Assembly: GCA_021788015.1 (NCBI GenBank) | Contig: JAJYLD010000002.1 | Span: 135,033-199,032 of the forward strand | Reading direction: 5' to 3' | DNA length: 64,000 nt | From: a bacterium | GTDB lineage: Bacteria; Patescibacteriota; Patescibacteriia; Patescibacteriales; JAKAJF01 | Part shown: in pieces, positions 1-64,000 of the stretch | How the letters are laid out: the number at the start of each line of letters is the position of its first letter | Position numbering within the stretch: the stretch's first letter is position 1 | Made by a program: the position numbers and the translations under genes | Notes under the pieces: generated by a model | Databases searched by the model: none | The model's input: only the letters and a program-made list of their open reading frames with translations | What the model was told of the DNA's origin: nothing

Positions 1-803
1 GTTCGGAAAGAGACATTTACCGAAAATCGGCGATTGAAAATTACAATCGCGAAAACCTCGAACCTCTCGAAACTCACCAGACGATAATGGACATGATAAA
101 AAATGGTGAGTCGCCGAAACAAATTTCCGATTCTCTGGGCATGCATATAACCACGGTTTATAATTACATTTCAATCGGGAATTTAGTTAAAAAAGCGGCC
201 AAACTTCTCGAAGAGGGCGCAATCAGCTTTATGGTCGCCGTGGACATAAGTAAACTTCCTGCCGCTACCCAGGCGAATCTTTGTGATAAGGTCATCGGGC
301 TGACCCGCAAAGCAGCGCAACACCAAATCAGGAACGCCTTAAGAAAAACAGGGCAATCGATTCGAATGGGAGCGCGTGGAAGAAAGCCAAGCGATGACTT
401 TTGGCTTCTTAGAGCCATGCTTGATCGCATAAGAAATGAGGTTGGGGTGTATCTTGAGTGGGACAAGGCGGATTTCGACAAACTTTTCTACAACCGAAAC
501 CCCAAAGACAGGCAAGAGCTCATAGAAATTTTGAGCGTGCTCATGGGCAATCTTGAGTATCTCAGTGATTTTCTTGTCGGCGACGGTAAAATACTAGAAG
601 CAAAAAAAGAGGCGGTTTTCTCGCCGAAGCTTGACGAGAAAGGCCTTGACAGGGTTTATCAGGAACTAACAATGATGGACGACGAGGACGTGGTGGAAAG
701 CTCCAAAGAGCATCCCGAAATCCGTGACCTTTACAAGAAGAGGTGCGTGGACATGATGTTAAGGCTTAACGCTTTAAAGAAAAAAATAGAAATAATAAAT
801 TAA
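1..803 (+). CDS. ParB/Spo0J-like HTH protein, 5' end off-window
   Basis: The reading frame is open from position 3. The upstream translation ..AIENYNRENLEPLETHQTI matches the ParB box (ENxxRExLxPxEEA). An HTH segment follows (SPKQISDSLGMHITTVYNYISIGNL). The C-terminal half is unrecognised. Confidence 0.6.
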   Translation, partial: SERDIYRKSAIENYNRENLEPLETHQTIMDMIKNGESPKQISDSLGMHITTVYNYISIGNLVKKAAKLLEEGAISFMVAVDISKLPAATQANLCDKVIGLTRKAAQHQIRNALRKTGQSIRMGARGRKPSDDFWLLRAMLDRIRNEVGVYLEWDKADFDKLFYNRNPKDRQELIEILSVLMGNLEYLSDFLVGDGKILEAKKEAVFSPKLDEKGLDRVYQELTMMDDEDVVESSKEHPEIRDLYKKRCVDMMLRLNALKKKIEIIN

Positions 804-834
804 AGCCATATAAAAAAAATGGCTTTTTTATTTT
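804..834 (+). terminator. Intrinsic terminator after the ParB-like gene
   Basis: Stem AGCCAT/ATGGCT followed by TTTTTTATTTT. Confidence 0.6.
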
Positions 835-840
835 AAAAAA

Positions 841-869
841 TTGACAAAACCATCTTTCTTTGTTACATT
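841..869 (+). promoter_or_regulatory. Sigma70-type promoter for the tRNA-Arg/His unit
   Basis: TTGACA (841-846), a 17-nt spacer, then TACATT (864-869). A small GAAA-loop hairpin plus T-run (878-899) lies between the promoter and the tRNA. Confidence 0.55.
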
Positions 870-903
870 AAAATTGTTGCCGAAAGGCAATTTTTGTTTA
901 TGC

Positions 904-975
904 GCGCCCGTAGTTCAATGGATAGAACACCAGCCTTCTAAGCTGGTTATGAGGGTTCGATTCCCCCCGGGCGTA
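904..975 (+). tRNA. tRNA-Arg (anticodon TCT)
   Basis: Hand-folded cloverleaf. Acceptor GCGCCCG/CGGGCGT, anticodon stem CCAGC/GCTGG with loop CTTCTAA, T-loop TTCGATT. One A-C mismatch in the T stem. No encoded CCA. Confidence 0.85.
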
Positions 976-1013
976 CTAAAATTTCAGTGCAGCTTTTGCT
1001 GTGAGAAATTTAT

Positions 1014-1085
1014 GGTGGCTATAGTTCAATGGTAGAACACGGGTTTGTGGCACCTGTGACGAGGGTCCGATTCCCTCTAGCCACC
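1014..1085 (+). tRNA. tRNA-His (anticodon GTG) with encoded G-1
   Basis: Acceptor GTGGCTA/TAGCCAC preceded by an extra G opposite discriminator C. Anticodon loop TTGTGGC. The T-loop reads TCCGATT, so position 55 is C rather than T. No encoded CCA. Confidence 0.8.
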
Positions 1086-1098
1086 CTGACAAATATAA

Positions 1099-1128
1099 AA
1101 ACAGGGACTACCCTGTTTTTATTTGTTT
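1099..1128 (+). terminator. Intrinsic terminator after tRNA-His
   Basis: Stem ACAGGG/CCCTGT with loop ACTA, followed by TTTTTATTTGTTTT. Confidence 0.65.
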
Positions 1129-1140
1129 TAAACAAGCAAA

Positions 1141-1169
1141 TTGAACACTGACTTTTTAAATGTTAAGAT
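1141..1169 (+). promoter_or_regulatory. Promoter placing the transcription start at nucleotide +1 of tRNA-Cys
   Basis: TTGAAC (1141-1146), a 17-nt spacer, then TAAGAT (1164-1169). The seventh nucleotide after the -10 is G1176, the first acceptor base. Confidence 0.5.
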
Positions 1170-1175
1170 ATATTT

Positions 1176-1247
1176 GATGCGGTGGCCAAGCGGTTTAGGC
1201 GTTTGTCCGCAAGACAAAAAACGCAGGTTCGATTCCTGCCCGCATCT
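1176..1247 (+). tRNA. tRNA-Cys (anticodon GCA), atypical anticodon loop
   Basis: Acceptor GATGCGG/CCGCATC, 3-bp D stem, anticodon stem TTTGT/ACAAA, T arm GCAGG-TTCGATT-CCTGC. The anticodon loop is CCGCAAG, with C at position 33 where U is usual. The discriminator lies 2 nt before the ATG at 1250. Confidence 0.75.
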
Positions 1248-1249
1248 CT

Positions 1250-2212
1250 ATGAATTTTAAGGAATACATTCTTAAGGAATTGAGCAGCCTTAGGACACAT
1301 ACCGATAAAAATATTGACACGGATAATGTCGCCGATTTGATATACAAATTATTAATGTCAAAAAAGTTTCGCAAGTATTCCGTAGAGCCGTCTTATCAAG
1401 AGCATGTCTCGAAAGTCATAAAAAACAGCATTGCCGACAATGAACCGATAAAATTAACTCTGGTTTTTGGCGGTTATAAATTATGGCGGCTTGAGGAAGC
1501 GCCGGAAGTTGATTGGGCGGAATTGTTTAGTCTTATCTATTACGTAAAATGGCTAAAACCGATAGCGGAAATTTATAAACCGGGAGTTTGGTTTGATTTT
1601 TATTCCGATGACGTTATTCTTAACAGGATGAATAACATTCCGATCTCGGAAACAGACATTTACATTCAAAGCTTTAGGCAACTCTTGGAATTTGTTAAAA
1701 ATTATCTTCCGGAAAATCTTAACTTTACCCTTAACCGTGTCGGCGGCCAATACAAAAGCCGAGAGGAATTTAATCAAGAGCTTGACCAACTAATACAAAA
1801 TTTAGAAAAAGAGGTATATAGCGTGCCGCTAACTCCCAAACAAATCACAACCATTGATTCAAACGTTAAGCTGAATCCCGGACAAAGCGAGGATGCCAAT
1901 TGGCGAGAAAAAGTTAATCTTACGCACGAGGCGTATTCCAGGGTTTCAAAACGCAGACCGTATTACAGAAATGACCAGAAGATTTTCGTTATCACTCGTC
2001 CAATCAAAGATTCGATCGCGGTCGGCACCACCAAGAGATCGGTTGTGAAATTTTGGATAGGCGCCGGCGTTGTCCAAAAAGATGGGGATGATTATGCGGC
2101 TTATATTTATTCCCCGAAACAGCTGGAAGCCAACAGTTTTACGAAAGAAAGCGTGGACATAGAAGGGCTAAACGGTAAAAATTTTAAGTCCGTAAGAATG
2201 GTTAATACTTGA
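1250..2212 (+). CDS. Hypothetical protein with weak resemblance to the DIT1/PvcA (isonitrile synthase) core
   Basis: 320-aa ORF. The segment PIKLTLVFGGYKL..PEVDWAELFSL..IAEIYKPGVWFDFYSDDVILN resembles the PvcA/DIT1 pattern (PIxFxL..K..PDxAE..L..IYxPG..I.SDG.VF). This is based on motif memory only. Confidence 0.3.
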   Translation: MNFKEYILKELSSLRTHTDKNIDTDNVADLIYKLLMSKKFRKYSVEPSYQEHVSKVIKNSIADNEPIKLTLVFGGYKLWRLEEAPEVDWAELFSLIYYVKWLKPIAEIYKPGVWFDFYSDDVILNRMNNIPISETDIYIQSFRQLLEFVKNYLPENLNFTLNRVGGQYKSREEFNQELDQLIQNLEKEVYSVPLTPKQITTIDSNVKLNPGQSEDANWREKVNLTHEAYSRVSKRRPYYRNDQKIFVITRPIKDSIAVGTTKRSVVKFWIGAGVVQKDGDDYAAYIYSPKQLEANSFTKESVDIEGLNGKNFKSVRMVNT

Positions 2213-2913
2213 TTATGATTATAAAAATTAAATATTATGAACCGGTAAAAATGGCAGAGAAAATAGCGCAAAGCTGTCTTGCTGCCGGTAAAAAATTTCT
2301 TTTTATCTCGGGAAACGGAGGTTCTGGGAAAACAGAATTAAGCAGAATTATTTACGAGGAAGCGGCAAAATACGGGCATGTTAATGTTTTAGACATGGAT
2401 GATTTTGTGGTTGACACAAAATTAAGAAACAGCGCGACAGCAATATGGAATGACATTGAAAAGGGCGAACAGAAGGGGAGATATACAACGGCGTTTGCCG
2501 CGTCGTATTTCTTACAAAACGTTAAAGCTATAATATGTAATCTTGAAAACGGAAACGATTATTATCATTGGCCGAAAAAAGCAAAGGAGCCAAAAGAATG
2601 CCGGCTGCTTTACGGAGACGCGGTTTTAACTATTATCGAGGGTATTGGCACAGTCTTTCTGGACAAGAGAGAGGGCAACTCTGTTAGCATCTTCGTGCAA
2701 TGCAGTAAAGAAACTGAACTTGCTCGAAGAATTAAAAGAGGACGATTTAGTAACGAAAAAAATGCCGAGGAAGTGCGTAAGAAATATGCCGAACGACGCA
2801 GTCAGTATAAAGCCAACGTTGAGCCGCACATGAAAGACTATAAAATTGTGCTTGAAAGCATGGAGGATTATTCTTTACGAGTTATGCGGGATGACCTTAA
2901 AATACTATTATGA
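2209..2913 (+). CDS. P-loop kinase, uridine kinase/phosphoribulokinase-like
   Basis: Walker A motif ISGNGGSGKTE followed by LDMDDF. The ATGA overlap with the upstream ORF indicates translational coupling. Confidence 0.55.
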   Translation: MIMIIKIKYYEPVKMAEKIAQSCLAAGKKFLFISGNGGSGKTELSRIIYEEAAKYGHVNVLDMDDFVVDTKLRNSATAIWNDIEKGEQKGRYTTAFAASYFLQNVKAIICNLENGNDYYHWPKKAKEPKECRLLYGDAVLTIIEGIGTVFLDKREGNSVSIFVQCSKETELARRIKRGRFSNEKNAEEVRKKYAERRSQYKANVEPHMKDYKIVLESMEDYSLRVMRDDLKILL

Positions 2914-2971
2914 AACTATAGATTATATCAGAACGAGGAAAAATATCTCGTTTTTGCGTTTTTTTAAAGTT

Positions 2972-2980
2972 TGCTATAAT
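2972..2980 (+). promoter_or_regulatory. Extended -10 promoter (TGCTATAAT) for a leaderless mRNA
   Basis: TGCTATAAT is followed by 6 nt (TAAATT) and then the ATG at 2987. There is no SD. Confidence 0.55.
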
Positions 2981-2986
2981 TAAATT

Positions 2987-3226
2987 ATGACCCCAGAAAA
3001 CAAAATTGCCCCGCGAACCAAGGCTGAGATTATGGATGATTTGGTGCGCGAGGAAAAAATTGAAGAAGATTTGATCTCTCTCTATTCCGCTTTGCTCGAA
3101 TCGGGAGTTTCGGAATGCATTGATGTTGACTTGATTGATGTGGTTTACAAATGTTTAAATACCTTGAAAGACGAATCCGCCGGGCACCGAAAACTTGTCG
3201 AGAGTATTTTAAAGAAATATCAATAA
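2987..3226 (+). CDS. Small helical protein, ferritin-like half-domain
   Basis: 79 aa, all helical by composition. Carries E..Y plus a DESAGH motif. Paired with the next ORF. Confidence 0.35.
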   Translation: MTPENKIAPRTKAEIMDDLVREEKIEEDLISLYSALLESGVSECIDVDLIDVVYKCLNTLKDESAGHRKLVESILKKYQ

Positions 3227-3227
3227 T

Positions 3228-3449
3228 ATGGCCGAAAAATGCTTGTCAAAAAATGCGATGTTAAAAAATTTGGAAACCTGTTTGAGCTACGAACTGAAAG
3301 CGCTCGATTTATATGAGGAGCTTTTGCCGATTTTAGATAATGACATTGACAGGATAAAAATAAAAATGGTAGCGCGAGACGAAAAAGAACACATTGAAAT
3401 CGTTAAAGATTTGCTTAGAATTATTGATATTTATTACCAAGAAAAATAA
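3228..3449 (+). CDS. Small helical protein, ferritin/rubrerythrin-like half-domain
   Basis: 73 aa with YELKALDLYEEL and ARDEKEHIEIV (an ExxH motif). Starts 1 nt after the previous stop. Confidence 0.4.
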   Translation: MAEKCLSKNAMLKNLETCLSYELKALDLYEELLPILDNDIDRIKIKMVARDEKEHIEIVKDLLRIIDIYYQEK

Positions 3450-3460
3450 AACGTTGTTTA

Positions 3461-3506
3461 AAAACTCCTCAGTCTATGTTCAAAGCTAAGGAGTTTTTAT
3501 TTTTAT
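3461..3506 (+). terminator. Terminator-like hairpin abutting the next start codon
   Basis: Stem AAAACTCCT/AGGAGTTTT followed by TTTTTATTTTTATT. The ATG at 3508 follows immediately. Confidence 0.45.
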
Positions 3507-3507
3507 T

Positions 3508-4155
3508 ATGCCGACTTATTTAAACGAATACATTTCCTATACAAAAAAGAAAACCGCTTACATTCCGGTCGGAACGATTGAGTGGCACGGCAGCCATCTT
3601 CCGATTGAAACCGATTTTTTGGTCGCGCAAAAAATTTGCGGATTGCTTCAAAAGAAAAAAGACGGTTATGTTTTGCCGCCGATTTATTTGGGGACTGACA
3701 CTATGGAAGAGAAAAACGGGAAAAAATTAATCGGCATGGATCGCGCGCTAGGCAAAGAATTAAAAGGCAGCCTTTATTATGTTGAGCCGGAGCTATTTCA
3801 AGAAATGATAAAAAGCTTGGTTGAGAACCTTAAAAAAGATGGGTTTAAAAAATGTTATATTGTTACGGGGCATGCCGGCTCCGCCCAAATTAAAACGTTG
3901 AAGAAACTTGAAAACAAAATTGTGCGACTGATTGATCCATACGAACTTTTTAGCGTTAATGTCGAGCATGCGGATGAATATGAAACTTCTCTTTTTTGGG
4001 CGTGCTATCCGGAAGAAGAAAAGAAAAGCCGGGCGATAAAAATTTCTGCGAACGATGATTTTATAAAGGACATGGGATACGATGTTCGAGAGAAAGCGTC
4101 TTTGAAAATCGGAAAGAAAATGTTAAAAGAAATGTTAAATAAAATTAAAATATGA
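3508..4155 (+). CDS. Creatininase-family amidohydrolase
   Basis: Carries EWHGSHLPIETD, GHAGSAQ and HADEYETS, which match the family's metal-binding motifs. Confidence 0.75.
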   Translation: MPTYLNEYISYTKKKTAYIPVGTIEWHGSHLPIETDFLVAQKICGLLQKKKDGYVLPPIYLGTDTMEEKNGKKLIGMDRALGKELKGSLYYVEPELFQEMIKSLVENLKKDGFKKCYIVTGHAGSAQIKTLKKLENKIVRLIDPYELFSVNVEHADEYETSLFWACYPEEEKKSRAIKISANDDFIKDMGYDVREKASLKIGKKMLKEMLNKIKI

Positions 4156-4163
4156 GCATGAAT

Positions 4164-4277
4164 CCCGCTAGAAGCCGCGATCGCTTTTACGGGAGTAGAT
4201 AAAAACACGGATTTAAAAAATTGTAACTTACGCAGACACAATCTAAATTGTTTTGATCGCGATCTGCTTCTAACGGG
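4164..4277 (+). mobile_element. MITE-like inverted-repeat element, copy A
   Basis: Arms are CCCGCTAGAAGCCGCGATCGC (4164-4184) and GATCGCGATCTGCTTCTAACGGG (4255-4277). Flanked by ATGAAT (4158-4163) and GTGAAC (4278-4283). Homologous along its length to 59999-60103. Confidence 0.55.
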
Positions 4278-4775
4278 GTGAACACTCTTTATATTTTTGG
4301 GGCAAAATACTTTATTTATTTGATTATTCTTGCTGCTGTTATTTGTTTCTTTTTTTTGAATCGCGAAAAGAAAAAAGAAGCGATCGTTTTTAGCGTTATC
4401 GCATTGCCGATTATTTATATCGTCGCGAAAATAGGCGGCACGCTTTATTACGATCCGCGACCGTTCATCGTCGGCCATTTCACGCCCTTGATTTCACATT
4501 CTCCCGATAACGGTTTTCCTTCCGACCATGCTTTGCTCGCGAGCGCTCTGGCTATGGTCGCGCATTATTTTAATAAAAAGGCGGGAATTATATTTTGGCT
4601 TTTTGCCATCCTCGTCGGCGCTTCTCGCGTTCTCGTCGGCGTTCATCATGCGATCGATATTGTCGGTAGCATGATCATTTCCATAGTCGTAGCCGCGTTC
4701 GTTTATAAATTTATTTTTCCGCGCATTCTTAGATCCGAATTTTATAAAAATTTAAGCATCCCCTTTTTAAAATAA
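4278..4775 (+). CDS. PAP2-family phosphatase (undecaprenyl-diphosphatase-like)
   Basis: Motifs PSDHA and SRVLVGVHHAIDIVGS; multi-TM. The start codon is GTG. Confidence 0.75.
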   Translation: MNTLYIFGAKYFIYLIILAAVICFFFLNREKKKEAIVFSVIALPIIYIVAKIGGTLYYDPRPFIVGHFTPLISHSPDNGFPSDHALLASALAMVAHYFNKKAGIIFWLFAILVGASRVLVGVHHAIDIVGSMIISIVVAAFVYKFIFPRILRSEFYKNLSIPFLK

Positions 4776-4784
4776 ATTTTATAA

Positions 4785-4820
4785 AAAAAGAAGCAGGTGG
4801 TTAAGCCTGCTTTTGTGTTG
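4785..4820. terminator. Bidirectional terminator between convergent genes
   Basis: Stem AGCAGG/CCTGCT with T-runs on both strands. Confidence 0.55.
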
Positions 4821-4822
4821 AT

Positions 4823-5221
4823 TTAAAGATTTTTCAGTTCTTTCGGTCTGGGCGGGAGTTTTACGCCCAGAAACTTGGACAAAAATTCTTCCTCATTAAG
4901 AATAATTTCCGTCCTTTGGCTGTCATCCGAACGAAAGAATAGTCGCGGGTCGGTGCGGGGCCGATGGAAATGGAATTCGCCCAAAAAGAAGGCGAGAGTC
5001 GCCGGGAAAACTTCATAACCATAAAAATCAAACATCGTCCATGCGCCAGGCAACATACCCGCCTCGCGTTTTTTCTTATAGGTGGGCAGAAACGACTCGT
5101 ACGCTTTTTTAAGTTCGCGTTCCAGTTCCGCCCTAACTTGGCCGAGCGCCATCCAATAGTTCTTTTTTACCTCAAACAGATCAAGTTTTTTAACCCCGCC
5201 TTTTTCTTGTTTGGCTTTCAT
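4823..5221 (-). CDS. Hypothetical protein, last gene of an uncharacterised operon
   Basis: 132-aa ORF. Its start lies 1 nt after the upstream stop. No recognisable domain; contains EFHFHRP. Confidence 0.5.
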   Translation of the reverse strand: MKAKQEKGGVKKLDLFEVKKNYWMALGQVRAELERELKKAYESFLPTYKKKREAGMLPGAWTMFDFYGYEVFPATLAFFLGEFHFHRPRTDPRLFFRSDDSQRTEIILNEEEFLSKFLGVKLPPRPKELKNL

Positions 5222-5222
5222 C

Positions 5223-5909
5223 TTAAACCTCTCTTGGTATCGGATGGTAAAGTTCCCTAATCCATTGGGTAATTATTTCCGGTTGCTTCGGAGCCCTTGC
5301 TCCGGGCAACTTTTTAAGAAAGCATACAGTCTCTTCCAGCTCTTCTCTGATCTTTCCGGACTTATCCTCAATCGTCATGTCGAGATATGGCCGTTTCGGG
5401 GCTTCGGCGAGCCGTTTAAGTATGAGAGGAAGCTCTTCTAGGGAAATGGACTCCGCATTAATTTTAAAAACCGGCTCCCTGACCTCCTCATATCTCTCGT
5501 AAGCTCGCCTAAGTTCGTTTTGGTAAAGGGTAAGCTCTCTGAAAAGGCGGTCGCAGTAATCCATGAGGACCGCGCGGTTGCCCGGAATTTCCAGGAAGTC
5601 TTTTTCGGGCTCTTTTTCTTTCGGAAGCATGCCCCTGTCTTCCAAAACGGTTAAGGCGGTTTCGTTGTATTGGGCAATGCGTTTTTTAAGAAGTCTTATG
5701 CCACTGCCAGTGGAAAATATCAGGGCTCTTTTTAGAAAGACGTCCGCCTCTGCCACATCCTTTTTGTTTTTAGACAGGATTTTGGCAACCAGCCCCTCTA
5801 TAAATTTTTCGCTCTCGGACGAAACGCTGCCAATGACGATTGCAAAATCATTCAGAATCCGACCAGTTCTTTCGTTTAATGCCTTAAGGCTAAACGATCT
5901 TTGTTTCAT
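5223..5909 (-). CDS. Hypothetical helical protein
   Basis: The ORF track starts at 5930. I prefer the ATG at 5909 (MKQRSF..) because it forms an ATGA overlap with the stop of the upstream small ORF. Confidence 0.5.
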   Translation of the reverse strand: MKQRSFSLKALNERTGRILNDFAIVIGSVSSESEKFIEGLVAKILSKNKKDVAEADVFLKRALIFSTGSGIRLLKKRIAQYNETALTVLEDRGMLPKEKEPEKDFLEIPGNRAVLMDYCDRLFRELTLYQNELRRAYERYEEVREPVFKINAESISLEELPLILKRLAEAPKRPYLDMTIEDKSGKIREELEETVCFLKKLPGARAPKQPEIITQWIRELYHPIPREV

Positions 5910-6067
5910 TTTTTCTTTTCCTTTTTCCAAATTGATTTTATTTTCTTCCCGAGTTTATAAAACACAGCCTCGTCATCCAGCCAGTCAAAAAATATTTTTC
6001 CTATGGCGCTAAATAAACCGGAGAAAAATACTGTCAGATAAACGTACCACACGGGAACATATTTCAT
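5906..6067 (-). CDS. Small membrane protein, 53 aa, absent from the ORF track
   Basis: Hand translation gives MKYVPVWYVYLTVFFSGLFSAIGKIFFDWLDDEAVFYKLGKKIKSIWKKEKKK. A strong SD (GAGGAGGATAAACA) precedes the ATG. Confidence 0.5.
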   Translation of the reverse strand: MKYVPVWYVYLTVFFSGLFSAIGKIFFDWLDDEAVFYKLGKKIKSIWKKEKKK

Positions 6068-6177
6068 TGTTTATCCTCCTCGGGTTTTTAACTTGCGAAA
6101 TGCCATTTTTTAAAAATGGAACCACACAATGCAAAAATTTTCAAATTTCGTAACGAAAGCGTATCCGGCGACAGACC

Positions 6178-6942
6178 CTATAATCTTTCCCACATAAAAT
6201 CCAAATACATTTTTAGTGCTTGGGAAACGGTTTCATCTTCGATCAGGGTCGCTGTTTTTTTCACGTAGGAAATAAGGGCGGTCATTTTTCCGGCGATGAC
6301 GATATCGGCGGAAATTTTCGTTCCCGCAGGAAGAAATTTCGTGTGCGCTATCCCCTTCGCCATTTCCCCGAACTTGCGATTCAAGGGCGTGTCTTCGAGA
6401 ATCATGCGGTAGAATATTTTTTTCTCTTTCACTTCGCGAAGATATTTTTCTTCTTCTTTTGTCGAAACGACTTTTGTCGCCGTTTCGTACGAGCCGCAAT
6501 TGATCGCTTCGCTCGATTTCAAAATATATTCATCGAAAATTTTATTTATTCCCGAAGCGCCTTCGAAAAATTTTATCTGCGGTTTTCTTTCTTCGTTGAT
6601 GTTTATGGCTCTGAGCGCGGGCAAAATCATGTTTTCCAAATTATTTTTTTCTTTTTCGATTCGTTCTCTTTTTTCAGTGATTAAGGTCATTAAGTTTTCC
6701 GGATTTTCCGCAACAAACAATTTTCTTTTCCCCTTTCGCGTTTCCGCCGCCAAGCCCTTTTGTTTTAATTCTTCGATAGCGTCGTAAATCGAAACCCTGT
6801 TTATTCCCGTCGAGCGCGAAATTTCCCGAACCGACAAAGCCCCGTTTTCCAAAAGCCCGACATAAGTCGCGATTTCTTTTTCCGTCAAATTTAATTGTAA
6901 AAGAGCTTTGTTTAGATTTTCGGAAACGATTCGTTTTTTCAT
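6178..6942 (-). CDS. TrmB-family transcriptional regulator
   Basis: N-terminal winged HTH: LTEKEIATYVGLLENGALSVREISRSTGINRVSIYDAIEELKQKGL. Confidence 0.75.
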   Translation of the reverse strand: MKKRIVSENLNKALLQLNLTEKEIATYVGLLENGALSVREISRSTGINRVSIYDAIEELKQKGLAAETRKGKRKLFVAENPENLMTLITEKRERIEKEKNNLENMILPALRAININEERKPQIKFFEGASGINKIFDEYILKSSEAINCGSYETATKVVSTKEEEKYLREVKEKKIFYRMILEDTPLNRKFGEMAKGIAHTKFLPAGTKISADIVIAGKMTALISYVKKTATLIEDETVSQALKMYLDFMWERL

Positions 6943-7158
6943 AAATCTAATTATTTAGCATAAAATGATTGAGCATATATGTCAATTCATTTTAAACAAA
7001 AGAAAAATAATTATAATTTAAGTTGCTAATTTCAAAGAAAAAAGGCAATTAAAATGTTGTAAGTACTATATTTACATTTTATAATATTTTTTATTTTTTT
7101 ACAAAACGAAAACAGGCTCTCGAAAGAAGAAGGCCTGCTTTATGTTGATGATTATTTA

Positions 7159-9624
7159 TTATTTCGCCACAATTACAGGATTGTCGTAAACATGATCTTT
7201 GTCCACGACGGCGATAATGAAAAAGTCGCTGCGATAATGAACCTCCGCCCATGTGTCGCCGACTTTTACGCCGCCGCTTGATCCGAAGTTGTATCCCATG
7301 ATATAGAGCACGCCCATGACTTGATTGTCGGATTTGACGTATTCGATGCGGCGCGCGATTCTTCTAACGAAGACCGGACCGAAGTTGACTTCGTTCGAAA
7401 CGTAATCGCCGACTCGCACGGAAACGTATCCGTATTGATAATTGTCTAAAATTTTTATTCTGATTTCCTGGCCGTCTTCCGTTGGAAAAACTCCTAGTAT
7501 TTGTACTTTAGGATTGATTACGGTATGATCGGCGTCCGCGTATTTATAAGCTATGACGTTCTCGTTGGCTTTTGTCGAAAAACCGTGGCCGCGAATGGTT
7601 AAGATCGAATCGTCAAGATTGATAAAAGCGTCATCGATATAAGGACGGGCGTCTAAAACCACCTTTCCGTTATCCAGCCAATTATCGTATCGCAAATTTA
7701 AAAAAGAATAATCACTTGAAATGGCGAGAGGCGCCTTTAGGGTTATAATTCCCGTATCGCCGTCATGAGTTATCGAGTCGGGCTGAATCGTAATTTTTTC
7801 TTGATCGGTCAGGTTGAAAATAACTTGCGCCAAATTTACGTCTTTGCCGACCCCCAAGGCGTTTATGGTCATGCTGTTTCCGGGAATAAGCGGGTCGGGA
7901 GAAACGCTCAAGACTTTGGGAATTATTTCAAGCGGCAAAGTGTTCGATTCCATGCCGTTTAAAACGACGGAAACAAATCCGGTTTGCGTTCCGTCTGGCA
8001 CGGTTATTTTGATTGCGGTATCGTTATTTCCCGGATCGTCGGCGTTTACGGAAATGTTTCCGTTCAATCCTTGAAACGTCACCGTTGGGGTTGAAGACGA
8101 ATTCCATATACTCGAACCGGTTAAAGTGATTGTGTCTCCCGGTTTTGCGGCCGCAATTTTTCCGTCATAATTAAAGGAGACGATGCCGGTCAATTTCGGT
8201 TTAGCCAAATAAGAAAGCATTTGCGTCTTATCCGACTCTTCCATGCCGCAAGTTACGGTTATGGTTAACTTGTTCGAATTGGTCGGGGTGGGGGCCTCGA
8301 TCACTTCTTCCTTATCGTTAATGTCCAAAACTTTGGCGTTTATTTTTGCGATAATCTTGTCGCCGTCGTAGAAATTTACGATGGGATAATAAGAAATGCC
8401 TTTGCCGTGAATTTTAATTTTGTCGCCGACCTGATCAAATCCTTTGGCGCTCCATTCCGATCCGTAGATAACCGGCTTAACATAATACGCGAGACTGTTG
8501 GATTTGTTTTGTATGTTGTTCCCGCTCGTTCCCAGAAAAGCGGTCTGCATATATAACGAGCCGGAAATTATCCCGGTCGGCATTTTGAAAGTTAAATATG
8601 TCAAACTAGAATCAAAATCGTGCGGAGCAATCCATTTGTCGTAAGTTTTGCCATCCGCGCCGATAGCCTTGACTATGACAAAACTCGAGTTCGGCGCGGG
8701 ATCGAATCCACTTACTTTTACGGTCGCGTCTTCGTCGGCTCTTATGAGACTCGGAATAAAATCAATAACTTTCGCCTGGACATTGTAATTGAATTGCCCG
8801 ACAAGATTTCCTAAAACATAAACGTTGGCCAACCCCGGGAATGTTTGGCTATAAAAATCAAAATAGGCATTATTGAGAATGATTTGTTTCGGATGGAAAC
8901 GCTTGGTCGTGACTTGCGAAGTCAAATTATCATAATATGGAAGCTCTATTTCGATATCCGACGGCTTAAGATAGCTAAGATTGTTAAAGGTGAGATATTC
9001 GTTTTCATCGCCTATGTGTCCGTTTACCGTGGTCGTGGTCAAAACGGGATTAAAATCGGTTAAAGCGACATTGTCCAGGTTTAAAGTCGTTCCGTCCGGC
9101 ATGTCTCCGAAAGCGAAAACAAGCAAGGCCTTGCTTGTGCCGGTTGAAGTCAAATCAAAAAGCGCGTCTTGCTCTTGCCATCCTTGCGCAATAAAATTTT
9201 CCCGGATCGGAGTTATAATTTGATAAGTGTCGGCATCTTCCAAGAAAGCGTAAACGGAAATGGGAGCCGACGCCTTGGCGTAATATCTTAATAAATATTT
9301 TTGGGAAGAATCGACGGCAAAGGCGTTCGCCGAGCTCGTTACCAGTCCGGCATCGGTTTTTTTGACAGGAGTGCCGGAAGCTTCGATTGCGGCCGAATAA
9401 GATCCTTGTCCGAACATCGAATCATAAGAACGGTAGAAATCGAATTGGCGGGTTATCCCTGCGCCTTCCCAAATATTCCAATTCGCGCCAAAACCGGTTT
9501 CGAAATCGCCGCCTTGGACGAGATTGGCGGCTGCAAAAGCGGGACCGCCTTTTAAAAGACCGAAGAACGCAAAAAAAGAAACCATCGAAATTATCAATGC
9601 TTTCTTGATGACGGATTTTTTCAT
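7159..9624 (-). CDS. Secreted multi-domain surface protein
   Basis: Signal peptide, then a CBM4/9-like start (NLVQGGDFETG..NWNIWEG), then repeated beta-sandwich (IPT/TIG-like) segments. Confidence 0.5.
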   Translation of the reverse strand: MKKSVIKKALIISMVSFFAFFGLLKGGPAFAAANLVQGGDFETGFGANWNIWEGAGITRQFDFYRSYDSMFGQGSYSAAIEASGTPVKKTDAGLVTSSANAFAVDSSQKYLLRYYAKASAPISVYAFLEDADTYQIITPIRENFIAQGWQEQDALFDLTSTGTSKALLVFAFGDMPDGTTLNLDNVALTDFNPVLTTTTVNGHIGDENEYLTFNNLSYLKPSDIEIELPYYDNLTSQVTTKRFHPKQIILNNAYFDFYSQTFPGLANVYVLGNLVGQFNYNVQAKVIDFIPSLIRADEDATVKVSGFDPAPNSSFVIVKAIGADGKTYDKWIAPHDFDSSLTYLTFKMPTGIISGSLYMQTAFLGTSGNNIQNKSNSLAYYVKPVIYGSEWSAKGFDQVGDKIKIHGKGISYYPIVNFYDGDKIIAKINAKVLDINDKEEVIEAPTPTNSNKLTITVTCGMEESDKTQMLSYLAKPKLTGIVSFNYDGKIAAAKPGDTITLTGSSIWNSSSTPTVTFQGLNGNISVNADDPGNNDTAIKITVPDGTQTGFVSVVLNGMESNTLPLEIIPKVLSVSPDPLIPGNSMTINALGVGKDVNLAQVIFNLTDQEKITIQPDSITHDGDTGIITLKAPLAISSDYSFLNLRYDNWLDNGKVVLDARPYIDDAFINLDDSILTIRGHGFSTKANENVIAYKYADADHTVINPKVQILGVFPTEDGQEIRIKILDNYQYGYVSVRVGDYVSNEVNFGPVFVRRIARRIEYVKSDNQVMGVLYIMGYNFGSSGGVKVGDTWAEVHYRSDFFIIAVVDKDHVYDNPVIVAK

Positions 9625-9751
9625 ATTTTTACTTTAAAAGGGGTTTTTCACCCTTTTGGTTTTAACGTTTTAAGTTAGCAAAAACATAAAAAAATGTCAA
9701 GGGGCGCGAAAAAGCGAAGTGTTTGGGCCACTTTTTCGTTTATAAACAATT

Positions 9752-10171
9752 TTAAACCAAATCGGTCAGTTCTTTTGGCAAAAGGTTTCTTAACTTTTCT
9801 TCTTCTCCCTTGCCGAGATGTTTCAGTAATGTTTTTAAAACGAATGAAATAAATTCATCGTAAGACGCGGAGATTGGAAAACCGAAATTGTCGATTACGT
9901 GCAGAATGAATTGTTCTTTGTTCATTTTGATCGGCGCTTTTGTCGGATCCCATTGCTCGTAATAAAATCCGCGGATGAGCATGGGCAGTTGGGCGCCGAA
10001 ACGAACGGCGTCTTCGACCGTGAGCCGGTCGCGCAAGGCGATAAGCACGGCGCGCAGGGCGGCGTAAGACTGGTGGCGATGATTTTGCCAGCCGAATTTG
10101 TTTTCGATCTCGCTTAAAATTTCATTTGTTTTTTGTAACGAAGCGTCGAAGGTATCAAGGCCTGTTGTCAT
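9752..10171 (-). CDS. DUF2267-family protein
   Basis: The segment YAALRAVLIALRDRLTVEDAVRFGAQLPMLIRGFYYEQW matches the DUF2267 signature. Confidence 0.8.
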   Translation of the reverse strand: MTTGLDTFDASLQKTNEILSEIENKFGWQNHRHQSYAALRAVLIALRDRLTVEDAVRFGAQLPMLIRGFYYEQWDPTKAPIKMNKEQFILHVIDNFGFPISASYDEFISFVLKTLLKHLGKGEEEKLRNLLPKELTDLV

Positions 10172-10345
10172 ATGCGTGAAATTATTTTAAATTTTAGGCC
10201 TACAGTATAGCATAAAATGGAGAATTTTTCAAATACACCGACCGCGCGGAAACGGACGCTGACATGCGAACCGAAACGGACTGATGCGAAACCGGAAATT
10301 ACCAAAACATGAAAAATAAAAAAGAATCAGTTAGTAACTGATTCT

Positions 10346-11602
10346 TTATTTGCGTAAAGTTTTGTTCACTCCTTGGGCTATATACCGCAAACCCCTCTGG
10401 CCGATGTCTTTGCGATAGTGCATGCCCGCGAAGGATATTTTTCCCGCTGTGACATATGCCTTTCTGATGGATTCGCCCAGGGTGCCGGCAACGCCTACGG
10501 GATTGAGCACGCGGCCGCCGGCTGTGAAGTGGCGACCGTTCTCTTCTCTGGTGCCTGCATGAAACATTATTTCGTCCGGTCCCAGATTTTCCAGACCAAA
10601 GATCTCTTTGTCTTTTTCATACGGTCCGGGATAACCTCCGGACGCGAGAACGACAGTGGTGGCGTATCCCGGTTTCATTTCCACTTCCGTTCTGTCGAGC
10701 CATCCCAAGGCCGTATTATAAAGAAGATCGAACAAGGATGATTCGAGAAGCGGAAGAACAACCTGCGTTTCCGGATCGCCGAACCTGGCGTTGAACTCGA
10801 TGACATAAATGTCATCGCCCGAAATCATGAGACTGACATAGAGAACGCCGGTATAAGGCATGCCCCTCTTTTGCAGACACATGAGAGTCGGGATAAGGAT
10901 TTTTTCTTCCACTTTTTTCATAAGGCCAGGCGTCGAAAGCGGGGTCGGCGAATAGGCGCCCATGCCCCCCGTGTTTTCGCCGGTGTCGTTATCGCCGATG
11001 CGCTTATAATCCTGGGCCGTACCCAGAATTTTGTAACTAAACCCGTCGCAGTCAAAAAAAACAGAAAGCTCTTCGCCCTCGACGCATCTTTCAATCAGGA
11101 CCAGATCGCAGGCGGAGCCGAACCGGCGCTCAATGAACATGATCTTGAGCGCCTCCTCGAACTCTTCTTCGCTCCGGCAAACGATTGCTCCTTTGCCCGC
11201 CGCTAAACCGTCTGCTTTTACGACTACGGGCAAGCCCAGCCGTTTTTTTGCCACACGCGCAGCCGTTTGGTTCGTAGTCACAATGAATTCTGGTTGGGGA
11301 ATATGATTTTTTCGCATGAAAAGGCGAGCATAAAGTTTGCTCGTTTCCAGCCGGGCCGCTTTGAAAGTTGGGCCGAAGATGAGCTTACCCGCCTCATGAA
11401 ACGTGTCGACAATTCCCTTGGCAAGAAGATCTTCGGAGCCGGGAACGGTTAATAAAACGTTCTTTTCCCGGGCGAACCGGAGAATGTCTTTAATATCCAT
11501 GTTCCCGGGAAGGCGAAAAACCTCGCATCCATCCCTTTCGAGCTTCCATGCCAGGGCGACTCCTCTGCCGCCGCTGTCCACGACTAAAACCGATCTTTTC
11601 AT
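10346..11602 (-). CDS. purD: Phosphoribosylamine--glycine ligase
   Basis: ATP-grasp GARS pattern throughout. The ATG at 11602 is preceded by AAGAGGAGGCTGTG. A locally sampled 60-nt block is about 58% GC. Confidence 0.85.
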   Translation of the reverse strand: MKRSVLVVDSGGRGVALAWKLERDGCEVFRLPGNMDIKDILRFAREKNVLLTVPGSEDLLAKGIVDTFHEAGKLIFGPTFKAARLETSKLYARLFMRKNHIPQPEFIVTTNQTAARVAKKRLGLPVVVKADGLAAGKGAIVCRSEEEFEEALKIMFIERRFGSACDLVLIERCVEGEELSVFFDCDGFSYKILGTAQDYKRIGDNDTGENTGGMGAYSPTPLSTPGLMKKVEEKILIPTLMCLQKRGMPYTGVLYVSLMISGDDIYVIEFNARFGDPETQVVLPLLESSLFDLLYNTALGWLDRTEVEMKPGYATTVVLASGGYPGPYEKDKEIFGLENLGPDEIMFHAGTREENGRHFTAGGRVLNPVGVAGTLGESIRKAYVTAGKISFAGMHYRKDIGQRGLRYIAQGVNKTLRK

Positions 11603-11718
11603 CACAGCCTCCTCTTAATGGTGGTTTTTATATGATGCCACTTTTCAATAGGTTTTTTAAAAGAGCAGCGCAAGTACTTCTATATTCGGGGCTTGAAACG
11701 TTTTTGTCAAGGCAAGGT

Positions 11719-11925
11719 CGCTGCGCTAAGCCCTACTTTTTGTAACCAAAAAATAGGCCAACCCGTCCGCAATGCTTCGCATAGCGATGCGGGCAGGGAA
11801 GTTTTGGGTGCTCCAATTCGCTATCACAATGATTTAGCTTTAGATTGTTTCGCCTTGACGCTTCCGCCTCGGCGAGTCTAAGGCGAGACGGGCAACCCCG
11901 CCCCCAAACCCCACGGTGTTTTGAG
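11719..11925. ncRNA. Structured non-coding repeat, copy 1; family and strand unknown
   Basis: By hand alignment it is about 85-90% identical to 60191-60395. It has several hairpins, one with a compensatory change between copies, and no conserved ORF. Confidence 0.5.
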
Positions 11926-11995
11926 ATACTTCAAGCATTTGAATTTAGGCAATTTTATGTTTTTTAATTCATGTTATGCGTTACGTGTTATGCGC

Positions 11996-13828
11996 CTATT
12001 TAAACGGTTGCACCACGCCTTTGCCGCTTGCCAGTTTGTCCATTTCCAAATTCGTGTCTATGTTCGGCAATACGCCTTTGATTTCTTGGCCGCAAAAAGA
12101 GTCCTCAACCGTAAAATGGACATTTTTCAATAATTGCAAAACCTTGCCGACATCGCCATTCGTCGGGACGATTCCGATTTCAAAATTGGCTTTGTAATCG
12201 CCGCCCGCCTTATCGACATTATTAACCGTCCAAGCGACTCTTTTTCCGATTTGGCCGTATTCCAAATCGCCGGCCAACAAACTTTTTTGATCGAGCCAAA
12301 CGACATTATCCGGCAGATCGGCGGTAATAATTAAATTTTTCAAATCGTTGCCGGTATTTTTCACTTCCCAAACGACCCAGTAGTCGGTCGGAATTTGCGC
12401 AATCGGCGGCAGAGGCCCGATTCCGAGCTGATCGCCTTCGGGACTGTAATAATAGCCGCCGGAAATGACATTGACGTTTGATAAAATTTTTACATCCGGA
12501 GATTCAAAATTGAATTCAACATCATTGCCATTCGTTTTATAAGAAGTCGTGACGAGCAAATCAACGGCGTCGTTATATACGATTTTTTTGCGCAGAAAAA
12601 GCGTTTTCAGCTCGAAGCCGTCTTCTTGCCCGGGCTTAAGATCGCCGTTGTAAACAAGAGAATTGTTGTCGATTTTAACATTGTTTTGATTATTCAAAAC
12701 GGAAATTTTATCCAATTCGAAATTATCGTTAAAAGAAGACAGGTCGAATTTTAAATCGGACAAATTTCCCGAGCTCACGTTTTTAAAATCGAATTTAAAG
12801 GTTATCGGATCGCCGGCGTTGATCGCGTCCGTTTCGTTTTGCAACGTCAAATTCAAATCCGGATTGGTCAAGGTGAAATTTTTTTCAACCTCGGCTTGTT
12901 TTAAATTTCCTTCATCCGTATCAAGAAAAACGCTCGCCTGAAAACTCGAGGCGGATGCGTTTTTATCGTTAAGCACGCGGAAATTTATTTTTTCTTCTTC
13001 TCCGCTTTTCAAATCGGCGAAATCCGCGCGGTTGTTTTTAATCAGATCGGAATCGGCCACGTTCCAATTGTTGTCAAAAATCACAGAGACATTTTTTAAG
13101 TCCGCGCTTCCGTTATTTTTTACGGTGGCGCTTCCGATGAAATCCGTATTTTTATAAATTTTCTCCGGAAGGTTGAGATTAAGGCTTAAGTCGGAAGAAA
13201 CGATGTCGTAATCAAGCGAACTTAAAACTTGGTTTTCCGATCCGTTTTCTTTAAAATTCATGGTGGCGGAAATAAAATTATGACTGGGGACGGCTCCGAA
13301 AATTTGTCCGGTCACTTTTATTTTTCCGTTGGCTCCACCCGTCAAATCGCCGATTGAAAACGTATTGGTTATCTTATTGAAATTGTTTTCCGGATTCACG
13401 GAGATCAAATTAAATCCCCGAGGCAGGTCAAGGGCCAAGGAGGCGTTTCCGAGCGTGGTTTTTTCCCGATTTTTATAATCGATTTCGAATGTTTGCGTTT
13501 TTCCGCTTACAATTTCCCCTTCTCGCGAAATATTCAAGGAAACCAATCCGGAAGGACCGCGGAAGGTGTTATAAATTATGAAAATCACGAGACCGATTAT
13601 GACCAAAAGCAAAAACAAATCCGCAAACAGATGAAATTTGCTGTTTTTGTAATGCCGCTCATGTCTTTTTTTCAAGCTGTCCGTGAAAATGTTCAAGTTT
13701 TTAATAAAAATTCCTTTCGACTTGACTCCTCCTTTAACCAAGGAAAAATCGTCGGAAACCTTTTCGATTTCCATGTTTCTTTTTTCGAGACTGAATTCTT
13801 CTTCGTTGTTTTCTTTTTGATTGATCAT
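11996..13828 (-). CDS. Membrane-anchored protein with repeated beta-sandwich (CARDB/DUF11-like) modules
   Basis: One N-terminal TM helix, then repeated N/D/S-rich segments containing V.N.G...L.N motifs. Confidence 0.4.
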   Translation of the reverse strand: MINQKENNEEEFSLEKRNMEIEKVSDDFSLVKGGVKSKGIFIKNLNIFTDSLKKRHERHYKNSKFHLFADLFLLLVIIGLVIFIIYNTFRGPSGLVSLNISREGEIVSGKTQTFEIDYKNREKTTLGNASLALDLPRGFNLISVNPENNFNKITNTFSIGDLTGGANGKIKVTGQIFGAVPSHNFISATMNFKENGSENQVLSSLDYDIVSSDLSLNLNLPEKIYKNTDFIGSATVKNNGSADLKNVSVIFDNNWNVADSDLIKNNRADFADLKSGEEEKINFRVLNDKNASASSFQASVFLDTDEGNLKQAEVEKNFTLTNPDLNLTLQNETDAINAGDPITFKFDFKNVSSGNLSDLKFDLSSFNDNFELDKISVLNNQNNVKIDNNSLVYNGDLKPGQEDGFELKTLFLRKKIVYNDAVDLLVTTSYKTNGNDVEFNFESPDVKILSNVNVISGGYYYSPEGDQLGIGPLPPIAQIPTDYWVVWEVKNTGNDLKNLIITADLPDNVVWLDQKSLLAGDLEYGQIGKRVAWTVNNVDKAGGDYKANFEIGIVPTNGDVGKVLQLLKNVHFTVEDSFCGQEIKGVLPNIDTNLEMDKLASGKGVVQPFK

Positions 13829-13873
13829 ATGATTATTTTATATTTTAATTTCCGCAATTCATAGAGGTTGAAG

Positions 13874-15862
13874 TTATTGGCCGTTTTCGCTCACCATAAT
13901 TTCGTTTTTGCCGTCGCCGTCGATATCGCTGGTCATAACGGAAATTCCGGTTCTCGAACTTTCATCGTAAGCGAAAAATTTATTTAAAAAAGTCGAATTT
14001 CTGAAAATTTTTACAAGCGGTCCGCCGCCTTGCCCCGGTCCGGTGATAATTTCATCCATGCCGTCGCCGTTCACGTCTCCGGCGGCCACGGAAACTCCAC
14101 CGCCGAAATTTTTGTCATACGCAAAAAATCCGTTTAAAAGATTTCCTCGGTCGTCGAAAATTTTTACTTCTGGCGCATAGCCGCCGGCCGGAGCGACGAT
14201 GATTTCATCCATGCCGTCGCCGTTCACGTCTCCGGCGGCCAAATTTATTCCGCCCCTGAATTTTTTTGTAAAGGTGAAAAATCCTCCCGAAATCAATTTG
14301 CCTCGGTAATTAAAAATTTTTACAAGCGGTCCGCCGGACGAACCGACTCCGGTTACGATTTCCTTTTCACAATTACGATTAAAATTGGCGGTAGCCAAAG
14401 AAATTTTTCCTTTGAAATTTTTTGTATAAGGATAAAATTTAGCGAGCGTTTTTCCGTCCGCAAAAATGGAAACCGCGCCTTGGTCGGAAACGATTTTTTC
14501 CAAACGGCCGTCACAATTCAAATCGGAAGTGATTACATTCGCGCCCGGCGGCAAATCATCTTTGTAGGTAAAAAAGCCGTTGCGCGTCTGGTCGCCGCTC
14601 GCGCTAAAAACGCGGGCGAAAGCGCCGTTCATAAAACTCGAATCCTTGATTTCTGTGTTTATTTTTAAAAGAATGACACCGTCGCGAGGAGCGAGGCGGA
14701 TATAATTGACTTTCGACCCGTCGTTGACCAATCTGTCTTGAGTCCCTTTTATTTTTTCAAATTCTTCTTTGTTGAATGAATAGAGAACGGGTTTATTTGT
14801 CGAATTGACGAGAGAGACGCCGTTTTCAAAATCCCTTCGCCAAAGGCCGGACTTGATTGTGTTGTCGCCTTTGTCCAAAAGATTGTAATAAGAAGATTCG
14901 GCGTGTCCCAGTTTTACATCGTATTCGTCATACCACCAAAGCTGGGAGTGGTTGGCGTCGCCGCTATCAAAAGAAAAATAACCGTCGCCGAGTAAGGCGC
15001 TCGCCAGGCCGAAACGCATCTTTTGATAATCGTCCATGCGTCCGGTATTGTTCGTATTGGAATTGATCACGTAAACGACCGGTTTTTGATTTTCTTTCGG
15101 CAGGACTTGCAAATATGATTTCATGCTTGCGGTCCAACTTCCGTCTCCTTCCCATGGCGTGGGAAAAGTTTCGAAGACGCGGCCGTTGATATTTGGTTGA
15201 TATTCGGAAAGAGAACTGCCATTGATGATTATGAGTTTGTTCGGAAGAGCTTTTCTGGTTTTGGCGAACAAGTCGGCCATGCCTTGGTCCCAGTCATTGT
15301 TTACGACAGCGGGGCTTTCGGCGCGGCCGTCATTGTTTATATCGATTCCGTTTTTGCTGTAATGGCTTATGGAAGAATCGACAATGTCATACATGACGCC
15401 GTCCCATTTATTAAGGTCGATTTTCGTTTTTAAATAATTAACGACAAAATTTTGCCAGCCGGAATCTGTTACGTTCACTGTCCCGATATTCGGCCAGCAA
15501 TCGATCGGATTGCCGTTACCGTCTTTCAGGAGCCAATCGTTGGCCGCGATGTTGTCATAAACATAAGAGCGAAGGCCGACGTTTTCATATTGCAAGGTGT
15601 CGTCGATCATGGCCGGATAAACATAGGCGAAGAGGAGGCCGTCTTTGTTTTTCTTTTTGTAGTAATCATAAAAACCGGGATTATAGAATTGCATTTCCTG
15701 TTGAACAATCAAAAGGTCCCATTTCGACAAGCTCTCCCAATCGGATTTTCCAAAGGTCGCCAAATAAGGGTTGGCGAGTTTGGGGAATGTGTCTTTGGCC
15801 AAAGCGAGACGAGGAAGAAAAAACAACAAAATGAAAATAAAAATTGTGATTTTTTTATACAT
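13874..15862 (-). CDS. Secreted protein with a glycoside-hydrolase-like barrel and FG-GAP/VCBS repeats
   Basis: I prefer the start MYKKITIFIFILLFFLPRLALA (a signal peptide) at 15862. The C terminus has repeated DVNGDGMDEII / DIDGDGKNEI motifs. Confidence 0.5.
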   Translation of the reverse strand: MYKKITIFIFILLFFLPRLALAKDTFPKLANPYLATFGKSDWESLSKWDLLIVQQEMQFYNPGFYDYYKKKNKDGLLFAYVYPAMIDDTLQYENVGLRSYVYDNIAANDWLLKDGNGNPIDCWPNIGTVNVTDSGWQNFVVNYLKTKIDLNKWDGVMYDIVDSSISHYSKNGIDINNDGRAESPAVVNNDWDQGMADLFAKTRKALPNKLIIINGSSLSEYQPNINGRVFETFPTPWEGDGSWTASMKSYLQVLPKENQKPVVYVINSNTNNTGRMDDYQKMRFGLASALLGDGYFSFDSGDANHSQLWWYDEYDVKLGHAESSYYNLLDKGDNTIKSGLWRRDFENGVSLVNSTNKPVLYSFNKEEFEKIKGTQDRLVNDGSKVNYIRLAPRDGVILLKINTEIKDSSFMNGAFARVFSASGDQTRNGFFTYKDDLPPGANVITSDLNCDGRLEKIVSDQGAVSIFADGKTLAKFYPYTKNFKGKISLATANFNRNCEKEIVTGVGSSGGPLVKIFNYRGKLISGGFFTFTKKFRGGINLAAGDVNGDGMDEIIVAPAGGYAPEVKIFDDRGNLLNGFFAYDKNFGGGVSVAAGDVNGDGMDEIITGPGQGGGPLVKIFRNSTFLNKFFAYDESSRTGISVMTSDIDGDGKNEIMVSENGQ

Positions 15863-16184
15863 GAAATAAAGGAAATTTTTTTGTTCAAAACATTTTACCT
15901 TAATACAAACGCATGTTTTTGTCAAATCTGTTTTATTCCCCCTGATTTCATTATAAAACACAAAAACCGCCTTCGCCAGAGAACACGGACTTATGCGGAC
16001 TTGAACGCGGACCGATGCGGAAAATAAAAAAATCCAAGAAAAGATTAATCTCGGATAATTGTTTGAGTATTTCAAAGAAGAATTTCTCACAACCCTTCTT
16101 TGGAAGTTTGGTTTTTTAAAAAGGCATATTATCTTAAGTTTTTATTTTTTATCGAGTTTAGTTTAAAAATCTCTAAGACTAGGG

Positions 16185-16190
16185 TATAAT
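16185..16190 (+). promoter_or_regulatory. -10 box (TATAAT) for a leaderless mRNA
   Basis: TATAAT, then 6 nt (ATTACC), then the ATG at 16197. Confidence 0.45.
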
Positions 16191-16196
16191 ATTACC

Positions 16197-17219
16197 ATGA
16201 AATCAAAACGAACAATTCCGTTGGGAAGTTTAATTTTTTATTTTTTAGTCATCATTTTAATCATAATCGCTTTCAGGCGATTCAGCGAAATCGAAAGAGT
16301 GACAAGGCTTTTTCGCGAGGCGCGGCCGGCGATGCTCGCTTTGGCGATCGGAGCGCAAATTTTAACGTATTTGGCGACGGCTTATATTTATTACGAACTT
16401 CTCGACATATACAAACAGAAAAAAGCGGTTAAAAAAGGAGAGCTTTTCCGCGCGTCGGTCGTTTCTTTGTTTTTGACCCAGGCCGTTCCCACGGCGGGCG
16501 TAAGCGGGAACACTTTTATTATTTATTTTTTGAACAACAAAAGAGTTCCGATGAAGCAGTCCGTTTCCATAATCACTTTGGAGCTTTTTACTTATTACGC
16601 CGCGCACATTCTTCTTCTCTTTTTCGTCTTTCTGTATTTTGTTTTTTTTCTCAACTGGGCCGTTAACGGATTGTTGCTGGCCATCGGCCTTGTCGGAGCG
16701 GGCCTTTTTCTTTTAATCAGCGTTCTTATCGTTTTTTTCGGAAGCAAAAGATTTCTGTTTTTTCTGCGGAAGGCGAGGAAATTCAGAAGCGTAAGTTGGA
16801 TTTTGAACAAAATAAAAATGGGCCCTTTGTTTCGCGGATCGTCCGAAGCGGGATGGGAAAGTCCGCTTGAAATTTTAAAAAACAAACGCGAGTTTCTTTT
16901 TTGGCCGCTTGTTTGGCAGATCGCGATTTTGCTCCTCGACGCCGTAACGATCCTTTTTTTGTTTATCGGGTTTAATTTTCACGTCCCGTTTTCTTATATC
17001 GTTCTCGTGCTCTTGCTTACGAAGATAATTTCCCTTGTTTCCGTTTTGCCCGGAGCGTTGGTATTTTTCGAGGGCAGCATGGTTTTGTTCTTTTCTTTTT
17101 TTTCCGTTCCTCTGGATTTGGCCGTCATCATCACCCTTTTATTCCGCGCCCTTTCTTTTTGGCTCCCCATGCCCTTCGGGCTGTACTTCTACAGGCGCAC
17201 GCATCTTGAGATGAAATAG
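16197..17219 (+). CDS. Flippase-like membrane protein (LPG-synthase TM/UPF0104 type)
   Basis: Polytopic membrane protein whose N-terminal region is typical of the family. Confidence 0.55.
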   Translation: MKSKRTIPLGSLIFYFLVIILIIIAFRRFSEIERVTRLFREARPAMLALAIGAQILTYLATAYIYYELLDIYKQKKAVKKGELFRASVVSLFLTQAVPTAGVSGNTFIIYFLNNKRVPMKQSVSIITLELFTYYAAHILLLFFVFLYFVFFLNWAVNGLLLAIGLVGAGLFLLISVLIVFFGSKRFLFFLRKARKFRSVSWILNKIKMGPLFRGSSEAGWESPLEILKNKREFLFWPLVWQIAILLLDAVTILFLFIGFNFHVPFSYIVLVLLLTKIISLVSVLPGALVFFEGSMVLFFSFFSVPLDLAVIITLLFRALSFWLPMPFGLYFYRRTHLEMK

Positions 17220-17256
17220 CCGACTTACGCACGACTTTGAAAAAATTTGATTTTTT

Positions 17257-17265
17257 TGTTATAAT
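17257..17265 (+). promoter_or_regulatory. Extended -10 promoter (TGTTATAAT)
   Basis: Lies 68 nt upstream of the superoxide dismutase ATG. Confidence 0.45.
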
Positions 17266-17333
17266 GGCAACATTAATTTTAAAAAATTTTAAACCGAAAG
17301 AAAAGCGGTTTAATTAATTAAAGATTAAATCAT

Positions 17334-17936
17334 ATGAAAAATTTTTATGTTTTACCCGAGCTGCCTTACGGGTTTAAAGATTTGGAACCGATTTTGTCCG
17401 AAGAACAATTAAAAATCCATTATGAAAAACATCATAATGCTTATGTCAAGAACGCGAACGATCTTTTGGAAAAATTAGACAAAGTTCATGAAGAAGGGCG
17501 GGAAGTCGATTTGCGCGCCTGGGAAAAGGCGTTTTCCTTTAATGTTAACGGGCATCTTTTACATTCTTTGTTTTGGGAAAGCATGACGCCGGAGAAAAAA
17601 AGCGGAGAGCCCGGCAAAAAATTGGGTGAGCTCATTAAAGACAATTTCGGTGGCATTGAAAAATTTAAAAAGGAATTCATGCAGACGGCCATGACCGTCG
17701 AGGGATCCGGTTGGGCGGCCCTGACTCAATGCCCGAAAACGGGCAGATTGCTCTTGATGCAAATCGAAAAGCATAACATGAATTGCTACGCCGGGTTTAA
17801 AATGCTTCTGGTCATGGACGCGTTCGAGCACGCTTACTACATCGATTATAAAAATGAAAAAGGAAAGTTTTTCGAGGCGTTTTGGAAAATTGTGAATTGG
17901 GAAGCCGCGGAGAAAAGACTAGACAACGAATACTAA
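17334..17936 (+). CDS. Fe/Mn superoxide dismutase
   Basis: LPELPYGFKDLEPILSEEQLKIHYEKHHNAYV and DAFEHAYYIDY are the classic SOD motifs. Confidence 0.9.
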   Translation: MKNFYVLPELPYGFKDLEPILSEEQLKIHYEKHHNAYVKNANDLLEKLDKVHEEGREVDLRAWEKAFSFNVNGHLLHSLFWESMTPEKKSGEPGKKLGELIKDNFGGIEKFKKEFMQTAMTVEGSGWAALTQCPKTGRLLLMQIEKHNMNCYAGFKMLLVMDAFEHAYYIDYKNEKGKFFEAFWKIVNWEAAEKRLDNEY

Positions 17937-18084
17937 ATTAAAAAAATTATTAAATCCTAAGCTTTAAATTTTAAACAATATCTAATAACAAAAAAATAAA
18001 AATTAAAGTTTTTTGTAATTTGGATTTATAATTTTGAATTTATTTAGAAATTAGGATTTGGGATTTAGGATTTGTCGTCTAATT

Positions 18085-18441
18085 ATGTTTAATAAAAAAA
18101 CAATCGGATTTTACGGCGAAGACATCGCGGAAAATTTTTTAATCAGAAACGGCTATAAGATTTTGGAAAGAAATTTAAAAACCGGCTACAAAGAAATCGA
18201 TATTGTCGCCATGGACAAAGAAGAAACGGTTTTTGTCGAGGTTAAAACAAGAACGTCGACCTTTTCCGGCGACGCGGAAGAGGCTCTGGACAATCGGAAG
18301 ATAAAAAATTTTAAAAAAGCGGTCGAGTTTTATTTGTATAAAAACGCGTTTATCCAAAATTTCAGACTTGATTTTATCGCCGTCGACGTGGACCGGAAAA
18401 ATAAAAAGGCGCGCATAAAACATTTTAAAGACGTCATTTGA
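18085..18441 (+). CDS. YraN-family endonuclease (UPF0102)
   Basis: GEDIAENFLIRNGYKILERN..EIDIVA..VFVEVKTR. The ORF-track N-terminal extension overlaps an intergenic hairpin. Confidence 0.8.
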   Translation: MFNKKTIGFYGEDIAENFLIRNGYKILERNLKTGYKEIDIVAMDKEETVFVEVKTRTSTFSGDAEEALDNRKIKNFKKAVEFYLYKNAFIQNFRLDFIAVDVDRKNKKARIKHFKDVI

Positions 18442-18651
18442 AATTGTTCGCGATTATTTTTGAATTATCATGTTTTTGCTTCCTGCGGAGGAAAAGAAAA
18501 AATTTTTTGAATTCGGTTTTGTATAAAACTTAAACGACCCCCCGCTTTTTAAGAAAACGCCCTTGAGGCGTTTCTGTTTTTTAATTTCCCCTCCGTCTGT
18601 AAAAGAAAACGGATAAATGTTATTATAATTAGAGGTTGTCGTATCTAAATT

Positions 18652-19827
18652 ATGTCAAAGAAACTTTTTCTTTTATTTTCAATAAGTTTGGTCATTTTTT
18701 ACGGTCGCCCCGTTTTTGCCGCCAATACGGTCGATATTTATTTTTTTCGCGGCCAGGGCTGCCCCCACTGCGCGAAAGAAGAAGCGTTTTTAAATAAAGC
18801 GGAACAGAACGACAAGAATATCAGGGTGCGCAGCTACGAAGTTTGGTACAACCAAGAAAATCAAAAATTTCTTTTGGATTTAAGCAAGGCTTTAAACATT
18901 CGGGTCGAAGGAGTTCCCCTTACGATAGTCGGCGGTAAGGAGATAACCGGCTACTTGAACGATGAAACCACGGGAAAAGAAATTGCGGACGCGATTAAAA
19001 CATGTGAACAAACGGAATGTCAAGATCCGGTCGAGAATTATTTGCTGCATAAAAACGCGGGAACAAGCGCCAGCGCAAAGATTGAAAACATAAATCTGCC
19101 CCTTTTCGGCGATTTGGACATCAAGAAGATATCGTTGCCGATTTTGACGATTCTGATCGGGGCCGTGGACGGGTTAAATCCTTGCGCTCTTTGGGTTTTG
19201 CTTTTTTTAATCAGTCTTCTCATCGGCATGCAAGAAAAAAGGAAACTTTTGATTTTGGGCGGAACTTTTATTTTGGTTTCGGCCGTTTTCTACTATTTGG
19301 TTCTTGCCGCCTGGCTCAATTTTTTACTTTTTGTTGGATTTATTTTTTGGATACGGATCATTATCGGTTTGATCGCGATTTTTACGGGTTCTTATTATAT
19401 TAAAGAATGGCTTGATAAAAAAAGAGGTTGCAGTGTCGTTAATGAAGACAGGCGAAAGAAAATAATTTCGCAAGTTAAAGAAATTCTCGCACGGGAAAAA
19501 ATTTGGCTGGCTTTGGGCGGAATTGTATTTTTGGCCGTTTCCGTAAACATGTTTAAGGCTCTCTGCAGCGCCGGCTTGCCGGCGGTTTACGCTCAAGTTT
19601 TGGCTCTTTCCGGATTGCCAAAATGGCAATATTACGCTTATTTGGCTTTGTACATTCTGGCGTTTGAAAGCTACGAAATTATTATTCTTGGCATCGCCCT
19701 CCTTACTTTTAAAATGCAAGCCGTCAGTCCGAAGTTTATAAATCGTGTCACTCTTTTGGGCGGCGTCATCATGTTAATTATCGGCTTTCTTTTAATTTTA
19801 AAGCCTGGCTGGTTGATGTTGGGATAG
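18652..19827 (+). CDS. Thioredoxin-fold domain fused to a CcdA/DsbD-like membrane domain
   Basis: Signal peptide, a GCPHC active site, then a polytopic region containing DGLNPCA. Confidence 0.5.
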   Translation: MSKKLFLLFSISLVIFYGRPVFAANTVDIYFFRGQGCPHCAKEEAFLNKAEQNDKNIRVRSYEVWYNQENQKFLLDLSKALNIRVEGVPLTIVGGKEITGYLNDETTGKEIADAIKTCEQTECQDPVENYLLHKNAGTSASAKIENINLPLFGDLDIKKISLPILTILIGAVDGLNPCALWVLLFLISLLIGMQEKRKLLILGGTFILVSAVFYYLVLAAWLNFLLFVGFIFWIRIIIGLIAIFTGSYYIKEWLDKKRGCSVVNEDRRKKIISQVKEILAREKIWLALGGIVFLAVSVNMFKALCSAGLPAVYAQVLALSGLPKWQYYAYLALYILAFESYEIIILGIALLTFKMQAVSPKFINRVTLLGGVIMLIIGFLLILKPGWLMLG

Positions 19828-19835
19828 AATTGAGC

Positions 19836-19918
19836 CCTTAGCAAATCAACAAATCTTACAACGAATACAATAAATATCCATTCGTGAAATTTATTGTTGA
19901 ATTCGTTGATTCGCTAGG
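19836..19918. repeat. Intergenic long hairpin, CGAATCAAC family
   Basis: Terminal arms are CCTTAGCAAATCAAC and GTTGATTCGCTAGG. The interior is built from ACGAAT/CAACAA words. Related to 31508-31598. Confidence 0.6.
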
Positions 19919-19991
19919 CATGGAACGGAATTAAAACTTTATTATTTTATGTCTAAAATTAAAAGCATTTAATATAAACACTATCAGCTAT

Positions 19992-21104
19992 ATGAAAAAA
20001 TTTTTAATATTTTTATTTCTGCTTCTGTTTCCCCTCCTTTCTTTCGCGGACACTCAAGCCGGCGTTTTGCCGGAAAAAGTGTTTACGGCCAAAGTGACAA
20101 AAATTTTGAGCGAGCAATATACAAACATGCCGGACGGATCCACGGTCAAGCAACAAAATTTGTTGCTGCAGGGGCTGGACGGGGATTATAAGGGGAAAAC
20201 GATAGAATACGACGGCATCGGTCAGCCGGAAATGACGCAAAGCAATTTATCCAATAATTTGTACAAGGTCGGGGATGAAGTTTCGGTGGAAGCAAATTTT
20301 GACGCCCAGGGAAATGTAAGTTATTCCATAACCGACTATGTTAGGGTTCCGGCATTGGAATGGCTGACGGTCATTTTTATCATTGCCTCTTTGATTGTCG
20401 GCAGATGGAAGGGCTTTCGTTCTCTTGTCGCGCTCGGCCTCACCTTTTTGATAATCATGAAATATATTCTCCCGCAAATCATGGACGGCTCCGATCCGGT
20501 AATCGTCACTTTAATCGGATCGTTTTTTATTCTCTTAGCCATTATTTACATTACCGAAGGACTTAAAATCAACGCCCACATCGCCGTCGCCAGTATTTTT
20601 TTAAGCCTTATCGCCACGGTAGTTTTGTCTTGGTTTTTTGTCGATTTCGCTAAGCTTTCCGGCCTGTCGAACGAAGAAGCCAGTTTCTTGGTCGGTTATG
20701 GCGGACAAATCGTGAATTTCCAAGGCTTGCTTTTAGCCGGGATTATCATCGGCGCTTTGGGCGTTCTTGACGATGTTGTCATCGCCCAGGTGGCGGTGGT
20801 TGAGCAATTAAAAAGCGCGAGCAGTGGATTGACAGGGGTGGAACTTTTTAAAAAATCGTTTAAGGTCGGTATTTCCCATATCAGCGCCATGGTCAATACG
20901 CTGTTTCTTGCCTATGCCGGAGTTTCCTTGCCGTTATTGATTCTGTTCATAAGCGGACAGAGCGCGTTTTCAAGTTCGACCCAGGCTTTAAACAACGAAG
21001 CTCTGGCGACGGAAATCGTTCGCACCTTGACCGGCAGCATCGGTTTGATTTTGGCCGTGCCGATTTCCACCGTACTGGCTGTATGGTGGTATAAAAGGAA
21101 ATAA
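19992..21104 (+). CDS. YibE/F-family membrane protein
   Basis: Signal peptide, an extracellular domain, a polytopic C-terminal region, and GVLDDVVIAQV. Confidence 0.7.
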   Translation: MKKFLIFLFLLLFPLLSFADTQAGVLPEKVFTAKVTKILSEQYTNMPDGSTVKQQNLLLQGLDGDYKGKTIEYDGIGQPEMTQSNLSNNLYKVGDEVSVEANFDAQGNVSYSITDYVRVPALEWLTVIFIIASLIVGRWKGFRSLVALGLTFLIIMKYILPQIMDGSDPVIVTLIGSFFILLAIIYITEGLKINAHIAVASIFLSLIATVVLSWFFVDFAKLSGLSNEEASFLVGYGGQIVNFQGLLLAGIIIGALGVLDDVVIAQVAVVEQLKSASSGLTGVELFKKSFKVGISHISAMVNTLFLAYAGVSLPLLILFISGQSAFSSSTQALNNEALATEIVRTLTGSIGLILAVPISTVLAVWWYKRK

Positions 21105-21198
21105 TCCGATGACGTCAATATGCGAATAAACGTCAATTCGTCGGTTGCGCATTAAATTGTATCGGCGATTTGCCCATTGGCGTTTATTTGCGGGTTAG

Positions 21199-21204
21199 CA
21201 TAAT
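21199..21204 (+). promoter_or_regulatory. -10 box (CATAAT) for a leaderless mRNA
   Basis: CATAAT, then 6 nt (AATTTT), then the ATG at 21211. Confidence 0.4.
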
Positions 21205-21210
21205 AATTTT

Positions 21211-21987
21211 ATGGAAATAACGAGCGCGCAAAATCCAAGAATTAAGCAAGCGGTAAAATTGAAAAACACGAAGGAAAGAAAAAAGACCGGTTTAATTTTG
21301 ATTGAAGGCGAAAAAGAAATTTCTTCGGCCATTACCGCGGGAATCGAAATTAAAGTTTTGTTTTACGCCGAAGAGTTGGCAAAAGGGGAAAAAATAAAAA
21401 TGGGTGGGAATAAAACAATTCAAGTTTCAAAAAATATTTTTCAAAAAATGGCTTACCGGGAAAACCCCGACGGATTTTTGGCCATAGGCGTAACAAAAAA
21501 AATTGAGTTGTCCGAAATAAAATTAAAAGAAAATCCGTTGCTCGTTATTTTAGAAAGCGTGGAGAAACCGGGAAATTTGGGCGCGATTTTGCGAAGCGCG
21601 GACGCGGCCGGAGCCGATGCCGTGATTATCGCAGATCCGAAAACCGACGTTTACAATCCGAATGTGATTCGCGCGAGTCTGGGCACGGTGTTTACGAACC
21701 AAGTGGCGACCGTTTCAAACAAAGAAGCGCTCGCCTGGCTAAAAGAAAAGGGCATTAAAAGCTTTGCCGCTACGCCGAGCACGAACAAACTTTATACAAA
21801 AGTTGATTTTAAAAATTCGAGCGCAATCGTAATCGGAACGGAAGACAAGGGTTTGAGTGAAGAATGGCTTAGGGCCGCGGACGAAAAAATTAAAATTCCC
21901 ATGGCCGGTAAAATCGATTCTTTGAACGCTTCTGTCAGCGCGGCCATAATTTTGTTCGAAGCGGTCAGACAAAGGAATATTGACTAA
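21211..21987 (+). CDS. TrmH/SpoU-family RNA 2'-O-methyltransferase
   Basis: Carries VEKPGNLGAILRSADAAG, IGTEDKGL and SLNASVSAAI. Confidence 0.85.
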   Translation: MEITSAQNPRIKQAVKLKNTKERKKTGLILIEGEKEISSAITAGIEIKVLFYAEELAKGEKIKMGGNKTIQVSKNIFQKMAYRENPDGFLAIGVTKKIELSEIKLKENPLLVILESVEKPGNLGAILRSADAAGADAVIIADPKTDVYNPNVIRASLGTVFTNQVATVSNKEALAWLKEKGIKSFAATPSTNKLYTKVDFKNSSAIVIGTEDKGLSEEWLRAADEKIKIPMAGKIDSLNASVSAAIILFEAVRQRNID

Positions 21988-22096
21988 GTTAAATTTATCT
22001 GTTATTCTTTTTTTAAATAGTCGGGCGGCTATTTTATTTTTGCCGCATGATGATGTTAATTATCAATGTCAAATATTTTTATAAAGTCTCCTCGGC

Positions 22097-22170
22097 GGAG
22101 TGGTAGCTCAGTTGGTTAGAGCGCTGCCCTGTCACGGCAGAGGTCGCGGGTTCGAGCCCCGTTCACTCCG
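22097..22170 (+). tRNA. tRNA-Asp (anticodon GTC)
   Basis: Acceptor GGAGTGG/TCACTCC, D arm GCTC-AGTTGGTTA-GAGC, anticodon loop CTGTCAC, T-loop TTCGAGC. Flanked by a 9-bp extension (CTCCTCGGC/GCCGAGGAG) and a T6 run. Confidence 0.9.
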
Positions 22171-22194
22171 CCGAGGAGACTTTTTTAATGATGG

Positions 22195-22216
22195 GTCACG
22201 GCCGGGGGTCGCGGGT
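22195..22216 (+). other. Degenerate partial copy of tRNA-Asp
   Basis: GTCACGGCCGGGGGTCGCGGGT compared with tRNA positions 22131-22151 (GTCACGGCAGAGGTCGCGGGT). Confidence 0.5.
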
Positions 22217-22282
22217 ATCTTTGATGGATAATTGTAAATATTAAAGATAAAAATAAAATTAAAAGAAGACTATCGGATCATA

Positions 22283-22359
22283 TGCCTATAATATGTCGAT
22301 TTGACATATAAATTTACAAAATAAACGCGAAGCCTTGAAATGGCTTCGTTTTTTATTTT
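22283..22359 (+). ncRNA. Candidate ~60-nt transcript with a promoter and terminator but no ORF
   Basis: TGCCTATAAT (22283-22292), a non-coding stretch (ATG TCG ATT TGA), then terminator CGAAGCC/GGCTTCG plus T6 (22328-22354). Confidence 0.3.
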
Positions 22360-22389
22360 GCGCATGATACAATATAAAAAACAAAAACT

Positions 22390-23526
22390 ATGAAATTCAA
22401 ATCGTTAAACGGGGTATATCTCATGAACTCAGTCTACGGCCTTGCCGGTTCGTTTGTGGGAATTTTTATCCCCATCTATTTTCTCAGCCGGCATCTAAGC
22501 GTCACCGACGTTTTTCTTTTTTATTTGATTTACAGCATAGGGACGCTTGTTTCTTTCTTTTTCACAAACGAAATCGTTCAACTTATCGGTTTGCGCAACA
22601 CGGCTCTAATCGGTTATCCGGTTCTTTTTTTGTATTATTTTCTTGTTTATACGATAAATAAATACGGCATCCCTATTTACATCATTGCCTTGGTAAACGC
22701 ATTGCGAATTTCTTTGTATTGGTTTCCCTTGCATATCTGGATCACTAATATTTCCAATGAAGAAAGTATGGGAAACGATGTGGGGAAATTTTTTGCCTTT
22801 CCCAAGGCGTTAAAAATTTTCGCTCCGGTCATCGCCGGTTTTATCGCCGTATTTTTAGGTTTTAAAGATTTGTTTATTGTCGCGGGAATAATTTATTTTA
22901 TTTCCGCCCTGCCTCTTCTTTTCTTGCCCGAATTTTCTTATAAAAGCAGATTGAAAATCAATAAAATCATCGAATTGTTCAAGGGTTACCGCCAATATTT
23001 CTGGGCGGATGCGATTGAAAATTTAAGAGAAGACGCGGAAGGAATTGTTTGGCCGGTTTTCGTTTATTTGAGTTTTAAAAGCATTCTTTCGATCGGTTAT
23101 ATCGGCACGTTGGGCGCTATCGGTGCCGCCCTCTTCATGTTCTTTGTAGGCAAATTTTCCGACAGGGCCAATCGGCAAAAAATTATGATGAGCGGCGCCG
23201 TTATTATCGCCATTCTCTGGGTTATTCGTTTCTTTGTAATAACTCGGGTCGCATTTTACGCGACAACGCTCAGCGTCGGATTTTTCGAAGCCTTGATCCT
23301 CGTCCCCTTAAACAGCGTAGTTTATAAAACGGCAAAAAACGAAGGCGGTCCCCAATTTATTCTATTCAGAGAGCTTGCCGTAGTCGTCGGCAGAACAGTT
23401 TTGTATGTTGCGGCCATACTTTTGGCCTTCGATGTTAAATACGTTTTTATTTTACCCGCCCTCGCCGGCTTTTACTTTATTCATTTGTCGCGTAAAAAAA
23501 TCGGAACAAAATTATACGCCGGATGA
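22390..23526 (+). CDS. MFS-type transporter
   Basis: About 12 predicted TM segments. A TGATACAAT promoter lies upstream. Confidence 0.55.
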   Translation: MKFKSLNGVYLMNSVYGLAGSFVGIFIPIYFLSRHLSVTDVFLFYLIYSIGTLVSFFFTNEIVQLIGLRNTALIGYPVLFLYYFLVYTINKYGIPIYIIALVNALRISLYWFPLHIWITNISNEESMGNDVGKFFAFPKALKIFAPVIAGFIAVFLGFKDLFIVAGIIYFISALPLLFLPEFSYKSRLKINKIIELFKGYRQYFWADAIENLREDAEGIVWPVFVYLSFKSILSIGYIGTLGAIGAALFMFFVGKFSDRANRQKIMMSGAVIIAILWVIRFFVITRVAFYATTLSVGFFEALILVPLNSVVYKTAKNEGGPQFILFRELAVVVGRTVLYVAAILLAFDVKYVFILPALAGFYFIHLSRKKIGTKLYAG

Positions 23527-23580
23527 TTTTGGCAAAACTGGTTATAAAAAAGCGGTTCGGTTTTTAATTTAAACAAAAAT

Positions 23581-23589
23581 TGCTATAAT
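23581..23589 (+). promoter_or_regulatory. Extended -10 promoter (TGCTATAAT) for the Cys-rich gene
   Basis: TGCTATAAT lies 57 nt upstream of the ATG. Confidence 0.5.
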
Positions 23590-23645
23590 AATTTCAAGAG
23601 AAGGTCCGTTTGTAAACCGTTCCTTTCAAAAGGCGGAGGTGATCT

Positions 23646-23849
23646 ATGTGGCACTGCGTTCTCTGCAACGAAACAGGAGGGACGAGAAATTTTGACGAAA
23701 CACTTTGCAGGTTTTGCATAGACAAACGACCGGAATGCTGCAAAAATTGCATGCCGGCCAGATGCGACCTTATGTGCAAACAATGCAGAAATAATATTTT
23801 AAAGACCTACGGATTTACGGAAGAGTTTACCGCAATTAAAAAAGGTTAA
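23646..23849 (+). CDS. Cysteine-rich 67-aa protein, probable double zinc ribbon
   Basis: Four pairs of Cys motifs (CxxC, CxxC, CCxxC, CxxxCxxC). SD GGAGGTG lies 5 nt upstream. The gene has its own promoter and terminator. Confidence 0.5.
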   Translation: MWHCVLCNETGGTRNFDETLCRFCIDKRPECCKNCMPARCDLMCKQCRNNILKTYGFTEEFTAIKKG

Positions 23850-23877
23850 AGGACGATTACCGTCCTTATTTATTTTA
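23849..23877. terminator. Terminator usable from both strands
   Basis: Stem AAGGACG/CGTCCTT with T-rich tracts on both sides. Confidence 0.55.
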
Positions 23878-23920
23878 TAAAAAATCAAAGGTTTTATTCT
23901 CTGATTTTCTATTTTTATCT

Positions 23921-25951
23921 TTAGAAGAGTTTGTAGTTGAGAAAATTTTTTATGTGATGCTTTAACGGTTTGGGGGCGCGGCCGGTCGCTTTTTTCTTAA
24001 TCGCGGCCGGTCTTTTTTTTTCAAGGGAGATTCCTTTTTTTCTTTCGATTTTTTTAGTCTTGCCGACAGTTTTCTTGCTATCGTCGAAAAGTTTGCTTAT
24101 ATCCCAAGTGGCCGCCCCGATTACCGAATCCGCTCCGCCGTAGTAAACAAACAATTTTTTATCTACAACCACCGCTCCGCAAGGAAAAATAACATTGGCG
24201 GTTTGGCCGGCAATTTCATAAGGCGTTTCCGGTTCCATAATCGGGCGATCGGTTCTCGCGAGTATCTTGGTCGGATCGTCGAGATCAAGCAAAACGGCCC
24301 CCAGTCGATACTTGCGGTCTTCTTTCGATATGCCGTGATAAAGAAGCAGCCAGCCCTTTTTTGTTTTTATGGGCGTGGCGGACAAGCCGACTTTTTCGCT
24401 GTCCCACATGCCGTCGCGAGGAGCAAGCAGAGTCGATCCCTTAAGCCATTTTTTGTTCGAGAAATTTAGAGTTTTAACAAAATCGATTTCGATGCTGACA
24501 CCCAGACGATGGGCAATCGCGTATCTATCCCCGAATTTTTCCGGAAAGACGGCGGCGTCTTTGTCGTCCGCGCCCGGCGATGAAATCAATTTTGGCTTGG
24601 ACCACGTCCATTTTTTATCCAGAAAATTTTTAAGCGAAATCGAAGTAAGGGCGACACGCGGTTGATGTCCGTCGAAAGCGGTATAGCACATGTAAACGGT
24701 CGAACCCATTAACGTTAAGCGCGGATCTTCGCAACCCATGGATTCAAAATCTTCTCGAGGAGAATAAATCGGCTTGTTTAACCTTTCCGTTATGTTGAAG
24801 CCGTCGGAACCGGCGGCGTAGCCCAACGTAGAAATATTTTCATTGGACATGGCGCGGTAAACAAGATGTATTCGTTCGTTTGCGTAAAGCGCGCCGGGAT
24901 TGAATACGGCCTTTGCTTCCCAAGCATGTTCCGACTTCGGAGTTAAGATCGGATTCTTTTTATAACGTTCAATTTTAACGTTTAAAATTTCCGAATCTTT
25001 CATTTCTTCAAGTAATTTATTCAAATCGCACGAAGCGAAAGAACAATTCGTGTCGGCGGCGCCGTAACTTACCACCAAACGGCCGTCTTTTATGTAAGCT
25101 CCGGACGGGAAAACGATATTAGGGACCTTACCTTCTTTTTCGTAAGGCGTTTCCGGCGTAAGCATCGCCTCTCTGGTCCTGCCGATAATTTTTTTTGGAT
25201 CTTTAATATCCAAAAGGACGGCTTCTATGCTGAAAACCGGCGAACCGATAAAGTAATTTTTAATGTAAGAATAAATAAGCAACCAACCATATTTGGTTAA
25301 GAGAGGGGCGGCCCCCACTTCCACGTGGTCGCGAGACGATCTCTGCAAAATCAAAGCGTGATTTTCCAGATTGGCGTACCAGCCATCCCAATATTTTTTA
25401 GACCAAATTTGTTTTTCGTTATCAAACAGAGCTATGCCTATTCTTACGGGCGGCCTATCGGTATTGGCCGTAAGAATGGCCGCGACTTTGCCGTTTACCC
25501 GACCGGGAAACAGGGTCATGGCTTTGGAATTGAAAGTCGTTACCGGATGCTTTTCCATGGTTTTAAAATCGTGCGTAATGGCCAAGCCCACTTTTATGTT
25601 TTCGGCGTTAAAAGGATAGCCGGATAGGGCCGTGTAAAAAATAAAATAGCGACCGTTCAATTCGGTAATGCGCGGATCTTCGCAACCGAATCTTTCCCAA
25701 GCGTGTTCCGGCTTGATGAATTGGCGGCGATTGATAAAGTTTACTCCGTCCGAACTTTCGGCGTAACCAACGGAAGACAAAGACATATGCGCGCCTTCAT
25801 GAACCATTGGCGCCGACATGGCTCGATATAAAAGGCGCACAGCTTTGTTTTTAATCGCGGTCGCGCCGTTAAAAACCGCTTCCGCTTCCCAAACATTGTC
25901 CGGTTTCGGAGCAAGCACTGGATTTTCTTTAAAACGTTTTAAAGTGATCAT
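23921..25951 (-). CDS. Tandem GH130-type glycoside phosphorylase/hydrolase, two domains
   Basis: The pattern (R)FK.NPVL.P....WE..AVFN....YRAMS...GCEDPR occurs twice. The C-terminal tail is Lys-rich. Confidence 0.7.
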   Translation of the reverse strand: MITLKRFKENPVLAPKPDNVWEAEAVFNGATAIKNKAVRLLYRAMSAPMVHEGAHMSLSSVGYAESSDGVNFINRRQFIKPEHAWERFGCEDPRITELNGRYFIFYTALSGYPFNAENIKVGLAITHDFKTMEKHPVTTFNSKAMTLFPGRVNGKVAAILTANTDRPPVRIGIALFDNEKQIWSKKYWDGWYANLENHALILQRSSRDHVEVGAAPLLTKYGWLLIYSYIKNYFIGSPVFSIEAVLLDIKDPKKIIGRTREAMLTPETPYEKEGKVPNIVFPSGAYIKDGRLVVSYGAADTNCSFASCDLNKLLEEMKDSEILNVKIERYKKNPILTPKSEHAWEAKAVFNPGALYANERIHLVYRAMSNENISTLGYAAGSDGFNITERLNKPIYSPREDFESMGCEDPRLTLMGSTVYMCYTAFDGHQPRVALTSISLKNFLDKKWTWSKPKLISSPGADDKDAAVFPEKFGDRYAIAHRLGVSIEIDFVKTLNFSNKKWLKGSTLLAPRDGMWDSEKVGLSATPIKTKKGWLLLYHGISKEDRKYRLGAVLLDLDDPTKILARTDRPIMEPETPYEIAGQTANVIFPCGAVVVDKKLFVYYGGADSVIGAATWDISKLFDDSKKTVGKTKKIERKKGISLEKKRPAAIKKKATGRAPKPLKHHIKNFLNYKLF

Positions 25952-25998
25952 ATGGAAATGCCTTAGACGGACGTTCTGATAAGATCGCCGTAAGATTG

Positions 25999-27840
25999 TT
26001 AATTATTTAAAAAATTAATAGTTCTTGTTTTCACTTTTGTTTTGCCGACCATCCGATTCAGAAATTCATTAAGATTCGCCATGGCCACGCACGTGACCGT
26101 ATCGGCGCCTCCGTAATAAACAAACAAGTCATCGTCTATCAATGTTGCCCCGCAGGCGTAAACAACCCCGCTTTTAAAACCTTCGTTTTCATATTTTTCA
26201 TCCGGTTCCAAAACGGGAAGGCGAGCGCGATACAAAATTTTTTTGGGATTTTTATAATCCAAAATCATGGCCCCGATTTTGTATCTGTCCGGATCGCGCT
26301 TGTCCATTGCGTGATAAAAAAGCAACCAGCCGTATTTTGTTTTGATGGGCGGAGCGCCCGCACCCCGAACAATGTTGTCCCAGCTGTTCTCGTCGCCGTG
26401 GGTTAAACGGCGACTTTCGATATTGAAATCTTCGATATCAAGAGAATCGACGTAATCAATGGCGATATGCGGGGCAATGCTATGCAGAATCGCGTATTTG
26501 CCGTTTATTTTTTCTGGGAAAAGGACCCAATTTTTGTGCGTCTGGCCCGGTCTGGATAAAATTTTGGGCTTTTCCCATTTCCATTGTTTATTTAAGAAAT
26601 CTTTAAGTTTTATGGACGTAATGGCAACCCGCGGTCCGTGGTAACCGTCGAAGGCCATATAGGTCATATATAAAGTATTGTCGATTTTTGTCAGTCGCGG
26701 ATCTTCGCAACCGCCCGCGCCGCCGCCGCCGGAAATATAAGGACTGAGCCCGTAGTTATAACTGTTCTTGGCCGCGCCTTCGAATTTTTCACGCGGCACA
26801 TAAATCGGAGTATCCGAGCGCTTGTCGAAATTCAATCCGTCGGGACTGGAAGCGTAACCGATAACGGAAATGTCGGTTTCCCCGATGGCGCGATAAAGAA
26901 GATGAACGCGTCCGTTTTCATAAATCGCGGCCGCATTCATTGTCGCTTTCGATTCCCATAAATTTTCCGGCCGCGGGGTGATTATAGGATTGCCTCCGAA
27001 TCGGGACAATTTATGGACGATTAACTTGCTTTTATTCAAGTCGGCCAAATACTCTTCGTAAGGCCATTCTATGGAAAATATTTCCCCGTTTTTCGCCTCC
27101 CAGTAAAGGAAGAGATTTTTTTTAATCCGTGCGGATCCGAGAAAGGAAAGGCGTTTTTCTTCCCAATCTTCCGGGTCTTCCCAAACCGGATCGGGAGATC
27201 TCCAAACGAGTTTGGACGGATTTTTTTTATCAAATAGCGCCATTCCGCCGGCATAACGGTGACGTTCATTACGTTCGTATTTGATAAAATATGACAATAA
27301 AATGCCTTTTTTGACGGCGAATACGGCGGCAATGTGCAAATCGGAATCGTCAAAACGACCAATTCGCGGCGCAAGCACGGGGAGAGGATGTTTTTCCCAA
27401 GCCCCTTTCTTTTTAGAGATCGTTTTTAAAAAATTTATGTAAAAAGAACCTCTGCCGGAATATTTTACTTTTTGGGCGTTGGAAGAGTAGCCGGGCACGA
27501 TTATTTCCGGTTCTGGCGTAATTGACGACGTTTTCTTAACCTTCCAACGGAAAAGGGTTTTGGAAACGGCCTCATGATAATAATGTTTTTTTCCGCGAAG
27601 AAGTTTGTAACTCAGGACAAACTCGTTATTCTCGTTTCTGGAGAAGAAAAAATCGGAACAATTGCCGATATTTTCAGGCTTGCCCGTTTGGTTAATGATA
27701 GCCGCTTTTTGTTTTGTTGTCTTAAAAGAATAGCCATTCGCGCTTTTGGCTATATAAATGGAGTTGTCCTGTTTGCTTGAAAGCCGGTAAAAAAGAAAAA
27801 CCTCTTTACCTTTTTGGACAACTCCCAACCCCCCTTGCAT
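25999..27840 (-). CDS. GH130-type domain protein with an extra N-terminal propeller-like region
   Basis: The C-terminal half carries GGNPIITP..WE..NAAAI..YRAIG..GCEDPR. Confidence 0.65.
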   Translation of the reverse strand: MQGGLGVVQKGKEVFLFYRLSSKQDNSIYIAKSANGYSFKTTKQKAAIINQTGKPENIGNCSDFFFSRNENNEFVLSYKLLRGKKHYYHEAVSKTLFRWKVKKTSSITPEPEIIVPGYSSNAQKVKYSGRGSFYINFLKTISKKKGAWEKHPLPVLAPRIGRFDDSDLHIAAVFAVKKGILLSYFIKYERNERHRYAGGMALFDKKNPSKLVWRSPDPVWEDPEDWEEKRLSFLGSARIKKNLFLYWEAKNGEIFSIEWPYEEYLADLNKSKLIVHKLSRFGGNPIITPRPENLWESKATMNAAAIYENGRVHLLYRAIGETDISVIGYASSPDGLNFDKRSDTPIYVPREKFEGAAKNSYNYGLSPYISGGGGAGGCEDPRLTKIDNTLYMTYMAFDGYHGPRVAITSIKLKDFLNKQWKWEKPKILSRPGQTHKNWVLFPEKINGKYAILHSIAPHIAIDYVDSLDIEDFNIESRRLTHGDENSWDNIVRGAGAPPIKTKYGWLLFYHAMDKRDPDRYKIGAMILDYKNPKKILYRARLPVLEPDEKYENEGFKSGVVYACGATLIDDDLFVYYGGADTVTCVAMANLNEFLNRMVGKTKVKTRTINFLNN

Positions 27841-27991
27841 ATGGTTGGCGTCCCAAAAGTAATTTTAAAGATGAGAAAATGGGGACTTAAAAATAAAGTA
27901 AGATTATGGTTTTATTATACTAAAAAATTAATTTTTGGGGAATAGCCGGAATAATTTTGAATAAGGCGGCGATTGATGATATGCTATATAT

Positions 27992-28408
27992 ATGAAATTC
28001 ACAACCAATTCGACGGGAGAAAAAGTTACCACGCCTTGGGGGAAAGAGATAATTTTTACGCCCGAAAATCTTCAACGAACGGGCAAGATTTTATTTATCA
28101 AGGGAGGGAAAAGACTTTCTTTCCAATATCATGACAAAAAAGAAGAAACGATTTGTCTTGTTTCGGGCAAGGCTTTGATATGGCTTGAGAATAAGCGCGG
28201 TCAGATAGAAAAAATCCCGATGGAAATTAAAAAGGGATATACAATTGAGCCAATGCAAAAACACAGGATCGAAGCCGTCAAGGACAGTTTGCTCGTGGAA
28301 GCGTCTTCGCCCGAACTCGGCACGACTTTTAGGATAGAAGACGATTATAACCGCGGCGACGAAACTCCCGGGACAAGAAAAAAACTGAACAGAGGGTGGA
28401 AGAAATAA
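27992..28408 (+). CDS. Cupin-domain protein, type II phosphomannose isomerase C-terminal-like
   Basis: TPWGKEIIFT..LSFQYHDKKEETICLVSGKA..H.IEA. Confidence 0.65.
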   Translation: MKFTTNSTGEKVTTPWGKEIIFTPENLQRTGKILFIKGGKRLSFQYHDKKEETICLVSGKALIWLENKRGQIEKIPMEIKKGYTIEPMQKHRIEAVKDSLLVEASSPELGTTFRIEDDYNRGDETPGTRKKLNRGWKK

Positions 28409-28441
28409 GTAAGTCGATTTAAAACCGCCTTTTCGGCGGTT

Positions 28442-29311
28442 TTATTTAACTCCCGCTTTTTCAAGCAATCTTTTTAAATTCGTTCCCGGCGAGATTCTGA
28501 TGCGGGGCAGGGTTAAATTATTCTTTGTATTCGCAACTCCGTAATGAGTAGTGACCGCATATTCAAATCCGGCTTTTTTTACTTCGTTAAGAACTCTTGC
28601 ATTATACTCCCCGGAAGGGTAACTGAAACTGACAATATGTAAATTAAACATTTTTTCCAAAGTCTTTTTGCTTTGAATAATTTCTTTATTCAAATCTTTT
28701 GATTCTTTCAAGTCGGGATGTGTCCAGGTATGGCAACCTATTTCTACTCCATTTTCAGAAATTTTCTTTATCTCATTTGCCGTCATATAGCCTTTTTGAT
28801 TGACGCGGTTAACGATAATGAACGAGACCGCCGTCATGCCCCTTTTTTTCAGTTCTGGAAAAACGTTTGTGTAAAAATTATCGTACCCGTCATCAAAAGT
28901 TAACACGATCGGTTTTCTAGGGATTACTCCGTTATCCAAGTCGTCAAATGTTACCGTCGTATAGCCGGATTTTTTCAAATAATCAAGCTGGGCGATAAAG
29001 TTTTTTGGGGAGACGGACAAATTTACTCCAATCGGATCATGGGGGTTATTATAGATGCGGACATGATGATACATTAAAATCGGAAAAGGTTTATTCCAAT
29101 CTTTTTTAATTTCCGGATTATTTTTTTCAATTCCAGCAGGAGTACCGGAGGCGGTTGCCCGGATTATTTTCGTTTGAGAAGGAATGTCGGAAACGGTGTT
29201 TGACGTCATAATGCCAGAATGAACGCCCGAAGCGGAAGACGCAAAAACCATCAGCAGCGATAAGGCGATTTTTTTTATGTCCATAAATAATAATGAAAGA
29301 CTCGGTATCAT
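28442..29311 (-). CDS. Polysaccharide deacetylase (NodB family)
   Basis: ILMYHHV, LTFDDGY and HTWTHPDL. The true start may be MDIKK at 29284. Confidence 0.8.
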   Translation of the reverse strand: MIPSLSLLFMDIKKIALSLLMVFASSASGVHSGIMTSNTVSDIPSQTKIIRATASGTPAGIEKNNPEIKKDWNKPFPILMYHHVRIYNNPHDPIGVNLSVSPKNFIAQLDYLKKSGYTTVTFDDLDNGVIPRKPIVLTFDDGYDNFYTNVFPELKKRGMTAVSFIIVNRVNQKGYMTANEIKKISENGVEIGCHTWTHPDLKESKDLNKEIIQSKKTLEKMFNLHIVSFSYPSGEYNARVLNEVKKAGFEYAVTTHYGVANTKNNLTLPRIRISPGTNLKRLLEKAGVK

Positions 29312-29393
29312 GGTGTAATTTTAATTTTTTACCGAGAAAATGTCCAGAGCATAAGCTGTTGATTTTTCTTGCGAATTCATTTAAGATTTCTTT

Positions 29394-30476
29394 ATGTCTT
29401 TATCCATCGGCATCGTCGGTTTGCCCAATGTCGGCAAATCGACTTTATTTAACGCCCTGACAAAAAAACAAGTCGACGCTTCCAATTACCCTTTCTGCAC
29501 CATTGATCCGAATGTCGGAGTGGTGAAAGTTCCGGATGAAAGATTGGAAGCTTTGGCGCGAATTTCCAAGCCGGAAAAAATCATCAACACCGCCATCGAA
29601 TTCGTCGATATTGCCGGTTTGGTTAAGGGTGCGCACGAAGGCGAAGGTTTGGGCAACCAATTTTTATCCCGTATCCGCGAATGCGACGCGATTTGCGAAG
29701 TGGTGCGCGAGTTTAAAGATGACAACATCATTCACGTGAACAATAGAATCGATCCCGAAGGCGACCGCGAAACTATAAATATGGAATTGGTTTTTGCCGA
29801 TCTGGCCACGGTCGAAAAAAGTTTGGTTCGGATTACCAAAGAGGCCAGGAGCGGCGACAAAGAGGCTTCGGCCGCACATCCTCTTTTGGAAAAAATAAAG
29901 AAAAATCTCGAGCAGGGCCGCGCCGCGCGCGAAGTGGAATTAAACGATGACGAAAAAAAATTAATAAAGAGTTTAAATTTATTGACAATCAAGCCGATTA
30001 TTTATGTTTTGAACAGTAATAATGAAGAAAATCTCCTAACCCCCCTTAATAAGGGGGGCGTTAATGAATGGGGCGGTAAGATTTTAAAAATCAATATCAA
30101 ACTGGAACAAGAAATTGCGAGTTTAAGCGATGATGAACAGAAAGAATTTGTCAAAGAACTGGGATTGGCGGAAAGCGGTTTGGACAAATTGATAAAAGCG
30201 GCATACGAACTGCTTGGGTTAATAACATTTTTTACGACCGGTCGCGATGAAACGCGCGCTTGGACGGTAAAAAGGGGCGCAAGAGCCCCGGAAGCGGCCG
30301 GCGTCATTCATACCGATTTTGAAAAAGGTTTTGTGCGGGCGGAAACTATAAATTGGCGAAAATTTGTCGAAGCGGGCGGAGAAACTGAAGCGCGGGAGAG
30401 GGGCCTGATTCGCACAGAAGGCAGAGACTATATTGTTAAAGACGGAGATGTCTGTCATTTTTTAATTAATAAGTAG
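29394..30476 (+). CDS. ychF: Ribosome-binding ATPase YchF
   Basis: GIVGLPNVGKSTLFNALT, DIAGLVKGA, and a TGS-domain C terminus. Confidence 0.9.
   Translation: MSLSIGIVGLPNVGKSTLFNALTKKQVDASNYPFCTIDPNVGVVKVPDERLEALARISKPEKIINTAIEFVDIAGLVKGAHEGEGLGNQFLSRIRECDAICEVVREFKDDNIIHVNNRIDPEGDRETINMELVFADLATVEKSLVRITKEARSGDKEASAAHPLLEKIKKNLEQGRAAREVELNDDEKKLIKSLNLLTIKPIIYVLNSNNEENLLTPLNKGGVNEWGGKILKINIKLEQEIASLSDDEQKEFVKELGLAESGLDKLIKAAYELLGLITFFTTGRDETRAWTVKRGARAPEAAGVIHTDFEKGFVRAETINWRKFVEAGGETEARERGLIRTEGRDYIVKDGDVCHFLINK
30040..30058. repeat. G/C-clamped palindrome inside ychF
   Basis: CCCCCC-TTAATAA-GGGGGG, which encodes ..TPLNKGG.. Confidence 0.6.
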
Positions 30477-30611
30477 CCATATTGACTAGAATTAAATAAT
30501 TTCCTATATTAAAAAGTAGTTTCCCCCTGATTGCAGCAACCCTCTCTTCCCGCAGAGAGGGTGCAAATAACAGGAAAAACCCCTGTTTAAATAAATGGGA
30601 TTCCCAAAAAC

Positions 30612-30646
30612 AAAAAGGACCAATAATTTGGCCCTTCTTTTTTTAA
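30612..30646. terminator. Bidirectional terminator
   Basis: Stem AAGGACCAA/TTGGCCCTT with A/T runs on both sides, between convergent ychF and the ROK kinase. Confidence 0.6.
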
Positions 30647-30652
30647 AATTTT

Positions 30653-31498
30653 TTAAAGCAGGCTCGCTCCAATCGCTCCGGCCAACGGTCCCAGCTTTCC
30701 TTTTATGATTTTTACTTTTGCCGCCCGGGGATCCACAATATATTTTTTGGCTGTTTTTTTGATTTTTTCCATAAAAAGGTCTTCGGACTCGACAACGCTG
30801 CCGCCGATAACAATAATTTCAGGATAAATAATAGTAACGATATCAACGAGACCGAGGCCGAGAACAAGACCGAATTCTTCAAAGGCTTTTCTGGCAAAAA
30901 CATCGCCGCGGTGAGCCTCCTCGGCCAATTGCAAAGGATTGTTTAGGGTCAATTTATGATAAGCTTCTTCCAAATCGATCGGCTCTTTGAAATCGATAAT
31001 CATTCGTCCGGGTTCGAAGCCGCCGCCATGCGGACCGCTATAAATGTCGCCATTAAACCACCAAGCGCCGCCGATTCCGGTGCCCAAAGTTATGCCCAAA
31101 GCATTGTTGTATTTTTTCCCCGCTCCGAAATTTTTCTCTCCTCGCAAAAAGCAATTGGCATCATTATCAATTTTTACTGCGAGGCCGAATTTTTCTTTGA
31201 GCGTGTCGGGCAAGCGCACATTGTTCAATATGGGCAAATTTCGGCATTTCACGACAATTTCTTTTCTTTCATCGACTACTCCCGGAATGCCGATGCCGAT
31301 GCCGCCTATTTTTAATTTTTCCTTTTGCGCTTTTTCAATTAGCGGATCAATTAAGGCTTTGAGCATAATCAAAAAATGCTCCAAGTTGTCTTTGGGCGTG
31401 GCTAAAGTAAAATCGGCCATCACCCTGCCTTTCGAAAACAGAACGCTGGTCATTTTTGTGCCGCCGACGTCGACTCCGATTGTGGTTTTATGTTTCAT
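30653..31498 (-). CDS. ROK-family sugar kinase (glucokinase-like)
   Basis: IGVDVGGTKM, GIGIPGVVD and ALGITLGTGIGG. Confidence 0.8.
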   Translation of the reverse strand: MKHKTTIGVDVGGTKMTSVLFSKGRVMADFTLATPKDNLEHFLIMLKALIDPLIEKAQKEKLKIGGIGIGIPGVVDERKEIVVKCRNLPILNNVRLPDTLKEKFGLAVKIDNDANCFLRGEKNFGAGKKYNNALGITLGTGIGGAWWFNGDIYSGPHGGGFEPGRMIIDFKEPIDLEEAYHKLTLNNPLQLAEEAHRGDVFARKAFEEFGLVLGLGLVDIVTIIYPEIIVIGGSVVESEDLFMEKIKKTAKKYIVDPRAAKVKIIKGKLGPLAGAIGASLL

Positions 31499-31507
31499 GT
31501 ATTTTCT

Positions 31508-31598
31508 CCTGGCGAATCAACGAATCTGACAACGAATTTCACGAATATAAATTTAAAAAATTTGTTGTATTCGTAATGGGATTTGTTGATTCGCCAGG
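31508..31598. repeat. Intergenic long hairpin, CGAATCAAC family
   Basis: A perfect 14-bp terminal stem (CCTGGCGAATCAAC/GTTGATTCGCCAGG). The interior uses ACGAAT words. On the minus strand, its end supplies AGGAG 8 nt before the ROK-kinase ATG. Confidence 0.65.
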
Positions 31599-31602
31599 AA
31601 TT

Positions 31603-32622
31603 TTAATAAGCCAATTCTCTGTGGAACAATAATTTCGCGTCATTCCACAATTTCGGATTGTTTTGAGTTTGTTTTTCCCAATACCACCATTCTACGCCCC
31701 AAAGATAAAATTCTCGAAATCCGGTTTGGCGGGCGTAAGAAAGAATTTGATGAAATTTTTGATCGTCCATGGTGCGATCGCGTTCTTGTTCGGTGATGTC
31801 TTGAAAGGGAACGGGGGCCCAGGGTTCCGCCTGAAGTTCGATCACTATCCATTTTTTGGGATGAGCAAAAAGATTAACGACATTTTTTTTAAGACGAAAA
31901 AACCAGGGAGCGATCGGATAATGAACATACATGCCCAGGGTTTTTGAATAAGTATTTCTATACAGGCTCGTGCCGAAAATATCCGCTCGTTCGGCCGCGG
32001 AAAACCAAAGCGACAATTCACCGGAATCGGTGATGACGATCGGCCTTGAATCAAGCGAGCGCACCAAAGCGATTTCTTTGTCTAAAAAGGAGGTGTCCAG
32101 GGGCGGGCATTCGCCAAAGTGGGGCAGAAACGGTTCGTTTTCAACTTGCCAAGCGTAAATTTGTTTTTCATTTTTATACCGGTTGACTGTTTCTTTTATG
32201 TAATTTAAAAGTTGCGCGTCTCTCGCTTCCGCGCTTGCGTCCTCTGCCCAGGCGGGGAAATGGCATTCGGGCCAGCGTGGCAATCGCCCGCCGACCGCCA
32301 AAATTATGGAAGCGTTATAATCGCCGGCCGTTTTTATCTGCCAATCCGTATCGGTCCAATTCCAAACTCCTTCCTTCGGTTCGATTTCGTTCCAGTAAGC
32401 GGACAGCCTTATTTTTTTCACGCCCAAATCTTCAAAGATGCTCAAAAAAACTTTTTTCCAATCTAGCCCCAAATCAAGCGCTTCTTGTTTTGAAAAAGTC
32501 ACTCCGAAATCGATTTGATCCGGTTTATAAATCGGCGCTCGGCTCAAAAGATAGAGAACGATTCCGCCCGCGAGCACGGTCAAAAAAGCGACAAAGAATT
32601 TGTTTTTAAAAAGCCTAACCAT
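31603..32622 (-). CDS. Membrane-anchored glycoside hydrolase, clan GH-A (GH5-like)
   Basis: N-terminal TM, then KIRLSAYWNEIEP and WQVENEP (the catalytic NEP motif). Confidence 0.55.
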   Translation of the reverse strand: MVRLFKNKFFVAFLTVLAGGIVLYLLSRAPIYKPDQIDFGVTFSKQEALDLGLDWKKVFLSIFEDLGVKKIRLSAYWNEIEPKEGVWNWTDTDWQIKTAGDYNASIILAVGGRLPRWPECHFPAWAEDASAEARDAQLLNYIKETVNRYKNEKQIYAWQVENEPFLPHFGECPPLDTSFLDKEIALVRSLDSRPIVITDSGELSLWFSAAERADIFGTSLYRNTYSKTLGMYVHYPIAPWFFRLKKNVVNLFAHPKKWIVIELQAEPWAPVPFQDITEQERDRTMDDQKFHQILSYARQTGFREFYLWGVEWWYWEKQTQNNPKLWNDAKLLFHRELAY

Positions 32623-32670
32623 ACTTTATTTCGGTCGCGATAGCATAAATATGATGAATGGATAATCGTG

Positions 32671-33105
32671 TTAAAACGGAATAAATCCGCTATAAGATCC
32701 TCCTTCGGCGGACGTGGCGCCGTAAATTTTATTGGTGACAAAGACGGCGATGGAATAAGCGGCCAAAATAATGATTAGTCCTATAATCCCTGTTTTGATC
32801 AAGCCGATCGCCTTGCCGACCTTTTCTTCATTGCCTTGCGAAAGCATATAAACTATACCGGCGTAAACAATTATGGCTACGAACAAAATTCCCAAAATTC
32901 CCAAAATGACCTTAATTATTTGTGCCACGACAATGCGGGGGTCAGCCGGATCGCCTTGGGTTCCGAAAGCTTGCGAACCGATGGTGTCCAGACCGTTATT
33001 CTGCGCATCTTGCCACAGGTCGGCATGGATCAATTTTATCGGCGCAATAAGCATGCTCGAAAAAATAAGGAGAAAAAGAATGGATTTTGTTTTGTTGAAT
33101 GACAT
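32671..33105 (-). CDS. TrbC/VirB2-like pilin, paralog 1
   Basis: Signal sequence, then two TM helices flanking YMLSQGNEEKVGKA. Confidence 0.6.
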   Translation of the reverse strand: MSFNKTKSILFLLIFSSMLIAPIKLIHADLWQDAQNNGLDTIGSQAFGTQGDPADPRIVVAQIIKVILGILGILFVAIIVYAGIVYMLSQGNEEKVGKAIGLIKTGIIGLIIILAAYSIAVFVTNKIYGATSAEGGSYSGFIPF

Positions 33106-33320
33106 AAGGTTTGATATAATTAAGTTATTAGGAAACAAATCTTTTGAACATAATCAGACTTAAGCGAGAATAGAATTTTTAAAAAGTTGGATAATTTCTA
33201 ATTTTTAAAATTAGAATATTAAAAATTAAGAATTAAAAATTTTATACCATTTATGGAGATTACACAGGCATTTCACTTTTATTATACCGAAATCTAACAA
33301 ATATTAACAGAGCTAATTTT

Positions 33321-34769
33321 ATGAGTCTGGCCGTTAAAGTCGCCCACAATACTTTAATCCAAATCGTTTCCAAGACTATTTCCACGGTTTTGGGGCTTGT
33401 TGCCGTGGCTGTAATTACCCGTTATTTGGGCCAATTCGGTTTTGGAGAATACACAACCGTCGTTACTTTTCTTTCTTTTTTCGGCATCATTATTGATTTC
33501 GGGCTGGTTCTGGTCACAACCCAAATGATCAGCGAGCCGGGAGCGGACGAAAATCGGATTTTAAGCAACCTTTTTACTTTGCGTTTTTTTTCCGCCCTTG
33601 TTTTTTTGGGTTTGGCGCCGATCATCGTATTGTTTCTTCCTTACGGCGGGGCAATAAAGGCGGGAGTGGCCGTTGCCGCCCTTTCTTTTTTCTTCATCAG
33701 CCTCAATCAAATTTTTACCGGTTTGTTTCAAAAGGAATTGCGCATGGAAAAGGCTTCCATCGCCGAGGTGTCCGGAAGAGTTTTTTTGGTTATGGGCGTT
33801 TTGGCGACGGTGCGTTGGAGCTGGGGCCTTCTCGGAGTTTTGGCGACAACATCGTTATCGAGTGGTTTGAATTTCGCCCTCAATTACGCTTTTTCGAGAA
33901 AATTCGCGAAAATCAAATTTCGTTTCGAAAAAGAAGTTTGGAAAGAGATTTTTCATCGCTCCTGGCCGTTAACCGTAACGATTATTTTTAATTTGATTTA
34001 TTTAAAAACGGATACTCTGATTTTGTCTTTGGTCAAAACTCAATCCGAAGTCGGCATTTATGGCGCCGCTTATAAAGTCATCGACGTTCTCGTTACCATT
34101 CCTTTTATGTTCGCCGGATTGGTTTTACCTATCATGACAGTCGCCTGGGCGGAAAAAAACCTTGATAAACTTAAAAACATTTTACAAAAATCATTTGATA
34201 CAATGGCCGTATTCGCTTTGCCGCTTTTGTTCGGAACGGAATTTTTGGCGACAAAGGTGATGGTATTCGTCGCCGGGCGGGAATTCGCTCCTTCCGGAGA
34301 CGTGCTTCGCGTTTTAATCCTGGCGGCAAGCATTATTTTTTTGGGAACGGTCTTCGCTCACGGCATTATCGCCATCAACAAGCAGAAAAAATTAATCGGC
34401 GCTTACGTTTTCACGAGCGCGACTTCTCTGGCCGGCTATTTGATTTTCATCCCCCCGTATTCTTATTTCGGCGCCGCCTGGGTTACGATTTATAGTGAAT
34501 TTTCCATCGCTTTGTTGACTGCCTATGTTTTTTGGAGATTTACGCGCTTTCTTCCTCGTCTCCGCATTTTTTTAAAATCCGCGATCGCTTCTCTTTTCAT
34601 GCTTTTAATGCTAAATTTGGGAAATTTGCTTTCGGGAAATCTTTTTTTTCTGCTCGTCTTGAGCTCCGTTTCTTATTTTGTTTTTCTTTATTTAATCGGC
34701 GGGCTTAATTTTATCTCCATTCGGGAAGTTGTCTTCGGGCAAAAACAAAAAAATTTATCAGGCGGATGA
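33321..34769 (+). CDS. Wzx/MOP-type oligosaccharide flippase
   Basis: Polytopic protein of 482 aa with an N-terminal pattern typical of polysaccharide biosynthesis flippases. Confidence 0.65.
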   Translation: MSLAVKVAHNTLIQIVSKTISTVLGLVAVAVITRYLGQFGFGEYTTVVTFLSFFGIIIDFGLVLVTTQMISEPGADENRILSNLFTLRFFSALVFLGLAPIIVLFLPYGGAIKAGVAVAALSFFFISLNQIFTGLFQKELRMEKASIAEVSGRVFLVMGVLATVRWSWGLLGVLATTSLSSGLNFALNYAFSRKFAKIKFRFEKEVWKEIFHRSWPLTVTIIFNLIYLKTDTLILSLVKTQSEVGIYGAAYKVIDVLVTIPFMFAGLVLPIMTVAWAEKNLDKLKNILQKSFDTMAVFALPLLFGTEFLATKVMVFVAGREFAPSGDVLRVLILAASIIFLGTVFAHGIIAINKQKKLIGAYVFTSATSLAGYLIFIPPYSYFGAAWVTIYSEFSIALLTAYVFWRFTRFLPRLRIFLKSAIASLFMLLMLNLGNLLSGNLFFLLVLSSVSYFVFLYLIGGLNFISIREVVFGQKQKNLSGG

Positions 34770-34850
34770 CGATAAGGGTAAAATATAAACAGAATTATAA
34801 TTCACGCGGATGCAATCAAAAAATTTTGAACGGGGTCCGCTTTTAACGGG

Positions 34851-35921
34851 ATGAATAAAAACATAATCGTATTTAATTCCAAAGAGAATTTTTTGGAGCC
34901 TCTTTTCGAGGAACTTAAAAAAAGAAATTATAATTTTATTTTTTTAGATTCAATTTTTAGAGACGCAAACACTTTTTTGGGGAAAGTGGCATTTTTAATC
35001 GTCTTGCCTTTGCTTAGAATGATTTATTTTTTTTATTTTTTGTTTTTGAATCATAAGTACAAATTTGAAGCGGCCATTCTTTTTAATTTGAACGAAAAAT
35101 TGATTTTTTCTCCTTTGGTGCGTGTTTTGAAGAAAAAAATAATTTGGGTAGAATTGCCGGAAAATGATTTCAAAATGAAAAAATTTTTTAAAAGGCTCTA
35201 TCGTATGAATGCAAAGGTAGCAAAAATTATCGTGTTTAACGAGTACGGAAAAATCAAACTGCAGAACTTGGGAGTGAAGACGGAAAATATCGAGATAGTT
35301 CAGCCGGGAATAAAATTGAATCAAAATCAATATCAGGAAAATATTTTTTCGGGATTGGTCAGGGAAGAAACAAAAATAAAAAATTTTTTTACGGTCGGGA
35401 CGGTTATCGACGCGGGTCGGGAGCATAATTTGGACACCTTGCTTCAGGCCATAAAAATTTGCGCGGAAATAATTCCCAATATTCAACTTATCGTCGTGAG
35501 CAACGTACCCGACAAGAAAAATTTGAATTGGTCTGCAAAAAAAATGGGTATCGACAATTTGGTCTGGTTCGTAGGCGGCGAAAAATACAGCCGCCGCTGG
35601 TATGACAATTTTGAAATTTTTATTGTCGGCAACAAGGTTTTAAATTTACGCGATTTGGAAATCGTTTTAAGGAGCATGCGCGCCGGACTTCCGGTTATCG
35701 GCCCTGTGAATCGCGGCCTGGAAGACATAGTTTACGAAAATAAAACCGGTAGCCTGATCGAGGCGCAAAACAGCGAAATGCTCGCCCGGCAAATAATTAA
35801 ACTTTACCAAGACAGACGTCTTCGTTTAAGACTGGGCCAGATCGCCAAAGAAAGAGTGAAGGAGTTTTTTACGATCGAAAACCAGATTGAAAAATTTGAA
35901 GAATTATTGTTAAATGGTTAA
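34851..35921 (+). CDS. Glycosyltransferase (GT4-like)
   Basis: C-terminal GT-B motifs: AGLPVIGP..G..DIV.....G.L.E. Confidence 0.6.
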   Translation: MNKNIIVFNSKENFLEPLFEELKKRNYNFIFLDSIFRDANTFLGKVAFLIVLPLLRMIYFFYFLFLNHKYKFEAAILFNLNEKLIFSPLVRVLKKKIIWVELPENDFKMKKFFKRLYRMNAKVAKIIVFNEYGKIKLQNLGVKTENIEIVQPGIKLNQNQYQENIFSGLVREETKIKNFFTVGTVIDAGREHNLDTLLQAIKICAEIIPNIQLIVVSNVPDKKNLNWSAKKMGIDNLVWFVGGEKYSRRWYDNFEIFIVGNKVLNLRDLEIVLRSMRAGLPVIGPVNRGLEDIVYENKTGSLIEAQNSEMLARQIIKLYQDRRLRLRLGQIAKERVKEFFTIENQIEKFEELLLNG

Positions 35922-35978
35922 GAGGTTAAATTGTTGGGTAAAACGATCAATTAGCAATTTAACATTTGGTAAAATCAA

Positions 35979-36929
35979 ATGAAAATCATTAAAATTAAAA
36001 ATAAAGACAAAGGAGAGCGGTTGGATAAATTTTTGACCAAGGTTTTAGACGAACTGTCCCGTAGCCAAATTCAAAAATTGATAAAAGAAGGCGAAATCTT
36101 TGTAAACGGAAAAGTTTCGGCCGTTCATTATAATTTAAAAGAAGGCGATGAAATTAAAATAAAAAAATTGGAAACGGAGATGAAAAAGAAAGAAAAAAAG
36201 CAAAAGCTGCCCGTTCCGAAGATAGAGATAATCGAAGAAACGGAAGATTATTTTGTAATTAATAAACAAGCCGGGCTGGCGGTTCACGGCGCGCCGCATA
36301 TGAAAGAAATCGCTTTAATTGATGCTTTGCTCAAAAAAGAGCCGAAATTAAAAGATGTCGGCGACGATCCCGGCCGGCCGGGCGTAGTCCATCGCCTCGA
36401 CAAAGACGTAAGCGGACTTTTGGTGGTCGCGAAGAACCAGAAAACTTTTGAAAGTTTAAAAAAGCAATTTAAAAAAAGAACGGTTGAAAAAGAATATACG
36501 GGCTTGGTTTATGGAAAAATTACGAAAGACTATGATATAATAAATTTTCCGATAAGCAGGGCGAGCGCCGGTTATAAAATGGCGGCCCTGCCCTTAACCC
36601 AAAAAGGGGAAATAAACACGGCCGGGAAAAAAGCGATTACGGAAATTTTTGTTTTAAGAAAATTTGTCAATTTTACATTGCTCAAGATCAAAATAAAAAC
36701 CGGACGCACTCATCAAATCAGGGCGCACATGGCCGCCTACGGGCATCCTTTGGTCGGGGACGATTTGTATAGTACAAGAAAAACAAGGCTGCAAAACAAA
36801 AAATGGGATCTCGGCAGAATTTTTTTAGTTGCCAGTAAACTGTCTTTCAAAAACCTGGAAAACATAAGAAAAGAATTTCAAATTGATTTGTCTAAAGATT
36901 TAAAAATGTTTTTAGAAAAAATAAAATAA
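35979..36929 (+). CDS. RluA-family pseudouridine synthase
   Basis: An S4 domain, then HRLDKDVSGLLVVAK and TGRTHQIRAH. Confidence 0.9.
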   Translation: MKIIKIKNKDKGERLDKFLTKVLDELSRSQIQKLIKEGEIFVNGKVSAVHYNLKEGDEIKIKKLETEMKKKEKKQKLPVPKIEIIEETEDYFVINKQAGLAVHGAPHMKEIALIDALLKKEPKLKDVGDDPGRPGVVHRLDKDVSGLLVVAKNQKTFESLKKQFKKRTVEKEYTGLVYGKITKDYDIINFPISRASAGYKMAALPLTQKGEINTAGKKAITEIFVLRKFVNFTLLKIKIKTGRTHQIRAHMAAYGHPLVGDDLYSTRKTRLQNKKWDLGRIFLVASKLSFKNLENIRKEFQIDLSKDLKMFLEKIK

Positions 36930-36930
36930 T

Positions 36931-37503
36931 ATGATTATTTCATTTAGCGGTTCAGCCGGTTCTGGAAAATCGACAATTGCCAAAAAAATAGCAGAAAAAT
37001 TGGGTTGGGATTATTTTTATATTGGCGAAATTAGAAGAGCCAAGGCAAAAGAAAGAGGCATGACTTTGGCGGAATACAATAAATATGGAGAAGAACATCC
37101 GGAAACTGACTTGGAAGTCGATGAATTTCAAAAAGATCTAGGTTTAAAAAGTGATAATTTTATTATTGAGGGTAGAACCTCGTGGTATTTTATTCCCCAT
37201 TCTTTGAAAGTTTTCCTTTATGTAGATGAAATTACGGGTGCAAAAAGAATTTTAAATCATTTAAAAGAAGAAAATCAAAGAAATGAGGATAGCGGCTTGG
37301 AAAATTTAAACGCTGTTCTTGCCAGCTTGAGGGAGAGAAAAAAAAGCGATGACAAAAGATATGAAAAATATTACAACATAGATATTAATAGTAAATCCAA
37401 TTATGATTTTTATTTAGATACATCAAAATTAGACAAAGAACAGGCCTATAAAAAAGTTTTTAAGTTTATAAAAACGAACATTGACAAATCAAAAAAAGTT
37501 TGA
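36931..37503 (+). CDS. Cytidylate-kinase-like P-loop kinase
   Basis: IISFSGSAGSGKSTIAKKIAEKLGW. Confidence 0.6.
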   Translation: MIISFSGSAGSGKSTIAKKIAEKLGWDYFYIGEIRRAKAKERGMTLAEYNKYGEEHPETDLEVDEFQKDLGLKSDNFIIEGRTSWYFIPHSLKVFLYVDEITGAKRILNHLKEENQRNEDSGLENLNAVLASLRERKKSDDKRYEKYYNIDINSKSNYDFYLDTSKLDKEQAYKKVFKFIKTNIDKSKKV

Positions 37504-37562
37504 TAAAATAAAAATAAGCTGAAAAAAATAAATTCAGCGCAAAACAAAAATAAAAAACAAAA

Positions 37563-39299
37563 ATGTTCAAAAAAAAGTCGCGAGCCGATAGTCCCGATTT
37601 GGGGCGCATCGGCTGGAAATATTATAATTCGATAAAAAAGAAAGCAATGGAACAGGAGTTCAGCTGGTCTGGACTCGGCGTCAGTTTGTCCATTGCTTTT
37701 TTTATTGTCGTGGCCAGCGCAACCGGATTGAATTTGATCTATCAATCCGTAACCCATGTTCAAACGCAAAAGAGTATTTTTAAATCGGAAATTTATCGAT
37801 TGGAAAAAAATGGAACCAAATATTTAAACATTAAAAACAATTCCGCCTTTATCCAGAAATTTCTCGCCATCAATACGGCTCTGGCCAAGGGGCCGGCCAA
37901 AGAGGCATCGGCTTTAAAATCGACAATTTTTTTAAGCGCCACCGGAGGAGACTCGATCACTTGCGCCGCGCAAATAAAAAATATCGGTCATTCCACATGG
38001 AAGGCGGGGCAAGTTTTTTTGGAAACGGGCCCTTATTTAAGAAGCTTCTCCATGTTTAAGGATTCAAGCTGGTTCAATTATTTTAAAGTTTTAAAATTAA
38101 AGAATGACGTTAGGCCGGGGCAAACGGCCAACCTCAACTTTTCCCTTCTCGCTCCCACGGACGTTACCGCCACCGTTCAACAAGATTTTCAACTTGTGCG
38201 CAATAATTTTCCCGTTTCGGGAAGTCAAATCAGAGTGTTTGTCGACGTGACCCAGCCGGCCGAGCCCATGGTTACGACTCCGGCTCCGATTGTCGCGCAG
38301 AACTCGTTTGTTTACACTCCCACTCCGGGTTCTCCCGCCGCAAACAATAATGAGATCATCGGCCCTTCCGCCCAAATTACGCCTTCGGGCGGCGAATCGA
38401 GCGAAATTACCACCGATATAAAATTTACCAAAGAACCGATAATCAGGGTCGGTCTTTACAATACAAGAGGGGCGCAAAGAATAATTTCAAATGAAATTTT
38501 TGACGTGTACGCCGGGAATCATATTTTTCTTTCCGGAGTTCGAGCCGGAACGGTGGCGGTAGTCAGTTTTGATTTCAATACCAAGATTTATACTCTTACG
38601 ACGCCGAGCATCACTGTTTCCACTTTCGACTTTTTGCGTTTCATCCCGCGGGACGATAATGGCATTTTTACTCTTCCCGATTCCGGCAGTTCCGACAATC
38701 GTTTTCGCGGCACGATCGAATATCATTATAGCGACGCGACGGGAAGATTTTGGGCCATAAACGAATTGCCGATTGAATCTTACTTGAAAGGTTTGGCCGA
38801 AACGACGAATTACGCGCCGGAAGAATTTCAAAAAGTGATGGTTACGGCGGCGAGAACTTACGCCATGTACCATTATGATCAGGGAGTGGAAAATAATATT
38901 CCCGACGGCTCGACAAAGCATGCGAGCGAACATTTCGACGTGGACGCGACTTACGATCAGGTTTATCGCGGTTATGATTCGGAATTGGCCCGTCCGACCG
39001 TCGCGCAAGCGGTTGCCGCCACTCGCGGCGTGGTCATAACTTATAATAACAATGTCGTAGTTACGCCGTATTTTTCTCAAAGCGACGGCCATACCAGAAG
39101 CTGGCAGGATGTTTGGTACGGCTCGCCAAAACCTTGGCTAACGAGCGTTTCCGTTCCGGCCGATAGCGGAAAGGATTTGGAAGGTCACGGTGTCGGTATG
39201 AGCGCAAGCGGAGCCTTGGCCATGATTCAAAGCAATGAGAGCTGGCAGGACACCTTGAAATATTTTTATCAGGGAATCAGCCTGGAAAAAATTTATTGA
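37563..39299 (+). CDS. SpoIID/LytB-domain protein
   Basis: The C-terminal part carries YLKGLAE..P.EFQKVMVTAARTYA..YFSQSDGHTRS. Confidence 0.7.
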   Translation: MFKKKSRADSPDLGRIGWKYYNSIKKKAMEQEFSWSGLGVSLSIAFFIVVASATGLNLIYQSVTHVQTQKSIFKSEIYRLEKNGTKYLNIKNNSAFIQKFLAINTALAKGPAKEASALKSTIFLSATGGDSITCAAQIKNIGHSTWKAGQVFLETGPYLRSFSMFKDSSWFNYFKVLKLKNDVRPGQTANLNFSLLAPTDVTATVQQDFQLVRNNFPVSGSQIRVFVDVTQPAEPMVTTPAPIVAQNSFVYTPTPGSPAANNNEIIGPSAQITPSGGESSEITTDIKFTKEPIIRVGLYNTRGAQRIISNEIFDVYAGNHIFLSGVRAGTVAVVSFDFNTKIYTLTTPSITVSTFDFLRFIPRDDNGIFTLPDSGSSDNRFRGTIEYHYSDATGRFWAINELPIESYLKGLAETTNYAPEEFQKVMVTAARTYAMYHYDQGVENNIPDGSTKHASEHFDVDATYDQVYRGYDSELARPTVAQAVAATRGVVITYNNNVVVTPYFSQSDGHTRSWQDVWYGSPKPWLTSVSVPADSGKDLEGHGVGMSASGALAMIQSNESWQDTLKYFYQGISLEKIY

Positions 39300-39420
39300 T
39301 GTAAAAAAAATTATATAGGTGATCAAGAAAAATAACATCACCAAAAAATGTTCTTTTGAAACAAAAAACGGAAGGGACTGAAAAAGAAAAAAAAGGAAAA
39401 GAAAAAACAGAAAACAGAAA

Positions 39421-39570
39421 AGCTGTGTCGATTTTGGATCAGCTCACAAAGAAGTACTGAAAAAATCGGCACAGCTCTCCACCTTGCTTTATCTTCCGAG
39501 GTAAAGCGAGTATGGGGACATAAAATCGATTTAAAAACGCCGCGGACTCTTGAGTGGCGTTTTTAATTTT
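39421..39570 (+). ncRNA. Candidate structured small RNA
   Basis: A 15-bp hairpin (39421-39476), a 9-bp hairpin (39483-39510), and a terminator AAACGCC/GGCGTTT plus T-run (39535-39570). A ~65-nt polypurine tract precedes it. Confidence 0.3.
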
Positions 39571-39581
39571 GAGTAGATTAT

Positions 39582-39589
39582 TGTATAAT
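39582..39589 (+). promoter_or_regulatory. Extended -10 promoter (TGTATAAT) upstream of smc
   Basis: TATAAT, then 6 nt, then ATG AAA TTC TAA (a 3-codon leaderless mini-ORF at 39596-39607). The smc ATG follows 25 nt later. Confidence 0.45.
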
Positions 39590-39632
39590 AAAATCATGAA
39601 ATTCTAAGGTCATGTAATTTGACTTTTTATTT

Positions 39633-42263
39633 ATGTATCTCGAAAAACTCGAAATTCAAGGATTCAAATCTTTCGCGAGCAAGAATATTTTGGTGTTTCC
39701 CGGCATGTTGGACAAAGAAAGGCGCGGACTGACGGCCATTGTCGGACCGAACGGATCGGGAAAATCGAATACGGCCGACGCCGTGAGATGGGTCCTGGGC
39801 GAACAGAGCATGAAAACGCTTCGCGGCAAGAAAAGCGAGGACGTTATTTTTTCCGGATCGGAAAAATTGGGAAAACTGGGCATGGCTGAGGTTTCTTTGT
39901 ATTTGAACAATGAAGATCGCAAGGCGCCGATCGATTTTTCCCAAATGATTTTAACAAGGCGCGTTTATCGCGACGGGAACAGTGAATATTTTTTAAACAA
40001 CAGCCGGGTGAGACTGGCCGACGTGCAGATGCTTCTCGCCAAAGCGAATTTCGGCCAAAGGACGTATAGCGTTATCGGTCAGGGCATGGTGGAAGGATTT
40101 TTGAACACAAGTTTGGCGGAGAGAAAAGAATTTTTCGACGAAGCGACCGGGGTAAAGCAGTTTCAGATCAAGCGCGACGAATCTTTGAACAAACTGAAAT
40201 TGTCTTTGGAAAATCTCGGCCAGGCGCAGATGCTTTTAAATGAAATCGAACCGCGTTTGAAAAACTTGACCAAACAAGTGCATAAGTTGCAGAAAAAAGA
40301 GGAAATGGAAATTGAATTGAAAGAAATTCAAACACGCTATTACGGAAAACTGTGGCACGAGCTCAAAGATAAGTTCAATGAAACCAACAAGAATTTTTTG
40401 GAAGTCGAAAAAATCAAATTGGATAAAGAAAGAAAACTGGAGAACATCAACCGTGAACTCGGTCAAATGGAAATGCAAAATAAAACAAGTGAAGAATTCG
40501 CGGAATGGCAAAGAAAATCGGATGAATTACAGGATCAAAAAGATTTACTTACGAAAAAACAAGCCAAGCTCGAAGCGGAGATGGAAATAAAACTGGAAAC
40601 GAGCGGACAATTCGACCTTGCTTGGCTTAACAATCGCAAAGCGAGTTTGGGCAAAGAAATTAAAAATGCGAAAACGGAGATCGGAGTACTGTCGGGAGAA
40701 CTAAAAGAATTTGAAAACGAACTCGAAAGACTGAAAAAAGAAAAAAAAGAATTGAGCGCGAAAGTGACCGATTTAAACGGCGCCTTAATCAGAAACAGCA
40801 TCAAATTCGACGATGCGGAAGGCAAAAGAATCAATAAGGAATTGAAATGGCTTTTGGAAAGATTGAGCGCGGCCGAGAACGGGGATGATTTGGGAGAAAT
40901 TAAAAACGCGATCAAAGAGATTCGGGAAAAATTAAAAGAGATTTTGGCGTTGACGGAAAAATTCGGAGATGGAGAAAATTTGGAAAAAATACAAGAAGAG
41001 CTTTCACGCGCCGCGCAAACAAGCGAAGAAATCTCCGTAAAAATCAATGAAGCGAGCGTTAAAGCTTCTTCTTTGGGCGAAAGAAAAAAAATGTTTTTGG
41101 AAAAAGCGGAAGGTTTGGGAAATGAATTAAACGATGTTGAATCGAAGTTGAAAAAATACCAAAAAACGGAAAACGCTTCCGATTCGGGAAAAGAATCGGA
41201 GAAAGTAAAAACGCAAATTGCCGCCGTTGAACAAGAAATCGAGGAAGTGAAAGAAAAAATCAACAATTATTCCGAGGGTGAAAAAGAAAAAAGACAGTAC
41301 ATTTTTGAATTGCAGAAAAAAATCCAGGTTTTGCAAAACGAGGTAAACGAATTAAACAATCGCCTGAACGAGTTGAAAATAAATTCGACGCGCTACGAAA
41401 CCAGGCTTGAAGATTTGGAAACGGAAATCAGAAATGAGATGGGCGGAATTAGGGATGCGGAAAAAACGAAAATCGAAGGACCGGTCGATTTTGAAGAAAC
41501 GCAAGCGAAAATTCACAATTTAAAAAGGCAGTTGGAGGCGATCGGCGGTCTTGATCCGGAAACGGAGAAAGAATACGTCGAGACAAAAGAAAGATATGAT
41601 TTTCTTTCGACTCAAGTCAATGATTTGACTTCGACCATCGGCTCTCTTGAAAAAATTATCAAAGAATTGGACATAACCATCAAAGAAAAATTCGACAAGG
41701 AATTTAAGTTAATTTCCCAAAAATTCGAAGAGTATTTTAAAATTCTTTTTAACGGCGGGAACGCGAAAATTATCAAGGTCCTGAGCGATGAAATGAAAGA
41801 CGAAGAGGAGGACGGTCAAGTCGAAGCGAAAGAAGAAAAAAAGGAAGACGTCATGGCAGGGGTTTATAAAAAAATAAAACTTTTACAAAGATACAATGCG
41901 ACCGGACTGGCCGGCATCGAGATCCAGGCCACGCCTCCGGGGAAGAAGATTAAATCCGTTTCCATGCTTTCGGGCGGCGAGAGAGCTTTGACCGCGATCG
42001 CTTTGATCTCGGCGATTATCAGCGCCAATCCTTCGCCGTTTGTTGTTTTGGACGAAGTGGACGCGGCTTTGGACGAAGCCAATTCGGAAAGGCTCGCGAA
42101 AATTTTGGACGATCTCTCGCATAAAACTCAATTCATTGTCATAACTCACAATCGCGCTTCCATGCGGCGCGCCAATGTTCTTTACGGCGTGACCATGCGG
42201 GACGACGGCGTTTCCAAGCTGCTCTCGGTAAAGTTGGACTACGCCGAAAGTGTGGCGAAGTAA
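39633..42263 (+). CDS. smc: SMC chromosome-partition ATPase, short form
   Basis: N-terminal FKSFA..GPNGSGKSN..WVLGEQS, C-terminal LSGGERALTAIAL..LDEVDAALD. Only 876 aa, and I see no hinge-like segment. Confidence 0.85.
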   Translation: MYLEKLEIQGFKSFASKNILVFPGMLDKERRGLTAIVGPNGSGKSNTADAVRWVLGEQSMKTLRGKKSEDVIFSGSEKLGKLGMAEVSLYLNNEDRKAPIDFSQMILTRRVYRDGNSEYFLNNSRVRLADVQMLLAKANFGQRTYSVIGQGMVEGFLNTSLAERKEFFDEATGVKQFQIKRDESLNKLKLSLENLGQAQMLLNEIEPRLKNLTKQVHKLQKKEEMEIELKEIQTRYYGKLWHELKDKFNETNKNFLEVEKIKLDKERKLENINRELGQMEMQNKTSEEFAEWQRKSDELQDQKDLLTKKQAKLEAEMEIKLETSGQFDLAWLNNRKASLGKEIKNAKTEIGVLSGELKEFENELERLKKEKKELSAKVTDLNGALIRNSIKFDDAEGKRINKELKWLLERLSAAENGDDLGEIKNAIKEIREKLKEILALTEKFGDGENLEKIQEELSRAAQTSEEISVKINEASVKASSLGERKKMFLEKAEGLGNELNDVESKLKKYQKTENASDSGKESEKVKTQIAAVEQEIEEVKEKINNYSEGEKEKRQYIFELQKKIQVLQNEVNELNNRLNELKINSTRYETRLEDLETEIRNEMGGIRDAEKTKIEGPVDFEETQAKIHNLKRQLEAIGGLDPETEKEYVETKERYDFLSTQVNDLTSTIGSLEKIIKELDITIKEKFDKEFKLISQKFEEYFKILFNGGNAKIIKVLSDEMKDEEEDGQVEAKEEKKEDVMAGVYKKIKLLQRYNATGLAGIEIQATPPGKKIKSVSMLSGGERALTAIALISAIISANPSPFVVLDEVDAALDEANSERLAKILDDLSHKTQFIVITHNRASMRRANVLYGVTMRDDGVSKLLSVKLDYAESVAK

Positions 42264-42270
42264 GGTTAGG

Positions 42271-42325
42271 ATGTAGCTTGTAGCTGGTAGGAAGCAGGTT
42301 GTAGGTGGTAGTTTGTAGTTTTTTT
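42271..42325. repeat. GTAG-word tract ending in the left copy of a 19-nt inverted repeat
   Basis: GTAGCTTGTAGCTGGTAGGAAGCAGGTTGTAGGTGGTAGTTTGTAG plus T7. Positions 42307-42325 are the exact reverse complement of 43779-43797. Confidence 0.65.
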
Positions 42326-42368
42326 AAATCCCCCTCACCCCCTTTAACAAAGGGGTAAATAAAAAAGA

Positions 42369-42404
42369 GGCGGAACTTAATTGTTCCGCCGTTTTGGTTT
42401 TTTT
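42369..42404. terminator. Bidirectional terminator (smc and the small minus-strand gene)
   Basis: Stem GGCGGAAC/GTTCCGCC with T-runs on both strands. Confidence 0.65.
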
Positions 42405-42642
42405 AGGATTCGGACCGGGCGCCGCCGGCCACCAAGAGCCAGAGTATCCCCACAACGAATGGGGAAAACCAGGCGTAGTGCCCAAGCCAGGCCGGCAGAC
42501 CTCCCCATTTGGCTACTGTACGAGATACGCCATAAAGGTCAATCCGCCGTGCGCCCTCGCCCAGAGGTCGTGGAATATGTTTGAGACCCCCAACAAGATC
42601 GATATGACTCCCGGAATTAAAGATATTTTTTTCATGACCCAC
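42403..42642 (-). CDS. Small membrane protein, reading frame ambiguous, possible frameshift
   Basis: The track ORF starts at a GTG. An SD-preceded ATG at 42635 opens a different 40-codon frame (MKKISLIPGVISILLG..). Third-position GC is high in that frame for the 5' part and high in the track frame for the 3' part. Confidence 0.35.
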   Translation of the reverse strand: MGHEKNIFNSGSHIDLVGGLKHIPRPLGEGARRIDLYGVSRTVAKWGGLPAWLGHYAWFSPFVVGILWLLVAGGARSES

Positions 42643-42804
42643 CCCCCTTTTGTTTTTATTAAGAATTTTTTTTAATGTTTTAGTATATTGTAAGTTTTTG
42701 TTTGTGTCAAGGTTGAGTTTTATGTGAAAAGTGACATAATTTATTTTTTTTTGTTTAAATTAAGCATTGCTTAGAATTTAGGCAAAATACACCAAAGGAG
42801 GGCG

Positions 42805-43635
42805 ATGACGATGGAATCGATCACGCCCGACCAGGAGAAGCAGGTTGTTCGTTTTACAGAAGACGCGGCGCGCGCGGCGGCAAGAGAGGTTCTTGAGGAA
42901 ATGTCGGAAATGCTCGGTAAAGACCCCGTTCAAAACGAGGTCATTGAGAAAGGCCACGAACTGCAGGCCGCACTCAAGCCTGTCATTAAGGAAACGTTGA
43001 CCGATTTCCTGGCGGGAAGGACGGCATCTTACAAGACGATGAAAACCATAATCCTGATCAGGACGAATGGTAAGAGCAACCCGTATTTTGACGAGACGTT
43101 CAAGCGCTGGTACAAAATGTGGCGGGATCTCGGGATTAAAAATCCTAATTTCATGGGCATAGCACCGTTCACAGCCCACGAAGGCTACCGCTCTCTGATT
43201 CTGCCCAAAAGCGATCTCATCACTCCGCAGTATCTCTATGACCGCTGCAACGAACGGTTCGACTGCTGGAAATGGACAAGCGGATCGCTCGACAAAGTCA
43301 TGGTCAACGAAAACAGGGGCCGCGACTATGTTGTCTGGTTCCGCGACAGGGTCGAAGCCGATGAAGAGCTTATGGACAAGTCGGCCAACGACCTCACGAA
43401 ACTCAAATTTCCCGGCATCACCTTAACCGAGCGGGAGCTCCAGGAGTATGACCACTTCAACCGCACCGGCGGCCATTTGGACATTAAAAACATAACCCTT
43501 TGTTCGGGTTCGCGCTATTCCGATGGCACTATGCCGAGCGTCCGCCGGAGCGACGATAGGATGAACGTCAGCTGGGACTACCCGGGCGACTCGAGCGGCC
43601 CCCTGCGTTCCCGTCAGCAGTTTTTTTCCTTCTAG
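42805..43635 (+). CDS. Hypothetical protein in a GC-rich island
   Basis: 276 aa. SD AAGGAGGG lies 5 nt upstream. Codons are G/C-ending, unlike the neighbouring genes. No motif recognised. Confidence 0.6.
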   Translation: MTMESITPDQEKQVVRFTEDAARAAAREVLEEMSEMLGKDPVQNEVIEKGHELQAALKPVIKETLTDFLAGRTASYKTMKTIILIRTNGKSNPYFDETFKRWYKMWRDLGIKNPNFMGIAPFTAHEGYRSLILPKSDLITPQYLYDRCNERFDCWKWTSGSLDKVMVNENRGRDYVVWFRDRVEADEELMDKSANDLTKLKFPGITLTERELQEYDHFNRTGGHLDIKNITLCSGSRYSDGTMPSVRRSDDRMNVSWDYPGDSSGPLRSRQQFFSF

Positions 43636-43657
43636 CTTTGTTCCTTTTTACCTTATC

Positions 43658-43691
43658 CCCGCTTTCAATTTTTATGAAGGCGGGTTTTTTT
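43658..43691 (+). terminator. Strong intrinsic terminator of the island gene
   Basis: A 9-bp stem (CCCGCTTTC/GAAGGCGGG) followed by T7. Confidence 0.7.
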
Positions 43692-43740
43692 AAAAATAAT
43701 TTTCTTTAAAATAATTTTATCTCGGGAATGATAGAATTAG

Positions 43741-43813
43741 TTTGTAGGTTGTAGTGAGTGGTGAGTAGTTTAGTTTTAAAAAAAACTACAAACTACCAGC
43801 TACCAACCTACAA
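43741..43813. repeat. GTAG/CTAC-word long hairpin
   Basis: TTTGTAGGTTGTAGTGAGTGGTGAGTAGTTTAGTTTT, then A8, then CTACAAACTACCAGCTACCAACCTACAAA. Confidence 0.65.
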
Positions 43814-43876
43814 ACTATTTTATTATTTTTTAAATCACCCCTGCCTCTCTTTATCAAAAAGGGCATAAACGAACCT

Positions 43877-45397
43877 ATGTCTTCAAAAATTTTATCCGCG
43901 GCCGTGATCGGTTTAAACGCCGAGCTTGTTGAAGTCGAGGCCGATACGGCGAACGGTCCCTGGGGCCAGTTTACCGTAGTCGGTTTGCCGGACGCAGCCA
44001 TTTCCGAATCGCGCGAAAGAGTAAGGAGCGCGGTCAAAAATTCCGACTTGCCTTTTCCGAAACGGAAAGTAATCGTGAATCTGGCGCCGGCCGATTTAAG
44101 AAAGCAGGGCCCGAGTTACGATCTGCCGATCGCGATCAGCATTCTTCACGCCACATCGAGAATTTTTATCAACGATAATCTCGAAGAAACTCTTTTTATT
44201 GGCGAGTTGGCGTTAAACGGATCGCTTCGACCGGTAAACGGAGTTTTGCCGATCGCAATTTACGCCAAGACCAAAGGCGTAAAGAAAATTTTCGTTCCCA
44301 CTCTGAACGCGAAAGAAGCAAAACTGGTCGGCGATTTGGAAGTTTATCCCGTCGGCACTCTCACTGAATTGATTTTGCATTTGGAAGGAAAAAGGGCGAT
44401 TGAACCGATTCCGGCGAGCGATTTCGACTTTTCCAATTTGGAAATTTCTTTCGACATGGCGCATATCCGCGGGCAGGAACATGTAAAACGGGCGATGGAA
44501 ATCGCCGCCGCCGGCGCGCATAATATGCTTATGTCCGGGCCGCCCGGGTCGGGGAAAACCTTGATCGCCCGCACCATGCCCTCTATTCTGCCCGATTTGA
44601 TTCTCGAAGAAGCCTTGGAGCTTACAAAAATTTATAGCGTGGCCGGCCAACTCACCGAAAACGCGAGCCTTGTCAAAAGCCGGCCGTTCCGTTCCCCGCA
44701 TCATACGGCTTCCGGTGTCGCTTTGGTCGGGGGCGGAACTTGGCCGCGGCCGGGAGAAATTTCTTTGGCGCATCGCGGCGTTCTCTTTCTTGACGAATTC
44801 GCCGAATTTCCCCGCCAGGTTTTGGAAAATTTGCGCCAGCCGCTCGAGGAAGGAATAATTCATGTCAGCCGGGCGGCCGGCAATTTAAGTTTTCCCGCGA
44901 AATTTATTTTAATCGCGGCCATGAATCCTTGCCCTTGCGGTTACTTGGGCGATCCGGAAAAAAATTGCATTTGTTCGCCTTCGCAAGCGGTCAATTACCG
45001 TAAGAAAATTTCCGGGCCGATTATGGATCGCATCGATTTGCATATCGATGTGCCGCGGATAAAATTCGACAAACTCACCTCTCTTTCCGCTTCCGAAGAC
45101 TCAAAAACGATTAAAGCGAGAGTTAACCGAGCGCGCGCAATTCAAAAAGAAAGGTTTAAAAATTCCGGTTTTATCACCAATTCCGAGATGACATCGGAAG
45201 CGACCAAGGGTTTTTGCGGATTGGACAACACTTCGGCGAATCTTTTGCGCAACGCCGTCAACCAAATGCATTTGTCCGCCCGCGCCTATTTTCGAATTTT
45301 AAAACTCGCCCGCACCATCGCTGATTTGGCCGGGGAAGAAAAAATTCTCGTTTCTCATCTTGCCGAAGCCTTGCAATATAGGCCAAGATTGGAGTAG
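43877..45397 (+). CDS. YifB/ComM-family Mg-chelatase-like AAA ATPase
   Basis: Lon-like N-terminal domain, Walker A GPPGSGKT, and LFLDEF. Confidence 0.9.
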   Translation: MSSKILSAAVIGLNAELVEVEADTANGPWGQFTVVGLPDAAISESRERVRSAVKNSDLPFPKRKVIVNLAPADLRKQGPSYDLPIAISILHATSRIFINDNLEETLFIGELALNGSLRPVNGVLPIAIYAKTKGVKKIFVPTLNAKEAKLVGDLEVYPVGTLTELILHLEGKRAIEPIPASDFDFSNLEISFDMAHIRGQEHVKRAMEIAAAGAHNMLMSGPPGSGKTLIARTMPSILPDLILEEALELTKIYSVAGQLTENASLVKSRPFRSPHHTASGVALVGGGTWPRPGEISLAHRGVLFLDEFAEFPRQVLENLRQPLEEGIIHVSRAAGNLSFPAKFILIAAMNPCPCGYLGDPEKNCICSPSQAVNYRKKISGPIMDRIDLHIDVPRIKFDKLTSLSASEDSKTIKARVNRARAIQKERFKNSGFITNSEMTSEATKGFCGLDNTSANLLRNAVNQMHLSARAYFRILKLARTIADLAGEEKILVSHLAEALQYRPRLE

Positions 45398-45465
45398 AAG
45401 GCATATTTTACCTTGAGAGAGGGTATATGGTATAATAAAAACATATTTTAAACAAGTCTTTCTAT

Positions 45466-45565
45466 AACTCAAAAGTCAAAAATCAAAACTCAAAACTGCA
45501 ACTTAAAACTCAAAAGTTTTTAGTTTTAAATTTTGGTTTTGAGATTTGAGTTTTGCATTTTGATT
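45466..45565. repeat. CAAAA-word long imperfect hairpin
   Basis: Left arm uses TCAAAA/CTCAAAA words; the right arm is complementary (GTTTTGAG/TTTTGA). A TGGTATAAT box lies at 45427-45435, upstream. Confidence 0.55.
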
Positions 45566-45591
45566 TAAAATTTCGGAACTAAAAAATTAAC

Positions 45592-47001
45592 ATGATTATG
45601 AAAAGAAAATTATTTTTTTTCAGTTTAATTTTTACAACGCTTCTTACCGCCGGTTTCGGCTGCAATCCTTCGTTTACGAACCAAAAAGCCCAGGAAGCCA
45701 TGCAACCGATTACTTTGAATTATTGGCGCGTTTACGACGGTTCCGATGATTTTAAGGACATTATCGCCAATTATCAAAAAATTCATCCTTTTGTAAAAAT
45801 AAACTATCGCGAATTGACGTATGACGAATATCAAAACGCTCTTCTCAACGCTTTCGCGGAAGACAAAGGTCCGGACATTTTTTCGATTCATAACACTTGG
45901 GTAAGAAAATACAAAGATTTGATCAAGCCCTTGCCCGAAACCATCACCATGGCTTATCCGGTTACGCAAGGAACGCTTAAAAAAGTGGTGGTGCCGGTTT
46001 TAAAAACGACAAAAAGCCTTTTGCCTCAAGATGTCGCCAATAATTTCGTGGACGCGGTTTATGGCGACGTGGTTATTCCGGATTCCAAAACGCAAAAAAA
46101 TTTGATTTACGGCTTGCCTTTGTCGATCGATACTTTGGTTATGTATTATAACAAGGATTTGTTCAATAACGCCGGCATCGCCCAGCCGCCCGCTTATTGG
46201 AATGACGAGTTTCAACAGGATGTAAAAAAATTGACCGAGCAGGATACCAAGGGACAGATTGTCCAGTCCGGCGTTTCGCTGGGCGGAACAACAAACGTGG
46301 AAAGGCCGGAAGATGTTTTATCCGTTTTGATGATGCAGGACGGGGCGCAAATGATGGACAATACCGGAGCGGTTGTTTTTGACAATATTCCCAACGGGTT
46401 TCAAGAACAGAATTCCAGTCCGGGAGCTGACGCTTTGCGTTTTTATACCGATTTTGCCAATCCGGCCAAAGAAGTATATAGTTGGAACAGCACTCTCGAT
46501 CCGTCTTTGCAGATGTTCACCGAAGGGAAATTGGCCATGACTTTCGGCTACTCTTATGATTTGCCAACCATTCGTTCCGAGGCGCCGAAACTGAATTTCG
46601 GCATTGCCAATTTGCCGCAAATCGAAAATAATCCCCAAGTCAACTTTGCCAATTATTGGGTGGAAACGGTTTCGAGTAAAAGCCAGCACGCGAACGAGGC
46701 TTGGGATTTTGTTCAATTCGAGACAAGCGCGGAGCAAGCAAAATTATATTTGGGAAAAGCCAAAAAACCGACCGCTTTAAGATCGTTAATCGATTGGCAG
46801 TCAAGCGATCCCGACCTCGGTCCGTTCGTTTCGGAAGTTTTAACCGCGAAGAGCTGGTATCATGGCAACGATCCTGACGCGGCCGATAAGATTATGAACG
46901 ATATGATCGATCAGGTTAATTCTGGACAGGGCAAAATCGAAGACATTCTTCGCTTGAGCGCGATGAAAGTTCAGCAAACGGTGAATGAGAGTAATTACTA
47001 A
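45592..47001 (+). CDS. Extracellular solute-binding protein, ABC sugar type
   Basis: Lipoprotein-like signal (..TAGFGC) and family-1 SBP features. No adjacent permease genes. Confidence 0.65.
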   Translation: MIMKRKLFFFSLIFTTLLTAGFGCNPSFTNQKAQEAMQPITLNYWRVYDGSDDFKDIIANYQKIHPFVKINYRELTYDEYQNALLNAFAEDKGPDIFSIHNTWVRKYKDLIKPLPETITMAYPVTQGTLKKVVVPVLKTTKSLLPQDVANNFVDAVYGDVVIPDSKTQKNLIYGLPLSIDTLVMYYNKDLFNNAGIAQPPAYWNDEFQQDVKKLTEQDTKGQIVQSGVSLGGTTNVERPEDVLSVLMMQDGAQMMDNTGAVVFDNIPNGFQEQNSSPGADALRFYTDFANPAKEVYSWNSTLDPSLQMFTEGKLAMTFGYSYDLPTIRSEAPKLNFGIANLPQIENNPQVNFANYWVETVSSKSQHANEAWDFVQFETSAEQAKLYLGKAKKPTALRSLIDWQSSDPDLGPFVSEVLTAKSWYHGNDPDAADKIMNDMIDQVNSGQGKIEDILRLSAMKVQQTVNESNY

Positions 47002-47005
47002 TAAA

Positions 47006-47446
47006 ATGGAAAAGAAAATTTTTAAAGCGTTAAATTATTTTGTGGCCATATTATTTGTTGGATTTTTAACCATCCCGTTTTTTGTCGTAAGAGCTGATCC
47101 TATTTTGCCGTCAGACGGAGGATGCACTATAGGTGGAACCCATTATGATAATTGCGGAAATTATAAGCTCGATGATTTTGTTCAAATTGGCTTGAATGTC
47201 TCCAAGTGGATTTTGGGTATTAGCGGTTCAGCAGCCTTGCTTATATTCATCTATGGCGGAGTAATGTTTCTGATTTCTGCAGGCAATAGCGAACGAGTGA
47301 AAAAGGGGCAGCAAATTTTAGTCGGCGCGGTTATCGGCATTGTTATCGTTTTCGCGGCTTATACCATCATCGGGTTTATTATCCATGCCATGGGAGTGCC
47401 ACAGTCTACACAAAATCAATGGGCCAGTTCAGGATGGTTTAAGTAG
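47006..47446 (+). CDS. TrbC/VirB2-like pilin, paralog 2
   Basis: The start MEKKIF is preferred. Carries LLIFIYGGVMFLISAGNSERVKKG followed by a second TM helix. Confidence 0.6.
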   Translation: MEKKIFKALNYFVAILFVGFLTIPFFVVRADPILPSDGGCTIGGTHYDNCGNYKLDDFVQIGLNVSKWILGISGSAALLIFIYGGVMFLISAGNSERVKKGQQILVGAVIGIVIVFAAYTIIGFIIHAMGVPQSTQNQWASSGWFK

Positions 47447-47563
47447 AAATTCCAAACTCCTAGATAAATTCAAAATTATAAAATCAAATAACCAAAATGT
47501 TTTGAATTTTTAATTTTTGTCATTTGATATTGTTTAGAATTTAGATATTAGAAATTTTATAAA

Positions 47564-48226
47564 ATGGTTTCATTTCAAGCAAATAAAATTTATCTCGATT
47601 CGGAAACGATTTCCGAGCAACTGCGCGGCGCGAGACAGGCCAGGGGTCTTAAGCTTGGCGATGTGGCAAAAAAATTAAAAATCAATTATAAATATCTCGA
47701 GGCCTTGGAAAAAAATCGGTTTGAGAAATTGCCGGCGGGAGTATACGGTAAAAATTTTTTGCGCGAGTACGCCGTTTTTTTGGGACTGGATGACAGGGAG
47801 ATGATTAAAATTTTTGAACAAGAAAACGCGCCGGCGAGAAAGCAATTCTTTTCCGTCCAAGTCGTAAAAAATTTGCGTTTTATCGCCATACCGAAAGTTT
47901 TTAAAAATTTTTTAATTTTAAGCACGGTGACCGTATGTTTCGTTTATCTCGGTTTGCGGCTCGACAAAATCGTTTCTCCGCCCGCGCTTTCCGTAAACAA
48001 TCCCGCGGAAAATTTAATTACAAGCGCGAGAAATATTTTGGTGTCCGGATCGACCGAAGCGGAAACTGAAATCGTAATCAACGGCGAGCAAATTTTAAGC
48101 GGCAGCGACGGAGCATTTTCAAAAGAAGTCGATTTAAAAAGCGGGATGAATACGATTACCGTCACGGCGATAAAGAAATACGGGAGAGAAAGCACGGTGA
48201 CGAGGCAGATACTGGTAAAAGCATAA
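47564..48226 (+). CDS. RodZ-like HTH membrane protein
   Basis: Cro/C1-type HTH (GLKLGDVAKKLKINYKYLEALE), a TM helix, and a beta-rich C-terminal domain. Confidence 0.6.
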   Translation: MVSFQANKIYLDSETISEQLRGARQARGLKLGDVAKKLKINYKYLEALEKNRFEKLPAGVYGKNFLREYAVFLGLDDREMIKIFEQENAPARKQFFSVQVVKNLRFIAIPKVFKNFLILSTVTVCFVYLGLRLDKIVSPPALSVNNPAENLITSARNILVSGSTEAETEIVINGEQILSGSDGAFSKEVDLKSGMNTITVTAIKKYGRESTVTRQILVKA

Positions 48227-48352
48227 AATTAATTTTGCATTTTAAAATGTCATTTTTAATTTTGATTTTTAAATTTTACATTAAACAATAAATTGAATTC
48301 GGAGCATTCAGATCCTGAGGGTTTGGGATTCGAATCATTCGAATTATATTAT

Positions 48353-49384
48353 ATGAGCGAAGAAAAAATTAAGACCAAGGTTAAGGAGGAAAAAAACGAA
48401 AAATTGGAAGCGGCGATGGCCGCCATGGACCAAATCAAACAAAGATTCGGAGAGGGCGCCATCATGAAATTCGGAGAAGCGAAAAAGACCGATGTCGACG
48501 TTGTTCCGACCGGATGCTTGTCTCTTGATTTGGCTTTGGGAATCGGCGGCGTACCACGCGGAAGAATCATCGAAGTTTTCGGACCGGAATCTTCGGGCAA
48601 GACCACCTTGGCCCAGCACATTGTCGCCGAGGTGCAGAAGATGGGCGGGATAGCCGCTTTCGTCGATGCCGAACACGCTTTGGATCCGGACTACGCGCAG
48701 AAAATCGGCGTGAATGTTAAAGATATGCTTATTTCCCAGCCGGATACCGGCGAACAGGCCTTGGAAATCGTCGAAACTTTGGTGCGTTCGAACGCGGTTG
48801 ACGTAATCGTAATCGACAGCGTCGCGGCCTTGGTTCCGCAAAAAGAAATCGAGGGCGATATGGGCGATGCCAACATGGGATTGCAGGCGCGATTAATGAG
48901 CCAGGCTTTGCGAAAATTGACGGGCATTGTCGCGAAATCGAGAACGATCGTGATCTTTATAAATCAAATCAGATTGAAAATCGGCGTCTTTTTCGGCAAC
49001 CCGGAAACGACAACCGGCGGCACGGCTTTGAAATTTTATTCTTCGGTGCGTATCGAGATAAGACGCGCGGCGCAAATCAAACAAGGCGACAAAATTATCG
49101 GTAACAGGGTGAAAGTGAAAATCGTAAAAAACAAAGTGGCCGCTCCTTTCAGGACTTGCGAATTCGATATTATGTACAACGAAGGTATTTCCATTTCGGG
49201 CGATCTTCTCGATACCGGAGTCGAATACGGCGTAGTTTCGAAATCGGGCAATTCTTACAATTATGGAGATATAAAATTAGGAACCGGAAGGGAAAATGCG
49301 AAAAGATTTTTAAATGAAGACAAGAAGTTGATGAAGGAAATCAGAAAAAAGGTTTTGCAAAAGGTGGAGCAGGAAGAAGAATAA
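48353..49384 (+). CDS. recA: Recombinase RecA
   Basis: GPESSGKTT, and the [10 protein letters not shown] core is canonical RecA. The start MSEEKIK is preferred over the track start at 48293. Confidence 0.95.
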
Positions 49385-49403
49385 TTCTTATTGTAATTAT
49401 AAA

Positions 49404-49436
49404 AACTGCGATTCTTTTTTGAACCGCAGTTTTTTA
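49404..49436 (+). terminator. recA terminator
   Basis: Stem ACTGCG/CGCAGT followed by T6. Confidence 0.55.
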
Positions 49437-49652
49437 ATTTCAATTCAAAAGGCAAAAATCAAAATGCAGAATTATCATCGCCTTCGGCGGAACTCCGCCT
49501 TCAATATGAATAATAAATGGCGGGACAATTCAAAATAAAAATTACGAGCGCAGCAAGCTCCTTACTTTTGCATTTTGAGTTTTGACATTCATAAAGTTGG
49601 ATAAAATAAAAACCGCCCCGACCCGAGGCAGTTTTTACTATATAAATACTTT

Positions 49653-50210
49653 TTATGCTCTCTCCACGTATTCTCCCGTATCGGTGTTGACCTTAATCAA
49701 ATCGCCTTCCTTTATGAACATCGGCACGGAAATCTCCGCTCCCGTTTCCAATGTCGCGATTTTCGTCACGCTGCCGACGGAATTGCCTTTAATGCCCGGA
49801 GGAGTACTGACAACTTTTAAATCAATTTTGATGGGCAAATCAAGGGCGACCGGTTTGTCGTCGAAATATAAAATATCGACATCGGTGCCCTCTTTCAAGA
49901 ATTTAATTTTTCCCCCGATTTGTTCCAGGACCAAGCTAAATTGCTCGTATGTTTCATTGTCCATGAAGTAAGCTTCATTTTCGTCTTTATACATGAAATT
50001 GGCTTTCTTTTTCTCAGTTTCCGCCTCTTCGGCTTTGTCGTTTCCTTGAAATGTTTTTTCCAAAATGTTTCCGGAAATCAGATTTCTTAATTTTATTTTA
50101 AGCACGGCTCCGCCCCGGCCCATCTTGTGATGATCGGCTTTTATAACAACATACGGTTCTTCGGAAATACGCAAAAGTTTTCCGACCTTAATTTCACTTA
50201 TAGTTAACAT
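49653..50210 (-). CDS. efp: Elongation factor P
   Basis: The segment VVIKADHHKMGRGGAVLKIKLRNL is canonical EF-P, and the protein has three OB-like segments. Confidence 0.9.
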   Translation of the reverse strand: MLTISEIKVGKLLRISEEPYVVIKADHHKMGRGGAVLKIKLRNLISGNILEKTFQGNDKAEEAETEKKKANFMYKDENEAYFMDNETYEQFSLVLEQIGGKIKFLKEGTDVDILYFDDKPVALDLPIKIDLKVVSTPPGIKGNSVGSVTKIATLETGAEISVPMFIKEGDLIKVNTDTGEYVERA

Positions 50211-50261
50211 AGCGAGAAAGATTTAAAAAAATTTTTTATTCTGAATCGTCCTTGATTATTC

Positions 50262-50420
50262 CTTGTTTTTTAAACACGAAAATAACGAATGTTAACGAAA
50301 TTTAACGAATTAAAATCCGTCTCCAATTTTATTTAAAACATTGTTTAAAAATCGAAGTTCACATTAGCTTTCGTTTTTATTCGTGTGCTATTTGTTTCTT
50401 TCGTGTATGGTAACCGTAGG
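50262..50420. repeat. CACGAAA/AACGAAT-word hairpin element R1
   Basis: The left arm is AAACACGAAAATAACGAATGTTAACGAAATTTAACGAAT. The right arm reads as its approximate reverse complement. Confidence 0.6.
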
Positions 50421-50639
50421 TTACCTAGTGAATGGCAATAAAGCCATGACGCGAGCGCGTTTTATGGCCAAAGCCAATTTGCGTTGATGCCAAGAGCAGA
50501 CCCCGGTTCTTTTTCTCGGCAGAATTTTCATGTAGGAGCTTATAAAATGGCGTAGATTTTCCGCGTCTTTATAATCAATTTCGTTGATATTGTTCGCGCA
50601 AAAATAGCATTGTTTTTCTTTTTTAATTGTGTTATCCAT
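50421..50639 (-). CDS. rpsR: 30S ribosomal protein S18
   Basis: CYFC..IDYKD...L..FIS....ILPRKRTG.C..HQR.LA.AIKRAR. The ATG at 50639 is preferred over the GTG at 50651. Confidence 0.9.
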   Translation of the reverse strand: MDNTIKKEKQCYFCANNINEIDYKDAENLRHFISSYMKILPRKRTGVCSWHQRKLALAIKRARVMALLPFTR

Positions 50640-50644
50640 AATTT

Positions 50645-50789
50645 TAAACACGAAAGATAACGAATATTAACACGAAAATAACGAATTGAAATACAATTTT
50701 GGCCATCGTGTCACTAAGAGAGAATGGGCCAGATGCGGTTTAAATTCGTTAAATTTCGTGTGCCATTCATTTTATCCGTGTATTTTATC
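50645..50789. repeat. CACGAAA/AACGAAT-word hairpin element R2
   Basis: Begins AAACACGAAAGATAACGAATATTAACACGAAAATAACGAAT. The complementary arm is AAATTCGTTAAATTTCGTGTG. Confidence 0.6.
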
Positions 50790-51233
50790 TTAAAAAGGTA
50801 TATCCTCCAATTTTATTTCTTCCTCTCCCGCAGCTTCTTCCATCATCGGTTCGGGTGAATTTATGACCGGTTCGTTATCCATGCGCGGCGCGGAAGAAGA
50901 GCCGCCCGCTCTATCGAGCATAATCATATTTTCGGCCACGATTTCCGTGCGATATCTTTTAACTCCGTCTTGACCGGTCCAATCGCGAGTTTGCAATCGG
51001 CCTTCAATATAAACTTTCGAACCTTTGTGAAGATACTGGCCGCAAATTTCGGCGAGTTTTCTCCAGGCGACGATGTTATGGAATTCGACTTTCTCCTGTC
51101 TTTGACCGGATTGATCAGTCCAAATCAAGTTGGTGGCGACCGAGAAAGAAGCTACCGAAGCTCCGTTCGGAGTTTTTTTAATCTCGGGATCCCGGGTTAG
51201 ATTCCCGATAATCATGGCTTTGTTTAAATTCAT
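50790..51233 (-). CDS. ssb: Single-stranded DNA-binding protein
   Basis: The start MNLNKAMIIGNLTRDPE is preferred. OB fold, with the C-terminal tail ..EDIPF. Confidence 0.9.
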   Translation of the reverse strand: MNLNKAMIIGNLTRDPEIKKTPNGASVASFSVATNLIWTDQSGQRQEKVEFHNIVAWRKLAEICGQYLHKGSKVYIEGRLQTRDWTGQDGVKRYRTEIVAENMIMLDRAGGSSSAPRMDNEPVINSPEPMMEEAAGEEEIKLEDIPF

Positions 51234-51359
51234 ATTTTTGAGTATAATCCGAATGATGCGAACTGGAATTCCGAAAACCTCAAACATTTTGTCATCAACC
51301 GTTATTTTAAAAAATATTTATTCGGGCGATTCGGCATTCGTAGATTCGGACTATGTTTA
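51234..51359. repeat. CCGAAT-word hairpin between rpsF and ssb
   Basis: On the minus strand the arms read GTCCGAATCTACGAATGCCGAATCGCCCGAATAAAT and TTTTCGGAATTCCAGTTCGCATCATTCGGATTAT. TATACT-N7-ATG precedes ssb. Confidence 0.5.
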
Positions 51360-51845
51360 TTATATTATACTGTCAGTATCGAGGATTTTATCCAATTTAT
51401 CGTCAAGATCTTTAAGATCAATCTTGTCTTTATCTTTCGCTTTTTCTTTTTCATTTTCATTTTTTTCTTCTTCCGCGTTTTTGGCGGCGATTTTTTCCGC
51501 GATTTTTTTCTCTTTTTCTATTTCTTCCGGAGTTTTAATTTTTTTAGCCACTATTTGATGGCGCAAAACTTCATTCGACATGCGCAAAGACCTGTCCACC
51601 TTATTTAGACTTTCCCCTATTAGATCAAACTCCACGAGCTGGTAATAGCCGTGGTAAAAACCTTTAATCGCGTAAGCGAGTCTCCTTTTCCCCCAGTCTT
51701 GGTTCAAGGTAATTTTTCCGCCGTTATCGGTGATAATTTTGGTTACCTTTTCGGCGATGGGTTTTACTTCGTCCTCGCTGAATTTGTTTGAAACAATATA
51801 CAGCAATTCATAATGAGGAATTTCTGATGACTTTGTTTTTGACAT
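51360..51845 (-). CDS. rpsF: 30S ribosomal protein S6 with a charged C-terminal extension
   Basis: YELLYIV....E......I...I...GG.I......G.R.LAY.I. The start MSKTKSS is preferred because the track N-terminus runs through repeat R3. Confidence 0.85.
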   Translation of the reverse strand: MSKTKSSEIPHYELLYIVSNKFSEDEVKPIAEKVTKIITDNGGKITLNQDWGKRRLAYAIKGFYHGYYQLVEFDLIGESLNKVDRSLRMSNEVLRHQIVAKKIKTPEEIEKEKKIAEKIAAKNAEEEKNENEKEKAKDKDKIDLKDLDDKLDKILDTDSII

Positions 51846-51960
51846 ACAAGATAAACACGAAAGAAACGAATATGGCACGAAGTTAACGAAGAGTTTAAGG
51901 CGAAAATTATTAGCGATTTCCATTTCGTTTAATTTCGTGTAATATTTGTTCAATTAGTGT
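51846..51960. repeat. CACGAAA/AACGAAT-word hairpin element R3
   Basis: ATAAACACGAAAGAAACGAATATGGCACGAAGTTAACGAAG, with complementary arm CATTTCGTTTAATTTCGTGT. Confidence 0.55.
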
Positions 51961-52219
51961 CTTTAAAAAAAAGATATCCCAGGCATTCTCATGAATAACT
52001 GGGTTTTCGAGAATACCTTTCCTACGTCCGTAGGATAAATCCCTTTCGGGAATTGGGAAGGCAGTAACTTAAATTATATTAGCACATTAACATAGACATA
52101 AAAAAATTGCAAGAGACTAAATTTTGTGCTAATCTTTATAAAATAAACAAGAAGATAAATAAGAACAAGAAGACAAAATTTTTAAAATCTTATTTTTCTT
52201 CTTGCTCTTATTTATTTTT

Positions 52220-53494
52220 ATGCGATACTTTTTTATCCTAGGCACAAACCCCACCCTATCCATAGCAGAAATTTTAGCCGTTTTTCCCGGAGAAAATTAT
52301 GAATTGATTAATAAGGATGTTTTTTTGCTGGACACGGAGGAAATCAACGCGCAAGAAATGATAAAGAAGTTGGGCGGCACGATTAAAATCGGAAAAATTG
52401 AAAAGAAAATTGAAAATAAAAAAGAACAAATCGCGGAGGCGGTTTCGGAGCGTGTAAAAGAAGTGGAAGGGAAATTTAATTTTGGAATTTCTTATTATGG
52501 CGAAGGAAAGTATGATACTAAGCCGCTCGGCATGGAAGCAAAGAACAAGTTAAAGAGCATGAACATAAATTCAAGATTTGTGACGAGTCGGGAAAAAACT
52601 TTGTCGAGTGTTGTTGTCAAACAAAATAAATTGACGAAACCCGGGGAAGGGTCCGAGTTTGTTTTGATAAAATCCCCCCTAAAAATCCCTCTTAATTCCC
52701 CTTTGGCAAAGGGGGCAATAGGTGAAGGGGGCGGGAAGGAATTTTTATTCGGCAGAACCTTGGCCGTCCAGCCGTTTAAGGAATTGTCATTTCGTGATTA
52801 CGGCCGGCCGGCACGGGATGACTTTTCCGGCATGCTTCCGCCCAAACTGGCGCAGATTATGATAAATTTGGCAACAGCAGGAACGGGGCATGCCCCGTTC
52901 CTGCTGGATCCGTTTTGCGGTTCGGGAACGATTTTAAGCGAGGCCATGCTTATGGGTTACAAAAACTTAATCGGAAGCGATCTTTCGGGAAAAGCGGTCG
53001 AGGATACGAAAAAAAATCTTGAATGGATAAAGACCAATTACCAATTACCAATTACCAATGATCGGTTATACAATGTAAGTGCGACGGAAATTTCTAAGGT
53101 TGTAAAGCCGAATTCAATCGATGCGATTGCGACCGAGCCGTTTCTCGGACCGCAGAGAGGCAAGATTGATTTCATAAAAATAAAACAAGAATTGGAAAAA
53201 TTGTATTCGGACAGTTTGCGCGAGTTTTATAAAATTTTAAAACCGAAAGGAAGAGTGGTAATGATTTTTCCATTTTTTACAGCTCCTCTTGTTAATTCTC
53301 CTCTTAAGGGAGGCATCGGCACCAAGCAATATGTAACAAATTTGGATCCGAATTTGAACGGTTTTAAAATTGTTAATCCGATTCCGGAAGATTTAAGAAA
53401 AAATAAAATTTTAAAATTGACCGAGAGAGGAACGATTATTTACGGTCGCGAAGGCCAGAAGGTTTGGAGAGAGATTGTGGTTTTGAAAAAATAA
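52220..53494 (+). CDS. THUMP-like / UPF0020-type SAM-dependent RNA methyltransferase
   Basis: LDPFCGSGTILSEA and ATEPFLG. The start MRYFFILG is preferred. Three palindromic segments lie in frame. Confidence 0.65.
   Translation: MRYFFILGTNPTLSIAEILAVFPGENYELINKDVFLLDTEEINAQEMIKKLGGTIKIGKIEKKIENKKEQIAEAVSERVKEVEGKFNFGISYYGEGKYDTKPLGMEAKNKLKSMNINSRFVTSREKTLSSVVVKQNKLTKPGEGSEFVLIKSPLKIPLNSPLAKGAIGEGGGKEFLFGRTLAVQPFKELSFRDYGRPARDDFSGMLPPKLAQIMINLATAGTGHAPFLLDPFCGSGTILSEAMLMGYKNLIGSDLSGKAVEDTKKNLEWIKTNYQLPITNDRLYNVSATEISKVVKPNSIDAIATEPFLGPQRGKIDFIKIKQELEKLYSDSLREFYKILKPKGRVVMIFPFFTAPLVNSPLKGGIGTKQYVTNLDPNLNGFKIVNPIPEDLRKNKILKLTERGTIIYGREGQKVWREIVVLKK
52672..52742. repeat. G/C-clamped palindromic element in frame in the methyltransferase
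   Basis: ATCCCCCCTAAAAATCCCTCTTAATT-CCCCTTTGGCAAAGGGG-GCAATAGGTGAAGGGGGCGGG, encoding KSPLKIPLNSPLAKGAIGEGGGKE. Confidence 0.6.
52875..52906. repeat. Perfect 32-nt palindrome inside the methyltransferase CDS
   Basis: CAGCAGGAACGGGGCATGCCCCGTTCCTGCTG, which encodes ..TAGTGHAPFLL.. immediately before the SAM motif. Confidence 0.8.
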
Positions 53495-53752
53495 CGCTCC
53501 GCTTGGCCACTCCGTGGAGGGTCCTTTTTTAGAAAAAGCGACGCAAAAAGCGCTCGCTAGTGAAAAATTTTGGATTGTTCGCTATGAAACCTAGCAAAAT
53601 TCCAAACTCGCTCGCAAACTCGCTCAAACAATGGAATTTTGCACTGTTTCTACGCTAATAATTATTCCAAAATTTTTCAATGCTCGCAGTTTATTAAAAA
53701 ACAAAAAACCGTTTTTATAACGGCTTTTTATTTTAAAAAATCAGGGTTTATT

Positions 53753-54163
53753 TTATTGAGTTTGCGTTTGCGATGTTGTTGGAGAATTTGATAAAAGTTT
53801 CGTGAAGACGAAGTTTACAAGGGCATAAGATGAAAATATAATTACCAATCCGATCGCCGCCCAGATTAAAATATTTCTGCCCTTGACCACGGCGTCGGAA
53901 TTTCCGGCCGCGAACATCCATGTGAATCCGCCGTAGATGAACATGATAAGCGCGAGCGAGCCGACGATTCCCAAAGCGCCTTGGATAATGTTTTTAATGA
54001 GGAGCTGAGGGGCTTGCGGGTTCCCGTTAAAGCCAAGAGGGTCGGTAAGGGTTACGCCGCCACTACTCCCACTAGAGCCCTGGCCCGTAGCCTCAGTTGC
54101 AAAAATTGGCTTTGAACTTAAAAATAGAAAAAAAATGACTAGTAAAATTAAAAATTTTTTCAT
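53753..54163 (-). CDS. TrbC/VirB2-like pilin, paralog 3
   Basis: Signal peptide, then LALIMFIYGGFTWMFAAGNSDAVVKG, then a second TM helix. Confidence 0.6.
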   Translation of the reverse strand: MKKFLILLVIFFLFLSSKPIFATEATGQGSSGSSGGVTLTDPLGFNGNPQAPQLLIKNIIQGALGIVGSLALIMFIYGGFTWMFAAGNSDAVVKGRNILIWAAIGLVIIFSSYALVNFVFTKLLSNSPTTSQTQTQ

Positions 54164-54221
54164 AAGTTTGAATTTATTTTCTTATTTTAAGTATATAATT
54201 TTTTTAAAATTTAAGCAATTT

Positions 54222-54250
54222 AAAAGGGGAGTAGCGCGAACGCTCTCCCC
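54222..54250 (-). terminator. Terminator after the 291-aa membrane protein
   Basis: On the minus strand: GGGGAGAGCG-TTCG-CGCTACTCCCC followed by TTTT. Confidence 0.55.
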
Positions 54251-54271
54251 TGTTTATTTCCTCCTTCGGGC

Positions 54272-55147
54272 CTATAGCCCTGAAATATCGAAGTCTTCCG
54301 CCGCTCCGCCGGTGTTTATCACCTTAAAGATTGCGGGACTGACATCGGGCAGGCCGATGTTTTTGTCTCCGATGTCAACCGGGGCATGGTTCCTATAATA
54401 AACCCTGTAACGTCCATTATGGACAGAGTTTATGTCGTAGGTTACTCCTGTCGGTGCGAAGAACCACCGGCTGGCTTCCCCCGGCGAGAGATGAACGGAA
54501 AGCTTCTCTCCCACCTTGAGATTAGTCATGGCAGGAAGGGCTTCGGTGTTTTCCTTATCCGCATCCGCGATGCAGATGTTGGTTATTGTTTTTACGCTTG
54601 CCCTTTCCGCCCCCCCTTTCTTCACCCAGGCCGGCTGCTCGACGACGGGTTTTGCCCTGTCGTGGTTATAAACGGTTTTGTGGATTGCTCTAACCAGTAA
54701 CAACAACACGACGACCACAAATACGGTCGCGGTTGTGTTGTAGAAGACATTCAAGTGGCCAGTGCCCCTCGTCCAGTCGATGAGGACAAGGATGACAACA
54801 AGCAATATCGCGATGTAATACAAGGGGCTTTTCGCGACATTGTATCCGGTAATCATGTTGAGAGCCCAGGTAAAGGCGACGACGCCAATTAAGGCTGTGA
54901 TAATTACTATTAGGGTTTTGGCCGCGCCATTTTGCGGCACGCCATCCGCCCATTTGAAGGCTTTTTTCAGCCATCCTCCCCATTTTGTTAGTCTCTCCCT
55001 CCACACCATTCCTTCTTCATTTCCCGGTTCGGCGCCGGGTTCAAGCGGCAGTTCATCCTGAGCCTCCTGATTCTGTTTGTTCAAAAAAAATACTATTAAT
55101 CCTGTTATTGCAGCCAACACTATCACAACGATTATCCATGCCCACAT
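54272..55147 (-). CDS. Hypothetical membrane protein, GC-rich
   Basis: Four predicted TM helices and a beta-rich C-terminal domain. SD TGAGGAGGG lies 5 nt upstream. A sampled 60-nt block is about 57% GC. Confidence 0.55.
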   Translation of the reverse strand: MWAWIIVVIVLAAITGLIVFFLNKQNQEAQDELPLEPGAEPGNEEGMVWRERLTKWGGWLKKAFKWADGVPQNGAAKTLIVIITALIGVVAFTWALNMITGYNVAKSPLYYIAILLVVILVLIDWTRGTGHLNVFYNTTATVFVVVVLLLLVRAIHKTVYNHDRAKPVVEQPAWVKKGGAERASVKTITNICIADADKENTEALPAMTNLKVGEKLSVHLSPGEASRWFFAPTGVTYDINSVHNGRYRVYYRNHAPVDIGDKNIGLPDVSPAIFKVINTGGAAEDFDISGL

Positions 55148-55409
55148 AGAACCCTCCTCAATTAGGTTCGTTTTTTATTTTTTCAAAGATCCGACTAAGC
55201 CGGACCCGTTTTTCTTTATGAAATCTAGGCACGACTTAACATTATAAAGTAGCATAAAAATAAAAATCCGTCAAGTATGGCGGATTTTTAAGCGTCATTC
55301 TGGAGCGGAATGAAGAGTAGCGATAAAATCTCATGAAGATAAAGGAAAACGGGATCCTATCCCCCGGGTCGAGCCCGGGGTCAAGGATGACACTGACTAT
55401 GATGTTTTT

Positions 55410-55988
55410 TTACTTCACGATTATCTTATCAATTATTCCGTATTTCTTCGCTTCATCCGGATTCATAAAATAGTCGCGGTCGGTATCTTTCTCGATGGTG
55501 GTAATTTTTTGGCCCGTATGGCTCGCTAAAATTTTGTTCAGACGGTCTTTCGTTTTTAAAATATGCTCGGCCATGATTTTTATATCCGTGGCCTGGCCTT
55601 CGGCGCCGCCCATGACTTGATGAATCATGATTTCGCTATTCGGCAGAGCGAATCTTTTTCCTTTTGCGCCGGCGGCGAGCAGCACCGCGCCCATGCTCGC
55701 GGCCATGCCCACGCAAATCGTGGAAACATCCGATTTGATGTATTGCATGGTGTCGTAAATCGCCAAACCGGCCGTAACCGATCCGCCCGGAGTGTTAATA
55801 TAAAATTTTATGTCTTTGTTTTTATTTTCGGCATCCAAAAAAAGAAGCTGGGCGATAACGATATTGGCGACATGATCATTAATGGCCTCGCCCAAAAAAA
55901 TGATCCGGTCTTTTAAAAGGCGAGAATAAATATCATAAGCGCGTTCACCGTATGTCGATTTTTCTATAACCGTAGGTATTAAAGGCAT
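55410..55988 (-). CDS. clpP: ATP-dependent Clp protease proteolytic subunit
   Basis: [19 protein letters not shown], with the GMAASMG and HQ catalytic motifs. Confidence 0.95.
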
Positions 55989-56216
55989 ATAAGATAAATT
56001 TAAACTTAAGTTTTAATAATTCTTAATATAGCATGTTATTTTAATTTTTTCAATAGTTTATGCTAGAATTTCTAATTTTTAATTTTCAATTTTTAAACAA
56101 TTTTTAATGGATTTAATTTTTAAATTTTTGGTTGGAAATTAAAAATTGGAAATTGTTTGAAAATTAGAAATTAAAAAATTAGTATGTATTTTATTATTTT
56201 TTTAGAGAAGAATGCA

Positions 56217-57194
56217 TTATTTTATTTTCCATTTCCCATTTGTCTTTTCTATTTTCGCTTCGATTGTGAAGCCGGCCGCTTTGGCATGCCCGCCGCCACC
56301 GAGTTCGCATGCGAGGAGAGAAATGTCGGCTTTGGGATCGGACGAACGGATGCTGCCCTTTATTTTTCCGTCCGGTTTTTCAAAAAGAATCAAAACCGCT
56401 TTAACACCGCGGAGATTGCCGAGGAAATTGGATATGCCCTCAAGATCGTCTTCGCTTGCGCCTTCCGTGTCTTCAAGAGTAAGAACGGTAAAAGCGAGAT
56501 TGTATTTTTTATTCATTTCCAGATTGTTCATGGCACGGCCCAGAACTTTTAATCCGGCCAAGCTTCTGTTCGTCCAAATTCTTTCCAAAATTTTTGGAAA
56601 ACTTGCGCCGTAGCTTAACATCTCGGATGAAATTTGGATTGTTTTGTCCGTTGTTGAAGGGTAAAGAAAATTTCCCGTGTCGACCGAAATACCGGTTAAA
56701 ATGCAGTTCGCGATTTTTTTATTGAATTTGATTCTATTTTCTTTAAAAAAATCGTAAATCAATTCAGTTGTCGAAGCGGCCTCGGGATTTTTAATTTCCA
56801 AATCGGCAAAGTCGTCGATTTTCGGATGATGATCGATATTGATTACAAGCTGCGATGTATTTCTGTTTTTAATTTCTTCGATAAGCCTTGTCCTTCTTAA
56901 ATCTCCGCAATCGAGAGCTATGATTAAATCGAAATCGGCAAATTTGAATTTGCTTTTGTCCGAGCTGATTTTTTCAATATGGGGGAGATAATAAAAATTT
57001 AAAGAAGGAGCATCGGCGCAATAAGCAAAATAGTTTTTTTTGCTGCCACGCTCGTTTAAGTTTTCTAAGAGTTCTATCATGGCGCACATCGAACCCAAAG
57101 CGTCGCCGTCCGGCCGCTCATGGCAAACCAGGAGAACGTTTTTTGATTCTTTGATTTTTGCGTATATTTTATTGTAAGTGAATGTATTGAGCAT
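56217..57194 (-). CDS. DHH/DHHA1 phosphoesterase (NrnA-like)
   Basis: HERPDGDALGS, the DHH motif (IDHH), and GGGGH. The start MLNTF at 57194 is preferred. Confidence 0.8.
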   Translation of the reverse strand: MLNTFTYNKIYAKIKESKNVLLVCHERPDGDALGSMCAMIELLENLNERGSKKNYFAYCADAPSLNFYYLPHIEKISSDKSKFKFADFDLIIALDCGDLRRTRLIEEIKNRNTSQLVINIDHHPKIDDFADLEIKNPEAASTTELIYDFFKENRIKFNKKIANCILTGISVDTGNFLYPSTTDKTIQISSEMLSYGASFPKILERIWTNRSLAGLKVLGRAMNNLEMNKKYNLAFTVLTLEDTEGASEDDLEGISNFLGNLRGVKAVLILFEKPDGKIKGSIRSSDPKADISLLACELGGGGHAKAAGFTIEAKIEKTNGKWKIK

Positions 57195-57202
57195 TTTTAA
57201 GG

Positions 57203-57228
57203 TAGAGACGTGGCATGCCACGTCTCTA
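57203..57228. repeat. Perfect 26-nt palindrome just upstream of the NrnA-like start
   Basis: TAGAGACGTGGCATGCCACGTCTCTA. It shares the GGCATGCC-type centre with 52875-52906. Confidence 0.8.
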
Positions 57229-57311
57229 TATTTGGAATTATGTATTCTACCAAATAAAAAAGAGCTTGGCAAGCTCTTAGGGGCGGGTGGTTTTTGAATT
57301 GAATATTTCTC

Positions 57312-57671
57312 TTATTTCGAAGGCGCAGTCCTTTCCTCTTTTAAAATAAAACTTCCCTCCTTCTCCACTACCACGGACAGTAATATACCTGTTTTCGTTA
57401 ACAACGAAGCTTTCGCTGTTTTTTCATTCATTGGAAGAAGGTGATTCTCAAAGGCAGTTGACAGCTTTGAATCTATCTCTTCGAACAGTTCAGATGGCTC
57501 TACTGTAATTTTGAGAATCAATTTTTCCGCTTTTAATTTTAAGGATTCAACAATTCGAGGATCTGAAAAAATATCGCAATGTTCCCTTTTGATAAAAACA
57601 AGAATAATATCTCTTGATTCGCTTATAAGGTCAAGAATGGATTCAATAACGTTATTCTTTTTTTTCTTCAC
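57312..57671 (-). CDS. Hypothetical protein
   Basis: 119-aa ORF that overlaps the end of rbfA by 20 nt. No motif recognised. Confidence 0.45.
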   Translation of the reverse strand: MKKKKNNVIESILDLISESRDIILVFIKREHCDIFSDPRIVESLKLKAEKLILKITVEPSELFEEIDSKLSTAFENHLLPMNEKTAKASLLTKTGILLSVVVEKEGSFILKEERTAPSK

Positions 57672-58026
57672 CCGGTTTTTCCTCCTGGTTATCTTCTGAA
57701 TGTATTTGTTTAAAAATTTCTTCGATTTCCGCCGCTTTTTTTTCGGTTGTGTCGAGCACCCAGTTGAATTTCGGAATTTGCCTCAAGCGAGTTTCTTTTT
57801 TTATAATATCGGAAAACATTTTCGAATGCGCTCGCAGTTTTTTTAAAATCGTTCCCGCATGATTGTCGGGCAAAACCGAAACCGCAATTTTGGCGTAACG
57901 CAAATCTGTCGATGTCTTTACATATATGATCGTAACCAATCCGTTTTCCAAAGGAATTTCCCGAGAAATCGAATTTGCCAGCTTTTCCTTTAAGAGTTCA
58001 TTGACTTGTTCAATGCGCCTGGGCAT
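57652..58026 (-). CDS. rbfA: Ribosome-binding factor A
   Basis: The start MPRRIEQVNELLKEKL is typical of RbfA. It lies 5 nt downstream of the infB stop. Confidence 0.8.
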   Translation of the reverse strand: MPRRIEQVNELLKEKLANSISREIPLENGLVTIIYVKTSTDLRYAKIAVSVLPDNHAGTILKKLRAHSKMFSDIIKKETRLRQIPKFNWVLDTTEKKAAEIEEIFKQIHSEDNQEEKPGEEKKE

Positions 58027-58033
58027 ACATGGG

Positions 58034-59998
58034 TTAGATTTTTTTGATAATCTTTTCTTCTTTATAGAAATCCAAAACATCGCCGACTTGAATTACGGGA
58101 TCGCCCTCGTATTGCATGCCGAATTCCTGATTTGTTTCCACAATATTCACGTTTTGTTTTCCGGACTGCAGGCGGACCAATTTGCCTTGAGCCACCAATT
58201 CTTTATTGCGAAAGATCTCGATCAGACTGTCGGCTTCGATTTTTCCTTCGAGAACTTTTCCGCCGACGATCTGGCTTTTTGTTTCCGTTCTGAAAATGGC
58301 TAGCGCTTTCGCTTTACCCAAATCGACTCTTTTTATTTCCGGCACGACCAATTCTTGCATCTCCGCTTTTACGTCATTGATCAAATCGTAAATGATTCGG
58401 TAATTTTTTATAACAACATTTTTTTCGCGCGCCAATTCCTCGATTTGCGGAGACAGCTTTATGTTAAAACCTAAAATTTTCGCGTCCGTCGCTTCCGCGC
58501 GCGCAATATCGCCTTCGGTTATATTGCCTAAACCTTTGTGAATAATTTTTATCCCCACCTCCCGAGTGCCGATTTTCATAAGCGACTCTTCAATCGCTTC
58601 CACCGAGCCCAAAACATCGCCCTTTAAAATGATGTTTATTTTCTTCCCACCCTCTTCTTCTTTCGTTTCCGGAATAAATGACGGCAGCCTGTGTTCGACG
58701 CCGATCTTTTTTAGCTTGACCTTTTCACCTTCCCCGACTTCAAGCACGTCGCCGACTTGTGGCGCCAATTTCAACCCTAAAATTTTAACCGGAGTTGATG
58801 GTGCCGCTTCGGGAACGTTTTCTCCGCGATAATTTTTAAGCGCGCGCACTTTGCCGTAAATTTGGCCGTTAAATACAAGCTGATCACCGATTTTTAATGT
58901 TCCGTTCTGGACTAAAATTGTCGCGACCGGTCCTTCGCCCTTGTTAACGTGCGACTCGATAACCGTACCCGCGGCTCGAGCCTCGGGATTTGCTTTCAAA
59001 CTTTCCGCTTCGAGATCGGCGGTCAAAAGAACCATGTCCAACAACTCTTCTATGCCCTTTCCTTCCTTCGCGGAAATGGGCGCGGTGATGGTTTTCCCGC
59101 CCCAATCTTCGGGGATGATATTCAATTGCGACGAAAGCTCTTGTTTTGTTTTATCAAGATTGGCTTCCGGTTTGTCGATTTTGTTTATGGCAACAATAAA
59201 AGGAATACCCGCCGCTTTTATAATACTGAAAGCTTCGACGGTTTGCGGTTTGACGCCGTCGTCGGCGGCAACGACCAAAATGGCGATATCGGCGACTTTC
59301 GCGCCGCGGCTGCGCATAGCCGTAAAAGCTTCATGGCCGGGAGTGTCGATAAAAGTGATTCTTCGGTCTTTGCGGCGCACTTGGTAAGCGCCGATATGCT
59401 GGGTGATGCCTCCCGCCTCTCCGGCAACCACATCCGTATGACGTATGGCATCAAGCAATTTTGTTTTGCCATGGTCGACATGGCCCATAACCACGATAAC
59501 CGGCGGGCGTGCGACCAAATTCTCCTTCTTTTCTCGCTCAAGCACGGTTTTTAATTTGTCCTTTTCTTCTTCCAGCCGTTCTTCGGCTTGTTCAAGGGGT
59601 TTGACTTCGATTCCTAAATCGGAGCCTATAATGGAAGCGGTTTCAAAATCGATCCGTTCGTTTAAAGAAGCGAAAATTCCGTTTTTCATCAATTCGGCCA
59701 AAATTTTGCTTACAGTAATGCCCGTAGCTTCGGCAAACTCGCGCACGGTAATAAGATTGGGAAGTTGAATTTCCCGCTTTTCTTTTTCCTCTCTTCTCAT
59801 TTCACCCTCTTTTTTTTCTTCGCGTTTTTTCAGTTCCAGCCTGCGTATCAGAAGAGGCCATTCTTTAATTATGCGCTGGGCCGTTTTGTCGTCGACTTTA
59901 ATCGCTTTTTGACCGATATCAAAACCGAGCTGCGGCAAAATATCGTGCAGTTCTTGAGGAGTTATTCTTAAAATTCTGGCCAATTCAGTGATATTCAT
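58034..59998 (-). CDS. infB: Translation initiation factor IF-2
   Basis: GHVDHGKTKLLD, DTPGHEAF, and the domain order are typical. The ATG at 59998 (MNITELA) is preferred. Confidence 0.9.
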   Translation of the reverse strand: MNITELARILRITPQELHDILPQLGFDIGQKAIKVDDKTAQRIIKEWPLLIRRLELKKREEKKEGEMRREEKEKREIQLPNLITVREFAEATGITVSKILAELMKNGIFASLNERIDFETASIIGSDLGIEVKPLEQAEERLEEEKDKLKTVLEREKKENLVARPPVIVVMGHVDHGKTKLLDAIRHTDVVAGEAGGITQHIGAYQVRRKDRRITFIDTPGHEAFTAMRSRGAKVADIAILVVAADDGVKPQTVEAFSIIKAAGIPFIVAINKIDKPEANLDKTKQELSSQLNIIPEDWGGKTITAPISAKEGKGIEELLDMVLLTADLEAESLKANPEARAAGTVIESHVNKGEGPVATILVQNGTLKIGDQLVFNGQIYGKVRALKNYRGENVPEAAPSTPVKILGLKLAPQVGDVLEVGEGEKVKLKKIGVEHRLPSFIPETKEEEGGKKINIILKGDVLGSVEAIEESLMKIGTREVGIKIIHKGLGNITEGDIARAEATDAKILGFNIKLSPQIEELAREKNVVIKNYRIIYDLINDVKAEMQELVVPEIKRVDLGKAKALAIFRTETKSQIVGGKVLEGKIEADSLIEIFRNKELVAQGKLVRLQSGKQNVNIVETNQEFGMQYEGDPVIQVGDVLDFYKEEKIIKKI

Positions 59999-60103
59999 CC
60001 CGTTAGAAGCAGATCGCAATCAAAATGATTGATATCCGCATAATTATTTTAAATTCGTGTTTTTCATGTTTATTGCTGCTGAAGCGCCATAGTCTTTAAC
60101 AGG
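59999..60103 (-). mobile_element. MITE-like inverted-repeat element, copy B
   Basis: Minus-strand arms are CCCTGTTAAAGAC and GATTGCGATCTGCTTCTAACGGG. Flanked by perfect ATGAAT direct repeats (59993-59998 and 60104-60109). The proximal arm matches 4255-4277 at 22 of 23 positions. Confidence 0.6.
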
Positions 60104-60117
60104 GATTCATGAATCAA

Positions 60118-60142
60118 ATTTAAAACGGAACTTAAGGTTCCG
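60118..60142 (-). terminator. Minus-strand terminator-like hairpin
   Basis: Stem CGGAAC/GTTCCG with a T-run only on the minus strand (TTTTAAAATTT). No annotated minus-strand gene lies upstream of it. Confidence 0.4.
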
Positions 60143-60190
60143 AAAATTAGTTCAAGTTTACAATTTTTTTAAGAAAAAGTCAAATTTAAA

Positions 60191-60395
60191 CGCTGCGCTA
60201 GGCCTTACTTTTTGTAATCAAAAAGTAAGCCAACCCGTCCGCAATGCTTCGCATAGCGATGCGGGCAGGGAAGTTTCGGGGGCTCCAATTCGCTATCACA
60301 TTGATTTATCTTAAAGTTATTTCGCCTTGTCGCTTCCGCCTCGGCGAGCTTAAGGCGAGACGGGCAATTCCGCCTCCAAACCCCGTGGTTTGTTG
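60191..60395. ncRNA. Structured non-coding repeat, copy 2
   Basis: See 11719-11925. Lies between the divergent infB and ruvB genes, outside the predicted leaderless ruvB transcript. Confidence 0.5.
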
Positions 60396-60431
60396 AAAAC
60401 GAGTCGCGTCTATATATTTCATGTTTCCGTA

Positions 60432-60440
60432 TGCTATAAT
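60432..60440 (+). promoter_or_regulatory. Extended -10 promoter (TGCTATAAT) for leaderless ruvB
   Basis: TGCTATAAT, then 6 nt (AAAATT), then the ATG at 60447. Confidence 0.55.
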
Positions 60441-60446
60441 AAAATT

Positions 60447-61469
60447 ATGATACAAAGCGAAAATGAACGCATAATAACCGGAAATGAAGCTCAAGGCGAC
60501 AGGGCACTGGATTTAAGCTTGCGTCCGAAGAAGCTTAACGAATATGTCGGCCAGGAAAAAATAAAAGAAAATCTGGCCATTTTTCTCAAAGCGGCGCAGA
60601 AGCGGGGCGAACCGATAGAGCACGTTTTGCTTTATGGCGCGCCCGGTTTGGGAAAAACGACTTTGGCGCACGTGATCGCCAACGAACTCGGCGCGAATAT
60701 CCGCGTCACTTCGGGACCGGCGATTGAAAAAGGCGGTGATTTGGCCGCCATTCTCACGAATTTGGGCGAAGGCGATATTTTGTTTATCGATGAAATTCAT
60801 CGCCTGAACACAACAGTCGAAGAAATTCTTTATCCGGCCATGGAAGATTACGCTTTGGACATAATTATAGGCAAAGGGCCGTCGGCGAGAACCTTGCGCA
60901 TCGATTTGCCGCGCTTTACGATTATCGGCGCGACGACGAAAGCGAGTCTTTTATCCGCGCCGCTTCGCGACCGTTTCGGTATCACTTATCATTTGAATTT
61001 TTATGAGCATGACGATATCGGAAAAATTATTGACAGAAGCGCGGATATTTTAAATATAAACTTGGAAAATGAAGCCGCTTCGGAAATCGCCAACCGTTCA
61101 AGGCGCACGCCCCGAGTCGCGAACCGGCTTTTAAAACGCGTCCGCGATTATTGCGATGTCAAAGGAAACGGCGAAGTCAACCGCGAACTTTGCCACTCCG
61201 CTTTTACTTTGATGGAAATTGACGAACTCGGGCTCGATTGGGTGGATTGCAAAATTTTGGAAACAATAATCGATAAATTCAACGGCGGTCCGGTCGGTTT
61301 AAATACGATCGCGGCGGCCACCGGCGAAGACGTTTCCACGATCGAAGAAATTTACGAACCTTATTTAATGCAGCTCGGCTTTCTCGATCGCGGTCCGCGC
61401 GGTAGAACGGTAACGGACGCGGCGTACAGACATCTGGGGAGAAGAAAAGGACAAGATAGCACGGTATAA
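60447..61469 (+). CDS. ruvB: Holliday junction branch-migration helicase RuvB
   Basis: [30 protein letters not shown]-type Walker A (GAPGLGKTT), and IDEIHRL. Confidence 0.95.
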
Positions 61470-61622
61470 AATTTAATTTTAGATAGATTTAAAATTTCTA
61501 AATTCTAATATCTAATTTCTAAATAAATTCAAAATAATAAAATTCAAAATTTTGATCATTATGAATTTAAAATTTTGAAAAATATTTACGATTTAGACAT
61601 TGGAAATTAGATATTTAAAATT

Positions 61623-61877
61623 ATGACTTTTTCACTTTCGCTTTTTCTCTACGTTTATTTGGTCTTTTTGTTTCTTTGGTTTATTTTCAGTCTTATCGGC
61701 GTTTTTCATATCGTTAAATTCAGCCAGTTTACTTTTATGAGCGTTTTTTCTCTCGGCGCTTATGTTATTTTAAGTCTGGTTATTTTGGGAGTTTCTTTTA
61801 TGTACATAAGACAGATCGATTGGACCACGCAGATAAATTTATTTTCCAATTTTAACAGTTTGAATGCCGGATTTTAA
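61623..61877 (+). CDS. Small membrane protein
   Basis: 84 aa with two or three hydrophobic helices. Confidence 0.35.
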   Translation: MTFSLSLFLYVYLVFLFLWFIFSLIGVFHIVKFSQFTFMSVFSLGAYVILSLVILGVSFMYIRQIDWTTQINLFSNFNSLNAGF

Positions 61878-61986
61878 ATGGTTAATCGGTTGTTTTGTTA
61901 ATATTGATTAACTTTTAAAATTTTAAAATCATGCAATGGATTAACCGGTTAACCAATCAACTATTTAACTATTTAACAAAAAACAT

Positions 61987-62526
61987 ATGATTTCATACGA
62001 TTTGCCGGGCCAATTGCCCAACGAAGAAATTCTCAAATTGGCGCACAGAAGTTTTTTTATATTTTTTAAAGAAATATTGTTTATTGTTCTTCTCGCCGTT
62101 TTACCGGCGGTATTTTTATACTTGGTTGTTATAAATTTTCCAAACTTGTTTGCGGATCAAGTTTATCTGGCCTTGCTTATTTTGGGAGCGAGCGCTTATT
62201 TTCTTTTCATTCTTCTTTTTTTCTTTTTTTCCTTTATCGATTATTATCTTAATATATTCGTGGTTACCAACGAACGAATTTTGGACATTCAGCAAAACGG
62301 ATTTTTCGCCCGCACCATCGCCGAACAAAGAATGGAGAATGTCCAGGATATAACAAGCGAAGTGGACGGCCCTTTCGCGACCATTTTCGGATTCGGCAAT
62401 TTGAATATTCAGACCGCGGGAGAAAAAGACAATTTCTTTGTAAAAAACATAACTCGGCCGAATGAATTAAGAGAAATGATAATTAAACTGGTTGAACAGA
62501 AAAGACCGGGAGAGCCCAGTGCGTAA
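61987..62526 (+). CDS. Membrane protein with a bacterial PH (YdbS/YdbT-like) domain
   Basis: Two TM helices, then DYYLNIFVVTNERILD...VQDI...FGNLNIQTAG. Confidence 0.55.
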   Translation: MISYDLPGQLPNEEILKLAHRSFFIFFKEILFIVLLAVLPAVFLYLVVINFPNLFADQVYLALLILGASAYFLFILLFFFFSFIDYYLNIFVVTNERILDIQQNGFFARTIAEQRMENVQDITSEVDGPFATIFGFGNLNIQTAGEKDNFFVKNITRPNELREMIIKLVEQKRPGEPSA

Positions 62527-62563
62527 CGCATATCTTAACACATAACAATGGTTAGAAGAAAAG

Positions 62564-62626
62564 ATGGATGAATATGCCCATTTGATTTATAAAGTAACAA
62601 AAGTTTTTCCAAAAGAAGAAACATAG
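62564..62626 (+). pseudogene. N-terminal remnant of a four-helix-bundle (23S rRNA IVS-type) protein
   Basis: MDEYAHLIYKVTKVFPKEET-stop resembles the family N-terminus (..IYKLTKKFPKEE..). Confidence 0.35.
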
Positions 62627-62632
62627 TGAAAT

Positions 62633-63805
62633 ATGCGACTTAAAGATTTTGATTATAACCTGCCAAAAAATTTGATCGCTCAAAAACCAATCAGTCCGCG
62701 AGATCGTTCGCGGCTTTTGATTTTGCGCAGAACTCGGATCCGCGCGGACTTAAAAATCGGATCCGCGCGGACTGAAATTGAACACAAACATTTTTATGAT
62801 ATTGTTGATTATTTTAACAAGGGCGATGTTTTAGTTTTAAACAATACGAAAGTTTTTCCGGCAAGATTGATCGGGAAGAAAAAGGAAACCGGCGGCAAAA
62901 TCGAAGTGTTTTTATTGAAAACCTCACCCCAAACCCCTCTCTTAATTAGGAGAGGGGAGAAAGGGGAGAGGTGGCGATGTTTAATCGGTGGTCATGGAAG
63001 AAAAGAAAAAATGGAAATTGAATTTGAAGGCGTAAATACGCGCCGCGGCGCGTCTTTACGAGCGAAAATTTTAAAAGACAATAAGGACGGGACTTGGCTC
63101 GTTGAATTTAACAAAGGCGGTAAAAGATTTATGGACGTTGCCGAAAAAATCGGCCAAGTCCCGTTGCCGCCGTATATAAAACGCGGCAGAGGCATGATTA
63201 ATAACGTTCCTGCGGATAAAAAAAATTATCAAACCGTTTACGCGGAAAAAATCGGATCGGTCGCCGCTCCGACCGCCGGTTTTCATTTTACGCCGAAATT
63301 AATCAAGGAAATAAAAAAGAAAGGCGTGGAGATCGTTTATATCACTTTGCATGTCGGTCTGGGAACGTTCGCTCCGGTTAAAACGGAGAAAGTCGAAGAA
63401 CATAAAATGCACGCGGAATGGTTTGAAATAAAAAAAGAAACGCTTGAAAAAATTCTCGAAGCGAAAAAAGAAAAAAAGAAAATTTTTGCCGTCGGCACGA
63501 CAAGTGTGAGAACCTTGGAAACGGTATTCTCGTCTCACATATCTCATATAGGGCATCGAAAAAAGATACGAAATAAGCAGTACGTGATACGAGACTTTTC
63601 CGGTTGGACGGATATTTTTATTTACCCGGGCTACAAATTTAAAGCCGTCGATAATGTGATTACCAATTTTCATTTGCCAAAATCGACCCTTCTGATGCTT
63701 GTCGGCGCTTTTGCCGGAAGAAGTAAAATCAAGCGCGCGTACGTCGAAGCGATTCGAAGAAAATACCGTTTTTTCAGTTACGGCGACGCCATGCTGATTA
63801 TTTGA
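62633..63805 (+). CDS. queA: S-adenosylmethionine:tRNA ribosyltransferase-isomerase
   Basis: DFDYNLPKNLIAQKP, PLPPYI, AAPTAGFHF, VGTTSVRTLE, and NFHLPKSTLLML. Three repeat-derived segments lie in frame. Confidence 0.9.
   Translation: MRLKDFDYNLPKNLIAQKPISPRDRSRLLILRRTRIRADLKIGSARTEIEHKHFYDIVDYFNKGDVLVLNNTKVFPARLIGKKKETGGKIEVFLLKTSPQTPLLIRRGEKGERWRCLIGGHGRKEKMEIEFEGVNTRRGASLRAKILKDNKDGTWLVEFNKGGKRFMDVAEKIGQVPLPPYIKRGRGMINNVPADKKNYQTVYAEKIGSVAAPTAGFHFTPKLIKEIKKKGVEIVYITLHVGLGTFAPVKTEKVEEHKMHAEWFEIKKETLEKILEAKKEKKKIFAVGTTSVRTLETVFSSHISHIGHRKKIRNKQYVIRDFSGWTDIFIYPGYKFKAVDNVITNFHLPKSTLLMLVGAFAGRSKIKRAYVEAIRRKYRFFSYGDAMLII
62734..62773. repeat. Direct repeat of a 17-mer inside queA
   Basis: TCGGATCCGCGCGGACT occurs twice at a 23-nt period. 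Each unit contains the palindrome TCCGCGCGGA. Confidence 0.8.
62921..62971. repeat. Nested G/C-clamped palindrome inside queA
   Basis: The core is CCCCTCTCTTAATTAGGAGAGGGG (62934-62957). The outer arms are ACCTCACCCC and GGGGAGAGGT. Confidence 0.75.
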
Positions 63806-63840
63806 AACATTTTTGCGCGTTTATTTTACTCGGAACCTCA

Positions 63841-63876
63841 AAATCTGTTATAATAAAAACAGATTTTTATTTTTTA
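63841..63876 (+). terminator. queA terminator
   Basis: Stem AAATCTGTT/AACAGATTT followed by TTTTTATTTTTT. Confidence 0.6.
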
Positions 63877-64000
63877 TGTGGAAAAACCAATTTAATTTTA
63901 ATGCGAAAATTGGTAATTTTTGGTATGAGCGTTAAAATACGCAATGAAAATCATTTTATTCGTTTTGTCGCGACCGAGGAACGGGTTAAATGAAACAAAA

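Follow-up and report, generated by a model that had tools for sequence, protein, structure and literature searches.

Directly in front of a PAP2-family phosphatase gene, the window (the whole 64,000-nucleotide stretch of DNA that was analysed) contains a hairpin at 4164-4277 that is probably a copy of a non-autonomous, MITE-like element of ~115 bp, distributed throughout the CPR and specialised for start codons, with the gene behind it translated via coupling. The family of start-codon hairpins to which this copy belongs is previously undescribed; full-text searches of the literature on the arm sequences, CPR MITEs and hairpins, start codons, coupling and leaderless genes found nothing relevant. 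Comparison of the available copies establishes inverted termini, flank repeats that include the start codon, multiple copies, presence or absence of the element at orthologous genes, a constant orientation, a constraint on the internal reading frame and strong conservation of a copy at rplV.

The copy in front of the PAP2 gene

The features of this copy and its surroundings are as follows:

4123-4151, forward strand: TTAAAA-N17-TAAAAT, a sigma-70-like promoter match (to the consensus only) within the 3' end of a creatininase-family ORF (3508-4155)
4158-4163, forward strand: ATGAAT, apparent upstream copy of the duplicated start site (from the sequence, the start of homologue L114 and the flank statistics of the family)
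4164-4184, forward strand: left terminal inverted repeat CCCGCTAGAAGCCGCGATCGC, one change from the family consensus CCCGTTAGAAGCCGCGATCGC
4185-4254, forward strand: variable interior, in which the ATG of the internal ORF is lost (ATAAAAACACGG versus ATGAAAAACACGA in the infB copy)
4253-4273, forward strand: residual mini-ORF TTG ATC GCG ATC TGC TTC TAA (M-IAICF-stop), read from the sequence
4255-4277, forward strand: right terminal inverted repeat GATCGCGATCTGCTTCTAACGGG, identical to the family consensus
4278-4775, forward strand: PAP2-family phosphatase gene of 165 aa, whose ORF starts with GTGAAC (4278-4283)

A preliminary description of this DNA had proposed that a small hairpin element inserted at the start codon and duplicated a target containing that codon. 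The inverted arms and the ATGAAT and GTGAAC flanks on which this proposal was built agree with the sequence, as does a 14-codon ORF that is opened by the upstream ATG (MNPARSRDRFYGSR*, 4158-4202), and the insertion itself is borne out by flank repeats and by homologues that are free of the element. For example, there are PAP2 homologues without the hairpin, and one of these, L114 from the same sample, starts ATGAATGCG and so matches the upstream ATGAAT. Judged from these sequences, ATGAAT at 4158-4163 is the apparent relic of the ancestral PAP2 start and GTGAAC at 4278-4283 its apparent downstream duplicate, which has drifted from ATGAAT. In this copy the arms are intact, but the ATG of the internal ORF is gone and the start of the gene has shifted to GTG.

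The -10-like TAAAAT at 4146-4151 is followed by the 6-nt spacer ATGAGC and then by ATG 4158, and the promoter match at 4123-4151 is possibly the native, leaderless-type promoter that served the gene before insertion. The leaderless origin that had been suggested for this gene is supported insofar as a -10-N6-ATG layout is found before both full copies in the window, while the leaderless start itself is plausible rather than proven. A TANNNT-N6-ATG layout is enriched in the window (7/61 long ORFs); family-wide, only ~13% of upstream ATGs have the -10-N6-ATG layout. There is no plus-strand sigma-70 promoter match inside the element at the PAP2 gene.

The arms of this copy pair over 12 bp (with one C:A mismatch), a 4-nt bulge and a further 7 bp, and GCAGA at 4232-4236 in the interior is able to pair with TCTGC of the right arm. 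As RNA the copy has a predicted minimum free energy of -34.4 kcal/mol (z = -3.3), with 1/200 shuffles folding equally well. In Rfam 15 nothing in the window reached the gathering score, and relaxing the E value up to 10 on 4100-4330 brought up noise alone. The residual mini-ORF at 4253-4273 stops at a conserved TAA, 4 nt ahead of the PAP2 start, and its MIAICF reading recurs in other copies of the family.

Two further copies in the window

Three copies lie within the 64-kb window: the PAP2 copy, one in front of infB, and a left-truncated one before a glycosyltransferase gene. The right-arm 23-mer of the PAP2 copy recurs with 1 mismatch at 59999-60021 on the reverse strand, as had been reported, where it adjoins the infB ATG at 59998; the chance expectation for a match of this 23-mer at up to 3 mismatches is 0.00. 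The similarity is not limited to the arm, as the entire ~120 nt 5' of infB can be aligned to the PAP2 copy, upstream ATGAATCCC included. The following features belong to the infB copy and to the third copy:

60105-60110, reverse strand: upstream ATGAAT copy of the infB insertion, from the sequence
60022-60104, reverse strand: degenerate left arm CCCTGTTAAAGACTATGGCGC (60084-60104) and interior of the infB copy, by alignment to the PAP2 copy
60003-60041, reverse strand: internal ORF of the infB copy, ATG CGG ATA TCA ATC ATT TTG ATT GCG ATC TGC TTC TAA (MRISIILIAICF*)
59999-60021, reverse strand: right arm of the infB copy, GATTGCGATCTGCTTCTAACGGG, 22/23 identical to the PAP2 copy and adjoining the infB ATG (59998-59996)
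34766-34769, forward strand: ATGA relic 5' of the third copy, its TGA being the stop of a polysaccharide-synthesis ORF (33321-34769)
34770-34850, forward strand: third copy, left-truncated or decayed, a weak match (nhmmer E = 0.24)
34810-34854, forward strand: internal ORF of the third copy, MQSKNFERGPLLTG*, whose TGA overlaps the glycosyltransferase ATG as ATGA
34828-34850, forward strand: right-arm variant of the third copy, GAACGGGGTCCGCTTTTAACGGG, adjoining the ATG of the glycosyltransferase gene (34851-35921)

The infB gene is called at 654 aa and spans IF2_N to IF-2 domains. A terminator-like hairpin (60126-60142) and TAAATT plus 6 nt are located 5' of the ATGAAT of this copy, the interior contains a promoter-like TAAACA-N18-AATAAT (60072 to 60043), and the internal ORF stops 4 nt short of the infB ATG. 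Thus the infB copy retains a 12-codon ORF while its left arm has decayed. In the third copy, TATAAT at 34796-34801 is accompanied by a GCGGA...TCCGC hairpin; only the right half is kept, together with a 14-codon ORF that overlaps the gene. The full ~120-nt match at infB, the third copy, the small interior ORF and the CPR-wide spread of the family had all been missed by the preliminary description.

Distribution and structure of the family

A scan of species-representative genomes matched the right arm in at least 112 stretches, which belong to at least 73 species-level Patescibacteria/CPR MAGs of many classes, and a scan of metagenomes matched the left arm in at least 120 further stretches, both sets being biased toward young or conserved copies because each was picked via one intact arm. 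The left arm lies 60-85 nt upstream of 111/124 right arms, which defines a unit of 110-120 nt with a length peak at 112-118 nt and ties the 23-mer to its hairpin context, a point on which the preliminary description had made its reading depend. Each left-arm position is 91-100% conserved among 106 copies for which that arm was not used in ascertainment. Likewise, the right arm is exact in 57/107 members of the left-anchored set and within one mismatch in 77/107. The family termini are (T)CCCGTTAGAAGCCGCGATCGC ... GATCGCGATCTGCTTCTAACGGG(A), and the interiors between them have a median identity of 0.71 within genomes versus 0.61 between genomes. As many as 8 of the sampled loci occur in single MAGs.

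In the family as a whole, the stem has 12 + 7 bp and, in addition, a terminal pair that covaries between T:A and C:G, with 2054/2120 stem cells being the consensus pair. Mismatches in the stem are without strand asymmetry (20 G:T versus 17 A:C); consequently, the long hairpin is not demonstrably selected as a sense-strand RNA.

The family has the attributes of a MITE in being 110-120 nt long without a transposase gene, in possessing terminal inverted repeats and a target duplication, the variable length of which is atypical, and in being multicopy and polymorphic for insertion, as seen in the three window copies and in orthologues with and without the element. The earlier label of a MITE-like element therefore stands as regards a small hairpin element, but not as regards a species-level MITE, given that the family is CPR-wide, has an internal ORF and bears signs of purifying selection. 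Termini of 21-23 nt that are near-invariant across a superphylum are also atypical for MITEs and hint at an added constraint.

Position at start codons and duplication of flanks

An ATG directly follows the terminal CGGG in 115/124 copies and in 99/104 copies of the replicate set. In 95/107 cases an ORF of at least 60 aa starts at the abutting ATG, as opposed to 1 and 7 in the other two frames, and the orientation of the element relative to the gene is fixed. Pfam domains begin at residues 1-7 in GAPDH, TopA, GyrB, PheT, L2, L4, L15, S18, Ddl and RNase J, which are among the downstream products; other genes behind the element encode glycosyltransferases, VKOR, a DUF protein and a methyltransferase. 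Most copies are at tight operon junctions, and the stop of the upstream ORF is usually no more than ~10 nt away from the element. This stop is the TGA of ATGA in ~10 cases and the TAG of CCCGTTAG in ~10 more. Exact ATG abutment in ~95% of copies is perhaps not fully explained by sequence preference plus selection.

Direct repeats of 5, 6 and 4 nt flank 42, 17 and 12 of 107 copies, versus 16.6, 3.2 and 7.6 with shuffled pairing of flanks, and in the replicate set the corresponding numbers are 39, 18 and 10 versus 18.4, 6.6 and 6.2. Set against shuffled pairing, both independent sets have a 2.5- to 5-fold excess of 4-6-nt repeats. The flanking direct repeats that the preliminary description predicted for other copies are indeed present and begin with ATG; they comprise ATG plus 1-3 nt, typically ATG plus 2 nt. 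Flank pairs such as ATGCGT|ATGCGG, ATGTCT|ATGTCT and GTTGAC|GTTGAC illustrate the duplication. A T precedes CCCG in 93% of copies and pairs with the A after CGGG. This T behaves like element sequence, which leaves a target of 4-5 bp; the duplication that had been described is upheld, but not its length of 6 bp. A single transposase would not usually give flank repeats that range from 3 to 6 nt in length.

Most copies keep the upstream ATG, and matching ATG(NN) sequences on either side of a stable hairpin recall translational bypass as in T4 gene 60 and the mitochondrial byp elements. By this account ribosomes would start at the upstream ATG via the original signals, slide across the hairpin and land on the downstream ATG. 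Such a mechanism is highly improbable here, as the gap is ~115 nt compared with 27-55 nt in the known cases, there is neither a conserved stop after the take-off codon nor a conserved Shine-Dalgarno sequence in the upstream flanks, and the conserved internal ORF would be left without a role.

Mobility and conservation

Orthologous genes are found both with and without the element, and homologous genes that lack the hairpin exist, in keeping with a check that the preliminary description had set. A search of JGI metagenomes for the exact empty site of the PAP2 junction gave 0 matches, and no single species was found to have an allelic empty site; among PAP2 relatives, the closest share 57-63% identity and lack synteny. 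Nested and tandem copies also occur in the family. Searching ~1.6 Mb of flanking sequence did not turn up an autonomous copy or a transposase with these termini; pairs of terminal cores with a separation above 260 nt are absent from the sampled loci (~0.95 Mb plus 0.69 Mb). There were no matches in IMG/VR, INPHARED phages or PLSDB plasmids, leaving a phage or plasmid origin unsupported.

The missing dedicated transposase, together with ends that are invariant across the CPR, would be accounted for by a universal host enzyme. For example, the element may fold when single-stranded and be a substrate for a host Xer-like tyrosine recombinase, as in integron attC or CTX phage attP(+), rather than moving by DDE transposition. 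Consistent with this, the hairpin combines helical boxes of 12 bp and 7 bp with an asymmetric 4-nt bulge that is conserved and a terminal loop that varies, and tandem arm-6 nt-arm junctions (such as CTAACGGG-ATGAAT-CCCGTTAG) recall a 12-6-12 core site. We nevertheless regard recombination of this type as improbable, since the targets have ATGRR alone in common and lack arm-like sequence, unlike dif or attI, the length of the flank repeat is variable, and copies are inside core operons with no integron integrase context.

Conservation is most evident at rplV, where the interiors of the copies from two species share 92% identity, the left arms 95% and the right arms 100%, compared with 78% and 76% for the flanking genes. 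One explanation is that the element has been domesticated as a regulatory leader in which the arms (palindromes GCGATCGC and GATCGCGATC) and hairpin bind a conserved CPR-wide protein or RNA factor, placing infB, gyrB, topA, pheT and ribosomal protein genes under one control, with mobility being only its origin. This would fit with termini that are near-invariant across classes while interiors have diverged to saturation, with the greater conservation of the orthologous rplV copy than of neighbouring ribosomal genes, with the predominance of growth-related housekeeping genes downstream and with the failure to find a transposase in the sampled flanking sequence. We consider it rather unlikely, however, as the presence of glycosyltransferases, VKOR, a DUF protein and a methyltransferase among the downstream products does not make a coherent regulon, no candidate factor was identified, and presence/absence variation, nested and tandem copies and flank duplications all point to ongoing or recent mobility.

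The internal ORF

Many copies contain an ORF of 10-27 codons that either ends at the TAA of the right arm (-4) or overlaps the start of the gene as ATGA (+4). Such an ORF is found in 71/102 copies versus 22.7 after shuffling of the interior (53 versus 10.2 for the TAA frame) and in 81/104 copies of the replicate set versus 17.9, which corresponds to a prevalence of 70-78% compared with 17-22% in shuffles. Stop codons in the last 42 interior nt number 142, 57 and 138 by frame, with no such bias in the first 23 nt. These counts show that the interior is under a reading-frame constraint. An ATG-initiated ORF next to the gene start is absent in 22-30% of copies, including the PAP2 copy.

The use of two different frames indicates that it is the act of translation that matters and not the peptide. 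A conserved functional peptide was accordingly rejected, the two frames giving ...IAICF or ...DRDLLLTG. An N-terminal extension of the downstream protein was rejected because ORFs in phase with the gene show no excess over shuffles (8 versus 10.8). The right arm was additionally considered as a translation enhancer that pairs with rRNA, which was rejected as 66/1000 shuffles do as well as its duplex with a CPR 16S 3' region. Most lineages have no clear Shine-Dalgarno sequence or -10 box for the internal ORF; a -10-like TAnnnT is present 6-7 nt 5' of GCAGA in many copies. This A/T-rich signal, which may be an internal sigma-70 promoter facing the gene, falls in the coding part of the mini-ORF.

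The internal ORF could alternatively be incidental, with the transcribed hairpin being cut, for example by RNase III, to give a short or leaderless 5' end to the mRNA. The ~19-bp stem is stable (-34.4 kcal/mol, z = -3.3), the element abuts the ATG exactly, a leaderless-type layout is common in the host organism, and processing by RNase III has a precedent in the Correia elements of Neisseria. Processing alone does not, however, predict the frame-specific depletion of stop codons in the interior, stem mismatches are without strand asymmetry, and RNase III cleaves inside stems and not at their base. An RNA-processing cassette is therefore quite improbable.

Proposed mode of insertion and translation

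For the MITE-like, start-codon-specialised element that we favour, the flanks suggest insertion at start sites with the consensus ATG-R-R and a duplication of 4-5 bp. Both the end of the upstream gene and the ATG of the downstream gene would survive such an insertion, with the ATG being rebuilt against the right end. As insertion would part the gene from its former ribosome-binding or promoter context, the element would have to supply a replacement. The candidate is the short ORF that begins in the A/T-rich loop, reads across the right arm and stops either at the arm's TAA 4 nt before the ATG or, in the second frame, at a TGA that overlaps the ATG as ATGA. Ribosomes on this mini-ORF would unfold the arm hairpin and then initiate anew at the gene, resulting in translational coupling. 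Survival may be limited to copies that have this orientation and register, which would account for why copies abut the ATG exactly and in one orientation.

If this is correct, the family would be the first bacterial mobile element specialised for start codons, made harmless or even useful by an ATG that is rebuilt through target duplication and by a mini-ORF that relays ribosomes. Essential genes of the CPR are affected, such as infB, gyrB, topA, pheT and those for ribosomal proteins, which bears on how translation starts without Shine-Dalgarno sequences in this large, uncultivated and poorly understood branch of the bacterial tree. It also has consequences for the calling of gene starts in CPR genomes, and the invariant arms provide a simple CPR DNA sequence marker and a candidate portable expression cassette.

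The nearly invariant 21-23-nt ends raise the question of a conserved machinery that recognises them across classes. As a more far-reaching and tentative possibility, putative host machinery may place a portable initiation cassette (hairpin plus coupling ORF) on start codons, or at the points where transcription of leaderless genes begins, throughout the superphylum. In that case the family would be something other than an ordinary selfish MITE, and such start-codon homing would mean that CPR bacteria employ mobile DNA as a routine 5' adaptor in front of a considerable fraction of their essential genes.

Comparison with known systems

One close likeness is to bacterial MITEs that rewire the genes beside them, such as the Correia elements (CREE) of Neisseria. 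These are also ~100-150 bp long, have terminal inverted repeats and duplicate a short target, occur in tens of copies per genome next to genes, form a hairpin in the transcript and can supply expression signals. Correia elements differ in that they duplicate TA, have neither a set distance from genes nor a set orientation, and are found in one genus only. The CPR family, on the other hand, abuts the ATG, duplicates the start codon, has a fixed orientation and a coupled mini-ORF, and has ends that are shared superphylum-wide; we know of no parent IS for it.

REPINs and the REP-RAYT system are similar in their two inverted short repeats, ~100-nt hairpin, many copies, long vertical persistence and an enzyme encoded outside of the element. 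REPs, however, have a GTAG head, are mostly downstream of genes, make no target duplication and are species-specific in sequence. Membership in this group was rejected because the CPR termini are (T)CCCG, the position is at the 5' ATG and flank duplications are present; no RAYT (Y1 HUH) gene was seen in the Pfam-annotated parts of the window's contig. PATEs derived from IS200/IS605 have subterminal hairpins, no terminal inverted repeats or target duplication, and insert 3' of a fixed tetra- or pentanucleotide. The CPR family was excluded from this class by its terminal inverted repeats, its flank duplications and a left flank that varies with the right, and resembles PATEs in right-end geometry only (a hairpin followed by 10 nt).

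Integron attC sites have R''/R' cores, RYYYAAC...GTTRRRY in order, and form cassette arrays beside intI and attI. In the CPR element the GTTAGAA-like and TTCTAAC-like boxes come in the opposite order, copies reside in ribosomal-protein and core operons, and no integrase-array context is present in the Pfam-annotated parts of the window's contig, so that an attC identity was rejected. A role of the invariant arms as DNA-uptake sequences seems unlikely: with ~1 copy per 20-30 kb they are much rarer than the uptake sequences known to date, and the ATG abutment would be unexplained.

Introners, DNA transposons of algae and fungi, are comparable in that target duplication rebuilds the interrupted signal (a splice site there, a start codon here), so that the insertion does no harm, and in that the element itself brings the remaining machinery. 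They are eukaryotic and are spliced out from within coding sequence, whereas the CPR element is unspliced and a mini-ORF relay is proposed. With regard to translation, the stop position and open frame of the internal ORF are those of a translationally coupled leader ORF. Termination-reinitiation coupling (ATGA, TAATG, leader ORFs) is alike in having a stop near or overlapping the next start, in needing no Shine-Dalgarno sequence and in the opening of structure by the ribosome. The known cases are fixed in given operons, while here the ORF is on a mobile cassette before unrelated genes.

A hairpin family across the Patescibacteria/CPR

The hairpin upstream of the PAP2 gene belongs to a family of elements that extends across the Patescibacteria/CPR superphylum. 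Scanned over one genome per species, a degenerate right-arm pattern matched at least 112 stretches in 73 or more MAGs, and every one of the matches listed is from Patescibacteria/CPR or an unclassified bin (among them Kerfeld-, Levy-, Davies-, Nomura-, Terry-, Lipton-, Sungii-, Wildermuth-, Giovannoni-, Vogel-, Yanofsky- and Zambryskibacteria, and Paceibacteria). An independent set of at least 120 stretches was obtained from JGI metagenomes with a left-arm pattern. Searches of IMG/VR and of phage and plasmid collections returned no element matches, Rfam gave no match, and literature searches on the element found nothing relevant.

Among the matches listed, the left arm lies 60-85 nt upstream of the right arm in 111 of 124, giving a unit of 110-120 nt, and even the arm that played no part in ascertainment shows 91-100% conservation at each position. 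The base preceding CCCG (T in 93% of copies, C in 7%) covaries with the base following CGGG (A in 93%, G in 7%), so the inverted repeat is one pair longer. Interiors are almost unalignable across lineages, with a median identity of 0.71 (up to 0.91) within genomes versus 0.61 between genomes. Some variants are hairpins reduced to a minimal 45 nt; others are nested or lie in tandem.

A second subfamily has the ends CCCGTTAGA...TCTAACGGG in common with the element (L013:5411-5455, minus strand; L035:2408-2452, minus strand; L021:365-~412, plus strand). Some members are minimal hairpins of 45-50 nt and one form is ~85 nt. Their terminal pair is C:G rather than T:A and their flank repeats are 4 nt long (TTTA, TAAA, TTGA); they lack the mini-ORF described below and lie away from start codons. 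Members are nested in L040, L061 and L070, and one in Terrybacteria sits inside the 115-nt element. Separately, four loci (L015, L028, L060, L110) carry a tiny G+C-rich palindrome (CCTGCCTGCCGGCAGGCAGG and variants) within the left arm, between AGAAGCC and GCGATCGC; its presence in several unrelated genomes may reflect a further micro-element targeting this arm.

Copies in the window

A family profile search of the window identified exactly three copies (E = 1.7e-18, 2.7e-8 and, for the third copy, a weak 0.24).

4164-4277: PAP2 copy, with left arm CCCGCTAGAAGCCGCGATCGC (4164-4184) and right arm GATCGCGATCTGCTTCTAACGGG (4255-4277)
59999-60021, minus strand: right arm of the infB copy, directly before the infB ATG
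34851: glycosyltransferase ATG, abutted by the left-truncated third copy

The preliminary description, which proposed a MITE-like insertion at a leaderless PAP2 start with duplication of ATGAAT, had correctly located both PAP2 arms, the TAAAAT at 4146-4151 with its 6-nt spacer, the ATGAAT at 4158-4163, the GTGAAC at 4278 that opens the 165-aa PAP2 ORF, and the ORF from the upstream ATG, which reads MNPARSRDRFYGSR and then stops. It had also noted the recurrence of the 23-mer right arm before infB, which has one mismatch and a chance expectation of none. It missed the third copy, and also that the full ~120 nt upstream of infB can be aligned to the PAP2 copy, a stretch in which the left arm is decayed and an upstream ATGAATCCC is present. 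The PAP2 arms pair over 12 bp, a 4-nt bulge and 7 bp, and the fold (-34.4 kcal/mol, z = -3.3) is more stable than shuffles.

Position at start codons

An ATG directly follows CGGG in 115 of 124 of the matches listed; the independent set gives 99 of 104. This ATG opens an ORF of at least 60 codons in 95 of 107 cases, with 1 and 7 in the other two frames, and Pfam domains of the downstream proteins, which include GAPDH, TopA, GyrB, PheT, RNase J, Ddl, L2, L4, L15 and S18, begin at residues 1-7. The right arm is the gene-facing side in every copy among the matches listed, and their logo reveals no left arm abutting a start on the opposite strand. The same-strand upstream ORF mostly terminates no more than about 10 nt from the left end. 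In ~10 cases the upstream ATGA supplies its TGA stop, and ~10 further upstream ORFs run into the element and stop at the TAG of CCCGTTAG. The elements thus occupy tight operon junctions, including those of ribosomal-protein operons.

On the minus strand of L095 (element 2258-2370 to topA start 5430), the element is followed by a 33-nt topA-like 5' fragment, then by ~170 nt with another inverted repeat at its ends (GTCCCGCC...GGCGGGAC), and only after that by the true topA start. This arrangement resembles a small insertion of a second kind at one and the same gene start.

Evidence for insertion

With the sequence ATGxy(T), the left flank agrees with the ATGxy of the gene far more often than in shuffled pairings, an enrichment of flanking direct repeats seen both in the main set and in an independent, left-arm-ascertained replicate.

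Flank repeats by length, observed versus shuffled (main set; replicate)
5 nt: 42/107 vs 16.6; 39 vs 18.4
6 nt: 17/107 vs 3.2; 18 vs 6.6
4 nt: 12/107 vs 7.6; 10 vs 6.2

These repeats bear out the proposed duplication of a target containing the start codon, but with a target of 4-5 bp instead of 6 bp. Gene positions 4 and 5 are purine-rich, with T at position 5 in about 2%; ATGAT starts are common in ordinary genes of the window. This indicates a real target preference, ATGRR. Orthologous genes with and without the element were found at the rplC-rplD junction (L109 vs L042) and at a GT2 gene (L005 and L092 vs L024). PAP2 homologues of 57-63% identity are without the element, and one from the same sample begins ATGAATGCG (MNALIIFGAK); because this start corresponds to the upstream ATGAAT here, the downstream copy has drifted to GTGAAC. 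A JGI metagenome scan for the PAP2 junction found no allelic empty site, and no autonomous copy was seen in ~1.6 Mb of sampled sequence.

TATAAT-like hexamers occur exactly 6 nt before ATG in the window (for example at 2975, 16185, 21199, 29311 on the minus strand and 60435) at ~3.5 times the background of other spacings, and 7 of 61 long ORFs have this -10-N6-ATG layout, including those at 16197, 21211 and 60447. Other window genes have clear GGAGG sites, and leaderless-type genes seem to coexist with Shine-Dalgarno-led ones in this organism. In favour of the leaderless start proposed for PAP2, the layout precedes the upstream ATG in both full window copies; against a general link to leaderless genes, it is found at only ~13% of upstream ATGs family-wide, about equal to ordinary genes. 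The left flank of the element looks like a normal former gene start. In a CPR MAG (L009:1635-1700), the sequence after the conserved 16S motif AAGTCGTAACAAGG reads ...GTGCGTGGATCAATTAAAC, without a CCTCC anti-Shine-Dalgarno tail; the Rfam SSU match covers 1-769 only and the assignment is uncertain.

A conserved mini-ORF

Most copies contain a short reading frame whose ATG lies 40-50 nt from the left end. The main frame runs for 19-24 codons through the right arm, ends in ...IAICF and stops at the TAA of TTCTAACGGG, 4 nt ahead of the ATG of the gene; in a second frame, the peptide ends ...DRDLLLTG and the TGA overlaps the start as ATGA. In the window, the infB copy encodes MRISIILIAICF, the glycosyltransferase copy encodes MQSKNFERGPLLTG with an ATGA overlap, and the PAP2 copy, its ATG lost, retains only a TTG-IAICF-stop remnant. 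A mini-ORF is present in 71 of 102 copies versus 22.7 with shuffled interiors (TAA frame, 53 versus 10.2), and in 81 of 104 versus 17.9 in the independent set. Counted by frame over the last 42 interior nt, there are 142, 57 and 138 stop codons, whereas ahead of the ORF the counts are unbiased (56, 66 and 59). That two frames both serve indicates that translation itself is conserved and the peptide is not. An N-terminal extension of the gene was rejected, as there is no enrichment of the frame that would read into the gene.

Metagenome loci L159, L163, L207 and about 16 others have a right-arm variant with an extra A, TTCTAAACGGG ATG, so that the TAA stop lies 5 nt ahead of the ATG of the gene.

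Constraint and a proposed mechanism

An orthologous copy preceding rplV in two species is more conserved than the genes around it.

Nucleotide identity at the rplV locus between two species
Right arm and 6-nt flank: 100%
Left arm: 95%
Element interior: 92%
Upstream flanking gene: 78%
Downstream flanking gene: 76%

Stem mismatches comprise 20 G:T and 17 A:C with no strand asymmetry, so the arms are constrained as sequence, not demonstrably as sense-strand RNA.

We propose that a putative enzyme inserts the element at ATGRR through a 4-5-bp staggered cut, and that the resulting duplication would keep the upstream stop and rebuild an ATG against the right end. Ribosomes would engage the mini-ORF within the A/T-rich loop, unwind the arm hairpin, terminate 4 nt before or overlapping the ATG of the gene, and re-initiate there. 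This mechanism would explain the exact register, fixed orientation, absent Shine-Dalgarno sequence and tolerance in essential operons. Alternatives of differing probability are that the element is a domesticated regulatory leader, serves a host recombinase as a folded-hairpin substrate, undergoes RNase processing or is bypassed by ribosomes.

Membership in REPINs, IS200/IS605 or attC sites was rejected, since a defining feature of each is lacking. The closest known kind is that of gene-proximal MITEs such as Correia elements, and the closest in logic are eukaryotic introners, whose own duplication rebuilds the signal they interrupt. The literature searches yielded no description of a start-codon-specific element with a coupling ORF, or of ends so conserved across a superphylum. 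If dedicated host machinery exists, the element may be more than a variant of gene-proximal MITEs.

A second repeat in the window

A G+C-rich repeat of ~206 nt occurs twice in direct orientation; the copies are 88-89% identical, and one of them lies between the infB element and ruvB.

11719-11924, plus strand: repeat copy
60191-60396, plus strand: repeat copy

Rfam gave no match to it. Its RNA fold is strong (plus strand, z = -3.95; minus strand, z = -2.97), and the differences between copies look compensatory in a hairpin (GCCCTAC...TAGGC versus GCCTTAC...TAAGC). The repeat may represent a structured RNA not yet described, or else another repeat family.

Follow-up and report, generated by a model that had tools for sequence, protein, structure and literature searches.

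Within the 64-kb stretch of DNA analysed here (hereafter the window), two intergenic spacers hold copies of one 208-nt sequence (Table 1). The genes next to copy 1 (purD and a hypothetical one) and those next to copy 2 (infB and ruvB) are functionally unrelated. Copy 1 is found 70 nt downstream of the stop codon (11996, minus strand) of a gene encoding a 610-aa hypothetical protein, and purD starts at 11602 on the minus strand. Copy 2 lies in the 427-nt spacer (60020-60446) that separates minus-strand infB from plus-strand ruvB, the ATG of which is at 60447. The first-pass annotation of this DNA had described a direct repeat of about 205 nt with 85-90% identity and a spacing of 48 kb. Alignment using MAFFT confirmed the repeat and refined it to 208 nt with 24 differences and no indels (89% identity). 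The copies share one orientation, at a distance of 48,472 nt, and their comparison by blastn returned E = 4e-73. The identical blocks quoted in that annotation were correct in our alignment, and the distances to the minus-strand genes held as well (116 nt to purD, about 170-190 nt to infB). A repeat search of the window reported the pair as family D1 (11719-11924 versus 60191-60396, 89%), and the alignment extends the similarity to 11926 and 60398. The element is the sole long repeat in the window, the remaining families being AT-rich and at most 97 nt long. Its edges are sharp, the flanks of the two copies are unrelated, and its GC content is 54% versus 42% for the window. The longest identical run between the copies spans 48 nt (11757-11804).

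Independent assemblies of this genome (NCBI GCA_027328865.1, contig DAHWTJ010000002.1; ENA ERZ27233565) contain the two copies without a single base changed, which excludes an artefact of assembly. The break of L004/L323 at position 11786 is wholly accounted for by the 48-nt block common to both copies. Two copies were counted in about 73 kb of genome examined, and no third one turned up in the 8.7 kb examined beyond the left end of the window. A Logan contig (k = 31; L002) begins within copy 2, at window position 60345, where copies 1 and 2 already differ. This start point suggests that the sample in question may hold a third copy or a strain variant.

Table 1. Positions of the repeat, its hairpins, nearby promoter-like sequences and occurrences of the palindrome U
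Feature	Position	Position in copy 2	Strand	Remark
Copy 1 of the 208-nt repeat	11719..11926		.	between the stop of the 610-aa hypothetical gene and purD
Copy 2 of the 208-nt repeat	60191..60398		.	between divergent infB (-) and ruvB (+)
H1, AT-rich hairpin CCTACTTTTTG-TAAC-CAAAAAATAGG	11732..11757	60204-60229		
H2, 37-nt variant of palindrome U	11762..11798	60234-60270		within the 48-nt identical block
H2, exact 21-nt core CAATGCTTCGCATAGCGATGC	11770-11790			
H3, long hairpin TTTCGCCTTG ... TAAGGCGAGA with an inner stem	11848..11888	60320-60360		
H4, short GGGC/GCCC hairpin	11890..11903	60362-60375		weak support
infB promoter TTGACT-17-TAAACT	60155..60183		-	outside the repeat; conserved in relatives without the element
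Perfect TTGACA hexamer	11705..11710		-	8 nt from the left end of copy 1, purD side
Occurrences of U	L198-L317 (metagenome); L124 5081-5117; L126 2690-2727			variant in the window at 11762-11798 and 60234-60270

Genomic surroundings of the two copies

No recorded protein exceeds about 80% identity to the RuvB encoded here, the named relatives of which are Candidatus Falkowbacteria and Parcubacteria. In the two nearest relatives, which have the same gene order (L318/L319, RuvB identity about 80%) the infB-ruvB spacer is 148 nt long and does not hold the element. Alignment of the spacers showed that the infB promoter and a leader hairpin are kept and that the homology ends exactly at the left end of the element. 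By this comparison of sequences, copy 2 is an insertion relative to L318/L319. It sits upstream of the infB promoter, the -35 box of which is 7 nt from the left end of the copy. Since this conserved promoter stands between the element and infB, the element is not the infB leader, and the option of a leader shared by purD and infB, put forward in the first-pass annotation, falls: the promoter that separates element and gene is kept in element-free relatives. On the purD side of copy 1, the TTGACA hexamer might tentatively be taken for part of a promoter, with no good -10 hexamer after it.

The infB leader has features of its own. Just downstream of the promoter, a hairpin with a U-run (CGGAACCTTAAGTTCCG TTTT, window 60126-60142, minus strand) is conserved in L318/L319 and, judged by its sequence, is an attenuator-like feature of the leader. 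In addition, a leader of about 45 nt, ATTTTGATCGCGATCTGCTTCTAACGGG(A/G)TGAA, reaches the start codon of three unrelated genes, encoding a PAP2-like protein, a 356-aa glycosyltransferase-like ORF and infB (4241-4282, plus; 34823-34857, plus; 59992-60035, minus); it contains no Shine-Dalgarno-like GGAGG and has no Rfam match.

No candidate for a mobilising enzyme was found within 10 kb, and the annotated flanks contain no transposase, Y1 transposase, TnpB or IscB. The only integrase is encoded about 2 kb beyond the left end of the window and is Xer-like in appearance. There (L322, 6900-6950), tandem (GGAATTA)n repeats lie directly upstream of the gene for the tyrosine recombinase (Phage_integrase), and a ParB-like gene of 521 aa follows it.

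Hairpins, reading frames and RNA families

The element is laid out as H1, H2, a variable linker, H3, H4 and a variable 3' tail. A compensatory change in the 5' hairpin had been reported before, and H1 indeed differs between the copies as described: one pair is altered on both sides (C-G to U-A) and a C.A mismatch in copy 1 is a C-G pair in copy 2. On the minus strand, this mismatch would form a U.G pair in copy 1. H3 contains three G.U pairs on the plus strand, and H2 and H3 together contain five. In these modelled folds the strand signals of the element conflict, the G.U pairs of H2 and H3 favouring the plus strand and H1 favouring the minus strand. Folding z-scores relative to shuffled sequences were modest on both strands (-2.2 to -3.4). 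When one copy was threaded on the MFE structure of the other, the 24 substitutions broke fewer pairs on the plus strand than random placement did (p ~0.01-0.05), and the same test gave mixed results on the minus strand. A comparison of two sequences can show that hairpins are preserved, be it as RNA or as DNA, and no more than that; with just two copies of the element, covariation cannot settle which of the two applies. Two further pairings put forward in the first-pass annotation, an ATAGCGA/TCGCTAT pseudoknot and a long-range CCCGTC/GACGGG helix, are invariant in both copies, and a complementary 7-mer is expected by chance in about 10% of cases.

The ends of the element (CGCTGCGCTAAG... and ...CGGTGTTTTGAGA) are not complementary, and inverted pairing is confined to the internal hairpins H1-H4. 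AAACG flanks copy 2 as a possible target-site duplication and has no counterpart at copy 1. Neither a sigma70-like promoter nor an intrinsic terminator was found within the element or in common to the flanks of both copies.

No reading frame is conserved between the copies. In each open frame nearly all substitutions are non-synonymous and the stop codons differ, which rules out a small protein gene and agrees with the earlier view of the element as non-coding. Translations of all six frames gave no scoring match in a protein database search aimed at spurious ORFs annotated over homologous elements. At gathering thresholds, Rfam 15 recognised four tRNAs only in the whole window. In permissive mode, run on both strands of both copies as the first-pass annotation had proposed, nothing exceeded about 16 bits where thresholds are at least 58; the best matches were noise (psRNA2 at 15.9 bits, threshold 65, and c-di-GMP-I-GGC at 14 bits, threshold 59). 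The small-RNA and riboswitch families of Rfam resemble the element in size (about 200 nt) and multi-hairpin architecture, with scores at the level of noise.

The 36-nt palindrome U

H2 is a variant of a 36-nt unit, CCTGCCCGCAATGCTTCGCATAGCGATGCAGGCGGG, which we call U, and departs from its consensus through four substitutions in the stem and an additional base. The H2 stem variants T5, G30 and A34 also occur in ordinary U copies (L282, L304). The 21-nt core of H2 was found in at least 120 metagenome contigs and in two IMG/VR contigs that share nothing else. Among the matches listed, the core always lies within the same 36-nt U, all 36 positions are 94-100% conserved, and the edges are sharp, conservation falling to background on both sides with unrelated flanks. 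Comparison at the nucleotide level shows that H2 belongs to the U family. None of the contigs with U carries another part of the 208-nt element according to nhmmer and blastn. Conversely, the left and right parts of the element found nothing besides H2 in 2.4 Mb of loci with the same two programs, three other conserved blocks gave chance matches only in IMG/VR, and phage and plasmid collections held no match to the element. The parts other than H2 are without a homolog in anything searched, and spread of the element is thus not demonstrated. In this context the 18-mer GATGCGGGCAGGGAAGTT calls for caution, as it coincides with a conserved stretch of a widespread FtsK-like gene in many phyla; its matches in the genome collection (L005-L122) are this stretch, read antisense and encoding an NFPARI motif, and not the element. 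H3 was considered as a distant relative of U and dismissed, the alignment score being no better than that of shuffled sequences (p ~0.3).

U is found mainly inside genes. Among the matches listed, a long open frame spans it in 71 cases, and 58 of these 71 share one orientation and frame, which reads PARNASHSDAGG. This single-frame bias exists despite five of the six frames of U being open. Deletion of U in silico left only 1 of 121 cases (again among the matches listed) in the stop-containing frame. Excision of U in the manner of an intron can be discarded, as the deletion reveals no class of stop-frame insertions, and for the lack of such a hidden class we consider U to be translated and not excised. 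Neither is U a sequencing or linker artefact, given its extreme bias in frame and orientation and the existence of filled and empty sites in two independent assemblies.

Such a pair of sites is seen in TypA/BipA. In contig L246 (around 2090-2130) U interrupts the gene between 'VEYK' and 'GVKINIIDTPGH', and the closest orthologs, which are 90-91% identical and have Woesebacteria and Microgenomates as named relatives, are exactly 12 residues shorter at this position. In the DNA alignment, the filled site has 36 nt more than the empty one, placed cleanly between the AAA and GGN codons; no target sequence is duplicated, and the insertion is a recent one. Other relatives carry different inserts of 8-11 residues in the same loop, for example PASLQAGSQSD (L246 compared with L324 around 10190 and with proteins P0146, P0152 and P0215), and by this alignment the TypA loop is a permissive site. 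The empty site also contains AATGCTTCG, 9 nt of the U core, about 25 nt upstream, which may be a coincidence. Together, these comparisons provide good support for the notion that U is mobile and inserts cleanly.

U also occupies orthologous positions in different organisms, namely the N-terminus of rpsI (L204/L311), an unnamed gene (L266/L275/L305) and the L245/L310 pair. At these sites the U copies are identical in 36 of 36 positions, and the 120-nt flanks are 65-79% identical, with the exception of the gapped left flank of L245/L310 (91% over 98 aligned bases). The fixed sequence points to recurrent insertion at permissive sites, to homogenisation or to a strong constraint at the nucleotide level. 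In L258 and L296 an inner stem of U is altered on both sides, from AUGC-UUC-GCAU to ACGC-UUC-GCGU; this variant suggests selection on the fold of U. Among the matches listed, the host contigs range from 29% to 62% GC. No description of U was found in the literature that we searched, and absence there is not proof of novelty.

The genome under study holds other in-frame palindromic inserts. A methyltransferase gene on the plus strand contains the in-frame inserts LKIPLNSPLAKGAIGEG and APLVNSPLKGGIGTK (around 52680-52735 and 53285-53325), each encoded by a small palindrome (CCCCTTTGGCAAAGGGG; CTCCTCTTAAGGGAG) and absent from the L318 ortholog. Judged by their sequence, they would seem to form a second family of hairpin insertions that keep the frame in this genome. 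The same gene contains a perfect 32-nt palindrome, CAGCAGGAACGGGGCATGCCCCGTTCCTGCTG (window 52875-52906), where the ortholog is 2 residues shorter. Because of the in-frame hairpin inserts in this gene, small palindromic insertions would appear to be active or general in this lineage.

Origin of the element and its likeness to known systems

We wondered what kind of sequence would combine a hairpin-rich, intergenic repeat with a copy of U. The explanation that we favour, giving it about an even chance, is that of a BIME/MITE-like non-coding interspersed mosaic repeat that has captured a mobile palindrome. An ancestral form of the repeat, about 170 nt long, would first have gained a copy of U, now H2; the composite would later have reached two or more intergenic locations in this Falkowbacteria-like genome by copying. 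Each of the two known copies would have landed a few bases upstream of a minus-strand -35-like hexamer, where insertion would be harmless. The whole 208-nt unit may have spread as DNA, by transposition or by recombination on its hairpins, possibly helped in trans by an enzyme, and its effects on the neighbouring genes would be at most incidental, for example as a barrier or a 3'-end stabiliser. For the entire element mobility is an inference; for U it is well supported. We do not go beyond an even chance, because we know of two copies only, found no mobilising enzyme and see hairpins whose preservation fits an RNA equally well. The 54% GC content counts against the mosaic repeat, and so do the substitutions that spare stems, a pattern that a functional RNA would show too. 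Among the options of the first-pass annotation, a remnant left by a mobile element came nearest to this explanation, but it missed that the identical block is a copy of a mobile 36-nt palindrome.

The same preserved hairpins could stem from a paralogous pair of genes for a trans-acting, structured sRNA of about 200 nt, a new lineage-specific family in which H2 resembles U or was recruited from it. Both copies are GC-rich islands in AT-rich spacers with folding z-scores of -2.2 to -3.4, two pairs are altered on both sides alongside several G-C/G-U changes, fewer pairs are broken than at random and the five G.U pairs favour the plus strand. The 48-nt invariant core would also fit (a run of this length has a probability of ~0.07), but U accounts for that core. 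Moreover, the copies have no promoter or terminator in common, H1 favours the opposite strand to H2 and H3, the syntenic infB-ruvB site of the relatives is free of the element, Rfam offers no match and two sequences cannot establish covariation. We regard an sRNA pair as unlikely. Of the RNA interpretation given in the first-pass annotation, a real, non-coding, hairpin-rich repeat with spared stems and no Rfam match stands; the shared leader does not, and the small RNA gene is unproven.

A structured, non-coding repeat could likewise be what is left of something larger, be it the end of an insertion sequence (for example of the IS200/IS605 type with its subterminal hairpins), a guide-RNA scaffold or a decayed gene fragment with an in-frame U. 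The absence of inverted ends and target duplications together with the subterminal hairpins is reminiscent of single-strand transposons, and an open frame of 62 codons in copy 1 (PVRNASHSDAGR) includes U in the sense frame that it usually occupies. However, such frames are not conserved between the copies and have no protein relatives when translated, the annotated flanks contain no transposase, TnpB or IscB gene, and Rfam searches did not recognise HEARO or IS605-associated families. A relic is in our estimation quite unlikely.

The position of both left ends 7-8 nt from a minus-strand TTGAC(A/T) hexamer could be read as the mark of a cis-acting DNA or RNA module at promoters, either an upstream platform or insulator for minus-strand promoters or a 5' leader of ruvB. 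For the latter, a plus-strand promoter-like sequence (TTTACA-17-TCAAAT) abuts copy 2 and would put the element in the ruvB leader, but copy 1 has no downstream gene on the plus strand. The relatives use the same infB promoter without the element, the -10 hexamer of purD is poor, the sharing of a 5-mer at that offset has a chance probability of ~0.05, and purD, infB and ruvB share no common regulatory logic. We hold a cis-acting module to be distinctly improbable.

A bolder scenario ties the element to U by function. The 208-nt element would be a structured RNA or a single-stranded DNA intermediate, serving for example as the master or donor of the 36-nt unit or as a helper in its supply or guidance. 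U would represent an undescribed class of tiny mobile elements by which one fixed peptide of 12 residues, PARNASHSDAGG, is written into essential genes of many uncultured lineages. We give this scenario only a slim chance, and the functional link between U and the element is speculative. Finally, direct repeats in the same orientation and 48 kb apart might recall the att-like flanks of an integrated island, an idea effectively refuted by the housekeeping genes in the interval (rpsF-ssb-rpsR, clpP, rbfA, infB, sodA, tRNA-Asp). The repeats being only 89% identical and the unbroken infB-ruvB synteny of the relatives speak against it as well.

As a mosaic repeat, the 208-nt sequence alone would be one more lineage-specific interspersed repeat in a Patescibacteria genome, and a caution that GC-rich, hairpin-rich spacers are not to be called 'RNA genes' from two copies. 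Its main value is that the invariant core leads to U, which sits in real genes including rpsI and typA. If the result on U holds, it offers a tractable system in which to study the movement of very small selfish elements, the reasons for their tolerance in essential proteins of reduced genomes and the forces that fix their sequence.

How does the mosaic repeat compare with known families of small elements? Like MITEs such as Correia and ERIC, it is small, non-autonomous, structured and found beside promoters, as these often are. Unlike them it does not have their defining terminal inverted repeats and target-site duplications, and in the absence of the former and of any consistent duplication it is not a classical MITE.

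A GTAG or CGTC tag marks the REP super-families, which are present in hundreds of copies and are associated with a RAYT transposase. In contrast, neither the element nor U nor H2 carries the GTAG/CGTC tag, no RAYT gene was seen in the annotated flanks, and two copies are known here. U also lies mainly inside genes, which REPs do not, whereas both copies of the 208-nt mosaic are extragenic. The palindromic units themselves are alike: REPs are built from imperfect palindromes of 20-40 nt, and H2 is 37 nt long and belongs to a family of at least 120 members, with H1 and H3 being palindromes as well. The BIME, REP and REPIN elements of Proteobacteria (for an overview of REPs, see PMC3733652) resemble the element as extragenic mosaics of short, imperfect, GC-rich palindromes and linker motifs, intergenic and with neither coding capacity nor inverted ends, the hairpins of which are kept by selection or by the copying mechanism.

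For U, the closest parallel is provided by the Rickettsia palindromic elements (RPEs; see PMC1779305, PMC10969869). RPEs measure about 100-150 nt and U only 36 nt; U is nearly invariant in nucleotides across hosts of 29%-62% GC and occurs in Patescibacteria-type contigs, and the 208-nt element itself is intergenic. Nevertheless, U was found as an in-frame insertion that is present or absent among close orthologs, as in the filled and empty sites of TypA. Like RPEs, it is a palindromic selfish element that lies in frame in protein genes, including essential ones, and is translated and tolerated in loops.

Follow-up and report, generated by a model that had tools for sequence, protein, structure and literature searches.

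Short GC-rich hairpins in frame within a Patescibacteria RNA methyltransferase gene as probable remnants of REP-like selfish repeats

Bacteria normally keep short GC-rich hairpin repeats between their genes. REP or RPE elements inserted in frame have textbook status as a curiosity, and most known cases come from Rickettsia and a small number of REP-rich bacteria. The cyanobacterial Nezha is a MITE example of in-frame insertion. REP-associated tyrosine (HuH/Y1) transposases cut and join single-stranded hairpin DNA at its foot. The Rickettsia elements range from RPE-1 with about 100-150 bp to the short RPE-4 and RPE-6 with their CGTC tag, and Ogata and colleagues are said to have described RPE in 2000 as selfish palindromic repeats that sit in frame in housekeeping genes and are translated and surface-exposed. 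Yeast mitochondria reportedly harbor mobile GC clusters and "byp" elements, the latter skipped by translational bypassing (a report of 2014 by Lang and colleagues).

GTAG-tagged REPs are GC-rich stem-loops of 20-40 bp with a GTAG or degenerate GYAG foot that lie mostly between genes, and some are found wholly within ORFs of known proteins, in frame and thought to fall into flexible loops, with RNA-modification and tRNA-related genes among the listed hosts (Di Nocera et al. 2013, PMC3733652). In-frame intragenic copies of the REPs of RAYT/TnpA_REP systems have been published before (PMC3733652, PMC6006769). TnpA_REP subclass 2.4 (Bertels group 4) comprises proteins of about 194 aa with the motifs NH[IFV]H, WQ and YIxNNP whose REPs are long and carry GT[AG]G at one or both ends ("double foot"), and its published distribution, "Cyanobacteria, Bacteroidetes and various phyla", does not mention Patescibacteria (Quentin et al. 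2018, PMC6006769). Patescibacteria are not covered by the GTAG REP survey either, and the GTAGAGACG stem described below is absent from its text (PMC3733652). The MITEs of Coxiella burnetii, which are non-autonomous, can lengthen ORFs and keep the frame (PMC5896051). Our literature search found no published link of Patescibacteria/CPR with REP, MITE, RAYT or palindromic elements, in agreement with a preliminary description of the DNA studied here, which knew of no established account for this lineage.

That description had flagged three palindromic elements in frame within a conserved RNA methyltransferase gene on a stretch of 64,000 nucleotides from a Patescibacteria genome (hereafter the window). 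The gene and the three elements are the following:

52220..53494, plus strand: predicted Trm11-like SAM-dependent RNA (guanine-N2) methyltransferase, 424 aa, PF01170
52670..52741, plus strand: element 1 at site 1, a hairpin of the C-run/G-run class ("A-type") encoding KSPLKIPLNSPLAKGAIGEGGGKE
52875..52906, plus strand: element 2 at site 2, the perfect 32-nt palindrome CAGCAGGAACGGGGCATGCCCCGTTCCTGCTG, a putative diverged GTAG-footed REP ("B-type")
53283..53313, plus strand: element 3 at site 3, degenerate A-type with the direct repeat CTCCTCTT x2 plus AAGGGAGG

Sequence and modeled fold predict that the host gene, from the genome of an ultra-small bacterium of the Patescibacteria (CPR), codes for a Trm11-like RNA methyltransferase. 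Trm11/TIGR01177-type m2G methyltransferases have an N-terminal THUMP-like module for RNA binding and a Rossmann-fold SAM domain that contains motif I (D/E)xFxGxG. The protein matches PF01170 (UPF0020) above its cut-off (E 1.3e-13) and scores below the cut-offs of the TIGR01177/Trm14 models (82 bits vs a cut-off of 316 for TIGR01177); its AF2 model (pLDDT 87) finds its best fold match in archaeal Trm11 (6zxw_G, E 1.7e-22, TM 0.82 normalised by target, 18% identity). Both DPFCGSG (motif I) and TEPFLGP are intact, and the names of the 4396 homologs found are mostly of Patescibacteria/Parcubacteria. Translation places all three flagged peptides in frame in this one CDS, and the structure model that had been proposed as a check puts each of them in a loop. 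Residues with pLDDT < 50 are confined to inserts 1 and 3 (residues 160-170 of the segment between strands 144-151 and 174-183, and residues 357-369, respectively), which lie between well-predicted strands, and insert 2 falls in the loop that connects helix 208-218 to strand 227-230. Such positions, together with the low pLDDT, suggest surface exposure of the inserts. If the hairpins stay in the mRNA and get translated, GTGHAPFLLDPF and SPLAKGAIGEGGGK are stretches to be expected in the predicted product.

Element 2 codes for part of ATAGTGHAPFLL immediately 5' of DPFCGSG, and the perfect palindrome claimed for this position is borne out in the sequence, with 16-bp arms and a folding energy of -32.2 kcal/mol (z = -7.2 vs shuffles). 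A plain insertion of 32 nt is ruled out, given that the site-2 loop counts 11 residues vs 9 at baseline (+2 codons) and that the right arm extends into the conserved Leu-Leu codons preceding DPF. Like the copy at 57203-57228 (see below), element 2 is a short GC-rich palindrome as expected of a GTAG-footed REP; its feet read GCAG/CTGC, not GT[AG]G/C[TC]AC, and fit only the degenerate GYAG allowed in PMC3733652, whereas the intergenic copies fit GT[AG]G. Across its central 24 nt, 18 positions match the canonical REP of the genome, and the other 6 pair up as 3 compensatory changes (hand count). Canonical GTAGAGACG..CGTCTCTAC copies occupy site 2 in three orthologs (L020, L074 and L012) at the same position and in the same reading frame, and ortholog P0002 carries at this place GGAACG..CGTTCC with a true CTAC foot. 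The outer stems GGAACG/CGTTCC are common to element 2 and its P0002 counterpart, the interiors differ, and both are perfectly symmetric. By its sequence, element 2 appears to be a diverged member of the GTAG-footed REP family. ACGNGGCATGCCNCGT occurs twice exactly vs 0.11 occurrences expected even with 2 mismatches allowed. A third match to the element-2 core with 2 mismatches, at 3865-3880, lies in a creatininase-family gene (..VTGHAGSA..) and was treated as coincidence.

Further copies were found between genes and in other genes of the window:

30040..30058, plus strand: A-type hairpin CCCCCCTTAATAAGGGGGG, in frame in ychF (..LLTPLNKGGVNEWGG..)
42326..42360, unstranded: intergenic A-type copy AAATCCCCCTCACCCCCTTTAACAAAGGGGTAAAT, adjoining a heptamer array and upstream of a terminator
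57203..57228, unstranded: canonical REP copy, reading G, GTAG, AGACGTGGC AT GCCACGTCT, CTAT, intergenic and before a DHH-family gene
62934..62957, plus strand: A-type hairpin CCCCTCTCTTAATTAGGAGAGGGG with outer CCCC/GGGG pairing, in frame in queA (SPQTPLLIRRGEKGE)
63031..63060, plus strand: degenerate B-type (GTAAATACGCGCCGCGGCGCGTCTTTAC), in frame in queA (NTRRGASLR), z = -1.4 only

The two intergenic relatives had been recognized before and stand. The one at 57203-57228, TAGAGACGTGGCATGCCACGTCTCTA, is a perfect palindrome with 13-bp arms (z = -6.3 vs shuffles) and a GTAG foot at 57202-57205, flanked by the terminator of the upstream gene on one side and the start of the DHH-family gene on the other. 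The gene caller's GTG start pulls this gene into the palindrome; translation more likely begins with the ATG at 57194, and we therefore read the copy as 5' leader or intergenic sequence. It matches a copy in the distant genome L020 at 25/27 nt, and the identical 24-mer AGAGACGTGGCATGCCACGTCTCT occurs twice in the window's own genome, about 62.6 kb apart, the second time 5.4 kb upstream of the window start on the same contig (L078:3367-3390; the stretch L078:3367-3394 ends in a CTAC foot on its 3' side). The 42326-42360 stretch lies just upstream of a real terminator at 42369-42395. Within genes, the queA hairpin at 62934-62957 (z = -5.1) aligns to a 10-residue gap in QueA of B. subtilis and T. 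maritima, and NTRRGASLR of the same gene matches the VETRRGASL type at site 2 of ortholog P0103. The ychF hairpin was rejected as an insertion: its segment is not longer than in YchF of H. influenzae or E. coli and is extra only vs L075, which has the shortest version of a loop that varies among Patescibacteria YchF and holds an A-type element in L199/L200. In total, the 72.7 kb covered of this genome, which belong to a 199-kb contig ending about 0.9 kb beyond the window, contain two identical B-type copies and two diverged ones in genes. The peptide signatures of other repeat families (SLRxS.., IPAKAGIQ, FGGQ/AKATAGKP and GEGxGEV) are absent from the window's genes, an Rfam search of the window returned 4 tRNAs and no family for any element, and a scan of coding sequence for GC spikes was too noisy to find any more inserts.

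Beyond this genome, GTAGAGACG..CGTCTCTAC is found in metagenome contigs (at least 120) and in viral contigs (again at least 120); most copies have a self-complementary interior, and many lie within long ORFs in one of the two open frames. Two loci of other Patescibacteria link the family to a transposase: ORFs of 195 and 203 aa in L020 and L031 show the motifs NHVH, WQ and YIxNNP, match NF047646 "REP-associated tyrosine transposase" (E 2e-14 and 2e-15; the L020 ORF also matches Pfam Y1_Tnp) and contain the REP in frame after the HuH motif. They match the published description of subclass 2.4 in protein signature, REP form and this in-frame REP (PMC6006769). A different Y1_Tnp gene in L076 has inverted hairpins on its flanks. 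Unlike these systems, the window together with the 8.75 kb beyond its start (L078), 72.7 kb in total, contains no RAYT/Y1 transposase gene by tblastn, and the feet of element 2 are mutated.

The label of "three palindromic elements" fits element 2 and is overstated for elements 1 and 3, which fold no better than shuffles. Element 1 is in frame and lineage-specific, with the core CCCCTTTG-G-CAAAGGGG (CCCCTTTGGCAAAGGGG) at 52698-52714, but its hairpin is unexceptional against same-composition shuffles (z = +0.15), and only the 8-bp core and the C-rich/G-rich polarity stand out. The same is true of element 3, which encodes APLVNSPLKGG and had been placed at 53290-53314 (the 31-nt string actually spans 53283-53313): it is likewise in frame and lineage-specific, but forms no significant hairpin (-7.6 kcal/mol, z = +0.09). 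Both belong to a looser C-run/G-run class that encodes "SPLxKGG" and is also present in ychF, in queA and between genes. Near-identical copies of either element were not found within the window, and CCYCTTAA as a marker of the class is not enriched (6 found vs 4.65 expected).

All three flagged segments are lineage-specific. In the ortholog alignment that had been suggested as a check, they are not conserved: the commonest loop lengths at sites 1, 2 and 3 among the 120 closest orthologs are 8, 9 and 9 residues (27, 11 and 22 in the window), these short baseline loops form the largest group at each site (88/120, 53/120 and 47/120), and the inserts are missing in nearly all of 29 more distant Patescibacteria orthologs. 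Elsewhere among the orthologs the same three loops hold different repeat-derived peptides from at least five recognisable families, with analogous hairpins in the site-1 loop, and the gains and losses required by parsimony on a rough NJ tree number at least 12 at site 1, 34 at site 2 and 29 at site 3. Turnover is visible between orthologous genes of 86-94% DNA identity, where an insert can be present, absent or of another type. P0040 has a clean 63-nt element with terminal inverted repeats that sets it apart from P0016 (94% nt identity); P0051 and P0080 (86%) differ at site 1 (empty vs A-type), at site 2 (A-type vs two B-type copies) and by a clean 24-nt hairpin insert; and P0070 and P0092 (87%) differ by a clean 48-nt insert and at site 2 (A-type vs empty). 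Copies recur across sites and genes as well: the L020 copy at site 2 is identical at 25/26 positions to another copy within the L020 locus, and near-identical versions of the A-type core CTCTCCTTACCAAGGAGAG are found at site 1 (P0075), at site 2 (P0070 and P0051) and in the ychF genes of L199/L200. An element at site 1 or 2 takes the place of the native loop and does not simply lengthen it; on balance, site 2 has gained +2 aa in the window and between +1 and +4 aa in the other orthologs with a B-type copy.

Set against the systems described above, the analogy with RPE that had been drawn for these elements holds as far as in-frame insertion into conserved genes of a reduced-genome bacterium, placement in surface loops and preservation of conserved motifs are concerned. 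It does not extend to family membership: the elements are 25-70 bp long, GTAG-footed or of C-run/G-run type, lack an unpaired CGTC tag, have no sequence relation to RPE and come from an unrelated phylum. The GTAG-footed REPs of RAYT/TnpA_REP systems are the more fitting group for element 2, with the difference that here the same loops are occupied repeatedly across more than 100 orthologs and by several families (compare PMC3733652). The 63-nt element of P0040 with its terminal inverted repeats resembles a MITE; elements 1-3 are shorter than typical MITEs (70-300 bp), and no terminal inverted repeats or target-site duplications were seen around them. As with yeast GC clusters and byp, GC-rich hairpins appear to have spread in an AT-rich genome and landed inside protein-coding genes. 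Unlike byp, the window's inserts keep the frame and contain no stop codon, which makes translational bypassing unnecessary.

Could the elements be coincidental C and G runs in variable loops, or hairpins generated by metagenome assembly? We regard this as very improbable and, for element 2, as largely refuted. The shuffle-like folds of elements 1 and 3, the unenriched CCYCTTAA and the seemingly coincidental near-match at 3865-3880 in an unrelated gene are what coincidence would predict, but a perfect palindrome with 16-bp arms is far beyond expectation in 64 kb, and the proposed comparison with a shuffled-codon expectation gave about 4-fold enrichment: the window's coding sequences hold 8 GC-rich perfect hairpins (stem >= 8) vs 1.95 +/- 1.5 after synonymous-codon shuffling, and 0/100 shuffles reached 8. 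An assembly artefact was rejected because the identical protein is found on three independently listed contigs (ENA and NCBI) and analogous inserts recur in dozens of independent assemblies. It is also unlikely, though less so, that the palindromes arose in situ in fast-evolving loops, made or perfected by intrastrand template switching in replication (quasipalindrome correction) with no mobile element at work. Near-identical copies of the same sequence families at other sites, in other genes and between genes argue against such an origin, as do clean filled and empty sites in genes 86-94% identical and the canonical GTAG-footed copies at site 2 of several orthologs and within RAYT-like genes; it would fit the gain of just two residues at site 2 with a palindrome overlapping conserved codons, the different yet symmetric interiors within the outer stem common to the window and P0002, and the missing near-identical copies of elements 1 and 3. 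Template switching may act secondarily by keeping or extending symmetry.

Selection for a function of the hairpins (as mRNA or DNA) or of the encoded loops, e.g., a translation pause before the SAM-binding domain, mRNA stabilisation, protein binding or diversification of the enzyme surface, seems improbable to us. Such a role would agree with the very stable stem of element 2 (-32 kcal/mol), the symmetry preserved by compensatory differences among the window, P0002 and the canonical REP, and the return of inserts to the same loops throughout the phylum. It is at odds with an insert presence and family that vary between very close orthologs, with the insert-free state of the largest group at each site, with the predicted disorder of inserts 1 and 3 and with the presence of the same elements in unrelated genes and intergenic DNA.

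We therefore favor, with a probability of roughly three in four, the reading that the three segments are remnants of REP-like selfish hairpins that were tolerated in permissive loops and are now translated. Short GC-rich hairpin-forming repeats would have entered three structurally permissive loops of the methyltransferase gene. Element 2 would derive from a REP family that is spread across Patescibacteria loci and in other Patescibacteria lies inside a putative TnpA_REP subclass 2.4 transposase gene, where the GTAG-footed REP is presumably mobilised by the REP-associated tyrosine (HuH/Y1) transposase; a RAYT may likewise have moved element 2 in the window's genome. Elements 1 and 3 would represent a second class of C-run-loop-G-run hairpins, often followed by a GGGGTGAGG-like tail, and are probably mobile rather than merely repeat-like. 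Selection would then act as a filter through which only copies pass that keep the frame, contain no stop codon and fall in surface loops, where they are presumably neutral for the enzyme. The GTAG foot yields the stop codon TAG in one of its three frames, which leaves "VET..SL" and "RD..VST" as the only frames observed, and the filter would explain why the same three loops are occupied repeatedly in orthologs. Several observations fit the favored reading less well: no RAYT-like gene in the 72.7 kb covered, the mutated feet of element 2, and for elements 1 and 3 the shuffle-like folds, the missing near-identical window copies and the unenriched CCYCTTAA. In addition, loop replacement at sites 1 and 2 (net +1 to +4 aa at site 2) is not predicted by plain cut-and-paste insertion, and one would not expect a relic in decay to be as perfectly symmetric as element 2 and its P0002 counterpart are. 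A more far-reaching version, which we advance only tentatively and consider rather unlikely, is that at least five REP-like families carry out a targeted and fast "loop replacement" at the same loops (Trm11-like methyltransferase, YchF, QueA) in Patescibacteria, with new elements landing in or next to older hairpins and symmetry actively maintained, e.g., by HuH transposases acting on fork hairpins or by hairpin-templated repair. If true, these elements would systematically generate variation on protein surfaces in reduced genomes and would be more than rare tolerated accidents.

In-gene hairpin repeats are already known from Rickettsia and other bacteria; of more interest is that inserts return to the same loops throughout a phylum. 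Few known genomes are as small and streamlined as those of Patescibacteria, and several hairpin-repeat families in core translation-related genes would mean that selfish DNA persists even there. With the loci described above, the known distribution of RAYT subclass 2.4 and of its REPs would come to include Patescibacteria. Peptides like VETRHGASL, SPLxKGGxGG, SLRATGGSEAISRM and similar will mislead gene callers and protein-family models, and variation in CPR protein length can arise by repeat insertion and not functional innovation. The orthologs of this gene also offer a natural experiment that shows where a Trm11-type enzyme can accept insertions in its loops.

The gene at 52220-53494 (+) encodes a Trm11-like RNA methyltransferase of 424 residues with a Pfam match to PF01170, and its AlphaFold model (pLDDT 87, pTM 0.88) has the archaeal Trm11 m2G10 tRNA methyltransferase as its top structural match (6zxw_G; E 1.7e-22, TM 0.82 by target). 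Homologs of this protein are overwhelmingly labeled as Patescibacteria, Parcubacteria, or Falkowbacteria, and three listed contigs carry the identical protein. A Patescibacteria-type ortholog is also present in several reference MAGs whose records name an "uncultured Gammaproteobacteria bacterium" (L005, L007, L014, L019, L020, L023-L025, and L030), in some cases in CPR-like gene neighborhoods; the taxonomic labeling of these MAGs appears unreliable. Translation of the open reading frame confirmed that the three peptides in question lie in frame within the gene, as the preliminary description had claimed, though the third string had been misplaced at 53290-53314. Related sequences reported outside the gene were found where that description had put them. 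We refer to the C-run/G-run hairpin class as A-type and to the GTAG-footed REP class as B-type.

Repeat elements in the window
52670-52741 (+ strand gene): element 1, at loop site 1 of the methyltransferase; core CCCCTTTGGCAAAGGGG at 52698-52714, in the host ORF
52875-52906 (+ strand gene): element 2, at loop site 2; perfect 32-nt palindrome
53283-53313 (+ strand gene): element 3, at loop site 3
30040-30058: A-type, in frame in ychF
62934-62957: A-type, in frame in queA, where solved QueA structures align with a 10-residue gap
42326-42360: A-type, intergenic, 3' of the preceding gene's stop codon and directly upstream of a genuine terminator
57203-57228: REP copy, perfect palindrome of 26 nt, with a terminator on one side and the ATG of a DHH-family gene on the other

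Alignment with the 120 best orthologs, which are 52-61% identical to the query protein, revealed segments longer than the modal length at all three sites: 27 residues compared to a baseline of 8 at site 1 (88 of 120 orthologs at baseline), 11 compared to 9 at site 2 (53 of 120), and 22 compared to 9 at site 3 (47 of 120). Nearly all of 29 remoter Patescibacteria orthologs from reference genomes are free of inserts. In the AlphaFold model all three inserts map to loops, with pLDDT below 50 only in inserts 1 (residues 160-170) and 3 (residues 357-369), both between well-predicted strands, while insert 2 forms the loop joining helix 208-218 to strand 227-230 ahead of motif I.

Because of the fold scores against shuffles, the earlier term "palindromic" is solid for element 2 (RNA fold of -32.2 kcal/mol, z = -7.2). 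For element 1 it partly reflects composition and for element 3 it is weak, both folding no better than their own dinucleotide shuffles (z = +0.15 and +0.09). The REP copy at 57203 and the queA hairpin reach z = -6.3 and -5.1, respectively, and the core ACGNGGCATGCCNCGT occurs exactly twice against 0.11 expected even at two mismatches. Perfect GC-rich hairpins with stems of at least 8 bp are enriched in the coding sequence of the window over the shuffled-codon expectation (8 against 1.95 +/- 1.5 with synonymous-codon shuffling and 1.63 with codon-order shuffling), and none of the shuffles had as many as eight.

At precisely the same three loops, other orthologs have very different peptides, sortable into recognizable families: A, "PLxKGGxGG" and "SPSPCQGEGRGEV"; B, "VETRHGASL", with three tandem copies in ortholog P0017; C, "SLRGSxSDRSNLT" and "SLRATGGSEAISRM"; D, "VIPAKAGIQ"; and E, "AKATAGKP" and "FGGQ". 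Parsimony on a rough NJ tree requires at least 12, 34, and 29 gain or loss events at sites 1, 2, and 3. Going by these sequence comparisons, the three loops are insertion hot spots. DNA alignments of close ortholog pairs directly show such events: P0016 and P0040 (94% nucleotide identity) are distinguished by a clean 63-nt insert bearing terminal inverted repeats, together with nested changes within the site-1 hairpin; P0051 and P0080 (86%) differ at site 1 (empty versus an A-type hairpin), at site 2 (A-type versus two B-type copies), and by a clean 24-nt hairpin elsewhere; and P0070 and P0092 (87%) are separated by a clean 48-nt multi-tier palindrome, and also differ at site 2 (A-type versus empty). 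At sites 1 and 2, the few native loop codons are replaced by the element rather than simply added to.

Element 2 is, as judged from its sequence, a degenerate form of the GTAG-footed REP, whose canonical sequence is GTAG-AGACG..CGTCT-CTAC. The genome has two identical copies of AGACGTGGCATGCCACGTCT plus flanks, at 57203-57228 and between convergent genes 5.4 kb upstream of the window start (L078:3367-3390). Element 2 matches this canonical REP in 18 of 24 central nucleotides, the six differences forming three compensatory pairs, and shares position and reading frame with canonical site-2 copies in the loci L020, L074, and L012. In P0002, the closest ortholog, the corresponding element reads GGAACGCCCCGAC-TTAAG-GTCGGGGCGTTC and has a true CTAC foot; the window has CTGC there, which differs by a synonymous Leu change. 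The two palindromes have common outer stems, different interiors, and perfect symmetry.

L020, whose methyltransferase is only 38% identical, has a REP copy 25/27 identical to the intergenic copy of the window. The L020 site-2 copy is 25/26 identical to that REP copy, which lies in frame within a 195-residue ORF resembling a 203-residue ORF of L031. Both ORFs have NHVH, WQ, and YIxNNP motifs and match the NCBIfam "REP-associated tyrosine transposase" (RAYT; E about 1e-14 to 1e-15), the L020 ORF also matching Pfam Y1_Tnp. In these RAYT-like genes (L020:15266-15853 and L031:7511-8122), the GTAGAGACG..CGTCTCTAC REP of their own genome lies in frame directly after the HuH motif (PNHVHGIL). Their motifs read as the published signature of TnpA_REP subclass 2.4, whose long or "double-foot" GT[AG]G REPs are known in frame within the gene for the transposase and, on occasion, in genes unrelated to it (PMC6006769; PMC3733652). 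A different Y1 transposase gene (IMPNHIH.., YIHRNP) adjoins a methyltransferase ortholog at L076:4850-5600, with inverted copies of the hairpin CGTCGCAGTCTCTCCGCAGAGGACTGCGACG on either side, an arrangement that resembles a REPtron of a different subclass.

A search for GTAGAGACG-N(4-16)-CGTCTCTAC in metagenomes and IMG/VR viral contigs found the REP in at least 120 contigs of each (locus GC 0.29-0.66 for the metagenomes), and the family is not confined to the Patescibacteria phylum. Among the matches listed, the interior is at least 75% self-complementary in 118/135 metagenome and 126/150 viral elements, nine metagenome copies lie in PNHxH (RAYT-like) ORFs, and many copies fall within long ORFs, read there as "VET..SL" or "RD..VST"; the remaining frame gives TAG. 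The viral contigs (L202-L321) often have several copies each, and phages, or misclassified cellular DNA, may carry the REP between hosts. A public call of the DHH-family gene starts at a GTG (57221) inside the palindrome; its start is ambiguous through the REP (57194-57272), with a TTG at 57272 in the ORF listing and an ATG at 57194 giving a typical N-terminus. This makes it likely that REP-derived peptides in databases, "RDVACHVST" for example, are artefacts of annotation.

Elements 1 and 3 belong to the looser A-type class, in which a C-rich arm is joined by a short loop to a G-rich arm; a C-run often precedes the hairpin and a GGGG(T)GAGG tail often follows it. Hairpins of this kind are frequent across 630 kb of Patescibacteria loci, inside and between genes, often as tandem pairs. 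CTCTCCTTACCAAGGAGAG(+GGGGTGAGGT) recurs near-identically at site 1 of P0075, site 2 of P0070 and P0051, and in ychF of the loci L199 and L200, there in the same variable loop as in the ychF of the window. The recurrence of this string shows the class to be a real dispersed family; the window's own copies are tied to it at class level only, and elements 1 and 3 have no near-identical copy within the window. Compared to solved QueA structures, queA (62633-63805) has, besides its two hairpin elements, two more lineage-specific segments, RIRADLKIGSAR and ISHIGHRKKIRNKQYVI, around residues 35 and 305, respectively.

The window contains other repeats. A 206-nt direct repeat (11719-11924 and 60191-60396; 89% identical) is intergenic in both copies, one directly upstream of the RuvB gene, and includes a strong TTTCGCCTTG..CAAGGCGAGA-like hairpin; it matched no Rfam family even at E <= 1 and may represent a MITE or a structured RNA not yet described. 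GTAG-containing heptamer arrays (TGTAGCT / GGTAGTT ...) at 42262-42325, adjoining the intergenic A-type copy, and at 43740-43815, itself a long hairpin, are mutually inverted (28-nt arms, 93% complementary) and enclose a 1.4-kb segment with the gene 42805-43635. A long AT-rich inverted repeat of CAAAA/TCAAAA-like units (45465-45567; 51-nt arms, 80% complementary, 1 nt apart) occupies the spacer between genes 43877-45397 and 45592-47001.

Selfish hairpin repeats combined with a selective filter are the best-supported explanation. The B class would be mobilized by a HuH/Y1 transposase acting on single-stranded hairpins, which is likely by analogy to the association in other Patescibacteria and to the literature; the 72.7 kb read of this genome contain no RAYT/Y1 transposase gene. 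Inserts would survive only with an open frame and in a permissive loop, a requirement that could by itself explain why unrelated families recurrently use the same three loops, for which a target preference is another possible cause. Under selfish spread with selective filtering, the replacement of native codons at sites 1 and 2 would reflect insertion followed by trimming; both this replacement and the perfect symmetry of old copies could result from repair templated by hairpins or from new insertions into hairpins already present.

The suggested analogy to Rickettsia palindromic elements holds for behavior, as does likeness to the "intragenic REP" phenomenon, but not for membership: element 2 appears to be a GTAG-footed REP in degenerate form, and the three are not Rickettsia elements. 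The preliminary description knew of no account for this lineage, and in the library searched we likewise found no paper on REPs, RAYTs, MITEs, or palindromic elements in Patescibacteria/CPR. The L020 and L031 genes would extend to Patescibacteria a feature published for Cyanobacteria and Bacteroidetes, and the phylum-wide turnover at hot-spot loops is the part that merits proper study.
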